In this document: one piece after another, positions 1 through 64,000 of the stretch
Layout: every line of letters starts with the position of its first letter
How positions within the stretch are numbered: position 1 is the stretch's first letter
Origin: Rubripirellula sp.
GTDB lineage: Bacteria > Planctomycetota > Planctomycetia > Pirellulales > Pirellulaceae
Direction: 5' to 3'
Assembly (NCBI GenBank): GCA_965216875.1
Contig: OZ244207.1
Location: forward strand, 5,120,001 to 5,184,000
Length of the DNA stretch: 64,000 nucleotides
Notes under the pieces: model-generated
What the model was told of the DNA's origin: nothing
The model's database searches: none
Seen by the model: only the letters and a program-made list of their open reading frames with translations
Program-made: the position numbers and the translations under genes

Positions 1-446
1 GGCAAATTCGCTGGTGCACTGGGTAATCCACGCGGGGGCAGCCCACGCGGAGCGACGATCGATTGCCCGGAATTGCTCGCTGGTGGCGAGACGGCCGGGC
101 CGGTTGGCAGACTGGGCGCCGACGGGGGTGGAACCTGCGTTGGCGCGATTTGCGACTCGGCTCCACCGGTTGGAAACTGGAAACCGCCTTGCTGCCACAT
201 CGCAACCTGCTGCACAGCGTCTTGCTGGGGTGCGGCTTGCGAGGCATTGGGAGCGGGCTGGAGCAGCACATTCCCGGCGGCCGGAGCTAGCTGGTGCGCT
301 GTCTCGTGGAGCGTTGGCGTTTGCCGGAATTGATCGACGGCACTCGGAGCACCGAGGGGTCGAAACCGCGACGAGGGAACCTGTCCCACGGCGGACGAGG
401 CCAAGGAAAACGTGCCCGCGATCAACAAAACACGTGCCAGCAACAT
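1..446 (-). CDS. Secreted Pro/Gln-rich hypothetical protein (5' part; runs off the window edge)
   Basis: Translated by hand from ATG at 446: MLLARVLLIAGTFSLASSAVGQVPSSRFRP...APQQDAVQQVAMWQQGG...PPPSAPSLP. It has a signal peptide and no stop before position 1. It is absent from the ORF track because it is truncated. Confidence 0.7.
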   Translation of the reverse strand, partial: MLLARVLLIAGTFSLASSAVGQVPSSRFRPLGAPSAVDQFRQTPTLHETAHQLAPAAGNVLLQPAPNASQAAPQQDAVQQVAMWQQGGFQFPTGGAESQIAPTQVPPPSAPSLPTGPAVSPPASNSGQSIVAPRGLPPRGLPSAPANL

Positions 447-553
447 CGATGCAACTCCAGAATCAACAAACAGGATTGTTCAATCTGGATGTACGAAGAG
501 CAGCCGAGGCATGTCAAGCTGGGTAGGGCTCCGCCGGCTACCAGGCTGCCAAA

Positions 554-680
554 CTGCGCGTCTCGAAAACACTCTCCCTTGGGAGAGTAGGCCCTAAGGC
601 CCGGAGAGGGCTTGTCTCATCAAGAGTATTTCCCTCGCCCGACTTTGCGTCCGACCCTCCCGCAAGTGGGAGGGTAATTG
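554..680. repeat. REP-like palindromic doublet (family F); inverted copy at 57915-58038
   Basis: Hairpins ACTCTCCCTTGGGAGAGT and CCCTCCCGCAAGTGGGAGGG; the reverse-complement-similar copy lies 57 kb away. Confidence 0.8.
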
Positions 681-682
681 CT

Positions 683-739
683 CCCGCCTTTTCTTAGGCG
701 GAAGAGCCAAGAGGACCGCCTGAAGACGGTACTACGAAC
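683..739. repeat. REP-like element (family C, GTAGTACC...CCGCCTAA..GGCGGGA), reverse orientation
   Basis: Its reverse complement resembles the elements at 36863-36930 and 45812-45875. Confidence 0.6.
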
Positions 740-758
740 AAGAGAGCGTTCGTCGCAA

Positions 759-1049
759 CTAGCGACCGAGAACGGGTGGGACGAGGAAGCTGTCATCGTC
801 CCGAGCGGGGGCATTTTGAAGGGCCTGGTCGTTACTCAAACTCTCAACCTGCTCATCGGCTCGCCAGCGATTGTCGACGTCCAGCGCGGTCGTCATCGGC
901 TCGACCTCTTCGGTATCGAGCTCGGAGAGCTGTTTGACAAAGCCTAGAATGCTATCAAGCTGCGGGCCCATTGTGGAAATCTCTTCGTCGGAGAGCTCCA
1001 GTCGGGCCAACAGGGCGAGGTTTCGAACGTCGTTTTCTGAAAGCGACAC
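759..1049 (-). CDS. gatC: Asp/Glu-tRNA amidotransferase subunit C
   Basis: VRNLALLARLEL...ILGFVKQLSELDTEEVEP...R.DE...ALQNAP...FLVPPVL. Confidence 0.95.
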   Translation of the reverse strand: MSLSENDVRNLALLARLELSDEEISTMGPQLDSILGFVKQLSELDTEEVEPMTTALDVDNRWRADEQVESLSNDQALQNAPARDDDSFLVPPVLGR

Positions 1050-1068
1050 AGAAATCTCTCGTGGTTAG

Positions 1069-1335
1069 CTATTTGGCGCCACTGACGTCGAACGGCTTCA
1101 CTTTGACCGTTTTGCGAACGGCACCGCTGCGAATGCACTGAGTGCAGACGCGCATGGTCTTGTTTTCGCCGTTGGGCATGGTGACGTGGACGCGTTGCAG
1201 GTTCGGGACAAATTTGCGGCGCGTGATTCCAGTGATCTTGGTACCGACCCCTCCGAGGTATTTTGCCTTACCGCGGGTTTCGACTCGGTTGCCCATCTGG
1301 ACTTTTTTTCCACAGACTTCGCACTGTCGTGCCAT
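1069..1335 (-). CDS. rpmB: 50S ribosomal protein L28 (Cys-containing form)
   Basis: MARQCEVCGKK...TRRKFVPNLQRV...VCTQCIRSG; start adjusted to ATG 1335. Confidence 0.97.
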   Translation of the reverse strand: MARQCEVCGKKVQMGNRVETRGKAKYLGGVGTKITGITRRKFVPNLQRVHVTMPNGENKTMRVCTQCIRSGAVRKTVKVKPFDVSGAK

Positions 1336-1678
1336 CGGATTTCTCGTCTGATCAGGTGTATTTCTGCTTGGTTTTCTGTGTGGGAAGCCCGGCAATATAC
1401 AGACCACGTCGCAAATCTGGAACCGCTACTGAGCAATTTCTGCAACTTAACAATCCGGCTCGCGAAAACGGGGCCCGGACGCTTTTTCGCCCTGGTTGCT
1501 GCGGTCACTTGAAGCGAGTCCCCGACTCCCTTTTCGTTTGCTCACCCCCCTGCGGGGCAGCGGTTAAGTCAAAGTTAGGCGAATGAGCTCAAGTTGCTCG
1601 CCAGAAACGACGATGGACCGAACATTCCTCCTAATCGTCAAACTTTGACAGCCGCTACCTTCCACCAAGCGCACTGCC

Positions 1679-2197
1679 ATGTCCCCGATTTCCAAACGCC
1701 TCGCCCAACTCGTCGTCCTCTCGATGCTGGCCATCGGTTCGACGGGCTGCCAAACGTTCAACCTGGACAAGGCCTTTTCGCTTCACGGCAATGACGAGCG
1801 GTATGTGGGGCTCGAACCCGCCTTCGCCGGTGACCAAGCCGAAGAGATCTATCACAAGGTCCGGCAAGCGGCCGCTTCCAACTCGATCGTGCTGAACGTG
1901 ATCGGGGACAGCGAAGTCCGTGTCCTGCCACTGCCACCGGGGCAAAAGTCGGTCTTCGTCAGCAACCTGCTCAAGGACACCGGCGTGCTGAAGAAACTCG
2001 GAACGATCGACGCGGTCATGTACCGACACTCCAAAGACACGATCGGCGGCATCCGGATGAACGTCCAGATGACCAACGACAAACGCACGGTCCGCCCAGA
2101 GAGCGACTACGCGCTCAAACCGGGTGATCGGCTTGAGGTTCGCAAGGCAACCCATCCGACGATCGACAAGTTGATCGAAATGGCGATCGGAGTTTAG
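1679..2197 (+). CDS. Hypothetical lipoprotein
   Basis: Signal peptide ending STGC (lipobox-like); C-terminal DYALKPGDRLEV resembles a beta-grasp/SLBB end. Confidence 0.75.
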   Translation: MSPISKRLAQLVVLSMLAIGSTGCQTFNLDKAFSLHGNDERYVGLEPAFAGDQAEEIYHKVRQAAASNSIVLNVIGDSEVRVLPLPPGQKSVFVSNLLKDTGVLKKLGTIDAVMYRHSKDTIGGIRMNVQMTNDKRTVRPESDYALKPGDRLEVRKATHPTIDKLIEMAIGV

Positions 2198-2202
2198 CCA
2201 AC

Positions 2203-2235
2203 AAAAAACCGCACCGTCCGAAACGAACGATGCGG
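2203..2235 (-). terminator. Rho-independent terminator of the DUF1080 gene
   Basis: Minus strand CCGCATCGTTCG-TTT-CGGACGGTGCGG followed by T6, between convergent genes. Confidence 0.6.
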
Positions 2236-2280
2236 CCTCGTTGTCTTTGATGACCGTCTCTGATGGCCTCAGGGCCAACC

Positions 2281-2925
2281 TCAGTCGAGAGGCTTCACGC
2301 GAAGGTTGCGGAAGTAGACCTTGCTTTCGGGGTCGTGAGCTTGCAAGGCGAATGTGCCTTCACCGATCAAGCGTTGGAAGCCACCCTGGGCAGGTTGCTG
2401 GCCGTCGGGTTCGGTGTAATCGACCATCGTCTTACCGTTGAGGATCAACTTGACGTTCTTGCCTTTGACGATGATTTCCTGGGTGTACCATTCGTTGTCT
2501 TTGACACCCGGATCGGCCACGTTGATGACGCCGTAAAGGCTGCTCGTTTTCTTGGGGTCTTTGTGCGACACATTGACCTGGCACTCAAAACCTTGCTTGG
2601 GCCAGTTTTCAGCTTGGTACTTGGTGTGGAAATAGATGCCAGCGTTGCTGCCAGGCGTTGTCATCACTTCAGCTTTGAAGTGAAAGTTCTTGAGAGGTGC
2701 GAGGTCACCATCGTAGAAAAGGTGACATCGCGGGCCATCGCAGACGAGCATTCCGTCGACGACCTTCCAGCTTTCGGGATTCTCTTCGGCCTTCTTCCAG
2801 CCATCGAGCGACTTGCCGTCAAAGAGTGCGACAAAACCATCTTCGGTTGCTGGCTTGTCAGCAGCAGCAGGAACAGCAACGACGGCTGCAACGAGAGCCA
2901 ACAGGGTGCAAAGGATCTTGTTCAT
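2281..2925 (-). CDS. DUF1080 (3-keto-disaccharide hydrolase-like) secreted protein
   Basis: Signal peptide, GFVALFDGKSLDGW, NAGIYF, FECQV, EWYTQEI, ALQAHD...VYFRNLRVKPL. Confidence 0.9.
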   Translation of the reverse strand: MNKILCTLLALVAAVVAVPAAADKPATEDGFVALFDGKSLDGWKKAEENPESWKVVDGMLVCDGPRCHLFYDGDLAPLKNFHFKAEVMTTPGSNAGIYFHTKYQAENWPKQGFECQVNVSHKDPKKTSSLYGVINVADPGVKDNEWYTQEIIVKGKNVKLILNGKTMVDYTEPDGQQPAQGGFQRLIGEGTFALQAHDPESKVYFRNLRVKPLD

Positions 2926-3052
2926 AGGGAGGTGTTTCGTTGTGGTGGGTGTTGTGGGGTGGGAAAAGAAAACCGCTTGCTGACACAGGGCCGGCAAGCG
3001 GTTTTCAGTATTCAAATGCAAGCCACTTGATTCAAACGCTAGCCACTGGGAC

Positions 3053-3451
3053 TTAGCCGTCCAAACCAGCGTCGGTCGCAGGCAGTTCGCCCGCTTTGAT
3101 CTTTTCGCCGAAGGTCTTGCCGTCCGAGCTCTTCATCTCGTTGGTCTTCTTGATGCCTTCCAAGATCTTCTTCTTTGCTTCTTCTGGATTCTCCTTCACC
3201 CAATCTTTGGGGAAGTCTTTCGAGTCCAGGAACTTGTGCATGGCTTTGCCATACTCGTTGCGAGCTTCGTCTTTCTTCTTGCCTTTGACGTGGCAGATAT
3301 AACAGCCAGCCTTGCGACCCTTCTTTTTGAATTCGTCGCTGGCTTCCTCGCCCAAGTACTCGTTCTTCCATTGCTTGCTGAACTCGCTGATACCCATCGC
3401 AGGTGTCGCGAACAACAGAAGACAGCCCAACAGCATTGCCAATCGTTTCAT
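3053..3451 (-). CDS. Secreted monoheme c-type cytochrome-like protein
   Basis: Signal peptide and a single CYICH motif followed by RNEYG. Confidence 0.75.
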   Translation of the reverse strand: MKRLAMLLGCLLLFATPAMGISEFSKQWKNEYLGEEASDEFKKKGRKAGCYICHVKGKKKDEARNEYGKAMHKFLDSKDFPKDWVKENPEEAKKKILEGIKKTNEMKSSDGKTFGEKIKAGELPATDAGLDG

Positions 3452-3704
3452 TAATCTCTCCGGGGGTGATTAAAGCATCCCCGCTCCAGCAACCGGGCGA
3501 ACGGGGTCATTTCAGGTGGGTGGGTAGACTCGTAGGAATCAACCTCACAGGGGGATCACTCGGACCTACGAATCCATGGCGAATCGGCAGACATCTCACG
3601 CGTTTGGTCGACGGCGAGTCCGATTGAATCGTCCAATCGGCGTCCTAGCCTCGATCGCTCTACCCCCAATTAAGTCTCACCGAGGTCGAAAAGTCAAATC
3701 AGCT

Positions 3705-6575
3705 TCACAATTCCCTTGGTAAAACCGAACCGTCCGAGACCGTTGCGTTTGCTCCCGATCCCAGCCCAATTGCTTCCATATTCGGCAAAATCGGCAGCAA
3801 AGCCTCCGAAAATCCACCTCTCACCGCCCCATCGAGCCTGTAATCGGACGGAGCCAATTGGTTGGGAGACGCGTCAGAAAGCCGCCGTGAGAGCCAATAA
3901 ACTTTCCACCGCGGCGACACTTCGTCGGGCCATCGTTGCGACAAATCGTTGAATCGAGCCAGTTCTTCACCCTGGGTGTCCCGAATCACCATCAGCGGGG
4001 CGGCGAGCGTCGCGTCGGTGTCATACGAGTTGCTCGAGCCACGCAACTGCAGCAATGACGAATCGAGTGCGAACAGGTCGGGCGCGACAAACTCAAAGTG
4101 AGGCTCGTCCCGCTCGACAACAAAAACACAATCCTGAGCGAATCGATCGACGGCCACCGGAAACGCTCCGTTGGCTCGCAACCACATCCGCAGGATTCCC
4201 TTGCCGGTGTGCGAGGTCAACCGAGTGAACTGCAATTGAATCGGTGGTGATGTCGGCGAAAGTTCGACGTTGGCTCCGGTCGTGTCGATCATCAAGTCCG
4301 AAATCGCGAGCAGGCCGTTGTCCCACGAAACCTGCAAGGCAACAGCGGGCTCCATCCGAATCATCCCCGCCTGACCGCGAATGATGACGTTGTTGAGTTC
4401 GATACCAACAAGCGGTAGGCCTCGATCTTCCGATTCGTCAGCGTCTTCCGACCCAAGGATTTCAAACGCGTAGACCTGCTCACGCTGGGCGGGATTGTCA
4501 ATCGTGACACTGCAATCTGTCATTCGAACTGACGGTGAATACCCCACTTCAAAGAGCGTTCCGCCAGTGCTTTGCCCGCTCGGGACTCGCCACACAAAGT
4601 GCAGATCTTCTAACTCGATGCGGTGATCACCAAGGTTGAGCATCGACAATCGGTCACCATCGATCGACTCTTCCGGTTGAAACACGATCACGCTCCCACC
4701 GGCTACCGACGAGGTGACACGGTGATTCTCACGAAACACCGTCGATGCCTCACAGTAGAGGACCGGAACGGCGATTTCGATGTGATCAACGCCGTACTGA
4801 TCGGCCAATTCAAACGCGTCGGCGAGTTTTGTCGCCAAGACGGCGCCATCCGAGTCGCGGCCCCCGCCAAACGTCACTTCCGAAGCGACCACTCGGATCG
4901 CGGGTGGCCGAACCGTTTCGAACGGATCAAGCATCACCGAGCCGTCGTTGTCGCTCGCTTCGTCTTGCGCAAACGCTGGACCTTGCTCGACGGTTTCTTG
5001 GTCGCCGGTCGCTCCGCCATTGGTTTCTTCCCTGACCTCTGGCGCGGCGGGCGGCTCTTGGACGCCATTCGGACTCGACTCGTTGCCTTCCTCGTTGCGG
5101 TCAGCTGCGCCGTTGGCTGGCCGCCCTGTGTTTGTGACTTCGTCAGTGCCCTGGGCCGAGGGCTGATCGCCCTCGGATGATGAAGCAGGGATCGGTGGTG
5201 GAGGTGGAACGGTTTTCGTTGACTTCTCGAGCTTGACCGCCGTATCGGGAACGGTCAATTCTTGTTGCGACGCAAGCGAATCGAGATGCAACCATCCGAC
5301 GGTCGCCAGCAACAAAGTCAGCGCCACCACCCACGGAGCGTGAGTTTCCAACCACTCGACAATCGGATTGGGTTGGCGAATCGCGACGGGGCCAATCGCT
5401 TGACTGCGAGTCAATCCATCGAGAAACGCCACTTCTCGCAAGTCGGCGATCAGATCGTCAGCCGTTTGATAACGATCGGCCGGGTTTTTGGCGAGCATCT
5501 TCTGGATCACCGCCATCAGTTCGTCGCTCACCTCGCCACGAAGTTCGCGCGCGTCTGGTGGCGGAGCGTTTCCGTGACTGAGTAGTTTTTGCAGCATCGT
5601 TCCGCCCGGATAAGGCGGACGCCCGGTCAACATGAAATAGAGCGTGCAACCGAGCGAGTAAATGTCGCTTCGCAAATCAGCATCGCGCGGATCGCGTGCC
5701 TGTTCGGGCGAGATGTAGTCGAACGTCCCGAGCGTGACGCCACTGGCCGTCATGTCCTCGCTGATCTCAAAGTTCTCGGAACGAGCCAAGCCCATGTCCA
5801 CGAGCTTGATCTTGTCTTCGTCACCGATCAACACGTTCGATGGTTTGATGTCGCGGTGCACGATGCCGCGATCCGACGCATGTTGCAACGCCGCGGCAAG
5901 CTGACAGGTGTAAAAGACCGCGTCATCAATTGGCAGCACGCCGCCATTGATCACCATGTCACGAATGTTCGTTCCGCGAATGTACTCGAAAACGATGTAG
6001 TGCCATTCACCATCGTTGCCGACATCGAACACACGCGCAATGCGTGGGTGGTCAAGCTTCGCCGCACTTTGCGCTTCATTCCGAAACCGACGCTGCAAGT
6101 CGGGGTCATCACCGACAAACGGAATCACCTTAATCGCAACGACACGATCAAGCTGTTCATCGCGGGCGCGAAACACGGCGCCCATGCCACCGCCACCAAT
6201 CAACTCTTCCAAGTAGAAATGGTTCAGACGCTGACCAAGCAATACCTTTGCCACCGTGGCAGGCGAACGTTCCACATGGTCGCCTGCACGTTTGATCGCG
6301 CGAGACGACCCACGAATCACCGTCTTGGCTTGCTCAAGCTGCTGATCTTCGAGCTGGTCTTTGATGGCGCTGCCGCCGCTGCGTTGACTGTCCGATTCGC
6401 CCGAGGCCCCGCTGGCAGAGCCCGGTGTCCCGCTGGCAGAACCCGGTGTCGCCTCGGATGAGGCAGGAGTCGATTCGCGGCGCGCGGTTTCATCGTCGCT
6501 ACCCAAGCCAGCAGCGTCAGGACTTCGGTGCACCGTCGAAGCTTCAGGTCGGATCGAATCGTCTTCGGACGCCAT
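3705..6575 (-). CDS. Membrane Hanks-type Ser/Thr protein kinase with a large C-terminal domain
   Basis: IGGGGMGAVF, VAIK, HRDIKPSN, DMGLA, GTFDYISPEQ; TM segment WVVALTLLLATVGW. Confidence 0.93.
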   Translation of the reverse strand: MASEDDSIRPEASTVHRSPDAAGLGSDDETARRESTPASSEATPGSASGTPGSASGASGESDSQRSGGSAIKDQLEDQQLEQAKTVIRGSSRAIKRAGDHVERSPATVAKVLLGQRLNHFYLEELIGGGGMGAVFRARDEQLDRVVAIKVIPFVGDDPDLQRRFRNEAQSAAKLDHPRIARVFDVGNDGEWHYIVFEYIRGTNIRDMVINGGVLPIDDAVFYTCQLAAALQHASDRGIVHRDIKPSNVLIGDEDKIKLVDMGLARSENFEISEDMTASGVTLGTFDYISPEQARDPRDADLRSDIYSLGCTLYFMLTGRPPYPGGTMLQKLLSHGNAPPPDARELRGEVSDELMAVIQKMLAKNPADRYQTADDLIADLREVAFLDGLTRSQAIGPVAIRQPNPIVEWLETHAPWVVALTLLLATVGWLHLDSLASQQELTVPDTAVKLEKSTKTVPPPPPIPASSSEGDQPSAQGTDEVTNTGRPANGAADRNEEGNESSPNGVQEPPAAPEVREETNGGATGDQETVEQGPAFAQDEASDNDGSVMLDPFETVRPPAIRVVASEVTFGGGRDSDGAVLATKLADAFELADQYGVDHIEIAVPVLYCEASTVFRENHRVTSSVAGGSVIVFQPEESIDGDRLSMLNLGDHRIELEDLHFVWRVPSGQSTGGTLFEVGYSPSVRMTDCSVTIDNPAQREQVYAFEILGSEDADESEDRGLPLVGIELNNVIIRGQAGMIRMEPAVALQVSWDNGLLAISDLMIDTTGANVELSPTSPPIQLQFTRLTSHTGKGILRMWLRANGAFPVAVDRFAQDCVFVVERDEPHFEFVAPDLFALDSSLLQLRGSSNSYDTDATLAAPLMVIRDTQGEELARFNDLSQRWPDEVSPRWKVYWLSRRLSDASPNQLAPSDYRLDGAVRGGFSEALLPILPNMEAIGLGSGANATVSDGSVLPREL

Positions 6576-6834
6576 CACAGAAAACACATCACCGAAGTGA
6601 GGTGTTCATTCCATAGCTCGCTTTGTCAAAGAAAAGAAAGGTCTACCCAATACCGAGCTCAAACCAACGGCTGCGCGATGTGCGAGTGCGTTGTCTGAAC
6701 CTGTTCTGGGCGGGTCGCGGCCACGCCATCAGTCTAGTTTCATCGTAAAACACGGTCAACAAATCCGCACGGTTGCAGGTAACATGTGCGGTGAATCGCA
6801 CGTCGCTTCCTCACCACTCCCACCTGTATCAATC

Positions 6835-8211
6835 GTGACGATTATCCCCACCCTCTGCTCACGAATCCTGTTCGTTCTCTCCACCACTTTCTTGGCGTTT
6901 GGAGCACCAATCGAAGGGGCCGAGCCGACTGCGGCCAGCCCATCGCAGAACATCCTCTTGATCATCGTCGACGATCTGGGTTTTGGTGATTTGTCATGCC
7001 AGGGTGCCGAGGATCTCAAGACGCCCCACCTCGACAACCTCATTGCTGACTCTCTCAAGCTCAATCGGCTCTACGCAAACTGCCCCGTTTGTTCGCCCAC
7101 CCGTGCATCCGTCATCACAGGCTGCTACCCCGACCGCGTGGGTGTACCGGGCGTCATTCGAACACACGACACCAATAGTTGGGGATACTTTCAACCGGGC
7201 GCCGCCACACTGCCGCAGCAGCTTGATGACCTGAACTACAAGACAGGCGCGATCGGCAAGTGGCATCTCGGCCTACGAGAAGAAAACCACCCACTGCATC
7301 GCGGTTTCGATTTCTTCAAGGGTTTTCTCGGCGACATGATGGACGACTACTACCATCATCGTCGCCACAACGTGAACTACATGCGGGAAGGCCACAAGAC
7401 GATCGAGCCCAAAGGTCACGCGACTGACCTCTTTTCTGATTGGGCGATCGACTTTGTTCAATCCAACCGATCGAACGAACAGCCATGGTTCCTGTACCTC
7501 GCCTACAACGCTCCGCACACGCCCATTCAACCGCCCGAGGATTGGCTCGCAAAAGTCAAGAAACGTCAACCTGAGATCAGCGACCAACGCGCGAAATTGG
7601 TTGCCTTGATTGAGCACATGGACGCGGGAATTGGTCGAGTCATCGATGCGCTGCATTCATCGGACCAATACAACGAGACGATGATCGTCTTCACCAGCGA
7701 CAACGGTGGCCAAGTCAATGTTGGCGCTAACAACGGACCGCTTCGTGATGGCAAGCAATCGATGTACGAGGGAGGCCTTCGTATCCCCGGCAGTATCCGG
7801 ATCCCAGGCCGAACTCAAAGCGGATCATCAACCGATGATGTCTGCGCAACCATGGACTTTTTGCCAACGCTTGTCGAAGCCGCCGGCGGAAAACCGACCG
7901 GTGACCTCGACGGACGCTCGCTGTTGCCTCTAGTAGACGATCCAACGGCAACGCTCCCGCTACGCGAACTCTACTTCGTTCGCCGTGAAGGCGGCACACG
8001 CTACGCTGGCATGACGATCGAAGCTTTGCTCTATGACAACTTCAAACTCGTCCACAACCTGCCCACTCAAGAACTCGAGTTGTTTCATCTCGGCGACGAT
8101 CCGATGGAAACAAACAATCTGGCCACCAAGCAACCCAAAGTCTTTCGCGAAATGGTTCGCCAGATGCAACGGCACATCCAACGGGGCGGCCGCGTGAGCT
8201 GGCAGAAGTGA
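6835..8211 (+). CDS. Arylsulfatase family protein (start uncertain: 6691, 6784 or 6835)
   Basis: NILLIIVDDLG, CSPTR formylglycine motif, GKWHLG, FTSDNG, YEGGLRIP. Confidence 0.93.
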   Translation: MTIIPTLCSRILFVLSTTFLAFGAPIEGAEPTAASPSQNILLIIVDDLGFGDLSCQGAEDLKTPHLDNLIADSLKLNRLYANCPVCSPTRASVITGCYPDRVGVPGVIRTHDTNSWGYFQPGAATLPQQLDDLNYKTGAIGKWHLGLREENHPLHRGFDFFKGFLGDMMDDYYHHRRHNVNYMREGHKTIEPKGHATDLFSDWAIDFVQSNRSNEQPWFLYLAYNAPHTPIQPPEDWLAKVKKRQPEISDQRAKLVALIEHMDAGIGRVIDALHSSDQYNETMIVFTSDNGGQVNVGANNGPLRDGKQSMYEGGLRIPGSIRIPGRTQSGSSTDDVCATMDFLPTLVEAAGGKPTGDLDGRSLLPLVDDPTATLPLRELYFVRREGGTRYAGMTIEALLYDNFKLVHNLPTQELELFHLGDDPMETNNLATKQPKVFREMVRQMQRHIQRGGRVSWQK

Positions 8212-8242
8212 CGGAGCGTTAGAGGACCTCTGACCGACTCAC

Positions 8243-8293
8243 CGTAGCTACCTTCGCCAGAAGGTGGTTCCACGCTCTGGCGAGCGTAGCTAC
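8243..8293. repeat. GTAG-type REP doublet (family A)
   Basis: CGTAGCTACCTTCGCCAGAAGGTGG..CCACGCTCTGGCGAGCGTAGCTAC; copies at 19274, 45645 and 46925. Confidence 0.85.
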
Positions 8294-8349
8294 AAAGACA
8301 TAGGTCCCGATGCAATTTGGCGCGTTCGGCTCACAAACGCCAGCCATCC

Positions 8350-9486
8350 TCATTGTGCCTGCAACAACTCGTCCTCGAGGAGATGGCAATACGCGTCGTA
8401 ACGCCGCGCATCGATGCGACCGTCGGCCACCGCGTCTTTGACGGCACAATCGTCTTCAGTCAAATGCAAACAATCGGGATAGCGACACTGATTGACGTAA
8501 GGCCGCACGTCCCGCATCAGGCCAGCAACTTCGTTGGCCGCGATGTCCCACAACTGAAACTGGCGGATGCCCGGCGTGTCAAAGACAGCCCCGCCTCCTT
8601 CGGTCGGAATCAGCTGCGCCGCCGTTGTGGTATGTCGGCCCTTATTGTTGTCACGGCTCACTTCCGCCACGGCCAAACCCAAACCAGGTTGAATCGCATT
8701 GAGCAAACTGCTCTTGCCAACACCACTCTGGCCGGCAAGTGCCGTTTGTTTCCCGTCAAGCAACGCGCGAAGGTATTCGACGTTGGTGCCCGTCTCGGCG
8801 GACGTCGTCAGGACGCGGTATCCCATACTTGCGTAGACACCAAGCATTGGTTGTAGCGCCACAGGATCGACCAAATCGACTTTGTTGATGACCACAACAG
8901 GCTGAACTTCGCACTGCTCGGCGGTCAACAAGAATCGGTCGATCAAACCGAGTTTGAGAGAGGGTTGTTGAGCGCTGGCGATGATCAATAAGTAATCGAC
9001 ATTCGCCACGATGACGTGTTGTCGACCGCGACTCGCACGGCAGATCAGTCCATGACGTGGCTCGATCTGTTCGATCATTCCGTCACGCGGCGATTCGGCA
9101 CGCAACTTCACGCGGTCGCCCGCGACAACCACGTTGCGCTGCTCGATCGAAAGCGACTTGAGAACCTGCCTCACAGCACAGTCGTACATTTCGCCATCGT
9201 CGCCAAGAACGCGGCTTTTCAGCCCATGAACACTGATGACACGTCCGGTGATGAGTGGCGAATCAGACGAATTGCCGCCGTTGGCAGCGGTCGATTCATC
9301 GTTTTCGACGACCGTCCGTTTTCGAGTCAGCTCGCCTTTGCCACTGACTCGTTCACCCTGCGAGATGTCGGCCAAGTCATCTTGGTCGCCACCAGTGAAT
9401 TGACGCGTCAGGTCTCCTTTACGAACGCGCCCTTGGTACTTCTTTCGAAAGTCAGCGCGTCGTTTCGAGCCTTTCTTTTTCCCCAT
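8350..9486 (-). CDS. rsgA: Ribosome small subunit-dependent GTPase A
   Basis: [27 protein letters not shown], and a C-terminal C..C.H..C zinc motif. Confidence 0.96.
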
Positions 9487-9489
9487 GCT

Positions 9490-11511
9490 TTACGATGGGT
9501 CGTTGACGACCGGCTCTTCCGATTCCGATGGACTGGCTTCCTCGTCACTTGTCGGCTCCGACTCTTTCTCGGCTGCCTGTTTGGCTTGGATCGACAGTCC
9601 AATCAAGTCGGTCAACTCGGCTTCGCCAAGCTCTTCGTGTTCGAGCAACGACCGCGTGATCTTTTCGAGATCTTCACGATGTTCTCGAAGCAGTTGCTCG
9701 GCTTTTTGATCCGCTTCAAGCAAAATGCGAGCCACCTCTTCGTCGATCAACTCTTGCGTGTGCTCGCTGAATTGACGCGACTGATGAATCTCCCGTCCCA
9801 AGAACGGATCTTCGTCGCTCGTTTTGTAGCTGACCGGGCCGATCTTGGGACTCATGCCCCAGTGAGTGACCATGCGTCGCGCGATGCTGGTCGCCCGCTC
9901 AAGGTCATTCTCAGCACCAACGCAGGTCTCGGTGTAGACAATTTTTTCTGCCGCACGTCCGCCAAGCAGCACAATCAACTGGTGCTCAAGCTCGCGTTTG
10001 CTGATGCTCAATCGGTCTTCGTTGGGAACATATTGAGTCACACCAAGGGCGCGACCGCGCGGAATGATCGTGACCTTGTGGACAACATGAGCACCATCGA
10101 GGTGCCAGGCGGTCAAAGTGTGTCCCGCTTCGTGATAGGCCGTCTTTTCCTTCTCGCTATCCTGCAAGACCTCTTCGCGTTTGGCACCCATCAAGATCTT
10201 GTCGCGTGCGTGATCAAAATCACTCATGTCGACGATTTTCTTGTCATGTCGAGCTGCCCACAATGCAGCTTCGTTGACCATGTTTCGAATATCGGCACCT
10301 GTCAGACCGACGGTCCCGGCGGCAAGCCGCTTGAGGTCGACATTGTCCGACAGCGGTACGTCGCGGACGTGCACTTTGAAGATCGCTTCACGACCTTTCA
10401 TCGTTGGCCGCCCAACCGTGATGTGGCGATCGAATCGACCGGGTCGAAGCAGCGCTGGGTCAAGAACATCGGGACGGTTGGTCGCGGCAACCACGATCAC
10501 TGCTTGGCTTCCCGTAAAACCATCCATCTCGCCAAGGATTTGGTTCAACGTCTGTTCACGTTCGTCATGACCGCCGCCCAAGCCGGCGCCACGCTGTCGC
10601 CCAACCGCATCGATCTCGTCGATGAAGATGATCGCTGGGCTTTGTTCCTTGGCCGTCTTGAACAGGTCGCGAACACGGCTGGCACCCACACCGACAAACA
10701 TCTGGATGAACTCACTGCCGTTGACCGAAAAGAACGGCACTTCGGCTTCGCCGGCAATGGCGCGAGCCAAGAGCGTCTTTCCGGTTCCGGGAGGTCCATT
10801 GAGCAACACGCCCTTGGGAACTCGCCCGCCAAGCTTTTGGAACTTCTCAGGCGTTTTGAGGAAGTCGACGATCTCTTGAAGGTCTGCTTTGACGCCTTCC
10901 AAACCGGCAACATCACCAAAGGTGACCATCTTCTCGCTCGCTTCGAATCGCTTCGCAGGGCTCTTGCTGAACCCTGAGAGGAAACCTCCGCCCATGATGT
11001 CGCTACGCGTTCGCCGCAGCATCATGAATAGGAAGAAGAGAATCGCGAGCGGCAAAATAATGAACGCGATCAGACTGATAATCGTCTGAGTGTTATCAGG
11101 ATCGAGCTGGTTGAAGGAAACGTTCGCTTTTTCGAGGCGGGCTTCGAGCTGCGCGGCCGCCTCAGGGCCAACCGCACGATTGAAGACGAATTCCTTCTTG
11201 AATTGTTTGGGCTCGCCATTGTCGTCGAGCTGCGGCTTTTTGACCCCATCGACGTACACGGGCGGCATGTTCGGTGGAACTTTGAAGCTGCCGTAAACTC
11301 GGCGTTCACCGATTTTGACCATCTCGACATTGTCGAGCTCCAGCTGCTCGTAAAAGAAACTGGTCGCAATTGGCGAGCGGTCGTCGTCGCTTCGATAGAA
11401 CAGCAATGCCACCAGACCCGCGACGATCAAAGCGATCAGAAGCGAATTGTTATTCCGTCTGGGTTGGTTATCCGGTCCCGAAGGCCCGTTTGCGTCCGAC
11501 TTATTGTCCAT
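9490..11511 (-). CDS. ftsH: ATP-dependent zinc metalloprotease FtsH
   Basis: Two TM helices, [39 protein letters not shown]. Confidence 0.97.
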
Positions 11512-11772
11512 GAATTGTGCCGATCAAGTACTTTCCCGTGGCTCAAATACCACGTATTGGCTGAGACTGCTGACATTCCTTGCGAGCAAGCCTAGCACGC
11601 TAAATTCACTGTAGTTGGCCGTCAAAGCGACGAATCGTCACCGGCAAGGTGGGCCACCTGACCGCCTTGGCGTCCCGGTTTGGACCCCCAACGACCAAAT
11701 GGTTCCCCAGATTGTACCGGCTGACCTCGAAAGTGACTAACCGCGATTGACACCCGGCAATCACCTATTCTT

Positions 11773-11860
11773 GGTCCGCTGGCGCTGTCCGCCTCGGTCC
11801 CCGCTGACGCTGTCCGCATGGTGCCCGCAGGCGCTGTCCACCTCGGTGCCCGCAGACTGC
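11773..11860. repeat. Imperfect ~24-bp tandem repeat (about 3.5 copies) between recQ and ftsH
   Basis: Units start at 11773, 11796, 11820 and 11845; consensus approximately GGTGCCCGCWGGCGCTGTCCRCCTC. Confidence 0.7.
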
Positions 11861-11903
11861 CCGCGGCCCGGCCAACGATCAGGGCTACGCCGAGCACCGA
11901 GTG

Positions 11904-14720
11904 CTACCGGCCCTCACTGGCAAGGCTGGCGACCGCCGCCTCGATTCTGCGACGACTCTCCTCATTGACCACCCAGTCGGACTGGACCGGATAGCCTGCT
12001 TCGGCTGCCGACACCAAATCGCCGACAAGCTGCCGATCATCGATTCGACGAATCAATAACACTTGATGCTGCGAATAGCCATCCCGCAGCAAACGCCATG
12101 TCCAATAGTAGGACGCGTCCGCCACGCCATCGCTCGCATTGCTGAAAGACGCATCAGCGAGGGCTACCTCGTCCTCTTCCAACATGCCAGAACTTTCCGT
12201 CGCGAGCGACTCGTCTTGATCACCGGCAAGGCCATCGTCGGAATCGGCATCAAGTACCTCTCCGACAGAAGACTCAACCGTCGCCTCTTGTTCCGATTGC
12301 TGAAGGGTGGCCGCCACGAGGGCCAAAATGTCTTCGCCGTACTGCTCGATGGTCGCCGCACCGATCCCCGAGACCGCCGCCAATTCTTCACAATTAGCTG
12401 GTTCGGCTTCCGCGACACGATCGATCGTGGCATTGGTCAAAACTCGGTAGGCAGGAATACCGAACGCCGCCGAGGTCTTGTGACGCCAACGTTTCAACTT
12501 GGCCACCAACTCTGCGTTGATCCCCGACTCCTGATCCGATTCTCCCGAGGAAGCGTCTGACTGCTTTGGCTGATCATCCGGCTCGACACTTCGCCCCGCG
12601 GCGGCAAGTCGTTTGGCGAGTGTTTTCGGCAATTGAATGAAATCAGGCATCGGGTCATGTTCGTGCATCACCCGACGTCCCACATCAGTAATGTGAATCG
12701 TTGGCCGACGCTCATCCACTTCCTTCTGTTCCAACAAACCGGCTTCGATCAACACATCCATGACTTGACCGACTTCGGTTTGGCGAAGCCCCGACATCAT
12801 GCCGTAAGTACTTAGACGATGAAGTTTCCACTGCTGTAGCTTCTTGTTCTTGGAACCGCACAGCATTTGCGAAACCATGATCTTGCCAAAGCGGCCGTGC
12901 ATTCGAGTGACGCCGCTCAGCACAACGCGAATGCCGCGGGTGAAGGCGTCGCGGTCGATCCCGTCGAGATGATTGACGCTGACCTCGTCGCCGCTCTTCA
13001 CACTGCTTGCGCCGATCGCATCACATCGGTCGCATGTCCCGCAGCTCTCTTTGGAATCATCGCCAAAGTAATTTAGAATCACTCGCTGTCGGCACATGGC
13101 GGTGCGTGCGAACGCGATGACCGCCTCAAGCTTCTCGTATTCCGACTTCTTGCGGCGTTCCAATTCGTCAAAGTCGATTTCGAGTTCGTTGAAGGGAACA
13201 TCACGCCTTGAAATATGGATCGCTCGGCCGCGAAAGGGTGGGACGTAGTCGAATGCCTTCAGCTTTTTCAGTTCGCGGAGCGTTCGTGAGAGTTGCTCAC
13301 GATCAACATCGGCCAGTTCCATCAATCGCTTTGGCCGCACAAAAACGTCATCGCCACGTCGCTCGCCGACAACGCGTTCGACGGCCTGCATCACTCGGCG
13401 ACGCAGCTTGGCTTCTTTGGGCAGGTAATCGAGCAGCGTGGGCGCGTCGCTATCGATCCGCAGCATTGCGTGATTCGAGTTGCTGTCCATTCGCTTCAGC
13501 ACGCCGGCACGAGCGAGCAACGTTTCCGCCGTTCCAATCGCCTCGCTGCCATCTTTGACGTTGATCGCTTGCCGCACTTCTTCGAGCGTCAATTCGATCG
13601 GATCTTGCTCGAGCCCCAGCAGGTATTCATAGACGCTCTTTACCGTCTCGCGGGACGGATAGCGATTCTCGATAAAGAACTCTTGGATGTATCGGTCGCT
13701 GTACGAAAACAGCAACACGCAATCGCTGTTATCGCCGTCGCGCCCGGCGCGACCAGCTTCCTGGTAGTAAGCTTCGAGACTGCCAGGCATGTTGTAGTGC
13801 ACGACATAGCGAATGTCGGACTTGTCGATCCCCATCCCAAACGCGTTGGTTGCGACAATCGCGCTCAATTTGCCCGACATGAAATCGTCTTGCACTTGCT
13901 TGCGTTGGTGTGGCTCGAGACCCGCATGATAAACACCGATCGGGCGTCCAAGACGTTGGGGCAACCACTCGGCAAGCTCTTCGCAACGTTTTCGAGTCGC
14001 CGCGTAAATGATGCCGGCACCTGTCTGCGCCGACAAATACGTTTGCAGTTGCTCTTCCTTGTCGCGATCCGAATTCGCGTGCAGCACTTTGAACCGCAGG
14101 TTCTTTCGCGCAAACCCCGTCACAAAGACGTGCGGCTTCTTCAACCCCAACAATTGGCCAATGTCGTCGCGAACCAACGGTGTCGCGGTGGCCGTGAGCG
14201 CAATGGTTTGAACGTTTTGCAGGTACCGCTCGCGAAACAGCCCCAGCCGCGAATAGTCCGGGCGAAAGTCGTGTCCCCATTCGCTCACGCAGTGCGCTTC
14301 GTCAACCGCAAGCAGAGTGACCTTGGCATCGGCGACCGCTTGCAGGAAACGGTTGTTCCGCAAGCGCTCCGGCGCGACGTAGACCATTTGCAGTTGGCCG
14401 GCCGCCATCTCGTTCATCACTTCCGCTTGCTCGCCGGCCGAAAGACTGCTGTTGATCAGTTTTGCCGAAATACCAAGTTGTTGCAGCGCATCCACTTGGT
14501 CCTTCATCAATGCGATCAAGGGCGAAACGACAATCGTGACGCCCTCGCGAGCCAAACTGGGAAGCTGGTAACAAAGACTCTTGCCACCCCCAGTCGGCAT
14601 CACGCACATCACGTCTTCGCCCGACGCAACGCTTTCGACAACGTCGCGTTGACCAGGCCGAAAATCCTTGAGCCCAAATCGCGAGAGCAGTGATGTAAGG
14701 TCAGCTACCGAGCCAGACAT
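11904..14720 (-). CDS. recQ: RecQ family ATP-dependent DNA helicase
   Basis: MPTGGGKSLCYQLP, VDEAHCVSEWGHDFRP, YYQEAGRAGRDG, zinc site CRQ...CGTCDRC, RQC and HRDC-like regions. Confidence 0.95.
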   Translation of the reverse strand: MSGSVADLTSLLSRFGLKDFRPGQRDVVESVASGEDVMCVMPTGGGKSLCYQLPSLAREGVTIVVSPLIALMKDQVDALQQLGISAKLINSSLSAGEQAEVMNEMAAGQLQMVYVAPERLRNNRFLQAVADAKVTLLAVDEAHCVSEWGHDFRPDYSRLGLFRERYLQNVQTIALTATATPLVRDDIGQLLGLKKPHVFVTGFARKNLRFKVLHANSDRDKEEQLQTYLSAQTGAGIIYAATRKRCEELAEWLPQRLGRPIGVYHAGLEPHQRKQVQDDFMSGKLSAIVATNAFGMGIDKSDIRYVVHYNMPGSLEAYYQEAGRAGRDGDNSDCVLLFSYSDRYIQEFFIENRYPSRETVKSVYEYLLGLEQDPIELTLEEVRQAINVKDGSEAIGTAETLLARAGVLKRMDSNSNHAMLRIDSDAPTLLDYLPKEAKLRRRVMQAVERVVGERRGDDVFVRPKRLMELADVDREQLSRTLRELKKLKAFDYVPPFRGRAIHISRRDVPFNELEIDFDELERRKKSEYEKLEAVIAFARTAMCRQRVILNYFGDDSKESCGTCDRCDAIGASSVKSGDEVSVNHLDGIDRDAFTRGIRVVLSGVTRMHGRFGKIMVSQMLCGSKNKKLQQWKLHRLSTYGMMSGLRQTEVGQVMDVLIEAGLLEQKEVDERRPTIHITDVGRRVMHEHDPMPDFIQLPKTLAKRLAAAGRSVEPDDQPKQSDASSGESDQESGINAELVAKLKRWRHKTSAAFGIPAYRVLTNATIDRVAEAEPANCEELAAVSGIGAATIEQYGEDILALVAATLQQSEQEATVESSVGEVLDADSDDGLAGDQDESLATESSGMLEEDEVALADASFSNASDGVADASYYWTWRLLRDGYSQHQVLLIRRIDDRQLVGDLVSAAEAGYPVQSDWVVNEESRRRIEAAVASLASEGR

Positions 14721-14929
14721 GATTTTTCAAAGAGACTGATGGGCCCGTAAACCGATAGGCCCGTGAAAAGACTGTCGTTATAAGAAGTACGCTTCCGCCC
14801 GGGCAGTATACGATGGCGGGTGGCAATTTTGAAACGGCCAACTTTTGGTCGCCGATCGCCAAAGCGCAGTCCCACTCACACTCAAACGGACTCGCTTAAA
14901 ACGCCCAATCAAACGACGGCCCTGACTTC

Positions 14930-15895
14930 ATGGATGCAATCAAACTTCAAGACAGCCACGTTTCTTTTTGCAAAAACCAGCCAATCCCGACGCCAGCCGA
15001 TGACGAGGTCTTGGTTGAGGTGCTGCAAGCGGGGATCTGCGAAACCGATCTACAACTTGCCCGCGGGTACATGGGATTCCAAGGAGTGCTGGGGCACGAA
15101 TTCGTTGGTGTCGCCCAATCGGGGCGATTCTCGGGTCGACGCGTCGTCGGCGAAATCAATTGCAACTGCCGGCAGTGCCCGCGCTGCGCGTCCGGCCTAG
15201 GAAACCACTGCCCCAATCGGACGGTCATCGGCATCGACAAACACGATGGTGCGTTTGCCCAGTTCGTCAGCGTCCCCGAACATTGCCTCCACCCCGTTCC
15301 TGAATCGATCAGCAATGACCAAGCCGTTTTGGTTGAACCGCTTGCCGCTGGCTTCCAGATCCTCAGTCAGGTTTCATTCACGAGCGAGACCTCCGTGCTG
15401 ATCCTTGGTGACGGCCGGCTCGCCTACATGTCGGCGCAAGCTTTACTGACCGTCGTCGCACCGGAAAACTTGTCGATCGTTGGCAAGCATTCAGCCAAGC
15501 TGGCTCGGTTTGATCGCTGGTCCATCACGACCCACCCGCTCAACCAACTTGAAAGCGTTGAAACCAAGTCGTTCGATGTCGTGATCGACTGCACAGGATC
15601 AAAGACCGGCTTACCGCTGGCACTCCAGATGGTTCGACCGCGAGGTACCGTGGTCCTCAAGACGACCGTCGCGGGGCATCACGATCTTTCATTGGCCGCG
15701 ATCGTGATCGACGAAATCAACATTGTTGGTTCTCGATGCGGTCCCTTCGCCAAAGCAATCGAAGCGTAAGAAAACGGCCAAGTCAACGTCGACGGACTTG
15801 TCACCCACCGCTATCGACTCGACCAAGCCGATGACGCTTTTCGGAAAGCGACCGACCCGGAAGCCTTCAAAGTCGTCTTCACTGTGGCCAACTAA
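14930..15895 (+). pseudogene. Zinc-binding (MDR) alcohol dehydrogenase interrupted by an in-frame TAA at 15767-15769
   Basis: GICETD, GHEFVG, CNCRQCPRC...HC. After AIEA* the same frame continues ENGQVNVDGLVTHRYRLDQADDAFRKATDPEAFKVVFTVAN*, a typical MDR C-terminus. Confidence 0.8.
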
Positions 15896-16148
15896 GTCGA
15901 GGGTAGCATCGTCCACATCCGCGATAGGTTCGCTCAATCGGCAGAGGCCGGCACGACGAACCAGCGGGCCGGTACGACGAACTGACCTTTTCGATCAGGG
16001 AAGGTGTCGCTGTCATATCGATAATCGTTGCAACCGGTACGAGATCTTCTGCTCGCCCCCCCGTTTTTGTGGATCGCCATCGGACTGAGGACTATCTTTT
16101 ACTGTCCTGAAGCCGCCCCTTTCGACCACATATCAAGGCGATTGTTCC

Positions 16149-16760
16149 ATGCCCAGGCCGCTGACGTTTCAGCTTGGCGAGTGCGAGTTCACTGGCACTC
16201 TCAAAAAAGTCGACCGCTCGAAGCTGTACGGCTACAAAGAAGTTCAAGCGTTGGATGACGAGAATGACACGTGTGATCTCGCCACGCTCGCCGGTGATGG
16301 ACGCACATTGATTGGACGCGGTGGCACAGGTCTTGGTTGGCTCGATGCCGACGGATGTTGGCAAGAAAAGTCCGACTTGAAACCCGTCGACAAAGACGGC
16401 AAAGAAATCGAACCGGTTGCGAGTTCATTTAGTGCGCCGGTCAAACTCTTCGACACTGCAACGACCGAAGACTACCTCGACCATAACGTTCGACTTGTCT
16501 ACGCCATGGACCTTGATGGCGACCTTGACGATGTGGTCGCCGAATTGAAACGAGGGACGATTTTCAAGTTCCCGTACAGCTATCGCGGCGGCCTCGAAGC
16601 CGACACCGCCTTTCTACTGACCAACGAAGCTGGCGAAATCATGATGGCTGTCGGCGATCCGGCAAGGATCGAATACATCGGCATGCAAAAGACCGCCGCA
16701 ACCGTTGTCGAAGAAGACAGCGAGGAAGAAGGCGGGCTGATGGACTTTGACATGATCTAA
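16149..16760 (+). CDS. Hypothetical protein, putative divergent Ku-core homolog (Ku-like A)
   Basis: 203-aa ORF with an acidic tail; its segment order matches the bacterial Ku core by eye (see findings). Confidence 0.7.
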   Translation: MPRPLTFQLGECEFTGTLKKVDRSKLYGYKEVQALDDENDTCDLATLAGDGRTLIGRGGTGLGWLDADGCWQEKSDLKPVDKDGKEIEPVASSFSAPVKLFDTATTEDYLDHNVRLVYAMDLDGDLDDVVAELKRGTIFKFPYSYRGGLEADTAFLLTNEAGEIMMAVGDPARIEYIGMQKTAATVVEEDSEEEGGLMDFDMI

Positions 16761-16805
16761 CGGTCGGCATCTTCTTGTCCCCATTCCATTGCAAGTGAGA
16801 TTCAC

Positions 16806-17519
16806 GTGGGCGAAATCAACCTCAGCAACAGTGCTGGACGCGATGCGGTCGTTTCAACCGATAGCGTCTCAAGCTCGAAACAAACGCGTTGGCTCGATCA
16901 ACAAAGCCGACAAGCGTCAAGTGTTCGTATCGCAAAGTCGACGGTCGAGCACGATATCGATTCGCTTCTGGAAAAACATGGCGACCTCTCGGCTCTTGCC
17001 GACGCTCTCGTTGTGTCGGACCCCGAAATCGATTTCGAAAACACCGGCCGCTTCTTGAGCGAAACGTCGCGCGTCTACATCGGCCAAGATCGAAAGATCG
17101 TCCGCAACGTTCGTTTCATGGAAATCGTCAAGAACGCCGATGGCTCGGTTCGCGAAGAACGGCCGCGTGTGCTTGCCGATACGAATGTCGCAGGCGAGTC
17201 GCCGCTGAAATGGTCCGGCGTCTACATCCCGAAAGACAAGGCGATTCGCAAGTTCGTCTTCTCAGGCAAAGTGCAATTGCATCACGTCAACGGCCTGACT
17301 TTCGACTTCCTGTTTGGGATGGCCAAGGAACTTCAGCAGCGCAATTGCTTGATGCTATTGGGCGCCGGATCGAAATCGAACCAACCTCTGATCCTTCGTC
17401 GCGGTGGCACGCCTTATCGCGGCTTCCTCGAAGGCCGAATTGAAGGGGACGAGTATTGCTTGTTGCTGCATTTCTCGAACCTCGAACTGAAACTTCCTGA
17501 ACCTGGCGAAGAAGACTGA
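16806..17519 (+). CDS. Hypothetical protein, putative divergent Ku-core homolog (Ku-like B)
   Basis: 237-aa ORF with a GTG start. The C-terminal half FVFSGKVQL..LFGMAKELQQRN..LILRRGGTPYRGFLEGR..YCLLLH resembles the Ku barrel. Confidence 0.7.
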   Translation: MGEINLSNSAGRDAVVSTDSVSSSKQTRWLDQQSRQASSVRIAKSTVEHDIDSLLEKHGDLSALADALVVSDPEIDFENTGRFLSETSRVYIGQDRKIVRNVRFMEIVKNADGSVREERPRVLADTNVAGESPLKWSGVYIPKDKAIRKFVFSGKVQLHHVNGLTFDFLFGMAKELQQRNCLMLLGAGSKSNQPLILRRGGTPYRGFLEGRIEGDEYCLLLHFSNLELKLPEPGEED

Positions 17520-17535
17520 CTGCGGGAGAACCAAT

Positions 17536-19179
17536 ATGAGCACTGCGACTGATCTGTTGGACCGCCAGCGGTTCGAAATCAAGATGGGCGACTATGGCGT
17601 GGGTACCTCACACGCTGTCGCCGATTCGAACATTCTTGCCAAGACGCAAGACTATCGTCGACAAGCCGGTTCACGGATGATCCCGCTGGGAAAATCGGAC
17701 ATCCGAGGAAAAATCCCAGCATCGGATTATCACGTCTCACGAAAAGTCGACGGTGAGTTTACGGTTTTGGTGTACCGCGACGGCGAGATCTTTTCGATCA
17801 ACCCTGGCGGAACTGTTCGCATCGGTCTGCCATGGCAAGCCGAAGCCGCCAAAGCACTCAAGAAAGCGAACATCAACGAAGCGATGATCGCTGGCGAGCT
17901 TTACGTTCACAATGAAGAACGTCGCCCGCGCGTCCATGATGTGAGCCAAGTCGCCAGGCAACCTGACAGCGAAGCCGACCTCCAACTTCTTTGCTTTGCC
18001 GTCTTCGATGTGATTTCCATCGATCAGCAGCCCGCAAGCGAAGCCTACGCGAGCACTTGGCAAACCATCGAAAGCCTGTTTGGTGGCGGCGATCTCGTTC
18101 ACCCCGTTGAAACTCGAATCATCGCCGACACCGGTGGCATCGAACAGCTGTTTGATAAATGGGTCGAGGGAGAAGATGCCGAAGGCTTGGTCGTGCGCAG
18201 CGACAGTGCGGGATCGTTCAAAGTCAAACCTCGCCACACCGTTGATGCGGTGGTGGTCGGATTCACCGAATCGACCGACGACCGTCAAGGCATGCTCCAT
18301 GACTTACTCGTCGCCGTGATGCGCGAAGACGGAACGTTTCAGATCCTTTGCCGAGTGGGCGGTGGCTTTGATGAAGACGAACGCCGGTCATTACTTAGCG
18401 ACCTGAAAGACATGGTCGTGCCAAGCGAATACGCCGAAGTCAATTCCGATTACGTCGCTTACCAAATGGTGCGTCCCAATTGGGTCATCGAGATCAGCTG
18501 CCTTGACATGATTTCGCAGACGACCCGTGGCGGCAACATCAACCGCATGGTGCTCGACTTCGACGCCGACGACACAGGCGGCTACAAAGTCGTCCGACGC
18601 CTTCCACTTGCAACCGTGATTTCACCCCAGTTCGTTCGCATTCGCGAAGACAAACAGGTGCATCCCAAAGATGTGCGTCTTGCTCAGGTGAGTGACCGTG
18701 TTGAAGTGGCGATGACCGAGCTGGACGCCAAGAACTTTAAGCTCCCCAAAACCGAAATCTTGCACCGCGAGGTCTACACGAAAGAATCGAAGGGCCAAAC
18801 GATGGTCCGAAAATTCGTTGTGCTCAAGACAAACAAAGAAGAAGAAACCGAAGAATACCCAGCGTTCGTGCTCCATTACACGGACTTCAGCCCGAACCGC
18901 AAGGATCCTTTGTCACGCGACGTTGCGGTCAGCGATTCGAAGGAACAGATCGAGGCACTTCTGCAGACCTGCAAAGACGAGAACATCAAAAAGGGTTGGA
19001 ACGCGGTAGGGGAGGGGAGTGCGGACGCGCAAGCGGTCGCCGTCGAGGAAGCCCCGAAAAAGACCGCGAAGAAGAAGGTGACCAAAAAGAAAGTCGCCAA
19101 GAAAAAAACGGCAACCGCTGAAAAAACCGACGCGGCACCGAAGAAAAAACGAGCCACCAAGAAAAAGAAGGCGAAGTAG
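17536..19179 (+). CDS. ATP-dependent DNA ligase (NTase + OB) with a WGR-like domain and a Lys/Ala-rich tail
   Basis: Motifs RKVDGE (I), AGELY (III), FAVFDV (IIIa), EGLVVR (IV), FKVKP (V); OB fold DAVVVGF..RVGGGF..PQFVRIREDK; RBS-like GGGAG upstream. Confidence 0.9.
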   Translation: MSTATDLLDRQRFEIKMGDYGVGTSHAVADSNILAKTQDYRRQAGSRMIPLGKSDIRGKIPASDYHVSRKVDGEFTVLVYRDGEIFSINPGGTVRIGLPWQAEAAKALKKANINEAMIAGELYVHNEERRPRVHDVSQVARQPDSEADLQLLCFAVFDVISIDQQPASEAYASTWQTIESLFGGGDLVHPVETRIIADTGGIEQLFDKWVEGEDAEGLVVRSDSAGSFKVKPRHTVDAVVVGFTESTDDRQGMLHDLLVAVMREDGTFQILCRVGGGFDEDERRSLLSDLKDMVVPSEYAEVNSDYVAYQMVRPNWVIEISCLDMISQTTRGGNINRMVLDFDADDTGGYKVVRRLPLATVISPQFVRIREDKQVHPKDVRLAQVSDRVEVAMTELDAKNFKLPKTEILHREVYTKESKGQTMVRKFVVLKTNKEEETEEYPAFVLHYTDFSPNRKDPLSRDVAVSDSKEQIEALLQTCKDENIKKGWNAVGEGSADAQAVAVEEAPKKTAKKKVTKKKVAKKKTATAEKTDAAPKKKRATKKKKAK

Positions 19180-19185
19180 CCGTCC

Positions 19186-19261
19186 TCGTCACCACGCTCC
19201 CGCGTGGTGACGCACTCTTCGGACGCTCCGCGTCCTCTGCGGACGTCATGCTCCGCATGAC
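19186..19261. repeat. Cluster of short palindromes (GCTCCGC-cored REP-like family G)
   Basis: GTCACCACGCTCCCGCGTGGTGAC, GGACGCTCCGCGTCC, GTCATGCTCCGCATGAC; the last recurs inverted at 47067-47083. Confidence 0.7.
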
Positions 19262-19273
19262 AATCGCTCGAAT

Positions 19274-19352
19274 CGTAGCTACCTTCGCCAGAAGGTGGTT
19301 TCCATTGGCAGACCGCTTCCCAACACCCCACGCTCTGGCGAGCGTAGCTACG
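19274..19352. repeat. GTAG-type REP doublet (family A)
   Basis: Same arms as 8243-8293 with a longer spacer. Confidence 0.85.
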
Positions 19353-20379
19353 GCGAGCGTTTGTTGTCATGCACAGCATGACCTACTAGACGGAGTGTTA
19401 CCGAACGATGGTCCGAGCCGATGTCGGGACCAACGTTGTGCTGGACGCACTGGAGGTCGGTGCTGATCATCCCGTGATCAAGCACCAGCCCAAAGGCTGG
19501 GTTCGCAAACCGGGCGTACCAAGTCGGCTGCATCCCACTTGATGCACGCCTCAAGTGCGACCGACGCTCGAAGTCGCCAAAAAGCGGAGACCAAGGCGTC
19601 AAGTTCAAGTCGCCTACAAGGATCGTCGGCATCGTGTCACGATTCCTTTCCCGCGAGATCCTATCAGCAAGCTGCTTCAAGTGGTCGTTGCGTCTATCAA
19701 ATCCTCTCTTTCCCATAGGCGGAAGCGGATGAGTTGCAATCACTCGGTACTGCTTTGATTCCTTTTCAATCGTTGCTGCAATGGTGAGGATGCGATCGAC
19801 GTTTAATTCAAAGCTTTGGCAATCGGTTATCGGAAACCGGCTGTAGAGTCCGATCCCGAAATTACTGTCATCCATTGGGAATGGCTGTCGGAATGGGTAC
19901 CGTTGACCAAATTCGCTGACGATCCGATCCCCCAACGATGTACTCAATTCCAACACAGCAAAAACATCGGGACTCCTTTCGGAGATATCATCGATGATCG
20001 CCTCATGATTCCTGTTCGCCGTGTTAACGTTGGTCACCATCACTACGATCTCATTGCCGCCGGCAAGCTCAACATTTGCCGGGAGCATTGATCGAAAGAA
20101 AGACAGGTGGATCGTGATCAAGGTCGCACCGAACAAGGCCCAGCGCCATTTGCGGTAGCAGACTGACACCATCGAAACGCCCAGCAACCCGATCACTTGC
20201 TGCACGCGCAGGTTCGCAACGATGTCGGCGACCCAATGTTGCCGAGCGAAGAAAGCGGCGAGTGTCGTCACTGTGCCAATCGCAAGGCAGACAACGACTA
20301 ACGACCAAATCCGTTCAGCGGCCCATTTCAGTAGGCCCGACGATTCGGTGGGCGATGAAGACGAATCGTGATCATTCAT
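19348..20379 (-). CDS. Membrane-anchored endonuclease/exonuclease/phosphatase family protein
   Basis: N-terminal TM helices; NV..N, VLE, ATHP, VGDLNLTPWS, LDH, GSDH; start taken as MNDHD at 20379. Confidence 0.88.
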   Translation of the reverse strand: MNDHDSSSSPTESSGLLKWAAERIWSLVVVCLAIGTVTTLAAFFARQHWVADIVANLRVQQVIGLLGVSMVSVCYRKWRWALFGATLITIHLSFFRSMLPANVELAGGNEIVVMVTNVNTANRNHEAIIDDISERSPDVFAVLELSTSLGDRIVSEFGQRYPFRQPFPMDDSNFGIGLYSRFPITDCQSFELNVDRILTIAATIEKESKQYRVIATHPLPPMGKRGFDRRNDHLKQLADRISRERNRDTMPTILVGDLNLTPWSPLFGDFERRSHLRRASSGMQPTWYARFANPAFGLVLDHGMISTDLQCVQHNVGPDIGSDHRSVTLRLVGHAVHDNKRSP

Positions 20380-20914
20380 CCTCAAACGCACGCTTCTGCA
20401 ATCCTCGGCCCTGCAAGTAATCGCTAATGGGCCTGGGGCAGCCTTGAAGACGTCCCTCGTCGTGCATGCGGAGATAGAAATCCCAGTAGCTGCGAACGCT
20501 GTGTTGCGAGACCAAGTATTCGATGAAGGTCTCACCAATGCAGTACAACCGGTCGTAAACCGCCGGGCAGTATTCAATGACCGGACGGTTGAGCACAAGC
20601 AGCCCGCCTTCGAGACTTGCCGTTCGCTCAAGGGTCCACTCAGCGAGATCACCACAGGTTTCGAAACGCACGTTGAAATGACAACGCTCAGACCGAGTCA
20701 GCGTCAACGTCGCTCCATCATCATGCACGTACCGAGCCCAGCGTCCGATGACATCCCGTTCCCCATCGCTCGATTGATAAACGTTGACTCCATAGTCACG
20801 CAGCAACGGGCGCAGGTCCTCGCTATCCATCGGCCGGCGTTGAAGACGCAGATCGAGGTCACGCTCGATTTCGCGATTCCGATCAGTATCCACCATCTCT
20901 GCATTCATGGTCAC
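20372..20914 (-). CDS. Hypothetical protein
   Basis: 180-aa ORF whose stop overlaps the EEP gene start; RBS-like AGGTG upstream. Confidence 0.55.
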   Translation of the reverse strand: MTMNAEMVDTDRNREIERDLDLRLQRRPMDSEDLRPLLRDYGVNVYQSSDGERDVIGRWARYVHDDGATLTLTRSERCHFNVRFETCGDLAEWTLERTASLEGGLLVLNRPVIEYCPAVYDRLYCIGETFIEYLVSQHSVRSYWDFYLRMHDEGRLQGCPRPISDYLQGRGLQKRAFEDE

Positions 20915-20944
20915 TTCACCTGAGTTTGCTGGAACGAACCTTGT

Positions 20945-21373
20945 TCATGGTATCCCATTTTTCATTTCGGTCGACGCAGTCGACTCATCGCGTCTTTGCA
21001 TCCACCAACCAACTGCCGGGAATTGCAACCAGAACGAAAAGTAAAAGAAGGTCAGGTACCAATAGGGAACCACGAATCCGATCCCCAGGCCCTTGTACCA
21101 GGCAAGGAGAAGGTAGTCATAAACAAACAGTGGCAACGTCAGGTAGAAAGCCAGCCAACACGAATTGCCAAGGTGCCTGCCGTCGGACCAATACCGATCG
21201 AGCGTGTAACGTGTGACCGGGAAGTAAATGAGCGTGACGAGAATCACAATCACCACCTTCGCCCAGTCATACCACTGCTGGTAATACTCGGGCAGCCCGA
21301 TGATGTAAAAGCTGAGCCAAGTGACGAAACTGTAGACCAACAGCTCGAGGTGTTTTTTAGCGGTCATATTCAT
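20945..21373 (-). CDS. Small aromatic-rich membrane protein (about 4 TM)
   Basis: Four hydrophobic Tyr/Trp/Phe-rich segments. Confidence 0.7.
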   Translation of the reverse strand: MNMTAKKHLELLVYSFVTWLSFYIIGLPEYYQQWYDWAKVVIVILVTLIYFPVTRYTLDRYWSDGRHLGNSCWLAFYLTLPLFVYDYLLLAWYKGLGIGFVVPYWYLTFFYFSFWLQFPAVGWWMQRRDESTASTEMKNGIP

Positions 21374-21413
21374 TCGAGGTCGTGCCAGCAAACGGGGCCA
21401 ACGCCCTGTCAGC

Positions 21414-21740
21414 TTAAGCGATTCTCGACCCGTCGGTGACCTTGCCTGTGGGAGACAACAAGACTGTGCCGTCAGCACCCGTCGACGCCAAGACCAAGAC
21501 TTCGGACTTGATCCCTGCGATGCGTTTCGGTGCGAAGTTGGTCACCGCAACGATTTGCAGGCCGACGAGGTCATCCGTCGAATAGTGCTCGGTGATTTGC
21601 GCCGATGAAGTCTTGATTCCGAGCGTTCCGAAATCAATCTTCAAGATGTAGGCTGGCTGACGCGCTTTTGCATTCACCGTCGCCTCCAAGATCGTACCCA
21701 CACGTATCTCGACCTTGGTGAAGTCTTCGAATTCGATCAT
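21414..21740 (-). CDS. csaA: tRNA-binding/export chaperone CsaA
   Basis: FEDFTKVEIRVGTI, IDFG..GIKTSSAQIT..Y, NFAPKRIAGIKSEVLVL. Confidence 0.93.
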   Translation of the reverse strand: MIEFEDFTKVEIRVGTILEATVNAKARQPAYILKIDFGTLGIKTSSAQITEHYSTDDLVGLQIVAVTNFAPKRIAGIKSEVLVLASTGADGTVLLSPTGKVTDGSRIA

Positions 21741-21762
21741 CGATTATTCGCTCACAGTCATC

Positions 21763-21790
21763 CGTAGAGTGTGTGCTTGAACGCACCAAA
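21763..21790. repeat. GTAG-type REP (family D)
   Basis: CGTAGAGTGTGTGCTTGAACGCACCA; related to the copies at 28850 and 44468. Confidence 0.65.
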
Positions 21791-21816
21791 CCCCTGCGAG
21801 CGTAGTACCGGATGGA

Positions 21817-23052
21817 TCAATCGGTCAACCGCGCGATTGCTTTTCGGATGTCGGCGGCGACTGCCGCGTCTTCATCGTCCTTTAATCTGTCGAGCAGTGT
21901 GAGCGCCGAATGGTCGCAGTTTTCACTCGCCAACCGGGCCGCCGTTCGTCTTGAATGCGCGTCTTGTTTCGACTCGTCACTCAATACAAAGGCCAACAAC
22001 GGAATCGCTCCCGGTGCGCCAAGTGTACGGATCTGTTCCTCGTGCATTCGCGTTGCCTTGGTCCGGCCAATCGGAGCGAGGATCGGTTTGAGGACGGCGG
22101 ACAATTCGGATTGCTGAGCATGCTCGAGTGCAATCAGCGGCAACTGCCAGGCTTTCGCGCCTGTGAGGGGAAACGAACTGCGATGGATTTGTTCATCGGG
22201 CCCAATGACCACCGTTTCCCCCGGCTCGATTTGGCAGGAATCCGAGCCGAGTTGCCATTGGGTTGGTTGTGAAGCGAGCAACTCTGTCGTCGTTTTCGTC
22301 TGGCCGACGGTCACTTGAATCTCCGACGCCGTTGGACAGGTCATCGCCCAGCTCGGCTCATCGGCTCCGATCGCCCCTGCCGGCGTGTCGATCTTGAGTG
22401 ATTGGTCACTGGGCGTTTTGCACCAGATCTTGCCTTTGGTTAGTTCAATGCGATCCTCTTCGTGCAAAATCAATTCCGCATCTCGGTCCATTCGAATCGT
22501 ACATTGCCTTGATGTTGTCAGTTCACAGAGCGCATCGGCAGAAGTTCGCACGCGTCTTCCTTCGGCGACCGTCGCCCCGGCGACTTCCTCGATCAATTGC
22601 CACGAAGGCTCGTCGGGTCCCTTCACCTCGATCTCGCCAGTTGCTGCGACAAGGGTTGCCGCAATGGGCGATTCCACCACCGCAACAGGTGTTTGCGCTT
22701 CGATGTCCACCTCGTCATCCTTGATGCTCCATGCAACGACCGCCAAAAGGGAAGCGGCAACTGCGAACGCGATCGCCCAACCGCGCCAATGCTGTGGGCG
22801 CAATGATTCCTCGGACGCCTTGGACGTTTCCTGCGTCGCGGCCGCTTCATTCATCGACGCGTGAATGTGGTCTGCCAATCCAACGGGAACGGCCAGCCTC
22901 GAAAAATGCGAATCGACCTCCTTGAGCGACGCGAGTTCTGCGGCGCATGCTTCGCACGTTGAGAGATGCTGCTCGACCGCGCTATGGGTCGCCTGCTCAA
23001 GTTCATTGTCCAAATAGGGACTCAAGAGTTCGACGACTTCTTCACACTTCAT
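21817..23052 (-). CDS. Anti-sigma factor: zf-HC2 + TM + FecR-like + C-terminal HEAT-like
   Basis: MKCEEVVELLSPYLDNEL...HLSTCEAC, a TM segment, a VRTSADA FecR-like region and a helical C-terminus. Confidence 0.88.
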   Translation of the reverse strand: MKCEEVVELLSPYLDNELEQATHSAVEQHLSTCEACAAELASLKEVDSHFSRLAVPVGLADHIHASMNEAAATQETSKASEESLRPQHWRGWAIAFAVAASLLAVVAWSIKDDEVDIEAQTPVAVVESPIAATLVAATGEIEVKGPDEPSWQLIEEVAGATVAEGRRVRTSADALCELTTSRQCTIRMDRDAELILHEEDRIELTKGKIWCKTPSDQSLKIDTPAGAIGADEPSWAMTCPTASEIQVTVGQTKTTTELLASQPTQWQLGSDSCQIEPGETVVIGPDEQIHRSSFPLTGAKAWQLPLIALEHAQQSELSAVLKPILAPIGRTKATRMHEEQIRTLGAPGAIPLLAFVLSDESKQDAHSRRTAARLASENCDHSALTLLDRLKDDEDAAVAADIRKAIARLTD

Positions 23053-23605
23053 CGGCACACCTCGCATGTCGACTCAGTTCGGTTCGTAGCAATCTTCTCG
23101 CTTTCGAAAGCCGCTCGTTGACGGTCGAGCGCGCAACGCCGATCCAGTTTGCAATCTGGTCGTACGTCAGCTCCTCGTAGTAATGCAACAAGACCACTTC
23201 ACGTAGCGGTTCGGGCAATTGGTGAACCATGGCCAGCAAGCGGCGTTGTTGTTCCTCTGCCTCGACGGCAACTTGTGGTCTTTGATCGGCAGTGGATGCA
23301 GGCACCTCGTCAACGTGCTGCGTTTTGCGAACCTCGTTGCGGCGAATCGTATCGACGCAGACGTGATGAGCGATCCCGCGAAGCCAAGCGCCCAGCGCGT
23401 CGTCTGACTTGAGCTGACCGAATTGTTGAACGCTTCGCATAAAGGTCTCTTGCGTTGCATCTTCGGCGTCGGCCGATGAGATCAACCGAGCCTGGCAATG
23501 CGCGTACACTCGCCGATACCAGCAGTTGACAATCTGCTGGATCGCTTGCGGGTCGCCCGTCTTGGCCTTTGCGACCAATTGCGTCTCGTCAGCTTCCGAC
23601 ATCAC
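23042..23605 (-). CDS. ECF RNA polymerase sigma factor
   Basis: DAEDATQETF, AWLRGIA, LHYYEELTYDQIA...STVNERLSKAR. Confidence 0.95.
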   Translation of the reverse strand: MMSEADETQLVAKAKTGDPQAIQQIVNCWYRRVYAHCQARLISSADAEDATQETFMRSVQQFGQLKSDDALGAWLRGIAHHVCVDTIRRNEVRKTQHVDEVPASTADQRPQVAVEAEEQQRRLLAMVHQLPEPLREVVLLHYYEELTYDQIANWIGVARSTVNERLSKARRLLRTELSRHARCADEV

Positions 23606-23856
23606 GCCGCCGGTTTTGTCGCTGCGGGGCGTGGCACCAGATTCAGAGGCTCTGTCACGGTGATCAACAACGCTGGAGTGTTGGTTAGTAATCGGTTTGT
23701 CGCATGACCGTTATTGTGAGACCGGCAAAAAATCGGCGCGCAGCGAAAATTGTAAAAAAATCCTCTTTCTGCCGGCCTTCCTAGCTCTTCCGCACGACAT
23801 CCTCTCAGCCAATCGGCAAACTACGAGTTGTTCCCGCGTCTGCAAGGAAAAGGGTC

Positions 23857-25266
23857 ATGAGAAAGTCGATCAAGTTCACGGTATTGTCGACCTGTGTGTT
23901 GGCCATCAGCGCGATGTCGCTGATTTCGGCCGAAGAATCGCGTTCGGAAAACAAAGGGCTGACGTCTTCCAAACCGGGCGTCGCTGAATCAAGTGAGCAA
24001 GTCCAAGGTGAGTTCGTTGTCCACGAGTGGGGTACGTTCACAACTTTCTCGGGCTCGGACGGCTTGTTCCTTGATTTTCGCCCTCTCGCTAATGAGGCGA
24101 GCGACCTGCCGTCGTTTGTTCTCGATCGAGCCAATGGCAACTCACTGCATCGGCTTAAACGCAATCTGCGTGGTCGCGTTCGCATGGAAACACCTGTGAC
24201 CTACTTTTACACCGACCGCATTCGGCAGATCGATGTGAGTGTCGACTTCCCCAAAGGCCTGCTCACCGAGTTTTATCCACCCGTTCGAGAGATGCTGCCC
24301 AAATTCGATCCCAAAGTCGCGTACAAGGAAGGCGAACCTCTTGGCAACTCACGACTCAACTGGGGCAAGGTCACGCTGCTGCCGATCAAATCGTTAGCAC
24401 CAAAAGTGGATGATGAAAAATTGGGTTTGGAAATCGCTCATCACATCGCTCACTCAGCCGTACCGCGAGCCATCAACGACAACCACTACATCCAAGCGCG
24501 GGCAACCGATTCGGCGCTCGTTTACATGAACCCAAGTGGCGACGCTGGCGTTCCACCCTGGATCGCTCCGCAAGGACACCTCGAAAAGTTTCTCTTTTAT
24601 CGAGGTGTTGGCGACTTCCAATTGCCATTCCAAACTCATTTCGATGACGACGGCAAAATCGTTGTCTCCAACAATGGGCACTTGCCAATGAACTCGGCAA
24701 TCCTGGTCCATGTCGAAGGGGACAAGATCATGACCGCATCGATCGACCAAATTGACGCGGGCAAATCGAAAACGTTTGGCTCACCGAAACATGTGTCGGC
24801 CAACGATCTTGCGAAGATTGTGCGTGCGGCGCTCGAACGAGAAGGTCTGTACGACAAAGAAGCTTCGTCAATGGTCGCGACATGGCGGCAATCATGGTTC
24901 ACCGAGGAGGGAACACGAGTGCTCTACATGGTGCCTCAACCAATGACCGATGAGCTTTTGCCGCTTCACGTCAGCCCCGCGCCGAACGCCACACTGCGCG
25001 TGCTTGTTGGGCGAATGGAAATCATGTCGCCTGATAAAGAGGAACAGCTGCTCAAGGCCGTTACTGCCAGCAAGAGGACGCGTGCTCAATACATCAAGCA
25101 AGCCGAAAAGAGTCAAAAGAAGCAGCAAGCCTACAAGATCCCCGACTCGATTTCGCAAATGGGGCGTCTGGCCGAACCGGCTTTGGTACGAGTCGCCAAG
25201 ATCAGCAGCGACGCGTCCCTTCGAACCGAAGCGGAACTGCTGATCCAACAACTTCGCAAGCAGTAG
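23857..25266 (+). CDS. Secreted hypothetical protein
   Basis: Signal peptide; blocks FVVHEWGTFT, RMETPVTYFY, EKFLFYRGVG, MVATWRQSWF..G.RVLY look conserved. Confidence 0.85.
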   Translation: MRKSIKFTVLSTCVLAISAMSLISAEESRSENKGLTSSKPGVAESSEQVQGEFVVHEWGTFTTFSGSDGLFLDFRPLANEASDLPSFVLDRANGNSLHRLKRNLRGRVRMETPVTYFYTDRIRQIDVSVDFPKGLLTEFYPPVREMLPKFDPKVAYKEGEPLGNSRLNWGKVTLLPIKSLAPKVDDEKLGLEIAHHIAHSAVPRAINDNHYIQARATDSALVYMNPSGDAGVPPWIAPQGHLEKFLFYRGVGDFQLPFQTHFDDDGKIVVSNNGHLPMNSAILVHVEGDKIMTASIDQIDAGKSKTFGSPKHVSANDLAKIVRAALEREGLYDKEASSMVATWRQSWFTEEGTRVLYMVPQPMTDELLPLHVSPAPNATLRVLVGRMEIMSPDKEEQLLKAVTASKRTRAQYIKQAEKSQKKQQAYKIPDSISQMGRLAEPALVRVAKISSDASLRTEAELLIQQLRKQ

Positions 25267-25292
25267 TTGCGAAGTTGCAGTCTTGACGCATG

Positions 25293-25329
25293 ACGGTGGC
25301 GGCTTATAGTCGCCACCGTTTTCTTTTTT
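25293..25329 (+). terminator. Rho-independent terminator
   Basis: GC-rich hairpin ACGGTGGCGGCTTATAGTCGCCACCGT followed by TTTCTTTTTT. Confidence 0.75.
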
Positions 25330-25370
25330 GCCAACGACGGTTGGCATCAACCTGTGAATGGACTGGTTTG

Positions 25371-26114
25371 GTGAAAGTTTCGGTTTCCCTGTTTCCTGAC
25401 AAAGACGCCATTGCCCCGGAAACCGACTTTGCTGTGGTCATTGACGTTCTTCGCGCCACGTCAGTGATGGCCACAGCGCTCGAGCAAGGTGCTAGCTCGA
25501 TCGTGACCTGCAGCGAAATCGAACAGGCCAGGGAAGTGGGGGCGGCGTTTGATGATCGCCCTCTTCTTTGCGGCGAACGAGGATGCAAACCGATCGATGG
25601 CTTCGATCTGGGCAACTCACCCGCTGAATATGGCAGCGACGTTGTGGCGGACAAGACGCTTGTGCTGACGACCACCAACGGAACCCGCGCCATCGCTGCT
25701 GCGGATGCGGTGCCCAATTTGATCACCTCGAGCTTCTTGAATTTCACCTCGACGATTGATCGCCTCTGCGGTGCAAAAGCCGTTCACTTGGTCTGCGCTG
25801 GCACCAACGGTGTGATCACAGCCGAAGACGCTCTGCTGGCCGGTGCGTTGACCAACCGACTTGCTGGCGACCATCGGGCGACCCTTGGCAACGACGAAGC
25901 AACGATCGCGCGGCAGCTTTGGTTGTCCTGGTTTGGTTCCGACGCCATGCCATCGACGAGTGACCTTGCTGGGAAACTGCGTGAAACTCAGGGCGGCCGC
26001 AATTTGGTCGATGTCGGGTACGCGGCCGATCTTGATCGTTGCGCGTCGATTGATGCTTGCAAGGTCGTGCCATGGCGAGTGGAGAGTTCACCGGTTCGGT
26101 TTGTCGCAAAGTGA
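25371..26114 (+). CDS. comB: 2-phosphosulfolactate phosphatase family protein
   Basis: VVIDVLRATS, LCGER, FDLGNSP, TTTNGT, EDALLAG. Confidence 0.9.
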   Translation: MKVSVSLFPDKDAIAPETDFAVVIDVLRATSVMATALEQGASSIVTCSEIEQAREVGAAFDDRPLLCGERGCKPIDGFDLGNSPAEYGSDVVADKTLVLTTTNGTRAIAAADAVPNLITSSFLNFTSTIDRLCGAKAVHLVCAGTNGVITAEDALLAGALTNRLAGDHRATLGNDEATIARQLWLSWFGSDAMPSTSDLAGKLRETQGGRNLVDVGYAADLDRCASIDACKVVPWRVESSPVRFVAK

Positions 26115-26209
26115 CCGTCAAACCGCCCGATTTCCGACGCGGCCTCCGTTTGATCTTGTGATCTGACGCCCCGATTTGCTAATCGCCAGCGTGGAAAGGA
26201 GCCATTGCG

Positions 26210-28855
26210 TTGGCGGACGAAGACGAACCTGAAATCGTTGAGCAGACCGGAGTGCGCGGTGACCGTTTGGTAACCGTGCTGATGATGATTGCAGCAACCA
26301 CTGCGATTGGCGGTTTCGGTGCGCTCTTTTCGATGTGGTGGCAATCAGGAATCACCGACCCTCATGAAGTCTTGCGGATCGCTTCGCAAGAATACGTTGG
26401 TGGTCGCCCCATCGTCGCTGGCGAACTGGCCGAAACCGTCGACCTTGGCGAGGAACCGGAAAAGCCCGAGGAGATGGAGGAACCCGCTCCTGATGCCCCC
26501 GAGCCGACCGAAGAAGAAAAGGCTGCCAAAGCTGAAAAGGAGCAATGGCGACAACTACGCGACTTCCTGATCGGTGCCGGCAAAGTTGCTCGAGCCGGGC
26601 AAGAACAAGACGCGCGCGAACGACGCAATATTCACTACGAAGCGATTCCGTTTCTGGAAAAGTCACGTGAGACAGGATTTCGGCAAGGACGCCAAGCCGA
26701 AGGTTACCGCCTGCTCGGCGAAACGCTGTTCAAAGTGGGACGGTTCGACGACGCCATCGAATCGCTGACCGCTGCGATTGAGCAGGACCCGGTCTTGAAA
26801 CGCGACCTGCTTCCAATTCTTGCGGAGGCCCAGCTCAATTCGCTGCAACCGACCACCGAGGCGTCACTCGCGACGATCGAACACTTTCTCAACACGCTGA
26901 ATCTGGAAACCGAGCAACGACGGCGAGGCGAGCTGATTCGCATTCGAGCATTGCGTGAATTGAAACAATGGTCGGCTGCGCAACGCGTGATCGACAAAGC
27001 GCGCCAATACAAAGCAAGCAACGAGATCGAGCAAGAGAATACTGAAGCAGAATACCGTGATAGCTTGCGTCTGCAGCAGGCCATCCTGAAGGTCCAACAG
27101 GCTCAGGAGCAGTTCGGTGCCCGGCCTCAAGACGAATTTGACGACCGCACTGCGGCGACAGAGTACCTTACCGAGACGATGCAGACGCTCGCGTCACTGC
27201 AACGCGAAGCGGCACCGCAAACTGCCTCTCAAGCGCGTCTTTGGGCTGCACGCGCCTACTTGGTCCAAGGCATGCACAACGATGCGCTCAACGAGTTGAC
27301 CATCGTGCGACAGCAACGTCCTTTCGGAGCCGAGGGGATTGTCGGTGGTCTCGAGGAAATTGAACTCCTTGCCGAACAGGGGCGTGGCATCGAAGTGCTA
27401 CAAACCACTCGCTACATCATGCGAGAACTCGGCGACGCGCAGGCCTTTGATGCCACACTAATCCCCTTCGCAGAGTTCCAGCGGCGGTTGCAAGATTCCA
27501 TCGATCAACTCCGCGGTCACGGAAAATTCGAACAAGCCATCGACACGGCGCGAAGCCTGCCACCCGTCTTTCCGCGCAGTGCTGCCTTGATGCAGGAAGG
27601 TATGGGCTACTCCGAATGGGCAAAGTCCACGATCGAAGATGGCACCGACATCGGTGGCGAACTCGCTCGCAGCGCCTCGATGCTCGCGCGGAGTCGCTTT
27701 CGAGCCGCTGGCGACGCGTTCTCGGAAGCGGCACAACTCGAATTCAACACTTCGCAATACCTCTCGCTGCAATGGTCTGCGATCGAAGCGTACCAATCCG
27801 GTCGACATTTCACTCACAGTATTGAACTGCTTGAGCCCTATTTGCGGTACGAACAACGTAGACGACAACCGCGAGGTCTGGTCGCGTATGGACGAGCGCT
27901 GTTGGCGGTTGGACAACCGAAGAAGGCAATCGGTGCTCTGACAAACTGCATCGTCGAATTCCCACGAGATCCACTCCGATACGATGCCAGATTGCTTGCC
28001 GCGCTCGGTCACGCCGAGTTGGGCGATCTCGACAATTCGCGCCAGTTGTTAATGGACAACCTGCAAGACGGCGAACTGACACCCCAAAGCCGCGCGTGGC
28101 GTGAATCACTGTTGACGCTCGGCGAATTGCTTTACCGTCGTGGCTACGAGAATCACCTCAGGGCAGAGCAGGCCAAACCTCAAGACAAAGTCCAACTGCT
28201 GCGCGCCAATCAACCCATTCTCGAAGAAGCCGTTCGCCGACTCGATGAAGCGGTCACTCGTTATTGGCCAATGCCTCGGGCGGTTTCGGCAGCCTACCTG
28301 TCTGCTCGAGCCCACGTACTCGCTTCGCATTGGCCAAGGGTTGAAGCGTTGTCGCCTGAGATCTTGGACGCTGCCAAACGAACACTGCGGGCCCAAACCG
28401 AACAAGAGCTTCAAACCGCCCTTGATGGCTTTGGTTTGCTGCGAAAACACTTGTCCGAGCGTGAAGAGGAACATCGCCTTCCCGATTCAGAACAGTCGAT
28501 GCTCCGAAACTGCTTCTTGGCCGAAGCTGATACGCTTCGCGAGCTGTCAGAGGTCGATGAAGCGAGGGAAACGGAACGTTTGGAAAACGCGGCGGCAGCC
28601 TATCGTGCTGTCTCGCTGCGCTACATGAACGAACCTCCTGCGCTCGAAGCCATCCTAGGACAGGCGAGGTGCGCGCAGAAATTAGGCCGAGATCGCGAAT
28701 CCGAACTGTTGATTCGCCAAGCCAGCGTGGTGCTGCAACGTATTCCAAACGAGTGGAATGGGCGTTTCGAGGAAACCACTCGGTTTGACCGCAACGGCTG
28801 GGAAAAACTGCTCACTTGGATGACCAATCGCCTCGGCAACGTGTCGGGTGTTTGA
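26210..28855 (+). CDS. Membrane-anchored tetratricopeptide repeat protein
   Basis: N-terminal TM; TPR-like helices (LLGETLFKVGRFDDAIESL, YGRALLAVGQPKKA). Confidence 0.85.
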   Translation: MADEDEPEIVEQTGVRGDRLVTVLMMIAATTAIGGFGALFSMWWQSGITDPHEVLRIASQEYVGGRPIVAGELAETVDLGEEPEKPEEMEEPAPDAPEPTEEEKAAKAEKEQWRQLRDFLIGAGKVARAGQEQDARERRNIHYEAIPFLEKSRETGFRQGRQAEGYRLLGETLFKVGRFDDAIESLTAAIEQDPVLKRDLLPILAEAQLNSLQPTTEASLATIEHFLNTLNLETEQRRRGELIRIRALRELKQWSAAQRVIDKARQYKASNEIEQENTEAEYRDSLRLQQAILKVQQAQEQFGARPQDEFDDRTAATEYLTETMQTLASLQREAAPQTASQARLWAARAYLVQGMHNDALNELTIVRQQRPFGAEGIVGGLEEIELLAEQGRGIEVLQTTRYIMRELGDAQAFDATLIPFAEFQRRLQDSIDQLRGHGKFEQAIDTARSLPPVFPRSAALMQEGMGYSEWAKSTIEDGTDIGGELARSASMLARSRFRAAGDAFSEAAQLEFNTSQYLSLQWSAIEAYQSGRHFTHSIELLEPYLRYEQRRRQPRGLVAYGRALLAVGQPKKAIGALTNCIVEFPRDPLRYDARLLAALGHAELGDLDNSRQLLMDNLQDGELTPQSRAWRESLLTLGELLYRRGYENHLRAEQAKPQDKVQLLRANQPILEEAVRRLDEAVTRYWPMPRAVSAAYLSARAHVLASHWPRVEALSPEILDAAKRTLRAQTEQELQTALDGFGLLRKHLSEREEEHRLPDSEQSMLRNCFLAEADTLRELSEVDEARETERLENAAAAYRAVSLRYMNEPPALEAILGQARCAQKLGRDRESELLIRQASVVLQRIPNEWNGRFEETTRFDRNGWEKLLTWMTNRLGNVSGV

Positions 28856-28914
28856 TTTTGGTGCGTGCAAGCACACACCCTACGTTTGATTTTGGTGCGT
28901 GGAAGCACGCACCA
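28850..28914. repeat. Tandem pair of family D REP-like units
   Basis: GTTTGATTTTGGTGCGTGSAAGCACRCACC twice. Confidence 0.75.
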
Positions 28915-29006
28915 AGCGAAACCACCAAGAAACGCAATGGACAGCTGGCCACGTTTCGTTTATCGCTAGGTAGCTCGCGTCTCCCCACGACCTAGCAGGC
29001 CAAACC

Positions 29007-29456
29007 ATGGATGGTTCCACCCTCGCCGAACTGATCAGCCGACGTCACCGTTTGCTCACACATCTGCTGGACCTCAGCGCCAAGCAGATCGAGGTAATCA
29101 AGAGTGGTCGCATGTCTGAATTGATGGCATTGCTTGCCGATAAACAGACTCCGCTGGTGGAGTTGGGGCAGATTTCGGATCAGCTTCGTGAAGCGGCCGG
29201 TGATGATCCCAAAACGCGGTCCTGGCCGAGTGAATCGCTCCGTGAACGTTGCCGGCAGGAACAAGAAGAATGCGAGCAAATGCACATCGAGTTGCTTGCA
29301 ATTGAAGCTGAGAGCGAGACGTCGCTGGTAGAGAGTCGCGAGTCGCTCCAAAAGCGGCTCGAGCGGATTGATTCGGCGAATCAGGCAGCGACGAAATACG
29401 TGGGAAGCGACTCGATTCCGACAACGGGGAACCGTCTCGACCTCTCGAGCGATTGA
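29007..29456 (+). CDS. FlgN-like flagellar export chaperone
   Basis: Helical 149-aa protein, LMALLADKQ pattern, C-terminal AATKY...LDLSS, located at the head of the flagellar cluster. Confidence 0.6.
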   Translation: MDGSTLAELISRRHRLLTHLLDLSAKQIEVIKSGRMSELMALLADKQTPLVELGQISDQLREAAGDDPKTRSWPSESLRERCRQEQEECEQMHIELLAIEAESETSLVESRESLQKRLERIDSANQAATKYVGSDSIPTTGNRLDLSSD

Positions 29457-29549
29457 TTCTGGGACATTCGTCTTGCGTCGAGAGCAATTGCGCCGTTATC
29501 AGCGAAATTGAAACTCGTTCCGGAATCCCGATTTTGTCGGAAACCTATC

Positions 29550-29972
29550 ATGTCACATCCATGGATCGATCCAAACGCCTGCCAATCTTTAGCCGTATTG
29601 GTGGAATCTGTCATTTCTCCATTGTTGATCGAACACACCTCGGCCGTCTGTCTTGAAGTCGACATCGACACGGACTTGGGCGTTCCGGCGGATGCGGAAA
29701 AGACAGTCGACTTGATCCGTGCTTTGGTCAACCAATCGCTTGATGAGATGGTCGACGGCGGAGACTTGACCGTTACCGCTTGCGAAACTCCGACGGGCGT
29801 TGAATTGGAATTGGCGGACACGGGTTGCCCGATCGAAGCGCGCGCAACGCGATTGCCACTTGCGGCTGCAGCCATCGGCGCGACCGTGCAGTGGCAGAAC
29901 TGCCCACAGGGCGGTGCGGCGGCGACGATCTTTTTCCGACGCAGCAGTGGCAGCAACCGAATCGCTGCTTAG
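29550..29972 (+). CDS. Stand-alone degenerate HATPase_c-like protein
   Basis: ALVNQSLDEMVDGGDLTVT...ELELADTGCPI...NCPQGGAAATIFF; no phospho-acceptor His domain. Confidence 0.7.
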   Translation: MSHPWIDPNACQSLAVLVESVISPLLIEHTSAVCLEVDIDTDLGVPADAEKTVDLIRALVNQSLDEMVDGGDLTVTACETPTGVELELADTGCPIEARATRLPLAAAAIGATVQWQNCPQGGAAATIFFRRSSGSNRIAA

Positions 29973-30008
29973 TCACGACACCGTTTGTCTCCATGGGCGA
30001 GAAGACCG

Positions 30009-30413
30009 ATGCTGGGGATTTTTAACAAGACCACCATTCCGGCGCTCGAGCAATCATTGCTGTTTGCCGAAAAGCGTCACGAACTGTTGGCCGGCAACGT
30101 GGCCAATATGGACACGCCCGACTACCGCGCTGCGGACCTGTCGGTTGCCGACTTTCAAAACGCATTAGCCGAATCGATTCAAACGGCGCGCACCACGGCA
30201 CCGTCGGATGCCATTTCGCCAACGACGCGCGACGACATTTATTCGGGACCACGATCAGCGACGGAACAGGTCGTCTTTCACGACGGCAGCGACGTCTCGA
30301 TGGAACATCAAATCACCGAAATCGCAAAGAACCAACACTTGCACGGGCTTGCCGTAACAACGATGCGAAGCCAGTTCGCGCTACTGCAAGCGGCGATCAC
30401 CGAACGCGCGTAA
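30009..30413 (+). CDS. flgB: Flagellar basal-body rod protein FlgB
   Basis: RHELLAGNVANMDTPDYRAADL, DGSDVSME. Confidence 0.93.
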   Translation: MLGIFNKTTIPALEQSLLFAEKRHELLAGNVANMDTPDYRAADLSVADFQNALAESIQTARTTAPSDAISPTTRDDIYSGPRSATEQVVFHDGSDVSMEHQITEIAKNQHLHGLAVTTMRSQFALLQAAITERA

Positions 30414-30491
30414 TGCGGATCGGAATCGAGATTGCCAGGTTACAACTAAGAAAACCACCACGTCACTTTCCTTTTACAGAGAGACATTGCC

Positions 30492-30911
30492 ATGCTTCGA
30501 GCCATCGACATCAGCACGTCCGCTTTGGTCGCCCAACGTGTGCGGTTGAATGCCGTCTCGGGAAACATCGCAAACATCTCGACGTTGAAAGATGAAAACG
30601 GCGAGGCCAACCCTTACCAGGCTCGTGAAGTGGTGTTTGAATCCGACCCCTCGGTTTCGACCACTGGTGCATCGGGAGTCAAAGTCGCTGAAATCAATTC
30701 GAGCGATGCCGAACCACGTTATCGCTACGATCCCTCGCATCCGCTGGCGATTGAATCGGGCGAAAAGAAAGGCTACGTCGCTTATCCGAACATCGACTTG
30801 ACCACCGAAATGGTCAACGCACTCGAGTCGACTCGTGCCTACGAAGCCAACGTGGGGGTGATGGAGATCACCAAGAACTTAAGCCGAGAAACGCTGACGA
30901 TTCTGGCCTAA
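30492..30911 (+). CDS. flgC: Flagellar basal-body rod protein FlgC
   Basis: ALVAQRVRLNAVSGNIAN, YDPSHPLA, GYVAYPNID..EM, RAYEANV. Confidence 0.96.
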   Translation: MLRAIDISTSALVAQRVRLNAVSGNIANISTLKDENGEANPYQAREVVFESDPSVSTTGASGVKVAEINSSDAEPRYRYDPSHPLAIESGEKKGYVAYPNIDLTTEMVNALESTRAYEANVGVMEITKNLSRETLTILA

Positions 30912-31007
30912 CTGAAATGGGGCCCACACAAATCGGGTCTGACTCGATTGGCGCCCCAATCCATACGGAATCAAGCCGGCCGTCCAAATTGACCGCCTCC
31001 AACGACC

Positions 31008-31319
31008 ATGAAACCAATCGGGATCCAGCCGCCGCAACCGCCCCTTTCGCCTTTTGACGCCACCGCGCGTTCGAAGTCGGCCGGTGGTAAAGAAGGCATC
31101 GACCTGTTTTCCGATCTGTTGGTCAATCAGGTCGAAAACGTCAACACCATGCAGAACAACGCCGATGGCATGGTGCATTCGATGTTGACCGGTGGTGACG
31201 TTAACGAAGCCGAAGTGTTGACCGCAGTTCAAAAGGCTGACCTTGCCTTTCGCATGCTGCTGCAAGTTCGAAACAAACTGATTGAAGCCTACCGCGAGAT
31301 CCAGCAAATCCAAGTCTGA
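31008..31319 (+). CDS. fliE: Flagellar hook-basal body protein FliE
   Basis: VQKADLAFRMLLQVRNKLIEAYREIQQIQV. Confidence 0.96.
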   Translation: MKPIGIQPPQPPLSPFDATARSKSAGGKEGIDLFSDLLVNQVENVNTMQNNADGMVHSMLTGGDVNEAEVLTAVQKADLAFRMLLQVRNKLIEAYREIQQIQV

Positions 31320-31374
31320 CCCGCTCACTTGATGTTCGCCAACCGAAGGACGCGCCGCTGGCCGTAAGTCACCC

Positions 31375-33015
31375 ATGAACTTGTTTCGACAATCCACCGA
31401 TCAGGCTCGCGAAGCCTTTACCGCCATGCCAATGCAATCACGGATCATTTCCGTGATGCTGGCTGCGGCAATCGCTATTGGCCTGGCGTTCTTGGTTCGA
31501 GGCGAAAGTGGTGGCGGCAAGGAGTATTTGTTCGGTGGACGGTCGCTGAGTGAGCAGGAACAGATCGCCGTCGAACTTGCGTTTGGCAATGCGGGCCTAA
31601 ACGACTGGGTGCCCGAAGGACACCGCATCAAGATTCCGAGCGAATCCCGCGGCGAGTACCTTGCTGCCTTGGAAGCTTCCAGTGCGCTACCGATGTCGCT
31701 TCATACGAGTGTTCAAGAAGCATTTGATAAAGCGAGTGTCTTTGAACCCAATGAGCTTCGGCGCGAACGTCAAGACCACGCCAAAGAACTCGACCTGGGA
31801 ACAAAAATCGGCTTCTTTGCCGATGTCCGTTGGGCAACGGTCGAATACGACCAAGGGGATCGCTACGGTCTCGATCGATCACGTCCTCAATCGGCCAGCG
31901 TTGTCGTCAACCCAATCGGCACAACGCCGCTCAGCAGAGATCGTATCCGCCAGATCCAGGAGATGATCCGCAGTTCCTATGCGGGCATGAAAAGCGAAGA
32001 TGTCGTCGTCATCGACACCAACTCCAGCACGGCGCCGGGCGCCGCGGACGAGGACGACCCATTACTTGCAAAGCAGCGTGAAGCGGAAGCGCGCATCGAA
32101 CAAAAGATTCGTGCGTTGCTTGTCGGTTACCCCGCCCGTGTCGCGGTTTCCGCCGAGATTGATCCAACGATGGACATCTCCAAAACGACGCTCAAATACG
32201 ATGCCGAACCGACCAACCTGTCCACCAAATCACGCAAAACAGAAAACACCAGCAGCCGTCCTGCCAATCGTGGTGTTCCAGGGGCCGGTCCGAATGGGTT
32301 GGCGGTGAACCGAGCCGTAAGCATCGAAGACAATCTGGAAACCACCAAAACAAAGGCAGACGAACGGGAAAGCAGCGGTGTGGCTGGCCAGCAATACGAG
32401 CAATCACGAATGGCGTCGCTGCAAGTCAAACAGGTTCGCGTGTCGGTCGGATTGCCTGATAGCTACTTTCCCTCCGTTTTCTTGCGAGATTTCCTGGCCA
32501 AGAACCCCGGCAAAAGCGAATCGGATGCCCCAGCGCTTGACGACACCACCCTTGAACAACTTCGCGCAGACACCAGGGAGAGCATTCAATCCGCCATCAC
32601 GGTGTTGCTTCCCGAAGTCGCAGCGGGCGAAGACAAATTCCCGTTGGTGAACGTTTGGCATTACCCTGACTTGCCAGGACCGGCTGAAGACGAAACGGAT
32701 GCAGCAAAGGTTGCTTTGACCTGGCTGGCCGACTCGTGGCACTCGATTGCTCTGGTCATGCTCGGTCTATTCGCATTGATGGTTGCTCGCGGCGCAGCCA
32801 AAGGTGGTGGAGACAAACCGCCAGCGGAATTCTCGGAAGGGTTTGGACTCGAATTGCCCGCCCCGGCTATCGAGGGGGAAGAGGATATCGATGAGGATTC
32901 CGAGCAAATGACGATCACCGGTGGCTCGCTGAAAGAAGAGCTAACGACTCTTGTCGAGCGCAACCCCGAAGTCGCGGCCAACGTCATCCGTGGCTGGGTC
33001 GGCGACGCGGCCTAA
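31375..33015 (+). CDS. fliF: Flagellar M-ring protein FliF (divergent)
   Basis: Two TM segments, SASVVV, GVPGA..N, C-terminal NPEVAANVIRGW; located between fliE and fliG. Confidence 0.85.
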   Translation: MNLFRQSTDQAREAFTAMPMQSRIISVMLAAAIAIGLAFLVRGESGGGKEYLFGGRSLSEQEQIAVELAFGNAGLNDWVPEGHRIKIPSESRGEYLAALEASSALPMSLHTSVQEAFDKASVFEPNELRRERQDHAKELDLGTKIGFFADVRWATVEYDQGDRYGLDRSRPQSASVVVNPIGTTPLSRDRIRQIQEMIRSSYAGMKSEDVVVIDTNSSTAPGAADEDDPLLAKQREAEARIEQKIRALLVGYPARVAVSAEIDPTMDISKTTLKYDAEPTNLSTKSRKTENTSSRPANRGVPGAGPNGLAVNRAVSIEDNLETTKTKADERESSGVAGQQYEQSRMASLQVKQVRVSVGLPDSYFPSVFLRDFLAKNPGKSESDAPALDDTTLEQLRADTRESIQSAITVLLPEVAAGEDKFPLVNVWHYPDLPGPAEDETDAAKVALTWLADSWHSIALVMLGLFALMVARGAAKGGGDKPPAEFSEGFGLELPAPAIEGEEDIDEDSEQMTITGGSLKEELTTLVERNPEVAANVIRGWVGDAA

Positions 33016-33036
33016 ATCATGACGCGACGACCGCCC

Positions 33037-33148
33037 GTGAGCCGCTGGCCGTAAGGCCTCGGGCCTTGAGGCAATTGGACCGATGGGACCAAGCAGAAGG
33101 GTGTAGTGCCCGGCCGCTTACGCGATCACGGCTCAAGGTGTGAGCCGC
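33037..33148. repeat. REP-like doublet (family E, GTGAGCCG...CGGGC)
   Basis: GTGAGCCGCTGGCCGTAAGGCCTCGGGC ... GCCCGGCCGCTTACGCGATCACGGCTCA; copy at 57844. Confidence 0.7.
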
Positions 33149-33287
33149 TCGGTCCGAGCGTTGTTACTCCCTCTTTCCTTTGCTCAATGGTTTGCGTTAG
33201 CAGCCACTAATCTCTCTTCCAATTTCGCCCCCGGTTTCTCTAAAAGAGAACTTGAGTGAAATCGAATGGGTTAGGGAGATTTTTTCG

Positions 33288-34607
33288 ATGGCGCATGGTC
33301 AACAATCTGGTTCCCAACGCGATGCTGCGCTTCGGCGAGTGGCGATTGTGTTGAGTAGCCTGCCGCCGTCCGCAGCCTCCGTGCTACTGGGGTCCATGGA
33401 ACCCGAATCGAAACAACTGCTCCGCCGCACGATGGCGACGCTGTCCGATGTCGATCCACTCGAACGGCAACGCGCTTTGCAAGCCTTCAAGGGCTCGCTA
33501 ACCAACCCGGTTCAAGAGAGTCCGTCGGCGGGTGCAGACCGTAGCGGCGATGTGACCGATGAGATTTCGATCGGCGGCGAAGCGGGGGCGAAAGTCGTTT
33601 CCACGCGGATCAGCAGCGACCAGGTTTCCACTGCGACGGCCTCGCCCTTTGGCTTCCTAGGTGAGGTGGGTGATGACACGCTGGTGAAATTGATGGGAGG
33701 CGAACACCCTCAAACGATTGCGTTGGTCCTTGCATCGATCGCCGCAGATCAAGCGGCACGCATCCTGCCAAGGCTCGACGCGAAACTCCAAGCCGATGCG
33801 TTGTCTCGAATCGGTCGCTTGGGGGAAACGCCCAACGACGTTGTCACCGAAATCGCAAACCACTTGCGTCAACGCATTGAATCCGAACAACAATCGGCGA
33901 CCAGTGAAAGCGGATTCCGCGCTCTGCAAGCCATCCTCGCCGCGATGCCAAACGCAGCGGCACAGGCACCGGTCGCCCCCCAGACTCCATCGTCACCCTT
34001 TCAACAAAGTGCTGTCCAAGTTCCCGAAGCGATCGCAAATCGACTGGCCTCGCAGCCGACCCCCATCCCATCTGGCAACGGGCCATCTGGCAACGTATCC
34101 GACTCGGGTCACGTCGACGGACCGATCGGGTTTTCCAAGGACGATCTTTCAGCAGTCGACCAAACGCATCGACTGCGGCTGGTCGCGGAAACCGAGTTGG
34201 ACGAGTCGCCCGCATCGCCCGCCGGTAGTGACCCCGACGCCGGTCAAGAACCGCCGCAGACCCTTCCCTTTGCAGCGCCACAGCGTCCCAGTTTCGGATC
34301 AACCGATTCGATCAATGAGCACTTGGTGAACTTACCTAGCGACGTCCTGTGCGAAGCCCTTGGGCGCGTCTCAACTCGTGAAATGATGCTCGCTCTATGC
34401 GGCCTACCGAACGACGTTGGCGAAGCGGCACTGGCGATTCTTCCCCGCGCCCACGCGCGCAAGGTTCGCCGCGGTATCGCGTCACTGCAATCGTTGCAGC
34501 TGCGAGAAATCGACAAGGCCAAAGAAGCGGTCGCCCTTGCTTCGCTGGAAATCGACGAAGACGAAGGCGAACAGCCGCTTGAGTCTCCAGTCCGGATGGC
34601 TGCCTGA
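33288..34607 (+). CDS. fliG: Flagellar motor switch protein FliG-like (atypical)
   Basis: RVAIVLSSL, PFGFL...EHPQTIALVL, and a FliG_C-like region after a low-complexity linker. Confidence 0.8.
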   Translation: MAHGQQSGSQRDAALRRVAIVLSSLPPSAASVLLGSMEPESKQLLRRTMATLSDVDPLERQRALQAFKGSLTNPVQESPSAGADRSGDVTDEISIGGEAGAKVVSTRISSDQVSTATASPFGFLGEVGDDTLVKLMGGEHPQTIALVLASIAADQAARILPRLDAKLQADALSRIGRLGETPNDVVTEIANHLRQRIESEQQSATSESGFRALQAILAAMPNAAAQAPVAPQTPSSPFQQSAVQVPEAIANRLASQPTPIPSGNGPSGNVSDSGHVDGPIGFSKDDLSAVDQTHRLRLVAETELDESPASPAGSDPDAGQEPPQTLPFAAPQRPSFGSTDSINEHLVNLPSDVLCEALGRVSTREMMLALCGLPNDVGEAALAILPRAHARKVRRGIASLQSLQLREIDKAKEAVALASLEIDEDEGEQPLESPVRMAA

Positions 34608-34669
34608 TACGCCGCCCAATTGATCGCTGCCCAACGAAACCAGAGACATAGAGAAACTCGAGACACCTC

Positions 34670-35356
34670 ATGGCTGTCGTCCTCAAATCAGAATCTCCCG
34701 ACGAGAAAGAACCTGCGGCGCGCGATATTTCCGGGCTGGCCGGTTTCAACCTTAGCGATCTGGCCGACGAAGGTCGCGTCCGCATCGATCAATGCCGCCA
34801 GCAAGTCCAACAGATGCTGCAAGATGCTAAGCAGCAAGCCGACCAACTCTTTGAGAAGGCGAAAGCCGAAGGCTACCAAGAAGGATTGAAACAAGCCGCG
34901 GTCGACGCAGACAAGAAGCTTCACCAAGAAGCGGAAAAGCGTTCCAAAGATAGCCTCAAATTGATCAACGCCGCCGTCGGACAACTTCGAAACACGCATC
35001 AGCAATGGATGCAGCAGTACGCCGAAACGCTCTCTTCGATTGCGTTGGCTGCTTCAGAAAAAGTGATTCGCCAAAAACTGACCAACGAACCGCAGTTGCT
35101 TGTCACCTGGGCCGAAGACGCCGTTCGCAGCACGCGGAGCGCCACGCAATTGACGCTTGCCGTTCACCCCGAAACGCTCGCTCAACTCGGTCAAGCGCTC
35201 GATGAATTGTTGGCGGCACCCGATCTGCCCGAAAAGGCTCACGTTGAACCCGATGAATCGCTCCCGCCCGGTGAAGTGGTGGTGAGACAGAATGGTGGTG
35301 AAATCCAAGCTGGGCTGCAGGCGCAACTCGATCGCCTTCAGGAGATCCTGTCGTGA
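34670..35356 (+). CDS. fliH: Flagellar assembly protein FliH
   Basis: AKAEGYQEG, IALAASEKVI, LAVHPE, EPDESLPPGEVVV...GEIQAGL. Confidence 0.9.
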   Translation: MAVVLKSESPDEKEPAARDISGLAGFNLSDLADEGRVRIDQCRQQVQQMLQDAKQQADQLFEKAKAEGYQEGLKQAAVDADKKLHQEAEKRSKDSLKLINAAVGQLRNTHQQWMQQYAETLSSIALAASEKVIRQKLTNEPQLLVTWAEDAVRSTRSATQLTLAVHPETLAQLGQALDELLAAPDLPEKAHVEPDESLPPGEVVVRQNGGEIQAGLQAQLDRLQEILS

Positions 35357-36834
35357 GTCAGCTTCAACTCGACACACCGCCACTGCCCAACATTGACGCC
35401 ACGGTCGATCACATTCGTCGTAGCGTGACCTATCAAATCACTGGCAGCGTCGCATCGATCACTGGCGAGACGGTCGAGATCGCGGGAATGACCGCGCCGC
35501 TCGGTGCAATCTGCGAAGTCTATCCTCAAGGCGGCCAAACCTGCCTTGCGCGAGTGATCGGATTCGATGGCGTGCGTCCAATCCTTGCTCCACTGCAACG
35601 ACTACAGGGCGTTGCCGCAGGAGACCGGGTGCGACTGGTTGACGTTTCCGCAACGGTCAAAGTGGGCCCCGGACTCTGCGGACGCGTGATCGACGCGTTA
35701 GGCAATCCAATCGATGGCAAGCCACTTCCGGATGGCCTGTTCACCGCCGACACCGACCACCCCGCGCCCGAATCGCTGGACCGACCACCGATCGATCAAC
35801 CGCTGCAAACAGGTGTGCGAGCGATCGACACAATACTGACGTGTGGCAATGGCCAACGCGTCGGGATCTTCGCTGGTTCTGGCGTCGGCAAAAGCACACT
35901 GTTGGGAATGCTTGCTCGCGGCTCGAGTGCGGATAGGATCGTGATCGGTTTGGTTGGCGAACGGGGACGCGAAGTCCAGGAGTTCATTGATCGCTGTCTT
36001 GGCCCGGAGGGTTTGGCACGAAGTGTCGTTGTCGTCGCAACCAGCGATCGACCCGCCGCGCAACGCGTTGCAGCAGCTTGGACGGCAACTTCGGTCGCAG
36101 AAGCCTTCCGCGACCAGGGCGAAAACGTTTTGCTGCTGCTCGATTCCGTCACTCGCTTTGCGATGGCACAGCGTGAACTCGGACTTGCCGCTGGCGAACC
36201 ACCCACCACACGGGGCTATCCGCCAAGCGTCTTCAACATGCTGCCCCGATTGGTCGAACGCACCGGTCGAACGAGTAAGGGATCAATCACCGCGTTCTAC
36301 TCGGTCCTTGTCGAGGGTGACGACAACAACGAACCGATCGCTGACACGCTGCGTGGCTTGCTCGACGGACACGTCGTGCTCAACCGAAAGCTCGCTTCCG
36401 AAGCACACTGGCCTCCGATCGATGTCTTGGAAAGTCTCAGTCGATTGCAGCCCCATCTGGTGGCTCCCGAAGTCGCCGAAGCAGCCAACCTGGCGCGCGG
36501 CCATCTGAGCCAATACCGCCAAAACGCTGACTTGATTTCGATTGGCGCCTACCGGCAAGGCAGCGACCCCGCCATCGATGCCGCGATCGCCATGCGTGAA
36601 CCACTCAAGTTGCTGCTCACGCAAACATCGCACGAATGCACTCCCATCGATCAGGCCCAAGCCGCAATGGTCACGCTGATGCGGCAACCCATTCCAACGC
36701 AACAACCGCCCCCCGGACAACAGGCCCACGGACAACAGGCCCCCGGACAGACGCCAGGAGCTCATCCGAACAAAGTCGCAGAACAGGCGGCCGCCCAACA
36801 ACAAGCCGCCCAGCAACAAGCCGCTCAACCCTAA
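35353..36834 (+). CDS. fliI: Flagellum-specific ATP synthase FliI
   Basis: GIFAGSGVGKSTLLGM, GERGREV, DSVTRFAMAQRE, GEPPTTRGYPPS. Confidence 0.97.
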   Translation: MSQLQLDTPPLPNIDATVDHIRRSVTYQITGSVASITGETVEIAGMTAPLGAICEVYPQGGQTCLARVIGFDGVRPILAPLQRLQGVAAGDRVRLVDVSATVKVGPGLCGRVIDALGNPIDGKPLPDGLFTADTDHPAPESLDRPPIDQPLQTGVRAIDTILTCGNGQRVGIFAGSGVGKSTLLGMLARGSSADRIVIGLVGERGREVQEFIDRCLGPEGLARSVVVVATSDRPAAQRVAAAWTATSVAEAFRDQGENVLLLLDSVTRFAMAQRELGLAAGEPPTTRGYPPSVFNMLPRLVERTGRTSKGSITAFYSVLVEGDDNNEPIADTLRGLLDGHVVLNRKLASEAHWPPIDVLESLSRLQPHLVAPEVAEAANLARGHLSQYRQNADLISIGAYRQGSDPAIDAAIAMREPLKLLLTQTSHECTPIDQAQAAMVTLMRQPIPTQQPPPGQQAHGQQAPGQTPGAHPNKVAEQAAAQQQAAQQQAAQP

Positions 36835-36862
36835 GCAACCAACTCACAAACCGACAAACAGC

Positions 36863-36930
36863 CCGTTTGTAGTACCGAGCTTTAGCCGGAATCTTCAAGC
36901 TCTTCCGCCTAAAGGCGGGACGACAAACGG
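36863..36930. repeat. REP doublet (family C)
   Basis: GTTTGTAGTACCGAGCTTTAGCCGG...CCGCCTAAAGGCGGGACGACAAAC; close copy at 45812. Confidence 0.8.
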
Positions 36931-36969
36931 ACTCGTAGCCTCGTCCACTACGACAACCTACTGCACTTC

Positions 36970-37422
36970 ATGTCATTCAAGTTTCGATTCGAAGCGATCC
37001 TCCAACTTCGCCGCCGCGAGCGCGACGAAGCGGGGGCCGATGTGGGCCAAGCGATAGCGGCAATCGCAAAGGTCGACGCACAGATCGCTGAAATCGAACA
37101 AACGCGTCAGTCCCTTCGGCAAGCCGACCAAGCCGAGCGGGTTGGCAACGTTTCGGTGGACAGCCTGCTGTCTTCGGGACGCTACGACATGCAGCTGCAA
37201 GCCGACATCGGCTCACTCCAGGAAACACGACAAAAGCTGACCGCCGAGCTTCAACGTCGCCAAGACCTTCTGGTCTTGGCGGAGGCGGAAATGAAAAAGT
37301 ACGAAAAGCTTGAAGAGAAGCAACGGCAAGAACACGACGAGAACTTGCGCAAACAGGAACAAGCCGAAGCTGACGAAGCGACTTCACGACAATATGCCAT
37401 CGCACTGCGGAAAATGTCATGA
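36970..37422 (+). CDS. fliJ: Flagellar export protein FliJ
   Basis: MSFKFRFEAILQLR...YEKLEEKQ...EQAEADE. Confidence 0.92.
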   Translation: MSFKFRFEAILQLRRRERDEAGADVGQAIAAIAKVDAQIAEIEQTRQSLRQADQAERVGNVSVDSLLSSGRYDMQLQADIGSLQETRQKLTAELQRRQDLLVLAEAEMKKYEKLEEKQRQEHDENLRKQEQAEADEATSRQYAIALRKMS

Positions 37423-38075
37423 TCTCAAAACTGCTCAACGCATTTGCAGCTTTCTGCACCGCCACGGTGATTACCCAAATCATCATGCTTGGCTATTTCC
37501 TTAGCCAAGGCACCCTCAATGGTGACACCACGACCAAAGTCATCGCGTTGCTTAACGGCATCGACATCACGGGCAACCGGCTTCAACAGGTGCTGCGTCA
37601 AAGCGAAGACCGCGAGCAACCCGACTTTGACGAGATTCTTTCGGCAAGAAAAATGGACAGTCTCGATATGGACATGCGGTTGCGCAGTCAAAACGAGATG
37701 CGCGACGAGATCTCAAAAATGCTAGCAGACTTGACTGTTAACGTAGAGCGTTTTGATGAACGGCGCAAAGCGTTTGATCGTCGTTTGGCTGAACTGGCGC
37801 AAGGTGCGCAAGAAGAGGGATTAAAGGATTTGCAACGCATCCTTCAGTCACTTGATGCGGCTCAGGCAAAACAGCAACTTCTGAGAATGTATGACGATGA
37901 AAGAATTGATGATGTCGTGAATATTGTTGAAGCCATGTCCACAGAAAAACGAAAAGACATATTAGCCGAGTTCGTCACAAAAGATGAAGAAGACAAACTT
38001 GGCGAAATCCTTCGCCGCATTGGTGAAGGATCACCAATGACGAACGTGATCAATCAGGCACGCAGCGAACTGTAA
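37419..38075 (+). CDS. MotE/YlxF/FlbB-like flagellar protein
   Basis: N-terminal TM, coiled coil and an MgtE_N-like C-terminus; ATGA overlap with fliJ. Confidence 0.65.
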   Translation: MISKLLNAFAAFCTATVITQIIMLGYFLSQGTLNGDTTTKVIALLNGIDITGNRLQQVLRQSEDREQPDFDEILSARKMDSLDMDMRLRSQNEMRDEISKMLADLTVNVERFDERRKAFDRRLAELAQGAQEEGLKDLQRILQSLDAAQAKQQLLRMYDDERIDDVVNIVEAMSTEKRKDILAEFVTKDEEDKLGEILRRIGEGSPMTNVINQARSEL

Positions 38076-38128
38076 GTTGTTGGCTCGAACCCTCGAGCAA
38101 TAGCAAGCAATCGCGCGGGGGGAGCCAC

Positions 38129-39685
38129 ATGAATGATCTGAAGACGACGGGTGCGCAGTCACAAAACCAAGCACCCATCTCGCCGCTTGCGCAAGGGAAG
38201 TTGCGATCGCTATCGGCCGCTGGATCCGTTGCAGCCGAACAAGAGGGGATGCTCGACGCATTCTCCGAAGTCTTTGCAGCGATGGCAGCAGCAACCGACT
38301 CGCAAGAGTTGAATGTTGACCAAGGCGCCGAAGTCGAAGTCTCGTCAAACAATGACGAGAATGCATCCGAAGAGGTCGAGGCGAACTCCGAGACCGATGA
38401 CTCGGACGACGTGAAACTCACCTCTGATGACCAGCATCACAAAGAAGAAGCGGTCGAGGCAACGGCGGTCGAAACGACGGACACGGCCGAGTCAATCTCT
38501 GACGACGACCAATCGGAACACGACCACGAAGACGTTTACGTGCCGGTCGCCGAAGAGGCTGACCAGGGCGAACAGGTCGCAGTGAAAGGGGATGAAGGCG
38601 CCACGGTCGGCGATGGCACCGAGCTTGTCGATGAAACACCGCTCTTCACCATCGACGACGGCGACAAAGGAAAAAACCGCCGCGGCAACGAGCAACAAGC
38701 TCAACAAGCCGAAGGCCCCGAGATCGTCCAGCGCACCGACAACACTCAGTCCTCGGGCGACGACGCTGGCAAGAACCAAACCGAAGCCGATCTCGCCGCG
38801 GTGACCGCTCAAACGTCCGATGACGGATCGGAGCAAGACGGTGACGGGCGGCGGCGGAAAAAATCACGTGGCCGTGATGGTGTTGCGGGTGCCAATGCAC
38901 TCAAGGACGCCCAAGCAAAGCCTACCGCGCAGCAGTCCCAGGATTTCGCGGTTTCCCAGACGGAAGCCGAGCCCACGACGCCTGCGCCGCAAGAAAACGC
39001 GACTCCTCAAGCGAGTCCCGCGGCTCGCCGTGCTGCAGTTGCTGCGGTCACCGGCGCACCGTCGGCCAACAACGCGGCGAACACAAATAGCCAATCGGGC
39101 GCCAACCGCGCCGCCAGTTCGGTCGAACCGATCGCGGAAGCGGGAAACACCAAGGCTGACAACAAGCCTGCCGCCACCGGAAAGAAAGGCAAGTCCGCAA
39201 CGAGTAATCCGAGCGATGCCGTGAACCGAGCAAAGTTGGTCCAACGGGTCAGCAAAGCGTTTCAACACCTCGGACCGGATGGGGGTGTGGTTCGTTTGCG
39301 ATTGGCACCCGCGGAACTGGGATCGGTTCGTGTCGAAATGCGGATCAATGGCCGCAACATGAACGCTCGCGTTGTTGCCGAAACGGAAGCGGCAAGTTCA
39401 ATGCTTCGCGAACACCTTGGTGATCTCCGCCAACGGCTCGAATCCTACGGGATGCAAATTGAAAGCATCCAAGTGGAAACCGATTCCGGCGAATCCAACC
39501 TGGACGGGCGATTCCAAAACCAACACGAGGCAACCGACTCGTGGAATCAGCAACGCAATCGCCAACCTCGCCAGCAAGTAAACCTTCGTGACCAAACGTC
39601 GGTTTCACAAGACGTTTCACCCGCACCGCGCGTCTCGTCGTCGGTTGGATGGGTGAGTTCCGCAGGTGTCGACCTTCACGCCTGA
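38129..39685 (+). CDS. fliK: Flagellar hook-length control protein FliK
   Basis: Long disordered acidic N-terminus; VRLRLAPAELGSVRVEM...LREHLGDLRQRLESYG. Confidence 0.92.
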   Translation: MNDLKTTGAQSQNQAPISPLAQGKLRSLSAAGSVAAEQEGMLDAFSEVFAAMAAATDSQELNVDQGAEVEVSSNNDENASEEVEANSETDDSDDVKLTSDDQHHKEEAVEATAVETTDTAESISDDDQSEHDHEDVYVPVAEEADQGEQVAVKGDEGATVGDGTELVDETPLFTIDDGDKGKNRRGNEQQAQQAEGPEIVQRTDNTQSSGDDAGKNQTEADLAAVTAQTSDDGSEQDGDGRRRKKSRGRDGVAGANALKDAQAKPTAQQSQDFAVSQTEAEPTTPAPQENATPQASPAARRAAVAAVTGAPSANNAANTNSQSGANRAASSVEPIAEAGNTKADNKPAATGKKGKSATSNPSDAVNRAKLVQRVSKAFQHLGPDGGVVRLRLAPAELGSVRVEMRINGRNMNARVVAETEAASSMLREHLGDLRQRLESYGMQIESIQVETDSGESNLDGRFQNQHEATDSWNQQRNRQPRQQVNLRDQTSVSQDVSPAPRVSSSVGWVSSAGVDLHA

Positions 39686-39761
39686 TTGACCTCGCGTTGC
39701 GAAGCGTTGCAAAGCTACAAACGGTCGAGGATTGATTCCGTTTTCACGCGAGACAAGAACC

Positions 39762-40208
39762 ATGTCACAAATCGGACAAACAGGCGGCGCCGACTTCACC
39801 GCGCAACAATCTGCGGGCCAGGCTGGCGGATCGAGTGATAGTTACAACGATTTGGACATCGATTCGTTCCTGAAGTTGTTGATCAGCGAGCTGCAAAACC
39901 AAGACCCGCTCGATCCGATGGACAACAGCGAAATGGTCCAGCAGATCGGCCAGATCCGAGAAATCGGGGCCACCGACCAGCTGACTCAAACGCTATCAAA
40001 CCTTTCCGCAAGCCAGGAATTGGTCACCGCCAGCGGGCTGATTGGCCGCGAAGTTAACGGGCTTGCGGACGACACAAGCGTGGTCGATGGAGTGGTCGAC
40101 CGCATCACTGTGGAAACTGACAGCGAGAACAATTCACGTTCGGTCAAAGTTCATGTGGGTCAACAGACGATGGATATAAAGAACATCCGGGAAATTCAAA
40201 CTGGGTAG
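39762..40208 (+). CDS. flgD: Flagellar hook capping protein FlgD
   Basis: FLKLLISELQNQDPLDPMDN, ASGLIGREV. Confidence 0.95.
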   Translation: MSQIGQTGGADFTAQQSAGQAGGSSDSYNDLDIDSFLKLLISELQNQDPLDPMDNSEMVQQIGQIREIGATDQLTQTLSNLSASQELVTASGLIGREVNGLADDTSVVDGVVDRITVETDSENNSRSVKVHVGQQTMDIKNIREIQTG

Positions 40209-40318
40209 ACTTTAACGACCATCGGCTGCTCGCCAGGTACGGGTATGGTGCCTTCGTACGGTGAGCCAACGATTGGGATCGAAAGTCTTTCCGATCACAT
40301 CGTTGGAGTGCAAAGCCG

Positions 40319-42751
40319 ATGGGCCTAACATCCGCATTGACCACCGCCCTGACTGGGTTGAGTGCTGCCGAAACGCAAATTGACGTCATCGGTAACAATC
40401 TGGCCAACTCTCAAACGGTCGGTTTCAAGTCGTCGGACGTCATTTTTGGCACGCAGTTTCTGCAGACCCTCTCGCTTGGTGCCGGTCCAACCGACAACAA
40501 CGGCGGTAACAACCCCCGCCAGATTGGTCTTGGTGTCCAGGTTGCTGAAATCGCGGCCAACCATAACCAAGGCACGATCGAGATCAGCAGTAGTGCGTCG
40601 GACCTCGCGATCCAGGGGGACGGTTTCTTCATTGTTGAAGGTGCCGACTCAGAACGTCTTTACACGCGAAACGGCATTTTCAAGCTCAACAGTAACGCCG
40701 AGCTGGTCAATGCGACCGGACAACGATTGCTCGGTTACGGCGTTGACGATCAATTCCGTTTGCAAGAATCGACCCTCGTTCCACTGCGTGTTCCACTCGG
40801 AACCGAGAGTGTCGCAAAGGCAACCGAAAATGTGACCTTCGAAGGCACGCTCACGCCCGAGGGTGATGTCGCAACCGTTTCGCAGGTGATCGAGTCGATT
40901 CGTCTAGGTGACGGACAAATTCCTCGCCCCGATGCGGCGGGTGTCAACATCGGCATCGCGCCCCTTTCAGACACCAATACAATCACGCTCGACAATTCGG
41001 GCGTTGGCACGCTGCCGGGCGGAACCTTCCAATACCGTGTTGCGCTGGTCGACTCGGCCGGAAACGAGTCGACACCAAGTAACGCAATGTCGATCGACTC
41101 GGTCAGCGGGCGAATCGACTTGAACAACCTTCCATCGGATCCGTCGGGCGATTTCCCAACGGTCAACGTCTATCGTACCGGCCCGAATGGTTCCGACTTC
41201 TTCTTCCTTGGCACTTCAGCCGCGGGTGGCACCTTCGTCGATGATGGATCAACGCCGCTGTCTGGCATTCCGCTTGACGACGAAGTCCTGACCGGCAACT
41301 ACACCTACATGGTGACTTATCACCGCAGTGGCGAAGTCGAAAGCCGGCCAAGTGTTTTGATCGGCCCCCAAAATGTTGCCAACGGCCGCATCACGCTTTC
41401 CAACTTCCCGGCACCACCGGTGCCCGGTCCGGGCGACAGTTTCCCGCCCTACGACGAAGTTCGAATCTATCGAAACCTATCCAATGACCAAAACAACTTC
41501 TATTTGGTCGACACCGTACCTCCTGGATCGGTCTACACCGATTCCAAGAGCGACGCCGAAATCGCCGACTTGACCGACGTCAACAACAAGTTGATCGACC
41601 TCGACGGCCCAACGATCAACAGTAGCACGCTGTTGACCGATGTCCTTCGCCGCGACGGCAACGTTTATCAGAACGCATTCGAAATCGGCACGCTCAGCTA
41701 CACCGGCCGTAAGGGCGGTCGAGCGCTGGGCGAAAAGGACTTTCAGATTACGGCCACGACCACCGTCCAAGACTTTATTGACTTCATCGAATCGGCATCG
41801 GGTGTGCAAGCCTTGCAGCTTGACTCACAAAATCCGATCCTCGCGTCGGAAAACAACATCGAAGGTGAATCGGGGATCCTCGTTCCCGGTGGCTACATCG
41901 AAGACGGAGCGATTCGATTCGTCAGTAACACCGGCGAATTGAACGCACTCGAAATCGACCTTTCGGCGTTCCGGATCGAAACGGACATTGGTGCTGTTTC
42001 AACTCCTAACTTGGGTTTCGGAGTCGTCCAGGAAGGGCAGGGACAAAGTGCCGCCAGTGACTTCATCGTTTACGATTCGCTGGGTGTGCCGATCAACGTT
42101 CGCGTTACCGCCACGCTTGAAAGCCGAACTGACGAAGAAACCGTCTATCGCTGGTACGCAGACAGCCCCGACAACCAACCCCTTACCGGCGTTGACGTTG
42201 CTGTCGGAACGGGTCTGCTGCGATTCGACGGCAACGGTAACTTTATCACCGCGACCAACGATAGCATCGCGATCAATCGAACCGGTGTTCCAAGTGTGTC
42301 GCCGTTGCAATTCGATCTCGACTTCAGCTTGGTCTCTGGATTGGCGACTCAAGAAGCCAATTTGGCCGCAACGCGACAAGACGGTAGTGAACCGGGTGTT
42401 TTGAATAGTTTTGTGGTTGGTGAAAACGGCACCATCCGTGGTGTGTTCAGCAACGGTGTGACCCGTGACCTCGGTGCACTGCAATTGGCTCGCTTTGCCA
42501 ACCCGGTTGGTCTGGAAGCACGCGGATTGAACCTGTTCGCCAAAGGCATCAACACCGGCCTGCCGGTTCAAGGTGCACCGGGCGAAAACGGCATCGGAAG
42601 TATCATCGGTGGTGCCTTGGAACTGAGTAATACCGACATCGGCCGAGACCTTGTCGAACTGGTCCTCGCCAGCACCCAGTACCGCGGAAACAGCCGTGTG
42701 ATCACGACCAGCCAACAGTTGCTTGACGAGCTTCTGAACCTGCGTCGATAA
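40319..42751 (+). CDS. flgE: Flagellar hook protein FlgE (810 aa, with insertions)
   Basis: IGNNLANSQTVGFK, DLAIQGDGFF, YTRNGIF, GALELSNTD, NSRVITTS..LLDELLNL. Confidence 0.95.
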   Translation: MGLTSALTTALTGLSAAETQIDVIGNNLANSQTVGFKSSDVIFGTQFLQTLSLGAGPTDNNGGNNPRQIGLGVQVAEIAANHNQGTIEISSSASDLAIQGDGFFIVEGADSERLYTRNGIFKLNSNAELVNATGQRLLGYGVDDQFRLQESTLVPLRVPLGTESVAKATENVTFEGTLTPEGDVATVSQVIESIRLGDGQIPRPDAAGVNIGIAPLSDTNTITLDNSGVGTLPGGTFQYRVALVDSAGNESTPSNAMSIDSVSGRIDLNNLPSDPSGDFPTVNVYRTGPNGSDFFFLGTSAAGGTFVDDGSTPLSGIPLDDEVLTGNYTYMVTYHRSGEVESRPSVLIGPQNVANGRITLSNFPAPPVPGPGDSFPPYDEVRIYRNLSNDQNNFYLVDTVPPGSVYTDSKSDAEIADLTDVNNKLIDLDGPTINSSTLLTDVLRRDGNVYQNAFEIGTLSYTGRKGGRALGEKDFQITATTTVQDFIDFIESASGVQALQLDSQNPILASENNIEGESGILVPGGYIEDGAIRFVSNTGELNALEIDLSAFRIETDIGAVSTPNLGFGVVQEGQGQSAASDFIVYDSLGVPINVRVTATLESRTDEETVYRWYADSPDNQPLTGVDVAVGTGLLRFDGNGNFITATNDSIAINRTGVPSVSPLQFDLDFSLVSGLATQEANLAATRQDGSEPGVLNSFVVGENGTIRGVFSNGVTRDLGALQLARFANPVGLEARGLNLFAKGINTGLPVQGAPGENGIGSIIGGALELSNTDIGRDLVELVLASTQYRGNSRVITTSQQLLDELLNLRR

Positions 42752-42950
42752 CGCGGTTGATGAGCTTGTCCTCTCGGCCGAGCTCGATCGCAAGGTGAGC
42801 TCCGACCCGACCCATGCTGTCTCTTTTTCGCCGACAAGGCTAAAACTTTGTCGGCGATTGCTTTTGATGCTCCCTGGACGAGTCGTCAAAGCTCCGTTTT
42901 TCATGCCCTGTTTCGTTGGTTCCAGCGTTACTCCATCCCCCATCCGACCA

Positions 42951-44459
42951 ATGGCCAAAGCACCCAAGACCGCGATTAGCCCGACCCGCAACGAAGATTA
43001 TCCCGAATGGTACCAGCAGGTGATTCGGTCATCGGACCTGGCCGAGAACTCGCCGGTTCGCGGTTGCATGGTGATCAAGCCTTGGGGCTACCGACTTTGG
43101 GAAAACATGCAACGCGCACTGGACGACATGTTCAAAGCGACCGGGCACCAAAACGCATACTTCCCTTTGTTCATTCCAATGAGCTTCCTCGAAAAGGAAG
43201 CCGAACACGTCGAAGGGTTTGCCAAGGAGTGCGCCGTTGTCACTCACCATCGACTCGAGCCGGATCCCGAGGGTGGCCTTCGTCCCGCCGGTAAATTGGA
43301 AGAACCACTCATCGTTCGTCCGACCAGCGAAACCATCATCGGTGCAACCTACGCCAAGTGGGTGCAAAGCCATCGTGACTTGCCAATCTTGATCAACCAA
43401 TGGGCAAACGTTGTCCGTTGGGAAATGCGCACGCGCATGTTCCTTCGCACGGCCGAGTTCCTCTGGCAGGAAGGGCATACGGTTCACGCAACCGAAAAAG
43501 AAGCGGTCGAAGAAACCGAGCAAATGATCGACGTCTACGCCGACTTTGCCGAGAACTGGATGGCGATGCCTGTGATCATCGGCAGCAAGACGCCTGCCGA
43601 ACGATTCCCCGGCGCTGTCGAGACCCTTTCAATCGAAGCGATGATGCAAGATCGCAAAGCGTTGCAAGCTGGCACCAGCCACTTCCTCGGCCAGAACTTC
43701 TCACGTGCTCAAGAAATTGTCTTCCAAGCCGAAAGCGGCGAACGCGAATACGCGTGGACAACAAGTTGGGGCGTCTCCACGCGTTTGGTGGGCGCTCTGA
43801 TCATGAGCCACAGCGACGACGATGGGTTGATCATTCCGCCACGACTCGCGCCCGCTCACATCGTGATCCTGCCGATCTATCGGGACGATGAAAGCCGTGG
43901 CAAAGTGATGGAGTATGTCGATTCACTTCGGGCGGAACTCGCAGCACAGCAATACGCGGGCGCACCTGTTCGCGTTGAAATCGACGACCGTGACATCCGT
44001 GGTGGCGAAAAGAAATGGCATCACGTCAAACGGGGCGTCCCAATCCGATTGGAAGTCGGGCCCAAAGACATTGACAAGAACTCCGTCTTCATGGGACGCC
44101 GTGACCAACCCAAGAGCGTCGGCATTGGGCGCGATGAATTGGTCGGCTCGATTGGCAAGATTCTCGAAGAGATGCAAACGGGGCTGTTCGATCGCGCCGT
44201 CGCGCTTCGTCAAGAGAACAGCAAAGAGATTACCACCGAGGCGGATTTCCGCGATTTCTTTTCGGCCGAGAATGAAAACGAGATTCACGGCGGTTTCGCC
44301 CACTGCCACTTCGCAAGCGAAGACGAATTGGAACCGCTGTTGAAGGAACTCAAGGTGACCATTCGCTGCGTCCCACGCGACAACAACGACGAACCTGGCA
44401 CATGCTTCTTCAGCGGGAAACCGGCCGAAAAGAAAGCGATCTTCGCCAAAGCCTATTAG
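42951..44459 (+). CDS. proS: Proline--tRNA ligase (archaeal/eukaryote-like type)
   Basis: NAYFPLFIP, RPTSET, QWANVVRWE, FLWQEGH, QAGTSHFLGQNF, TSWGVSTR, C-terminal FAKAY. Confidence 0.97.
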   Translation: MAKAPKTAISPTRNEDYPEWYQQVIRSSDLAENSPVRGCMVIKPWGYRLWENMQRALDDMFKATGHQNAYFPLFIPMSFLEKEAEHVEGFAKECAVVTHHRLEPDPEGGLRPAGKLEEPLIVRPTSETIIGATYAKWVQSHRDLPILINQWANVVRWEMRTRMFLRTAEFLWQEGHTVHATEKEAVEETEQMIDVYADFAENWMAMPVIIGSKTPAERFPGAVETLSIEAMMQDRKALQAGTSHFLGQNFSRAQEIVFQAESGEREYAWTTSWGVSTRLVGALIMSHSDDDGLIIPPRLAPAHIVILPIYRDDESRGKVMEYVDSLRAELAAQQYAGAPVRVEIDDRDIRGGEKKWHHVKRGVPIRLEVGPKDIDKNSVFMGRRDQPKSVGIGRDELVGSIGKILEEMQTGLFDRAVALRQENSKEITTEADFRDFFSAENENEIHGGFAHCHFASEDELEPLLKELKVTIRCVPRDNNDEPGTCFFSGKPAEKKAIFAKAY

Positions 44460-44467
44460 GCCTGATT

Positions 44468-44535
44468 CGTAGGGTGTGTGCTCGCACGCACCCACTCCGT
44501 AAACGCTCTGTGGTGCGTGCAAGCACACACGCCAC
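44468..44535. repeat. Inverted REP doublet (family D) after proS
   Basis: CGTAGGGTGTGTGCTCGCACGCACC...GGTGCGTGCAAGCACACAC. Confidence 0.75.
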
Positions 44536-44711
44536 ATTGGATTTTGAGCCAGTTCGTCCTGCCGGCTTTGGCCGGAATCTTCGCGTCCTTCCGCGAATTG
44601 GCAGGACTATTAGCGGATACTGGTGATGCTCTGCGTGCCAGCACAACGTCCCAACATTGGCTAGACTGGTTCCGGTGCCGCGATTCAACCTCCGCACACA
44701 GGAACCTCCCT

Positions 44712-45623
44712 ATGCTCCGAAAACCATTGGGTCATTTTCCGTTGCTGGCTCTCTTCGCGCTGGCACCAACGCTCGCTCTTGCAGACGACGACCAATCCAA
44801 GGCGGACGCCCTTCGAGAACAAATTGACGCTTCGAACACAAAGATCGAAGCGGCGATGACAGAGTTTCGCGACATCGTCTGCAAACGGGCGCTCAACTTT
44901 GGCGACGAACTCCAAGATCGAGCAATCGACATCGCACAGGACTCTAAGTTTGTTGACGTACGCTTCGATGATGTGATTCGCAAGAACCTCAAGAGTGCAT
45001 CCAAGCCAAACAACTGGAACACTGAGAGAATCGAAACCACACTGCATCTGATCCCACTCAGCACGCTTGGGGCACAAGAACAAGTCGAACTCGCGTTCAA
45101 GTGTTACCTTCAATGCGACGGCAAATCCTCTCAAGACCGCAGTGTCGTCCGATCCCTGGTCTCGTTGCTTGGTAAGACGCCCGACGAAACCAGTCGTGTT
45201 CTCCACAAGCATCTACAAGAAGCTCCCCTGACCAGCGAATTGCTTTCCCTGTGCGTCATCGCGGGTGAAGCCACCGAAGAGATTTTACCGATCGTGGTTG
45301 CTGCAGCAGAATCGAGTGATGCCGATGTGGCCGAGGCAGCCATGCGCACGGCCCCCGACATGATCACGCTCCTGCGCCGGAAACAAAGACAACTTCAAAG
45401 CGAAGCTTCTGCGTTGGCCGAGGGAGTTTCCGAAATCGATTCCAAAATGGTTTCTTATGCCAAACGGATCATTTCGCGGTACGACAAGAACGATGACTCA
45501 GTGCTAACGCCCAATGAGTATGGTTCGATGCTGATCTCGCCCGTTACTGCCGACACGGACGGCAATGGCAAGATCACGGTACGCGAGTACGCGGTCTACA
45601 TGGAAAAACGCAGCAGGCGTTAG
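44712..45623 (+). CDS. Secreted helical protein with a C-terminal EF-hand pair
   Basis: Signal peptide; YDKNDDSVLTPNEY and ADTDGNGKITVREY. Confidence 0.8.
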   Translation: MLRKPLGHFPLLALFALAPTLALADDDQSKADALREQIDASNTKIEAAMTEFRDIVCKRALNFGDELQDRAIDIAQDSKFVDVRFDDVIRKNLKSASKPNNWNTERIETTLHLIPLSTLGAQEQVELAFKCYLQCDGKSSQDRSVVRSLVSLLGKTPDETSRVLHKHLQEAPLTSELLSLCVIAGEATEEILPIVVAAAESSDADVAEAAMRTAPDMITLLRRKQRQLQSEASALAEGVSEIDSKMVSYAKRIISRYDKNDDSVLTPNEYGSMLISPVTADTDGNGKITVREYAVYMEKRSRR

Positions 45624-45644
45624 GGGATGCCCGATATGCGTCTT

Positions 45645-45875
45645 CGTAGCTACGCTCGCCAGAGCGTGGTGAAAGCGGAGACCGGCCCAACGATGGAAAC
45701 CGCCTTCTGGCGAAGGTAGCTACATTCTCGTGAGCCGAACGCGCTAGCGTCGGGCCTCTGCACAACGTAGCTACGCTCGCCAGAGCGTGGGGCAGACACT
45801 GTAAATCGATCGTTCGTAGTACCAAGCTTTAGCCGGAATCTTCAGCCTTTTCCGCCTAAAGGCGGGACTACGAAC
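45645..45875. repeat. Composite REP cluster (A doublet + B + half A + C doublet)
   Basis: Segment 45645-45757 is repeated at 46925-47036; a family C doublet lies at 45812-45875. Confidence 0.85.
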
Positions 45876-46134
45876 AGTGCTCAACGCCGGGCTCAAGTCT
45901 TGATGGGCGGAGCGTCCGCCGAATGCCCAATCCTGCGTTCGCGATCGGTTGTGACGGTTGTGTGGGCTGGCGGCCCTTTTCAGATCGCTTCGGTGTGTTG
46001 GTTCGTTTCGAGCCACGGGATTTGTGAACTAGGTTTTTGATGCCGACCAGACTTGGTCAGGCGTTCGCCGCGTCGAAACGACGCGTTGCAACCTCCTCGT
46101 CTCACTCCCGAATTCACAGCACCGGGCACCTTCC

Positions 46135-46887
46135 ATGACACGACCACTGCAAGCTTCGGTCTTCTTCGCACTGGCCATCACCTCTGCCTGTCTTGCCACC
46201 TCTGGCTGCGGCAAGGTCGCCAAAGTCGTTGCCAAGGGAGCCATCGAACAAGTGGCCAGCGACGTCGCCGATGGCGGACTTTCGGAACAAGACATTCGTC
46301 AGATGTTCGAGCAGGTGAATGCCGCGTGCCCACGCCAAACAGATCAATACACGACCCTTGAAAGTGTCAAAATGATCGACGATCGGCGTGTCGAGTATCG
46401 TTACAAGGTGACCCGAGAGGGGAAGAATATCCTGCGCCGGATCGACAAAGAAGTGTTGCGCAAAGCAGCAGTTGATCACACAAAAGGCAATGCGATGGCG
46501 GTTGCGATCGCGGAACGCGACCTTACCGTCGAACACGTCTACGAAGACGCCTTTGGTTCGCACGTGTTGTCGTACACCATCAACAAGCAGGTCCTCGCAG
46601 GAAACTACTACCCGCTTGGGGAAGAGAAGGGGAATCCATTCGCAACCTCTACGGTCAAGGCTGATCCTAGCCAACAGGTCGTTGTCAAAACCGAGACCGC
46701 GCCGAGCACCGGCGAAACGCAACCAAGCGAGCAAGAAACTCCAACTGCACCCGAACAAACAATCCCCGAAACGGTAACGGAACCAGAACCGAAGGTCGAA
46801 AAACCCTCGCTGCCAACTCAGTATCGCTCCCAGCAACGTTCCACCGTCAATCCAGCCGGCGTTCAGTCCAATCCGTTCTTCGATTGA
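46135..46887 (+). CDS. Hypothetical lipoprotein
   Basis: Lipobox-like TSGC, NAACPRQTDQYTTL, and a Pro/Thr/Glu-rich tail ending NPFFD. Confidence 0.8.
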   Translation: MTRPLQASVFFALAITSACLATSGCGKVAKVVAKGAIEQVASDVADGGLSEQDIRQMFEQVNAACPRQTDQYTTLESVKMIDDRRVEYRYKVTREGKNILRRIDKEVLRKAAVDHTKGNAMAVAIAERDLTVEHVYEDAFGSHVLSYTINKQVLAGNYYPLGEEKGNPFATSTVKADPSQQVVVKTETAPSTGETQPSEQETPTAPEQTIPETVTEPEPKVEKPSLPTQYRSQQRSTVNPAGVQSNPFFD

Positions 46888-46924
46888 TCCGATTTTTCTG
46901 GTGAGCCGAACGCACCCTGCGCAT

Positions 46925-47083
46925 CGTAGCTACGCTCGCCAGAGCGTGGTGAAAGCGGAGACCGGCCAAACGATGGAAACCACCTTCTGGTGAAGGTAGC
47001 TACATCTCGTGAGCCGAACGCGCTAGCGTCGGGCCTTACACTCTTCTGGACTTCACGCGCAAGCACGTCATGCGGAGCATGAC
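46925..47083. repeat. REP cluster (A doublet + B + G palindrome)
   Basis: Near-identical to 45645-45757, followed by GTCATGCGGAGCATGAC. Confidence 0.85.
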
Positions 47084-48793
47084 CTACGCAATGATGTCTC
47101 GTCGGTTTTGGACGTAATCCCAAACCACAAAACGGTCGAGGTCGCGGCCGCTGGTAAAGAAGACGCGGCCTTGCGTCGTCTCAGCCAATCGATGCGCAAA
47201 GCGGATGTCTTCTTCGCTTTGAGACCAACTAGGGATCAGAAAGATATTGATCGTGATTCCTTCCTTCTTACAGAGCGCACCCTCGCGCATCGTGGCCGCT
47301 TCGGTTCGCGGATGCGGAGGATAGAGCATGTACAGCGTCTCCTCCTCGAAGTGTGCTGTTGGTAATCCATCGGTGATCAACACGATTTGCCGATTCGGCG
47401 TGTCACAGTTGGCCAAATTCTGACGAGCGATTTGGAGCGAGTGTTGAATGTTGGTGAAGTGCGGTGGCAACATCGACTCGCCAATGTCAGGGTCGCTCAA
47501 GTCCGCTGCCAGTTGGACAACCGGGTCATGGATTGTCACCGGCTTGGGCATCAACTTGATGATCTCGCCGGGCGAACGCATTTTGCCAAAGGTGTACATC
47601 TCGATGAATTTCAAAAAGTCACCGGGATACTCGGACTGAATCAGTCCTTGCAGCGCAAGTGCCATCCGTTTGACGTTCACATATTGACCGTCGTACCGCA
47701 TCGACCCACTCATATCCATCACGACGGCCGTTGCACATTTGGGATGGTTACGCGTCTTGTGGACCTCGATATCATCGCTGCGCAAACGCAGCGGACGTTG
47801 GTCGCCCTGCCGCAGCAGCGCATTGATCACCGTTTGCGGCAAGTCGATGTGAGCCACGCTGTCACCAAACTCATAAGGCTTGGTCTGCTGTAGCTCGACG
47901 GCGCCTTCGCCCACAACGTCACCTTGATGTCGACCGCTTCGCGACGGCGCAAGCTGGCTGAAGATTCGTTCAAGCAACCGACCTTGGAAGATCTTGTAGG
48001 CTTTGGGAGTCAGACGAAATCCGCCGTCGCGATCCGACTCCAAACCTTGTCGCTCGGCTTGCTCGCGAAGCATGTTTTCAATCTGCCGGCGCATCTCCTC
48101 GAGCTGTTCCATGTCACCGGCATCCGCAAATTCGCTCAGCATCTCCATATCGATGATGCCGATCTGAGCGTTTTCTGCCGCCTCTTCCAGCTGCTTGAGC
48201 AACTCGTCGATCTTCTCGAGCTCCTCCTTCACCTCAAGTGCCTTGGCAACACTCATCGATTCGTTGCCAGTGAACTCATACTTACTCGCAAGCTCTTCGA
48301 TGTTGTGCTTGTCAGCCATCCGTTGGCCGACCTGCAATAAGCCACGAGCGAGTTGCCCCGAATCATCGCCGGCACGGTACCAAAGATGCTCGATCAAATA
48401 GGGCTGTTCTTGATTGACCGCGCGTCGGAACGGTTTCTCCATGTCACGCGGCACGCTCAGATTTTTTGCCGCATTGTGAAAAGCCTTGCGAGCCCGCTTT
48501 TGAACAGTACGAGCTTCGTAGGTTGCTAAGATCTTGCGTTTGCGTTCCTCGAGCATGGCGCGGAGCATGTCGAGACTCGGACCAAGACCAGCGATCTGTT
48601 TCGGGTCCAAACGTATCGCGCGAGCCAACCCCTCTTCGGTAAGCTCCTGGTAGTCGCCATACATCAACGCCTGCTCAAACGCCGGCGACACCAAATCGGG
48701 CGGTGGCTGCGTTGGAGGCGGAAATTGAGCCGGATCGTACTTTTGGTAGGCGTGAATGACGCCGCCCGGCCTATACTTTTTCTCAGGCTTCAT
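47084..48793 (-). CDS. VWA domain-containing protein (partner of the adjacent ATPase)
   Basis: MIDAS DMSGSM, TNIQHSL, LITDGLPT. Confidence 0.9.
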   Translation of the reverse strand: MKPEKKYRPGGVIHAYQKYDPAQFPPPTQPPPDLVSPAFEQALMYGDYQELTEEGLARAIRLDPKQIAGLGPSLDMLRAMLEERKRKILATYEARTVQKRARKAFHNAAKNLSVPRDMEKPFRRAVNQEQPYLIEHLWYRAGDDSGQLARGLLQVGQRMADKHNIEELASKYEFTGNESMSVAKALEVKEELEKIDELLKQLEEAAENAQIGIIDMEMLSEFADAGDMEQLEEMRRQIENMLREQAERQGLESDRDGGFRLTPKAYKIFQGRLLERIFSQLAPSRSGRHQGDVVGEGAVELQQTKPYEFGDSVAHIDLPQTVINALLRQGDQRPLRLRSDDIEVHKTRNHPKCATAVVMDMSGSMRYDGQYVNVKRMALALQGLIQSEYPGDFLKFIEMYTFGKMRSPGEIIKLMPKPVTIHDPVVQLAADLSDPDIGESMLPPHFTNIQHSLQIARQNLANCDTPNRQIVLITDGLPTAHFEEETLYMLYPPHPRTEAATMREGALCKKEGITINIFLIPSWSQSEEDIRFAHRLAETTQGRVFFTSGRDLDRFVVWDYVQNRRDIIA

Positions 48794-48799
48794 CGAACG

Positions 48800-50224
48800 C
48801 TACAACTCGTATTCCATCTTGCCATAACGTTGTGAACGACTGATTCGATCCATGCTGTAGAGACCTGCAAGAACGAACTCGACGCAACTCGCACGGACCG
48901 CTTCGTTTTCACTCGCATTGACTTCGAACGCGAGATCCCAAGCGGGCGGCACGCTCTTGAGTCGCTCGGCGTAGTCACTGCTGGGAAGCAGATCGCCGAC
49001 TTCGATGCGGACGCCACTACGAAAGATCTCTGCGATCTCCGCCAGCCCGTGTTGCTCAACATACTCGGCAAAGACCACCTGAATCGCCTCGGCGACCACT
49101 GCATCAAGCACTTGCCGTTCACTCATCTGATGAGTGCCCATCAAGTCAAGCTCGAGTTTACCGAGCGAGCTCGCGTACAGGTGTCCTAAGTCGCTGATCC
49201 GCGGCACGGCTGGTTTTTCGCCATGAACCACACCACGTTGCCTGGCCGATGCGATGACCGTTCGAAAGTTGGCTAGTGACAGGCGTGCCGACACACCCGA
49301 ATCTTGATCGATGTATTTGCTTTGACGTGCTTGGTTGGTGATCTCCTCGACCACTTGGTACATGAAATAGGGGACTTGCACCGGATATTCCCCGTTGCAC
49401 TCCTCGGCAACTTCTTGCTTGAGGATCTCGATGCCCTGGTCACGTTCGCGCGGATAATGCGTTTGGACGATCGTTCCGATGCGATCCTTCAACTGCGGAA
49501 TGACTTTTCCACTTCGGTTGTAGGTCGACGGGTTGGCCGAGAAGAGGATGAAGATGTCGAGATCAAATTGGATGGGATAGCCGCGGATTTGAACATCGCG
49601 TTCTTCCAAGATGTTGAACAACCCAACTTGAACCAAGTCGTCCAACTCAGGCAATTCGTTCATCGCGAAAATGCCTCGATGCATTCGCGGAATCAGACCA
49701 AACGACAACGCCTCTTCGGCACTCATGCTGACGCCGCCAGTCAATTTTGCCGGGTCAATTTCTCCGATGATGTCCGCAAACTTGGTTCCGGGACTAAGCC
49801 TCTCGGCGTAACGCTGATCGCGATGCCACCAAGCAATCTTGATGTCTTCGGGTTCGTGCTCGGCGACCAATCGTTTGCCGAGCGACGTTATAGGCTGGCT
49901 TGGATCTTCGTGAATCGGAAGGTCGGGATGATCGATGTACGGAATGTACTCGTCCAAAAATCGCGTCAACATCCGCATGATGCGGCTCTTCGCTTGCCCC
50001 TTTTCGCCGAGGAACAGCATGTCGTGTCCGGCGAGGAGAGCCAAGTTGATTTCGGGAATCACGGTGTCGTCGTAACCAACGATTCCAGGGAAGAGCTCTT
50101 CGCCTGCCGCCAACATTCGAGTGAAATTGTCGCGAATCTCTTGCTTGACAGTTTTGGAGACCCAACCGCTGCGATTCAATTCAGCCAAAGTGGCCGGTAA
50201 TGGCGTTGCCGTGATGGCATTCAT
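48800..50224 (-). CDS. Mg-chelatase/MoxR-like AAA+ ATPase
   Basis: GEKGQAKSR Walker A variant, [26 protein letters not shown]. Confidence 0.9.
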
Positions 50225-50323
50225 ACAAAGACGATCCAGATACCTAATGGAAGTTGTAACTGGGTCTATTGTAGAGGCACGGCCAGAGGGTGGAAGCTTT
50301 GCTGCGAGTGAGTCAGCCAACAA

Positions 50324-52948
50324 TCATTCTGGCAATGCGTCAGTTGGTGGTCGAGTCGATCGAATCTTGATCGTGCCACGGACAGAGCCAACTTCCGGGG
50401 GCGTACCGACGACCGCAACGGGCTGGCCACTTTCGACGTTAACCACATTCAAGAAGACCGTCGTCGCCTTGCCGAGCTCAAATCGCCAACGAAGTTCGTG
50501 CGTGCCCGCGGGGACCGTGGTCGCGGCCGAGCGTCCGGTTGGATCAAAAACAACGGGATCGTCATCCAACCAAATGGTTTGCTTGATGTCGCCAATCGCC
50601 GAGTGAAGCTGCAAGCTCACATCCGATTCGAATTCCACCTTGCCCCACAGTTCAACGGTCACCTGTTCCAACTGCTGATTCAACGCGCCATTGATGCGGG
50701 CAAGCAGATCGGGGTTGATCACGGCCCCCATCCCATATTCCACAGCAATCCATTGCGAGTTCGGTTCGATTGCAATGGCACCCGACATCTCGCTCGTTTT
50801 TGCGGAGGCTGCATCCGATGGGATGTTTGCGTCGGGCCCCTCTTGATCGCTTGCATCGACCTTCGATGCGTCCGCATCCGTTTCATTGACACCAACAAGG
50901 TACGTTGGTAGCGCAGCCTCGATTTCGTCAATCGTCTTTTCAAGTTCAAGTTGCCGAACGTCGGTCACATCATCCAGCGACGCCTGGATCATTGTCAGTG
51001 CATGCAGCTTGATCGATTGACCGGCGCGACCGGCATGGCGGTCCGCCAAACTCAACCAGGCATTCGCCAGAGCGATTCGTTTACCTGCCGGTGCATCATC
51101 GGCGAGTTCAAGTTCACGTTTGGCCAGATTTGCAAGTCGCACGTTGGGCGCGACAGCCAACCACTTCAAGCCAACGTCCCATTTCCTAAGGAACAAACAG
51201 TAATAGCGTCCGGCAACACTTGCATTCCGCACAGCAGACAAGTCGGTCGCATCCAAGTCTGCCTCGGCGACCGTTTTTGACATCCGGCGCATTTGCCGAA
51301 CCGATTCGTCAAACAGATCAAGCTGGCGTTGTGCGTCGTCATCGCGAAGCTTCTCTGCCAATTCGCGACAGTGCTTCGTCGCGTTCTTACAATCGACAAA
51401 CGCCTCTTCAACCAGCATCGCATCACACAGGGCCATGCCCTTTTCCAGCAGGCGTGCTCGGGTTTGTTCGTCGACAGCAGATTCGGTGGCCGCATCAAAG
51501 CTCGATACCAACACGGCATCTTCATCGGTTTCGTAGAGATGCGTCCAATCGGCCCTTCGGTCGAGCGTTTCCATGGACTCCAGTGTCCATGCGGTTTCCA
51601 ACGCCATCATGGACACGACCCAGTACGGCTGACTGCCAGGTTTGAGCTTGGATGCGACCGACTTGAGGAGCGTCAAACGCGACACCGCATTTCGAAGCGA
51701 AAGCGGTTCGCTCAACGACGGATGTTCCGCGAACAGCTGTTGCTCCAGACGGTCAATGCTCGCCATCGTCGGTGGCGCAGCACGATTCGGCGTTGCGATG
51801 GGTGTCGTCTCTTCCTGATTCTCGGCGGTCCGAGTCTCTTCCAAAGCCTGCTCGAATGGGTCGGGCAAGAAACCGTTGTCGGAAGGATCGACCTTCGCCA
51901 TCGCGTCTTCAGCCGCGCCCATCTGCTCGGCAGCATCCGTTCGCGCGACTTCCTCCTCTTGCTCGATCGCAGGTGGCGTTTGCTCGATCGCAGGTGGCGA
52001 CACTGATTCCGTCAACTCTTCCTTTGCGACCATTGGCGTCGTAGGCAGTTCGACGTCAACCTTTGCATCAAGATCAACCGGTTCCACCGTGGCCTCGGCT
52101 TCGGAATCGCGGAATGTTTCCAGCGGAATGGATTCGGTGCGGGGCAGGGCAGGGGAGACTTCGGCCGAAGCAGGTGTCACCTTGGGCGGCTCGATCGAAA
52201 CCTCCTGAACCGGCTCGACCGGCTGAACTTCAGCGGTCTCCACCTCTTCGCCGAGTTTTAGCGGCGCAGGATCCGGGTCTGCATTCCAGGTCGCCAACGA
52301 GTACATCACCAACACGACCAATCCGACGAGCGACGCGATCAACCAGGGATGATGAATCTCACTGATGAAGTGTCGTGCTTGTCGAACCAGCGGACTGCTG
52401 TTTCGCAAATCTTCGTCGTCAAGACTCGTCGCCCATGAGGGCCCCGGTCCAATCGGCTCAGGATTCAGCTGCAGCATCTCGATCAGCTGCATATCACTCG
52501 CGTGCTTCGGATCGATCGTACTTTCAGGATCGCCGGCGCGCGACTTGTCGCCGTCGTGAAAGTTACTTGGACTCGCGTAGGCGATAGCATTGGGCAGGAT
52601 TCGACCCACATGAGCGCGGTGGTGCGAATCATGGCGCTGGCGTGGGTCAAGCAACCGATAAGCCGACGTGGCAACGCGCGAGAGCTGGAGTGCTACTTGT
52701 TCGTTCGGCTCTTCAAGCTGTCGCTCGGCCAACGTTTTCGCACTGCGCGTCGCCGCATTCCGAATCACCGTCAAACGGTATTCGTTGGGACGCACCCCGA
52801 GCCTTCGAAAATCTTCGTGGTCGAGGTTCATCGCGGTGGGCGATTGGGAGGGCATTGCGCCGGCGCGTTGGGTCGGTTGATTGTTGAAGGAAACCATGTC
52901 GTTTACTTGGACACGGCTCGGCTTCCCAGGTTCCCCCACCACAGGCAT
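50324..52948 (-). CDS. Large membrane-anchored hypothetical protein (start uncertain)
   Basis: 874-aa ORF with a single TM, an acidic Pro-rich linker, helical repeats and a beta-rich C-terminus. Confidence 0.8.
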   Translation of the reverse strand: MPVVGEPGKPSRVQVNDMVSFNNQPTQRAGAMPSQSPTAMNLDHEDFRRLGVRPNEYRLTVIRNAATRSAKTLAERQLEEPNEQVALQLSRVATSAYRLLDPRQRHDSHHRAHVGRILPNAIAYASPSNFHDGDKSRAGDPESTIDPKHASDMQLIEMLQLNPEPIGPGPSWATSLDDEDLRNSSPLVRQARHFISEIHHPWLIASLVGLVVLVMYSLATWNADPDPAPLKLGEEVETAEVQPVEPVQEVSIEPPKVTPASAEVSPALPRTESIPLETFRDSEAEATVEPVDLDAKVDVELPTTPMVAKEELTESVSPPAIEQTPPAIEQEEEVARTDAAEQMGAAEDAMAKVDPSDNGFLPDPFEQALEETRTAENQEETTPIATPNRAAPPTMASIDRLEQQLFAEHPSLSEPLSLRNAVSRLTLLKSVASKLKPGSQPYWVVSMMALETAWTLESMETLDRRADWTHLYETDEDAVLVSSFDAATESAVDEQTRARLLEKGMALCDAMLVEEAFVDCKNATKHCRELAEKLRDDDAQRQLDLFDESVRQMRRMSKTVAEADLDATDLSAVRNASVAGRYYCLFLRKWDVGLKWLAVAPNVRLANLAKRELELADDAPAGKRIALANAWLSLADRHAGRAGQSIKLHALTMIQASLDDVTDVRQLELEKTIDEIEAALPTYLVGVNETDADASKVDASDQEGPDANIPSDAASAKTSEMSGAIAIEPNSQWIAVEYGMGAVINPDLLARINGALNQQLEQVTVELWGKVEFESDVSLQLHSAIGDIKQTIWLDDDPVVFDPTGRSAATTVPAGTHELRWRFELGKATTVFLNVVNVESGQPVAVVGTPPEVGSVRGTIKIRSTRPPTDALPE

Positions 52949-53003
52949 TCACAGAATCAATCGCACAGGCCTTAAGCCTGCACGTCACAGATTACTCGTG
53001 ATT

Positions 53004-53897
53004 TCAAACGTCGCAAACCTGAAACGCTTGTTCCAAGGAAGCGACTGGATCGTCTGCGGTAGGAATGAATTCCTGAGCGACAAAGCCTTTGTATCCGGTC
53101 TCTATTATCGCACGCATCACTGCGGGATAGTTGATTTCTTGGTTATCGTCCAGCTCGCCCCGCCCCGGATTCCCGGCGGTGTGATAGTGCCCCACAATGT
53201 CGCTGTAACGGCGAATATTCCGGATCAGATCTCCGTTCATGATTTGCACGTGATAGACATCAAATAGCAACTGGAAACTTGGTGAACCGACTGCCTTGAC
53301 CAGGTCAGCACAGAGGTGCAAATCGTCACCCCAATAACCTGGATGTCCTTTCATTGGGTGCGAATCGTCCTCGCTATTGAGGTGCTCAAGGACCAATCCA
53401 ATCCCTTTCTCTTCGGCGTAGGGAATCACACGTTTCCAACATTCAACGCAATTGCGGAGAGACGCTTCTTCGCTAATGCCTTTGGTTTGCATCCCTGTAA
53501 AAGTGATCACGTTTGGGGCGCCATATTTGACAGCCAAATCGATGCCATCGCGCAGCTTCTTTTCGACCATGGCATGGTTATCGGGGTTGATCGGACCATC
53601 CTTGAACCCATGACTTCCAACCAGGGAGATCTTCAGTCCCATTTTCGTTACGGCGTCGTAGTGCTCTGATCCAATCCCTTCGATCGCTTCGAGACCGATT
53701 CGCTTGCAGTGCTTTGCAAGCGTGATCGCATCCATCGGACGAAAACACCAACCCATCACCGACTGACGAATGCGACCCTTGGGTTTTGCATCCTCACCTG
53801 CTGCGTCTGCCTGAGCGGCGGCTGCGGTGTGGGCACCCGCGGCCAAGGTGGTTCCTGCAATCACGGCGTTGGCTGCTAAAAAGTCTCGTCGTTTCAT
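53004..53897 (-). CDS. Tat-exported hydroxypyruvate isomerase family (AP endonuclease 2 TIM barrel)
   Basis: MKRRDFL Tat motif; LEHLN, LLFDVYHVQIM.GD, HYHTAGNPGRGE. Confidence 0.9.
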   Translation of the reverse strand: MKRRDFLAANAVIAGTTLAAGAHTAAAAQADAAGEDAKPKGRIRQSVMGWCFRPMDAITLAKHCKRIGLEAIEGIGSEHYDAVTKMGLKISLVGSHGFKDGPINPDNHAMVEKKLRDGIDLAVKYGAPNVITFTGMQTKGISEEASLRNCVECWKRVIPYAEEKGIGLVLEHLNSEDDSHPMKGHPGYWGDDLHLCADLVKAVGSPSFQLLFDVYHVQIMNGDLIRNIRRYSDIVGHYHTAGNPGRGELDDNQEINYPAVMRAIIETGYKGFVAQEFIPTADDPVASLEQAFQVCDV

Positions 53898-54228
53898 CTC
53901 TCGCATCTTTCTCAGGTCAGGTTCCTTTTCTGGGCCTGCGAAGTGATCGCAGAAGGCCGGAAACGGCACCGAAGTGGGCAAAACACCAGCCAAATATTGT
54001 AGACCCCAACCTAAGAAACATGTGGTTTATTCGTTCAAACCAATGGACCGGCGTTCGTGCCCAGGCAAATCGGCCACCGGGCGGAGTTTTTCTCCGAAGA
54101 AACCTGCTCCGGCGTGCCCGAACCGAAGATTTGCATGCCGGTGCGAACAAGCTGCAAAATGGCGTTTGTTGCGGTGAGAAAACTCGCGACGACGAACCAA
54201 CTTTTCATTTCGAATAGGGATCGACACT

Positions 54229-56667
54229 ATGTCTGGTTCACCAACCCCATTGGTATTGGCACCCTTCAAATTGGCATTGGCGTCATTCCTGCTCTTTACT
54301 GGGCTCTTTCCCGTGGCTGCCCAGGCGCAAGGCTTGCTGATCTCGGGTGAAGAAACCCATCGCCACCGGCTCCCGCGTCCCATGCCGCGGCCGACTCCCC
54401 GAGGTCCAGGATTCCTCTACGACATCGCCAAACTCGAAATTGACACCTCGATTCGTGGGCAAGTCGCCGAAGTACAGGTTGCACAAACCTTCAAAAACTG
54501 CTCCAGCAACACGTTGCAAGTGAAATTTGTCTTTCCACTTCCCTACGACGGTGCCATCGATCAGATGACCTTCATGGTCGACGGAGAAGAGCTTGAAGGA
54601 CGTTTGCTCGAAGCTGACAAAGCCCGCGACATCTATCAATCTTACGTTCGTCGAAGCCAAGACCCCGCGCTCGTTCAGTGGATCGGAACGGGCATGTTTC
54701 AGACGCAAGTCTTCCCCGTACCCGCGGGGGCCGAACGCACCGTTTCCCTTCGCTACACACAACTTTGCAGACGCACAGGTTCGCTGAACGATTGGTTGCT
54801 TCCCCTATCGCCAACTCAATTCACAACGCGCCCGATTGGACAGGTCGAAATTCGCGGACGCATCCGAAGTGAAACCAAAATCGGAAACGTCTATAGCCCG
54901 TCGCATGATGTCGAGATTGATCGCGACGGTGACAAAGTTGCCAAGTTCAAATACTCAGCAAGATCCAAAATCCCACAACGCGACTTCCGCATGCTCTGGG
55001 ATGCTGGGGAAAGCCCCGTGCAACTTTCGGTCGTCGCGCATCGCCCCGACCCCAAACAAGACGGCTATTTCATGTTGATGATTCAGCCACAGCTTCCAAA
55101 GCCATCAGCCGATTACGAAAAATCGGGTAAAAACGTCATCCTGGTGCTCGACAAGAGCGGCAGCATGCGTGGCGAGAAAATCGATCAAGCGCGACGCGCA
55201 GCTTCGTACGTTGTCGAACGCCTCAAGGGACGCGATCGATTCACGCTGATCAACTACGACAGCAACGTCGAAACCTTCCGAAGCGAGTTAACCTCGGCCG
55301 ACAAGGAGACGCGCAATGATGCCAAGGAATACATCGATTCCATGCTCGCTGGTGGCAGCACAAACATCGACGAAGCCCTAAAGGAAGCCCTCGCCGCAGC
55401 CTCTCATGCCGATGGCCCTTGCTACGTCGTCTTCATGACCGATGGTCGTCCAACGGTCGGCGAGCGCAACGCGATGCAGATCGCGGCAAACGCAAAGAAG
55501 CAACTTCAAGAAGGAACGCGACTGTTCAGTCTTGGTGTTGGCCCCGACGTCAATAGTCGCCTGCTCGACAAACTGGCAAGCATCTGCCTGGGACAAACCA
55601 CCTATGTCCGACCAGGCGAGCCTCTTGATGATGTCATCAGCGCGCTCTACGACCGTGTTGGCGCTCCGGCACTGACCGATGCAAAACTGAAGATCACCGT
55701 CGATGGCAAAGAAGGTCGTACGCGCAGCCTGTATCCCAACGAGATGTATGACCTCTTCTCGGGCGATCAACTTGTGATCGTAGGCCGATATCGAAAGCCA
55801 GGTGCTCTGAAGATCAAACTGTCGGGTGACTTTCTAGGCAAACGACAACAATACGTGTTCGAAGATGAATTGCCGGACGAAACGGGCAGTGGAAAAGACG
55901 TCTTTGTCGAGCGCCTTTGGGCAACGCGACGCATCGGCCAAATCATCGACGAAATCGACTTAGCTGGCGAAAACAAGGAACTCGTTGATGAATTGATCAT
56001 CTTGTCCAAGCGACACGGAATCTTGACCCCTTACACCGCCTACTTGGCCGAAGAACGCACCGACCTCAACGACATGTCGCGTGGACGCCGTGTGGCACAA
56101 AGCAACCTATCGCGACTGCAAGCCGAATCGGGCCGCGACGCTTTCTTTCAACGATCGCTCAAGAGCCGACTCCGCTCGACCAATCGCGCCGCGGAACTCT
56201 CGGACGGCATGATGATGGAAGAGGAAATGATGATGGCGATGGACGCACCGACCTCCCGTCCCGCCCTCGGTCGCGTCAGTGGCTCCGCTCGGACAGCTGC
56301 GCCAGCAGCCGGTTTTGGCGGCGGACGCATCGTTGGTGACTTTGCCGTCGCAGCCCCCGTCGATGGCGAAGGCAAACTCAAACGCGAAGTGGACCGATTG
56401 AGGCAACAACTCGTCAAACGAATCGGCGCCAAGACCTTCTTCCGCAAAGCGAATCGGTATGTCGACTCCGATGCCTCCAAGAAACAGATCGCGGAAGCGA
56501 AGAAGGTCGTGCAATTCAGCGACGAGTACTTTGACTTGCTGAAACAACTCGGCGATGAAGCCAAAGATTACTTGGCCGAAGAAACCGAGGTGCTCGTCGT
56601 GATCAAAGGGAAAGCCTATCTGATCACGCCACCAAGTCAGTCCGACAAGGAACCTGCCAAAGAGTAG
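54229..56667 (+). CDS. Secreted VIT + VWA domain protein
   Basis: Signal peptide, VAQTFKN..FVFPLP (VIT), LDKSGSM, GSTNI, FMTDGRPT, RLWATRRIG, ILTPYTAYL. Confidence 0.92.
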   Translation: MSGSPTPLVLAPFKLALASFLLFTGLFPVAAQAQGLLISGEETHRHRLPRPMPRPTPRGPGFLYDIAKLEIDTSIRGQVAEVQVAQTFKNCSSNTLQVKFVFPLPYDGAIDQMTFMVDGEELEGRLLEADKARDIYQSYVRRSQDPALVQWIGTGMFQTQVFPVPAGAERTVSLRYTQLCRRTGSLNDWLLPLSPTQFTTRPIGQVEIRGRIRSETKIGNVYSPSHDVEIDRDGDKVAKFKYSARSKIPQRDFRMLWDAGESPVQLSVVAHRPDPKQDGYFMLMIQPQLPKPSADYEKSGKNVILVLDKSGSMRGEKIDQARRAASYVVERLKGRDRFTLINYDSNVETFRSELTSADKETRNDAKEYIDSMLAGGSTNIDEALKEALAAASHADGPCYVVFMTDGRPTVGERNAMQIAANAKKQLQEGTRLFSLGVGPDVNSRLLDKLASICLGQTTYVRPGEPLDDVISALYDRVGAPALTDAKLKITVDGKEGRTRSLYPNEMYDLFSGDQLVIVGRYRKPGALKIKLSGDFLGKRQQYVFEDELPDETGSGKDVFVERLWATRRIGQIIDEIDLAGENKELVDELIILSKRHGILTPYTAYLAEERTDLNDMSRGRRVAQSNLSRLQAESGRDAFFQRSLKSRLRSTNRAAELSDGMMMEEEMMMAMDAPTSRPALGRVSGSARTAAPAAGFGGGRIVGDFAVAAPVDGEGKLKREVDRLRQQLVKRIGAKTFFRKANRYVDSDASKKQIAEAKKVVQFSDEYFDLLKQLGDEAKDYLAEETEVLVVIKGKAYLITPPSQSDKEPAKE

Positions 56668-56712
56668 CCTGGATCTCCCTGCACTCTGTCGAATTCACTG
56701 CCGTCCTGTGAC

Positions 56713-57630
56713 TCACTCAAACGCGACTCGCATGACGGCGGTTTCGGCTTCATACTGAGGTTGCCCCGCTTGGGCAGCCTCGGCATCGGCGATCGTTTCT
56801 TCTTGGTCGACAAAACGGCAAAGCGTCACCGTGATATTGTCACGACCACCGGCCTGTTTCGCCATCTCGACCAACGTTCGACAACTCTCTTCGGCCGAGC
56901 GACACGAACCCAGCACATCGGCGATCGCTTGCTCGGAAACATGTCCGGTCAATCCATCGGTGCACATCAACAACTGATCGCCCAGCTGTAGATTCGTCTT
57001 GCCGTACAGAGGCTCCATCTGGCTGCTACATCCAAGCGCACTGACCAAGACATGCGAGTAGCGATGGCTTTCCACCGCCGATGGCGGGATCATTCCGTTG
57101 TCCGCCAATGCTTGAGCCAACGTCTGGTCGTGGGAGAGAAGCTGCAATTGTTGGTCGCGGAACAAGTACGCTCGGCTGTCGCCAACATGGATCATGTAGG
57201 CGTACGGCCAAACCATCCAACCCAGCGTCAACGTGGTTCCCATCTTGGATTGCTCGGGAATCACCTGGGCAACACTTTGAATCTTCGATTGCGAAAACTC
57301 GAGCGCCGACTTGAGCCCGTCAAAGAATCGATGCTCGTGGCTCTTTGAACAATAGAGTGGCCAATGCAAGTTGGTCAGCAGGTACTGCACGATCCCCTCG
57401 ATCGCCATGCAGCTGGCCCGTTCACCGCCGGTATGGCCCCCCATTCCGTCAGCCACCATCATCAACTTGGCGCGCGGAGCACCGAGCCATTCACATTGGC
57501 CCTCGAATCCCAGGCTGGTGTGTTCGATCACGGCGGTCTTGCAAAGATCCGCGATCAAGAACTGGTCCTGATTCGATTCTCGAACGCACCCAATATCGGT
57601 CAGCCCAAAGCTGTCGACCGTCCCTCGCAT
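56713..57630 (-). CDS. PP2C-family Ser/Thr protein phosphatase
   Basis: TDIGCVRESNQD, VADGMGG, MGTTLT, HVGDSRAY, CTDGL, GGRDNIT. Confidence 0.95.
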   Translation of the reverse strand: MRGTVDSFGLTDIGCVRESNQDQFLIADLCKTAVIEHTSLGFEGQCEWLGAPRAKLMMVADGMGGHTGGERASCMAIEGIVQYLLTNLHWPLYCSKSHEHRFFDGLKSALEFSQSKIQSVAQVIPEQSKMGTTLTLGWMVWPYAYMIHVGDSRAYLFRDQQLQLLSHDQTLAQALADNGMIPPSAVESHRYSHVLVSALGCSSQMEPLYGKTNLQLGDQLLMCTDGLTGHVSEQAIADVLGSCRSAEESCRTLVEMAKQAGGRDNITVTLCRFVDQEETIADAEAAQAGQPQYEAETAVMRVAFE

Positions 57631-57782
57631 GACGCCCTCACAACGCAATTCTGTGCCGGAATGAATCCTGTTTGGATCAACAACCAAAACTAGAACAGGC
57701 AATTAAAGACATCAAGGTCCGATTTAACGCAAAGGGGCGGGCGCATTGACGCAGGGCCCACAATTATTTGAGCCGGGCTGCT

Positions 57783-58038
57783 CGTTGTACCGAGCTTTAG
57801 CCGGAATCTTCTCACGCAAGCCGCCAAAAGGCCGAGAAATTTTGTGAGCCGCTGGCCGTGAGGCCTCGGGCCCTTGCCTCGTGTGCGAGGCCCGGCCGTT
57901 AACGCGCGCTCCAACAATCACCCTCCCGCTTGCGGGAGGGTCGGACGCAAAGTCCGGGGAGGGAATGACCTCTAACTAACGCCCCCTCTCCGGGCCTTAG
58001 AGCCCGACTCTCCCAAGGGAGAGTGTTAAGACGCGCAG
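57783..58038. repeat. Composite REP cluster (half C + E + F)
   Basis: Matches the elements at 36863 and 33037 and, inverted, 554-680. Confidence 0.8.
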
Positions 58039-58077
58039 CTTCGAAGCCTAGTGGAAGCGAAATTGCAATCCGCAGCG

Positions 58078-60444
58078 CTAACGCAGCGTTTCTTCGATCC
58101 AGAAGGGACGCTTCCTCTCGGCGCGCCGACGTGCGTCTTCAAGCATCACGTCGATGCTGCCGTTGAAATCGATCGACCTTGGGCGACTGCCGTAGCGGAC
58201 CACGATTCGCTCGTACATGTCGATGCCTGGCTGCGGACGGAGGCATAGCTTGATGCGGTCGCTTGGACCACGAACACGAATCTGATTGCCATCGCCGATC
58301 GTTCCTGTAACAGGCGCGGCACGAATGCGTTTGTTTTCTTCATTCCACAGAACAGGATCAATCACCAAGTCGGGCTTCAAGTCCTCCAACTCAACCCACC
58401 AGAAAAACTGATCGCCGCTCCGCATGGTGGCAACTTCAAAATCACGTGGCGGGTCTTTCCGCTTGTGGGCGGCCAATCGCATCCAATCAAAGATACGAGG
58501 CATCTCGTCATAGAAGTACTCCCGACCACGTCCGCGGTACATCACGATCATCGCGTCATGCTTGAAGGTCATGTAGTCGTTGATCAGCGTGCCCGCGGGT
58601 TTATTCGCATCGCGATCTCCCATGACGATGTACATCGGGACAAACTCTGAGTTGTCCTTGTAGTGGGGAACCGTCCGTGTCACCGACGGCGAACCGCTAA
58701 GCGAGATCATGCCGGCCCAAATATCGGGGTGAGAAAGAGCGATGTCCCAAGCGGCCGTGCCGCCTTCACCATGACCTGCAATGAAGACACGGTCTGAATC
58801 AATCGCTGTCCGCCGCATCGCGTCGCGCAGACAGACCAGCACGCGTTGGTGTTCTTTAGGCGTGTACTCATAGCGACGTTGGTTTGGTCGTGTCCAAACG
58901 GGTGCAACGACGATGAAACCGTAACGCGAAGCATAGCCAACGCGTGATTGGAGCTTTTGACTGAATTGGTTGCCCGCCCACCAATCGATTTGCGACTGTG
59001 GCGAAGCGGTCGATTCATGCAACGCGAGGACGCAAGGATACTGACGCAGCGGGTCGTACTCGGGCGGCAACTGAACGACATACTTCTGCTCACCGACAGT
59101 CATCATGAACATTCCCGCAATCTCCTCGCTCTCGGCCGATTCGGGCAAGGGCAGGGGAGGGGGAAGGAGTGGCAGGATTCGGTCGACGTATTCCGCTTCG
59201 GCACCTTCAAGGTTTCGCAATTGATCAAGAATCGATTGCCGCCGCAGAGGATCCGATTCACCGAGATACTCGGCGACCAAGTCACGAACTTTGATCAGCG
59301 ACGTGACCACGGTCAGGTTCTGCTCGCCGGAACCGCTTCCCAGCAACCAACCGGCGATCGCAAGCGCGATGCGGTTGTCGATGGGCAAGTTGTCGACATT
59401 GGACTTGAGCGAATAGTCACTCAGACGAGGCAGAGTTGCCGACGACAAGCCTGCTTCCATTTCATCAACAATTCCTTGCAGCTGGCCGGCTCGGTTTTTG
59501 TCGAGCGTCGCGATTTGTGCTCGCAATCGCTTGATCATTTCGGCACCATCGTCACGCGACTTGTTCAACTCAGCGAGCGCGTCGTCCACTTTGATCCGCA
59601 TCACTCGGCTCACCGCACCACGCGGGAACTCATTCAACATGTTGCGAGCCAACTGCGGTTGCCCCACTTCGGCCCGCAACTGTGCTTCGGTCAATAGCTG
59701 TTCGGCTTGCTGTTCGGTGAGTGCTGCGAGTTGTGGCTTCAGATCTACCTCTTCGGGAAAGTCATCAATCACATCAGACAACAATTGCCACGCATCTTCG
59801 TACCGCTGAGCCGAAATGAAAAACCGCACCACTTGCAAACGGCCATCCATGTCGTTGCGTGCGACTTTGTGCTCAAAGATTCTCTTTAGAGTCAACGAGT
59901 CGATCGAGCTGGTCGCGACACGCATGTCCCACATCAGACTCGGCTTGCCTTTAAGTGCGCGAACACGTGCGTAGCGAGAATTCAGTTCAGTGATTCCCTG
60001 ATGCAACTGAAACGGACCATCTTTCGAACGAATCGTGACACTTCGTCGGCCGATCTTGTTGAATTGTGAAAGCTGCAGCACATCCCCCAAAGCCGAGACG
60101 GCTTTACCGCCAAGCGGAACGGGTTGCCACAATTCGATCGTCGATTCCAAATCAGCAACTTCGACCGGGTTGCCCACGCCCATCCCCTGGCCATGAACAA
60201 AAATGCGGCGCAAGCCGTCATCAATCACCCAGATGGGACGGACAGCAACATCGCCAGCTGCGGCTGCACCAAACCCATCCTTCAGCGTGGGGATCTCATT
60301 CTTGAGTCCGCGCACCACCAAGCCATTCTTGAAGCGGAACAGCTGCTCCGCCTGAAGCGTTGGACTTGCAGTGATCGCTACAAGGAAGACAAGGGAGAGT
60401 TTAAGCAGACGATTGGGCACCAACGAACGCAAAGATTGGCTCAT
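58078..60444 (-). CDS. Secreted helical-repeat + alpha/beta-hydrolase-fold protein
   Basis: Signal peptide; QLPPEYDP..YPCVLALH, IDSDRVFIAGHGEGG, HPDIWAG. Confidence 0.85.
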   Translation of the reverse strand: MSQSLRSLVPNRLLKLSLVFLVAITASPTLQAEQLFRFKNGLVVRGLKNEIPTLKDGFGAAAAGDVAVRPIWVIDDGLRRIFVHGQGMGVGNPVEVADLESTIELWQPVPLGGKAVSALGDVLQLSQFNKIGRRSVTIRSKDGPFQLHQGITELNSRYARVRALKGKPSLMWDMRVATSSIDSLTLKRIFEHKVARNDMDGRLQVVRFFISAQRYEDAWQLLSDVIDDFPEEVDLKPQLAALTEQQAEQLLTEAQLRAEVGQPQLARNMLNEFPRGAVSRVMRIKVDDALAELNKSRDDGAEMIKRLRAQIATLDKNRAGQLQGIVDEMEAGLSSATLPRLSDYSLKSNVDNLPIDNRIALAIAGWLLGSGSGEQNLTVVTSLIKVRDLVAEYLGESDPLRRQSILDQLRNLEGAEAEYVDRILPLLPPPLPLPESAESEEIAGMFMMTVGEQKYVVQLPPEYDPLRQYPCVLALHESTASPQSQIDWWAGNQFSQKLQSRVGYASRYGFIVVAPVWTRPNQRRYEYTPKEHQRVLVCLRDAMRRTAIDSDRVFIAGHGEGGTAAWDIALSHPDIWAGMISLSGSPSVTRTVPHYKDNSEFVPMYIVMGDRDANKPAGTLINDYMTFKHDAMIVMYRGRGREYFYDEMPRIFDWMRLAAHKRKDPPRDFEVATMRSGDQFFWWVELEDLKPDLVIDPVLWNEENKRIRAAPVTGTIGDGNQIRVRGPSDRIKLCLRPQPGIDMYERIVVRYGSRPRSIDFNGSIDVMLEDARRRAERKRPFWIEETLR

Positions 60445-60965
60445 GTGTGTTGGTCTCCGCCCCCAATGGTAAGAATCGTAACGGCCTGAAGAAGTGAACG
60501 TCCAAGCGGTGCCATTCCTTTTCGAACATTGCGAACGGCTGGCATCGTTTGGGCAACCCAATCGCCCCCTTCGGCAGCCCACCAATCAGCGGCCTCCGAT
60601 TGAGCGAGAAGCGACTCAATGTCACGATCGGTCGCGGCGTCCGCATTGGACGGCTGCTGGGCAACGATCGTCGTTTTCGATGGGTCGGTATCCGACTTTG
60701 CAAACTGCCAACCAACGGTGAACAGCAATGCCGCCGCAACGGTTGCATAAGCGATCCATTTCGACCGCCGATTCACGCTCGGCGCGGTCACTTTCGGTCG
60801 CGTGACTTTCGGCGTGACCACTGAATGGATACGTCGCCACGCAATCATCCGGTCACAACACTGCGCACATTCCGCCGCGTGCTCGCTAATCAATTGATCG
60901 GAATCAACGTCGACACGTTGGTCGATCAAGTCCTGAAGTCGGTCATGGAAGTCGGCACATTTCAT
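60441..60965 (-). CDS. Putative zinc-finger anti-sigma factor
   Basis: MKC..F...L...HAAECAQC and a single TM; ATGA overlaps with both neighbours. Confidence 0.82.
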   Translation of the reverse strand: MKCADFHDRLQDLIDQRVDVDSDQLISEHAAECAQCCDRMIAWRRIHSVVTPKVTRPKVTAPSVNRRSKWIAYATVAAALLFTVGWQFAKSDTDPSKTTIVAQQPSNADAATDRDIESLLAQSEAADWWAAEGGDWVAQTMPAVRNVRKGMAPLGRSLLQAVTILTIGGGDQHT

Positions 60966-61549
60966 CGCTGAACCTCCATCGTTGGCAAAGGGGACTCACT
61001 CTTTTCGGACGGAACGACATCACGATCGCGTAACTGTTCCATCAATTTGGTTCGGGCTCGGTGAACCCAAGTCTTTACTGTCCCGACCGGACATGCGAGC
61101 TCTTTCGCGATTTCGGCGTAATTCAACCCGCGCCGGTGAAACAACTCGAACGCTTGGCGCTGTTTTTCCGGCAACAGCTGCAGCGCCAACATCACTTCTT
61201 CCTCAAGTGAATCAGCCGCCATTTGCTCGGTCGTCCGTTGGGTCACCGGCTCGCTCACGCCGGTCAGCGACTGGTGGACGCGACGTCGGGCAAGGAAGGT
61301 TCGGCAACGATTTCCAGCAATCGCAATCAACCAAGGCTCGAGAGGCCGCTTGGGGTCCCAACGATCGAGGTACTTGGCCATTCGCGAAAACGTTTCTTGG
61401 GTCACGTCCTCGGCATCTTGTTGGTGCCCAAGAATCCGCATACATACGCGGAAGACGAGCTGCTGGTGACGACGCACCAACTTCGAAAAGGCACGTTCGT
61501 CGTTCTGACGAAACTGCTCGGCGAGGGCAGCGTTGGACTCATTCATCAA
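60962..61549 (-). CDS. ECF RNA polymerase sigma factor
   Basis: DAEDVTQETF, PWLIAIAGN, GLNYAEIA...GTVKTWVHRAR. Confidence 0.95.
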   Translation of the reverse strand: MMNESNAALAEQFRQNDERAFSKLVRRHQQLVFRVCMRILGHQQDAEDVTQETFSRMAKYLDRWDPKRPLEPWLIAIAGNRCRTFLARRRVHQSLTGVSEPVTQRTTEQMAADSLEEEVMLALQLLPEKQRQAFELFHRRGLNYAEIAKELACPVGTVKTWVHRARTKLMEQLRDRDVVPSEKSESPLPTMEVQR

Positions 61550-61764
61550 TCGCCCCCACGGGAAGGTGGCTGATGTGGAGAGCTGGAAACGCGCGAGCGG
61601 CCGAGCTCTCTGAGCCAGCTCGTGGTTTTCTCTGGGGCGTCATAGCGAGATCAGGCGAGATCACTCGCTTGCGCATCGGGCTCGTATTGCACATTGGATT
61701 GGTCAACAAAATGAAATGAACAATCGAAGATGCTGCCCGGCGTTTTAACCAGCATCCGGTTTTG

Positions 61765-62481
61765 TTAGCGTCCGCTGAAGAAGCGTTTCAACGCATCGTC
61801 AGCAGCTTCGCGCGAATCCTCAGTCATTGATTGTTGGAAGTTTTTGGGAAGCTTTCCAGGCTCTTTTTTCTTCTTTCGTGCTTCTGCTGCTTCTTTTGAC
61901 GATGCGGTGGAATCGTCCACGGACAGTTCCGTGCTGTCGGTTCCGCTGTCTTCTCCGGTTCCTCGATCTTCGGCCCGCTCAGCTGCCGCAGCCTCATCGA
62001 GCCGGAATTGGCGGGTTTCTGGGTCGGACAGTTTGCGAACGCGATCGATCTGGTCCGCCTCGTCCAACCACGCACTCACGTCCACCGCTTCAAAACGGCT
62101 ATCGGTGGATCCAGCTTCTACCGTGCGAGCGGCGGCATCGCCCATGTCGGCGACTTCGGGTTTTTTGGTGCCTTGCAATCCATGCTCGATCACCATCTCA
62201 AACATCAGCTTACCGATACGCAACTGGTCGCCCGGACGCAGCACCTTCGCCTTATCGGAGGGAAGTCGCTTGTCATTGACGTAGGTACCGTTGCGACTCT
62301 TCAGATCCTGAATCAGCACTTTGTTGTCGCGAATCACAATGATGCAGTGCTTGCGACTGACCGATTCGCTCTTGGGTCGTAACTGACACGATTCACTGCG
62401 ACCAACCAGAAACTTATCGGCAGTGATCCCGATCTCTTTGCCTTCGTGAGTGCCAGTAAGGACCTTGAGCTTCACTTGCAT
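61765..62481 (-). CDS. FHA domain-containing protein
   Basis: LVGRS..C, SVSRKHC, DLKSRNGTYVN; charged tail. Confidence 0.93.
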   Translation of the reverse strand: MQVKLKVLTGTHEGKEIGITADKFLVGRSESCQLRPKSESVSRKHCIIVIRDNKVLIQDLKSRNGTYVNDKRLPSDKAKVLRPGDQLRIGKLMFEMVIEHGLQGTKKPEVADMGDAAARTVEAGSTDSRFEAVDVSAWLDEADQIDRVRKLSDPETRQFRLDEAAAAERAEDRGTGEDSGTDSTELSVDDSTASSKEAAEARKKKKEPGKLPKNFQQSMTEDSREAADDALKRFFSGR

Positions 62482-62838
62482 AGATCACCTATCTTCCGAC
62501 CTACGAAAACAGGGGCAAGCGATCTTCGCTGGCGGCCCTGTCGTTGTTTGTTTTGAAAAGCCCGAATCATCGAAAAGTCCGCCGCTGCCTTGAGGCAGAG
62601 GCGGCAAACCGCAGCAACCTGCATCATCGCAGGCATCAATTCACCGCACCGCTTATCAGTTGCCGTCACGTGAGTTGATTCTTTCAGCTTACCGACCGGT
62701 CGAGATTTGGATTTGATGATTCTAAGCAGAATTGCAGCCGCGAGAATGCCGGTATCGCTCATTTAGCGACACTTCTTTAACCTTAGCGGCTGTTTTGGAG
62801 GTACAAACCACCCGCGGGAAGTATTAGGTGGAATGATT

Positions 62839-63594
62839 CTACCTTCGTCCCAGCCAATTCGGGTTGGCGAATCGCTCGCTGGAAATCTCCGCTGCCCGTG
62901 CCCTCTCAGAATCACTAATCACCCCAGAACGCCATCGCGAAACACCGATTTGGCCAGCGACCCGATCAGGCAAACGATCACAGATTTGCTCCAACGACAT
63001 CCCTCTGGCGGCCAGATTGTTGATCCCGGGAAGCTGCGGGGCAAACCGTGAGGCGGACAGCAACAAACTGCCATGCTGGAGCACCGCGTGTTTGGTACGG
63101 CGCTGAGCGCTGCCTAAGATTTTGTACCCCGATAGAACCAGGTCCTCGTCGGTGCGGCGCTGAAAACAGAGGAAGGGATCTGCCTGATCAGGTTGCTGCT
63201 CAAGAGCAAGCCAACGGTACGGGGTCGCAACGATACCGGCCTCGACAAGCGTTTCGATCACTGCGCCGTGCATGCGTCGATAAAGATCGTCGCGCCCAAA
63301 GCCTAAGTCCGCGATCGGCATCGCAATGCTGTAGGTCAACTCATGGTGATGCACGATCGCACCGCCGCCGGTCGCGCGTCGTACGCACTCCGCCAGCTGG
63401 CTTTCCTGATGATCGTTTCGCGAGTCAAGCTTTTGGAAGTAGCCGAGCGAAAGCGTTGGCTCGCTCCAACCGTAAAGTCGAAGCGTCATCGGGCCACCCG
63501 ATTCCACCGATTCCAACAACGCTTGATCGATCGCCATATTCAACGGCGCGTCGTTGCGTGCATAGGGAATCAGCCGGCCGCCAACTTCACTCAT
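62839..63594 (-). CDS. Lipoate--protein ligase / octanoyltransferase (LipM-like)
   Basis: NMAIDQALL, LRLYGW..PTLSLGYFQ, VRRATGGGAIVH, KILGSAQRR, LQHGS. Confidence 0.92.
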   Translation of the reverse strand: MSEVGGRLIPYARNDAPLNMAIDQALLESVESGGPMTLRLYGWSEPTLSLGYFQKLDSRNDHQESQLAECVRRATGGGAIVHHHELTYSIAMPIADLGFGRDDLYRRMHGAVIETLVEAGIVATPYRWLALEQQPDQADPFLCFQRRTDEDLVLSGYKILGSAQRRTKHAVLQHGSLLLSASRFAPQLPGINNLAARGMSLEQICDRLPDRVAGQIGVSRWRSGVISDSERARAAEISSERFANPNWLGRR

Positions 63595-63597
63595 CAG

Positions 63598-64000
63598 TTA
63601 TCGATTCTCAGAATCCGAAGGTTCCCAGCGCAGCACTGGTTTGCGTGCCGCCGTCACATCGTCCGGGCGGCTAATACGAGTGGTGTGCGGTGCATCGTGA
63701 AGGAAGTCACCCGATTCTTCGGTGATTCGGAACATCGCTTCGGCAAACGCATCGAGTGTCTCTTTGCTCTCCGTTTCGGTCGGCTCCACCATAATCGCTT
63801 CTTCAACGACCAAAGGAAAATAGACCGTCGGTGCGTGGAAACCAAAATCAAGAATCCGCTTCGCAAAGTCCATCGCGGTAAGCTTGCCTTCCTTCTTCAA
63901 CTTCGCAGCGGAAGCAACGAATTCGTGCATGCAACGATCACCATGCGGAACATCCAAGATGTGCTTGATCTTGCTTAGCAAGTAGTTGGCGCCGAGCAGC
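63598..64000 (-). CDS. gcvPB: Glycine dehydrogenase subunit 2 (3' part)
   Basis: CMHEFV, DFAKRILDFGFHAPTVYFPL, MVEPTETESKETLDAF, APHT. Confidence 0.95.
   Translation of the reverse strand, partial: LLGANYLLSKIKHILDVPHGDRCMHEFVASAAKLKKEGKLTAMDFAKRILDFGFHAPTVYFPLVVEEAIMVEPTETESKETLDAFAEAMFRITEESGDFLHDAPHTTRISRPDDVTAARKPVLRWEPSDSENR

Follow-up and report, generated by a model that had tools for sequence, protein, structure and literature searches.

Three adjacent genes of a Rubripirellula genome, lying in a window of 64,000 nucleotides (the whole stretch of DNA that was analysed), are, taken as a whole, probably best explained as an end-joining system in which two different Ku-fold proteins, A and B, form a heterodimeric ring that works with a co-encoded ligase, C, and in which a polymerase–phosphatase protein (AEP-HAD) probably acts in trans. 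Judged from the predicted structures, this would be Ku–ligase end joining in a new form, and the trio, probably together with the separately encoded polymerase–phosphatase, seems to be an overlooked set of tools for mending DNA breaks. No description of the trio was found in the literature that was searched. The features of the locus are as follows:

16149..16760, + strand: ORF A, 203 aa; predicted Ku-fold subunit with beta-barrel and bridge at residues about 1–180
16689..16757, + strand: C-terminal tail of A, acidic and modelled with low confidence, whose end carries the conserved motif hydrophobic-Asp-Phe-x-Met-hydrophobic
16806..17519, + strand: ORF B, 237 aa, GTG start; second predicted Ku-fold subunit
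17536..19179, + strand: ORF C, 547 aa; ATP-dependent DNA ligase with nucleotidyltransferase and OB domains
18733..19014, + strand: extra C-terminal domain of C (residues 400–493); conserved, possibly WGR-like
19187..19382, no strand: hairpin and palindrome cluster downstream of C; an interspersed repeat outside the system

The genes are co-oriented with intergenic gaps of 45 bp and 16 bp, just as a sequence-only reading of this DNA had described when it proposed them as an end-joining cassette, and the linkage of the three proved to be conserved: the trio was kept across several phyla, with the order A–B–ligase in 110 of the 124 loci that had sufficient flank, i.e., in 61/74 genome loci and 49/50 metagenome loci. 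The palindromes that had been noted 3′ of C are also present (a hairpin at 19187–19212, palindromes at 19245–19261 and 19366–19382), together with a 25-nt inverted repeat at 19274–19352; the region 19180–19390 matches 412 distinct 500-bp bins of the same genome, and these repeats are therefore not specific to the cassette. A promoter scan gave no sites, and terminator-like sites were no commoner than in shuffled sequence.

DNA-end binding and the repair of breaks in the cell are read from the fold and the context, and would proceed as follows. A and B would interlock into one heterodimeric ring, which would thread onto a double-stranded DNA end and bring in the ligase, perhaps via the acidic tail of A or the extra domain of C, and C would then seal the break. 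For the planctomycete branch, the protein that fills gaps and heals ends is probably AEP-HAD, acting in trans in place of LigD's POL and PE modules.

Predicted folds and pairing of A and B

Neither A nor B matched a family in Pfam, NCBIfam, PHROG or PADLOC, the Ku profile PF02735 or an entry in PDB sequence searches, and hhalign against 17 canonical Ku proteins gave probabilities of 0.04% and 0.4%, i.e., no link at the level of sequence. An Atlas search with A returned only unnamed clusters with scores below 0.8, and among 95 scanned members of the B family no Pfam family occurred in more than one member, and none was a Ku family. The Ku-type fold that had been proposed for both ORFs was seen in their predicted models. 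For A (AF2 pLDDT 84.4), the best Foldseek matches were Ku, and its model aligned with the Ku of M. tuberculosis (Z 10.6, 175 residues, rmsd 8.9) and of B. subtilis (Z 10.6, 160 residues, rmsd 5.1). For B (pLDDT 94.7), every Foldseek match listed was a Ku entry, and its model aligned with M. tuberculosis Ku over 173 residues (Z 12.8, rmsd 4.0). Ku was ranked first for each protein by both Foldseek and VIA-align, with low TM-scores of about 0.35–0.48 and large rmsd. The alignments end at residue 181–190 of the 227–229-residue solved Ku cores, and the helical part that follows the barrel in Ku was not seen in A or B: B, which has an additional helical insert at about residues 51–70, stops shortly past the final barrel strand, and A continues as its low-confidence acidic tail. 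On these models, A and B appear to be very divergent, shortened Ku-fold proteins. Their profiles gave a weak end-to-end alignment with each other (174 columns, E 0.0008, probability 24%), and shallow profiles gave none.

The tail of A has a pLDDT below 50, and its motif was found in 99 of 102 non-redundant homologues, with a mean of 9 Asp and Glu within the last 25 residues; across 103 sequences, D199 and F200 are conserved to at least 90%. It is a candidate peptide for recruiting a partner.

When A and B were modelled as a complex, an ipSAE of 0.78 was obtained against 0.00 for the best of three controls, in line with the proposed heterodimer, although a resemblance to solved Ku dimers may have contributed to the score. 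The mark applied to such complexes is reached by 116/157 solved complexes and 2/215 mismatched pairs. The runs shared at least 87% of contacts, with partner pLDDT of at least 81, and the interface, which is that of the model only, has about 300 contacts and uses the bridge segment of each chain. The two proteins covary weakly: for 25 model contacts the mean z was 0.49 (p about 0.013 when compared with random interface pairs), and the top 30 pairs were not clearly enriched in model contacts (7 versus 4.8). A and B co-occur obligately: their copy numbers were equal in the 6 genomes of a 301-genome sample that had full-length matches, and where B was unlinked, A was present elsewhere in the genome in 7/7 cases.

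The ligase and a candidate end-processing partner

ORF C has the KxDG and other nucleotidyltransferase motifs and the OB domain of an ATP-dependent DNA ligase, with PF04679 at residues 250–373 (E 2.7e-10), and its residues K70, D72, G73, E121, R130, G217, K231, R370, D372 and K373 are invariant in 81/81 sequences. The earlier statement that all ligase motifs are there stands for the catalytic residues, which are intact, but two positions differ from archaeal ligases: Asn-Pro follows motif I where the archaeal enzymes carry Ser-Arg, and in motif IV Arg221 replaces the archaeal Lys. The C profile is closest to these archaeal ligases (E 1e-22; LigD, E 6e-08), and C scored 64 against TIGR02779, whose cut-off is 228. 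No polymerase or phosphoesterase domain was found in C with Pfam and NCBIfam, as had been claimed. The description of C as a minimal ligase had to be abandoned: an additional conserved domain at residues about 400–493 (mean column identity 59% in 81 sequences) is followed by a Lys-rich tail. This domain matched WGR (PF05406) weakly (hhalign probability 16%, E 0.0016, 35 columns; Atlas 0.76) and nothing in a PDB sequence search. In one database protein, P0318, this domain is fused to a B homologue, the protein having a B-like part and a C-terminal stretch similar to the extra domain of C. In this genome, C was the sole match of its own profile; a PF01068 search missed even C and therefore says little on other ligases.

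The claim that the module is independent of LigD held in that searches of this genome (99% complete) turned up no canonical Ku (PF02735) and neither the phosphoesterase nor the polymerase of LigD; its end processing probably takes place in trans via AEP-HAD. The gene for this fusion of an AEP polymerase and a putative HAD phosphatase was found in 36/50 cassette genomes against 4/301 sampled relatives. It shares a locus with the cassette in 5/170 loci, is usually encoded elsewhere and lies outside the window. It was not found in 14 of the 50 genomes, which may be incomplete, nor in four cassette genomes that are more distant, and in the closest relative the AEP match was partial only. In the AEP part, AIDID, GGFHL and R-x-x-G-R-H-H are invariant in 6/6 sequences and comprise the DxD, His and related AEP motifs; PF22548 was matched just under the cut-off (E 2e-05), and the nearest solved relative is the CAPP Prim-Pol (PDB 7P9J, E 1.7e-06). 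In the HAD part, C-x-D-x-D-G-V, K-P and D-D-R are likewise invariant in 6/6 and would be the DxD motif I and the Lys and Asp-Asp motifs that follow it in HAD phosphatases, with a weak PF18143 match under the cut-off (E 0.006–0.05). AEP-HAD is a candidate end-processing partner acting in trans, and its role in the pathway would be that of the missing LigD modules.

Spread of the cassette and alternative roles

The cassette is patchy (7/301, 26/201 and 1/201 genomes in three phylum samples). No canonical Ku match was obtained in 71 of the 79 cassette genomes searched; a mutual exclusion of the two was not clearly evident (Ku in 8/79 cassette genomes versus 47/301 sampled), and the 0/7 B-positive genomes with canonical Ku in the 301-genome sample are too few to judge. 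A (BRCT-)MerR-TPR gene adjoins the cassette in 12/80 loci and lies directly 3′ of canonical Ku in 5/23. As a genome-level marker it failed, a copy being present in 25/26 cassette-negative controls versus 29/40 cassette genomes; only its adjacency is informative, and the copy of this genome is unlinked. A gene of ~200 aa with no family match adjoins the cassette in 9/80 loci; a search of this genome gave no copy of it.

That A and B are SPOC-like interaction barrels, or separate homodimers, which regulate the ligase without encircling DNA as a heterodimer, is very improbable. SPOC domains came within about 1 Z of Ku (Z 11.8 with B, 8.9–9.2 with A), and A is a strongly acidic protein, its residues 1–180 having a median net charge of −10, but A and B align with bacterial Ku over 160–175 residues and with SPOC domains over about 100–110, the aligned ranges taking in the Ku bridge that SPOC domains lack; the modelled interface runs through both bridges, and the equal copy numbers also point to a pair. 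Somewhat greater weight, still small, belongs to a ring of A and B that assists C and AEP-HAD, as a clamp or scaffold, in repairing nicks and gaps rather than in joining double-strand ends. C lacks the large N-terminal domain with which the archaeal ligases most like it bind DNA and could need a clamp, and a polymerase with a phosphatase suits gap repair equally well. A preformed Ku ring, however, loads only at free DNA ends, the MerR-TPR neighbour is shared with canonical Ku loci, and no glycosylase or AP endonuclease family was among the listed recurrent neighbours of 80 loci, some of them Pfam-scanned. For the clamp also speaks that LigC and its partner primase-polymerase act mainly in base-excision repair, according to parts of PMC7470946.

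It is likewise unlikely, if a little less so, that the proteins bind and join ends mainly of mobile or foreign DNA (in the excision or integration of elements, the circularising or protection of ends, or anti-phage defence) and less in routine chromosome repair. The patchy spread would fit such a role, as would mycobacterial NHEJ, which has been tied to phage defence (PMC12848934), and genome G616, where at least 14 cassette copies, 70–98% alike, were found, 7/14 adjoining a large serine recombinase and DUF2924 in a unit that includes a DUF4314 gene. This multicopy branch, however, is far from that of the window in a quick tree of B, and the window copy is single, with a GC close to that of the genome (0.545 against 0.563) and with RecQ and dehydrogenase neighbours that are common to close relatives. 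A scan of 34 proteins in the surroundings of one G616 copy gave no phage structural family, no PADLOC family covers A, B or C, and searches of viral contigs, plasmids and phages, mostly with single-protein queries, gave no cassette match and left a phage or plasmid origin unsupported.

Relation to known end-joining systems

The bacterial Ku homodimer with LigD (PF02735; M. tuberculosis, B. subtilis; PDB 9I91, 8V53, 9VNQ) shares with the cassette the barrel-and-bridge fold, which is predicted for A and B, as well as a place in one operon with the gene of an ATP-dependent ligase, basic tails in some members and the MerR-TPR neighbour. The cassette differs in having two different subunits without PF02735 or profile similarity, aligned just to about residue 181–190 of the 229-residue solved core, and a ligase with no POL or PE module, a profile nearer archaeal ligases and its own C-terminal domain. 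The Ku3–Ku4 pair of Sinorhizobium meliloti, which acts with LigD4, consists likewise of two co-encoded Ku genes and is proposed, on the basis of genetics, as a bacterial heterodimer; as parts of PMC6379672 describe them, these are recognisable Ku orthologues with three-domain LigD enzymes, whereas A and B cannot be recognised from their sequences and have little resemblance to one another. In eukaryotes, two diverged Ku cores, Ku70 and Ku80, pair obligately, as A and B would, and act with a stand-alone ligase (ligase IV) and separate end-processing enzymes; the cassette lacks vWA, SAP and Ku80 C-terminal domains, and direct ancestry is unsupported here. LigC, which acts with PrimC/PrimPolC, shares the PF04679-type OB domain and the lack of a large DNA-binding domain, and other bacterial ATP-dependent ligases bear a WGR appendage such as C may have; in the sections of PMC7470946 that treat them, the latter have another OB type (PF14743), and C lies far under the NCBIfam ligC cut-off (36 versus 296 bits). 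CAPP, a CRISPR-associated primase-polymerase (PMC10345425), has an AEP domain akin to that of AEP-HAD, which differs in its fused HAD-type domain and in tracking the Ku-like cassette.

Taken jointly, the findings may describe a separately evolved, complete bacterial end-joining pathway of eukaryote-like layout, a tentative reading to which we give somewhat less than an even chance: a Ku that is always heterodimeric and escapes sequence searches, a ligase of its own that has no relation to LigD, and a stand-alone polymerase–phosphatase co-inherited though usually encoded elsewhere, with one branch in which the ligase is fused to an AAA+ ATPase and which is spreading on a recombinase-bearing mobile unit. 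Surveys, as parts of PMC7719229 set out, score bacterial end joining by the Ku domain and LigD domains, and cassette genomes are therefore scored as being without it. Should the trio indeed join ends, end joining would be commoner than has been counted, and bacteria would have evolved an asymmetric Ku whose subunits have diverged much further than Ku3 and Ku4. Three or four small proteins would then allow a direct test of the benefit of a heterodimer, and the cassette could provide a compact end-joining module for editing the genomes of laboratory bacteria.

Gene order and genomic setting

Three co-oriented and closely spaced open reading frames were found, as the sequence-only reading had described, with gaps of 45 bp between A and B and 16 bp between B and C.

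Genes of the cassette and its candidate partner in trans
16149-16760, co-oriented with B and C: ORF A, 203 aa
16806-17519, co-oriented with A and C: ORF B, 237 aa
17536-19179, co-oriented with A and B: ORF C, ATP-dependent DNA ligase, 547 aa
G000 (the window's own genome) C1:2730657-2731829 (= L203:5657-6829), minus strand: AEP-HAD gene, 2.4 Mb from the cassette

The window's genome, one 8.26-Mb contig that is 99% complete, carries the cassette in a single copy, with a GC content near that of the genome and neighbours common to close relatives; the closest named loci belong to Pirellulaceae, with a B identity of up to 83%, which points to a planctomycete host. Palindromes 3′ of C do exist, as had been claimed, but they lie outside the system and have copies in 412 genome bins; the palindromic repeats at 19245-19382 have hundreds of sites across the genome. 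A gene for a RecQ-like helicase, recognized from its motifs (938 aa, 11904-14720, minus strand), lies 1.4 kb upstream of the cassette, a linkage seen in four close relatives only.

Named loci with the cassette occur in Planctomycetota, Myxococcota, Cyanobacteriota, Spirochaetota, Chloroflexota and Verrucomicrobiota. The distribution of B is patchy: it was found in 7 of 301 genomes of the window's phylum, in 26 of 201 of the phylum of the Myxococcales locus, and in 1 of 201 of the phylum of the Oscillatoria locus, that one being the centre genome.

Predicted folds and predicted pairing of A and B

The claim that A and B are Ku-like held for the predicted folds, for both of which Ku ranks top, but not for profile similarity, as hhalign comparison with a profile built on 17 canonical Ku proteins yielded 0.04% and 0.4% probability. 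Neither had a family match in Pfam, NCBIfam, PADLOC or PHROGs, their profiles matched no PDB sequence, and no Pfam family was common to more than 1 of 95 diverse homologues of B. Both families are large (592 and 1,915 proteins, respectively, at E ≤0.001), that of B comprising 553 clusters at 50% identity. The A and B profiles aligned weakly with each other over 174 columns when built from deep alignments (E 0.0008, probability 24%), and showed no similarity when built from shallow ones.

With the predicted model of B (pLDDT 94.7), Ku entries made up all Foldseek matches listed (best E 1.9e-05), and a structure search of 48,161 chains put M. tuberculosis Ku at the top (Z 12.8, 173 residues, rmsd 4.0), followed closely by SPOC domains, which align over about 109 residues at Z values up to 11.8. 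For A (pLDDT 84.4), bacterial Ku took the top three Foldseek matches, and the structure search ended in a tie at Z 10.6 between M. tuberculosis Ku (175 residues, rmsd 8.9) and B. subtilis Ku (160 residues, rmsd 5.1). The greater length of the Ku alignments shows that A and B, as predicted, both have, beyond the barrel alone, the bridge, which is the part that forms the ring of Ku. Since the alignments end at Ku residue 181-190 (the cores are solved to 227-229), the C-terminal helical part is without counterpart.

The C-terminus of A is an acidic tail with a terminal motif conserved in 99 of 102 homologues, which, by analogy with SSB tails, may be a docking peptide. Four B homologues (P0286, P0287, P0228, P0245) carry long Lys/Ala/Pro-rich tails, similar to those of mycobacterial Ku. 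Another, P0318, is apparently fused to a stretch resembling the ligase C-terminal domain, either as a genuine fusion or as a chimera that arose in assembly, and at L154:5446-6714 one open frame holds both A (profile positions 1-142) and B, through natural fusion or deletion.

The heterodimer that had been proposed was supported by complex modelling, in which A+B scored 0.78 and the best of three controls 0.00, though the pass may be a product of resemblance to known Ku dimer structures. Among solved complexes 116 of 157 reach the mark, and among mismatched pairs 2 of 215 do. Contacts agreed by at least 87% between runs, with a partner pLDDT of at least 81. In the modelled interface, bridge segments of A (21-87) meet B 25-46 and 86-113, and B 147-154 meets A 106-114, these being equivalent segments in the A-B alignment, an arrangement resembling what would be expected of a pseudo-symmetric Ku dimer. 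Covariation across 134 paired loci was weak (mean z 0.49 over 25 model contacts, p about 0.013; 7 among the top 30 pairs against 4.8 expected).

Stronger evidence for the pairing comes from gene distribution. A lies directly 5′ of B in 69/76 genome loci and 60/61 metagenome loci with enough flank, C directly downstream in 69/78 and 59/61, and the trio is complete in 61/74 and 49/50, so that the linkage of the three genes is conserved as predicted; in L032, one of the genome-locus misses, C shares B's own frame. Where B is unlinked, A is encoded elsewhere in all seven such genomes. Among the 301 genomes sampled in the phylum, copy numbers of A and B are equal in the six with full-length matches (1, 1, 1, 1, 2, 3); of the remaining matches, one genome contributes just a fragment of B and another just a marginal match to A.

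The ligase and its candidate partners

C is, as had been stated, without a polymerase or phosphoesterase domain; the description "minimal" was mistaken, since residues 400-493 form a conserved extra domain, the WGR resemblance of which is weak. Ten residues of the core, K70 of KxDG among them, are the same in 81/81 non-redundant homologues, and the profile is closest to archaeal ligases (E 1e-22), then human ligase 1 (1e-17), and more distant from the ligase domain of M. tuberculosis LigD (6e-08). Neither a POL or PE module nor a canonical Ku was found in the window's genome. A basic tail is present in 21 of 84 homologues, and a fusion to an AAA+ ATPase in 4 of 6 long ones scanned; one branch carries the ATPase C-terminally (L135:3273-6401, L153:6744-9839, L154:6759-9836, L164:6723-9869). 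In nine loci (L101, L102, L104, L107, L109, L110, L111, L113, L147) the match to the ligase breaks in two around profile position 100-130, which suggests that one or two branches from metagenomes have an insertion there.

Recurrent neighbours at 80 cassette loci were a BRCT-MerR-TPR gene (12), a gene of about 200 aa (9; e.g., L022:4604-5212), which has no family match and was not found in the window's genome, and the AEP-HAD gene (4). At 5 of 23 loci of canonical Ku, a MerR-TPR gene also follows the Ku gene directly (a sixth match is partial), a link between the two operon types. At the genome level it does not mark the cassette, since a copy is present in 25 of the 26 controls that lack the cassette.

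AEP-HAD tracks the cassette across genomes though it is usually unlinked, with matches in 36 of the 50 cassette genomes searched first, 34 of them at ≥50% identity, vs. 4 of 301 sampled genomes, counts given without a statistic because kin among the genomes are not independent. Two of these four are strong and belong to cassette bearers (the window's genome and G170), and two are partial (32-35% identity). Nine of 10 further close relatives have neither B nor AEP-HAD; the tenth is G381 (listed as G308 among the 50), in which the cassette is present but the AEP match is only partial. No AEP-HAD match turned up in 14 of these 50 genomes (completeness not given) or in four more distant cassette genomes. 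The POL and PE modules of LigD are a polymerase and a phosphatase, a combination that AEP-HAD, a putative polymerase-phosphatase, would share; by this analogy it may process ends for C. The AEP motifs and a C-terminal DxD motif are kept in 6/6 aligned copies, and the closest solved relative is 7P9J, named as the CAPP Prim-Pol domain (PMC10345425). The fusion of the AEP and HAD-type domains was also seen at L021, L033, L053, L066 and L133.

Proposed mechanism and relation to known end joining

Probably, a putative A-B ring would load onto a double-strand end and recruit C, and AEP-HAD would fill and heal the ends in the window's branch. Counted against this are the lack of a sequence link to Ku, the modest TM-scores, the weak covariation and the acidity of A (median net charge -10). 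It is very improbable that A and B are barrels that do not encircle DNA; that A-B is a clamp used in repairing nicks and gaps is less improbable, though still unlikely.

A role mainly on mobile or foreign DNA, marginally less unlikely than the clamp, brings in genome G616 (loci L227-L240). Here, at least 14 trio copies, 70-98% alike, lie in a unit of 5-10 kb that includes a DUF4314 gene (e.g., L237:5839-13928). Their ligases are long, and the one scanned is fused to AAA+. Of 14 copies, 7 are preceded by a large serine recombinase and DUF2924 and 5 are followed by a Fic gene, and the unit resembles a small integrative element. Three copies from this branch occur in G077. A quick tree built from 131 B proteins places the branch far from that of the window, and the viral contigs, plasmids and phages searched gave no match.

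Canonical bacterial end joining is described as a Ku homodimer with LigD (PMC12784961), and a Ku3-Ku4 heterodimer has been proposed from genetics in S. meliloti, with three-domain LigD enzymes as partners (PMC6379672). Adjacent pairs of canonical Ku genes, comparable to Ku3-Ku4, occur in several genomes of the phylum (G133:C68, G062:C2, G017:C252, G043:C223, G123:C94). Matches to canonical Ku were present in 8 of 79 cassette genomes (L065 was omitted, as it comes from the same isolate as L057), compared with 47 of the 301 genomes sampled. The ligase classes given in a review are LigB, C, D and E, along with a group that bears WGR and has a different OB type (PMC7470946), and "Planctomycet" does not occur in the accessible text of a Ku phylogeny paper (PMC11936186). 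No description of the trio was found in the literature covered, most subscription papers being outside its scope, and supplementary neighbourhood tables could list it. The NHEJ state of 5,973 genomes was assigned from Ku and LigD domains (PMC7719229); the trio, predicted to work like Ku-ligase end joining, is outside the Ku and LigD families by sequence definitions.
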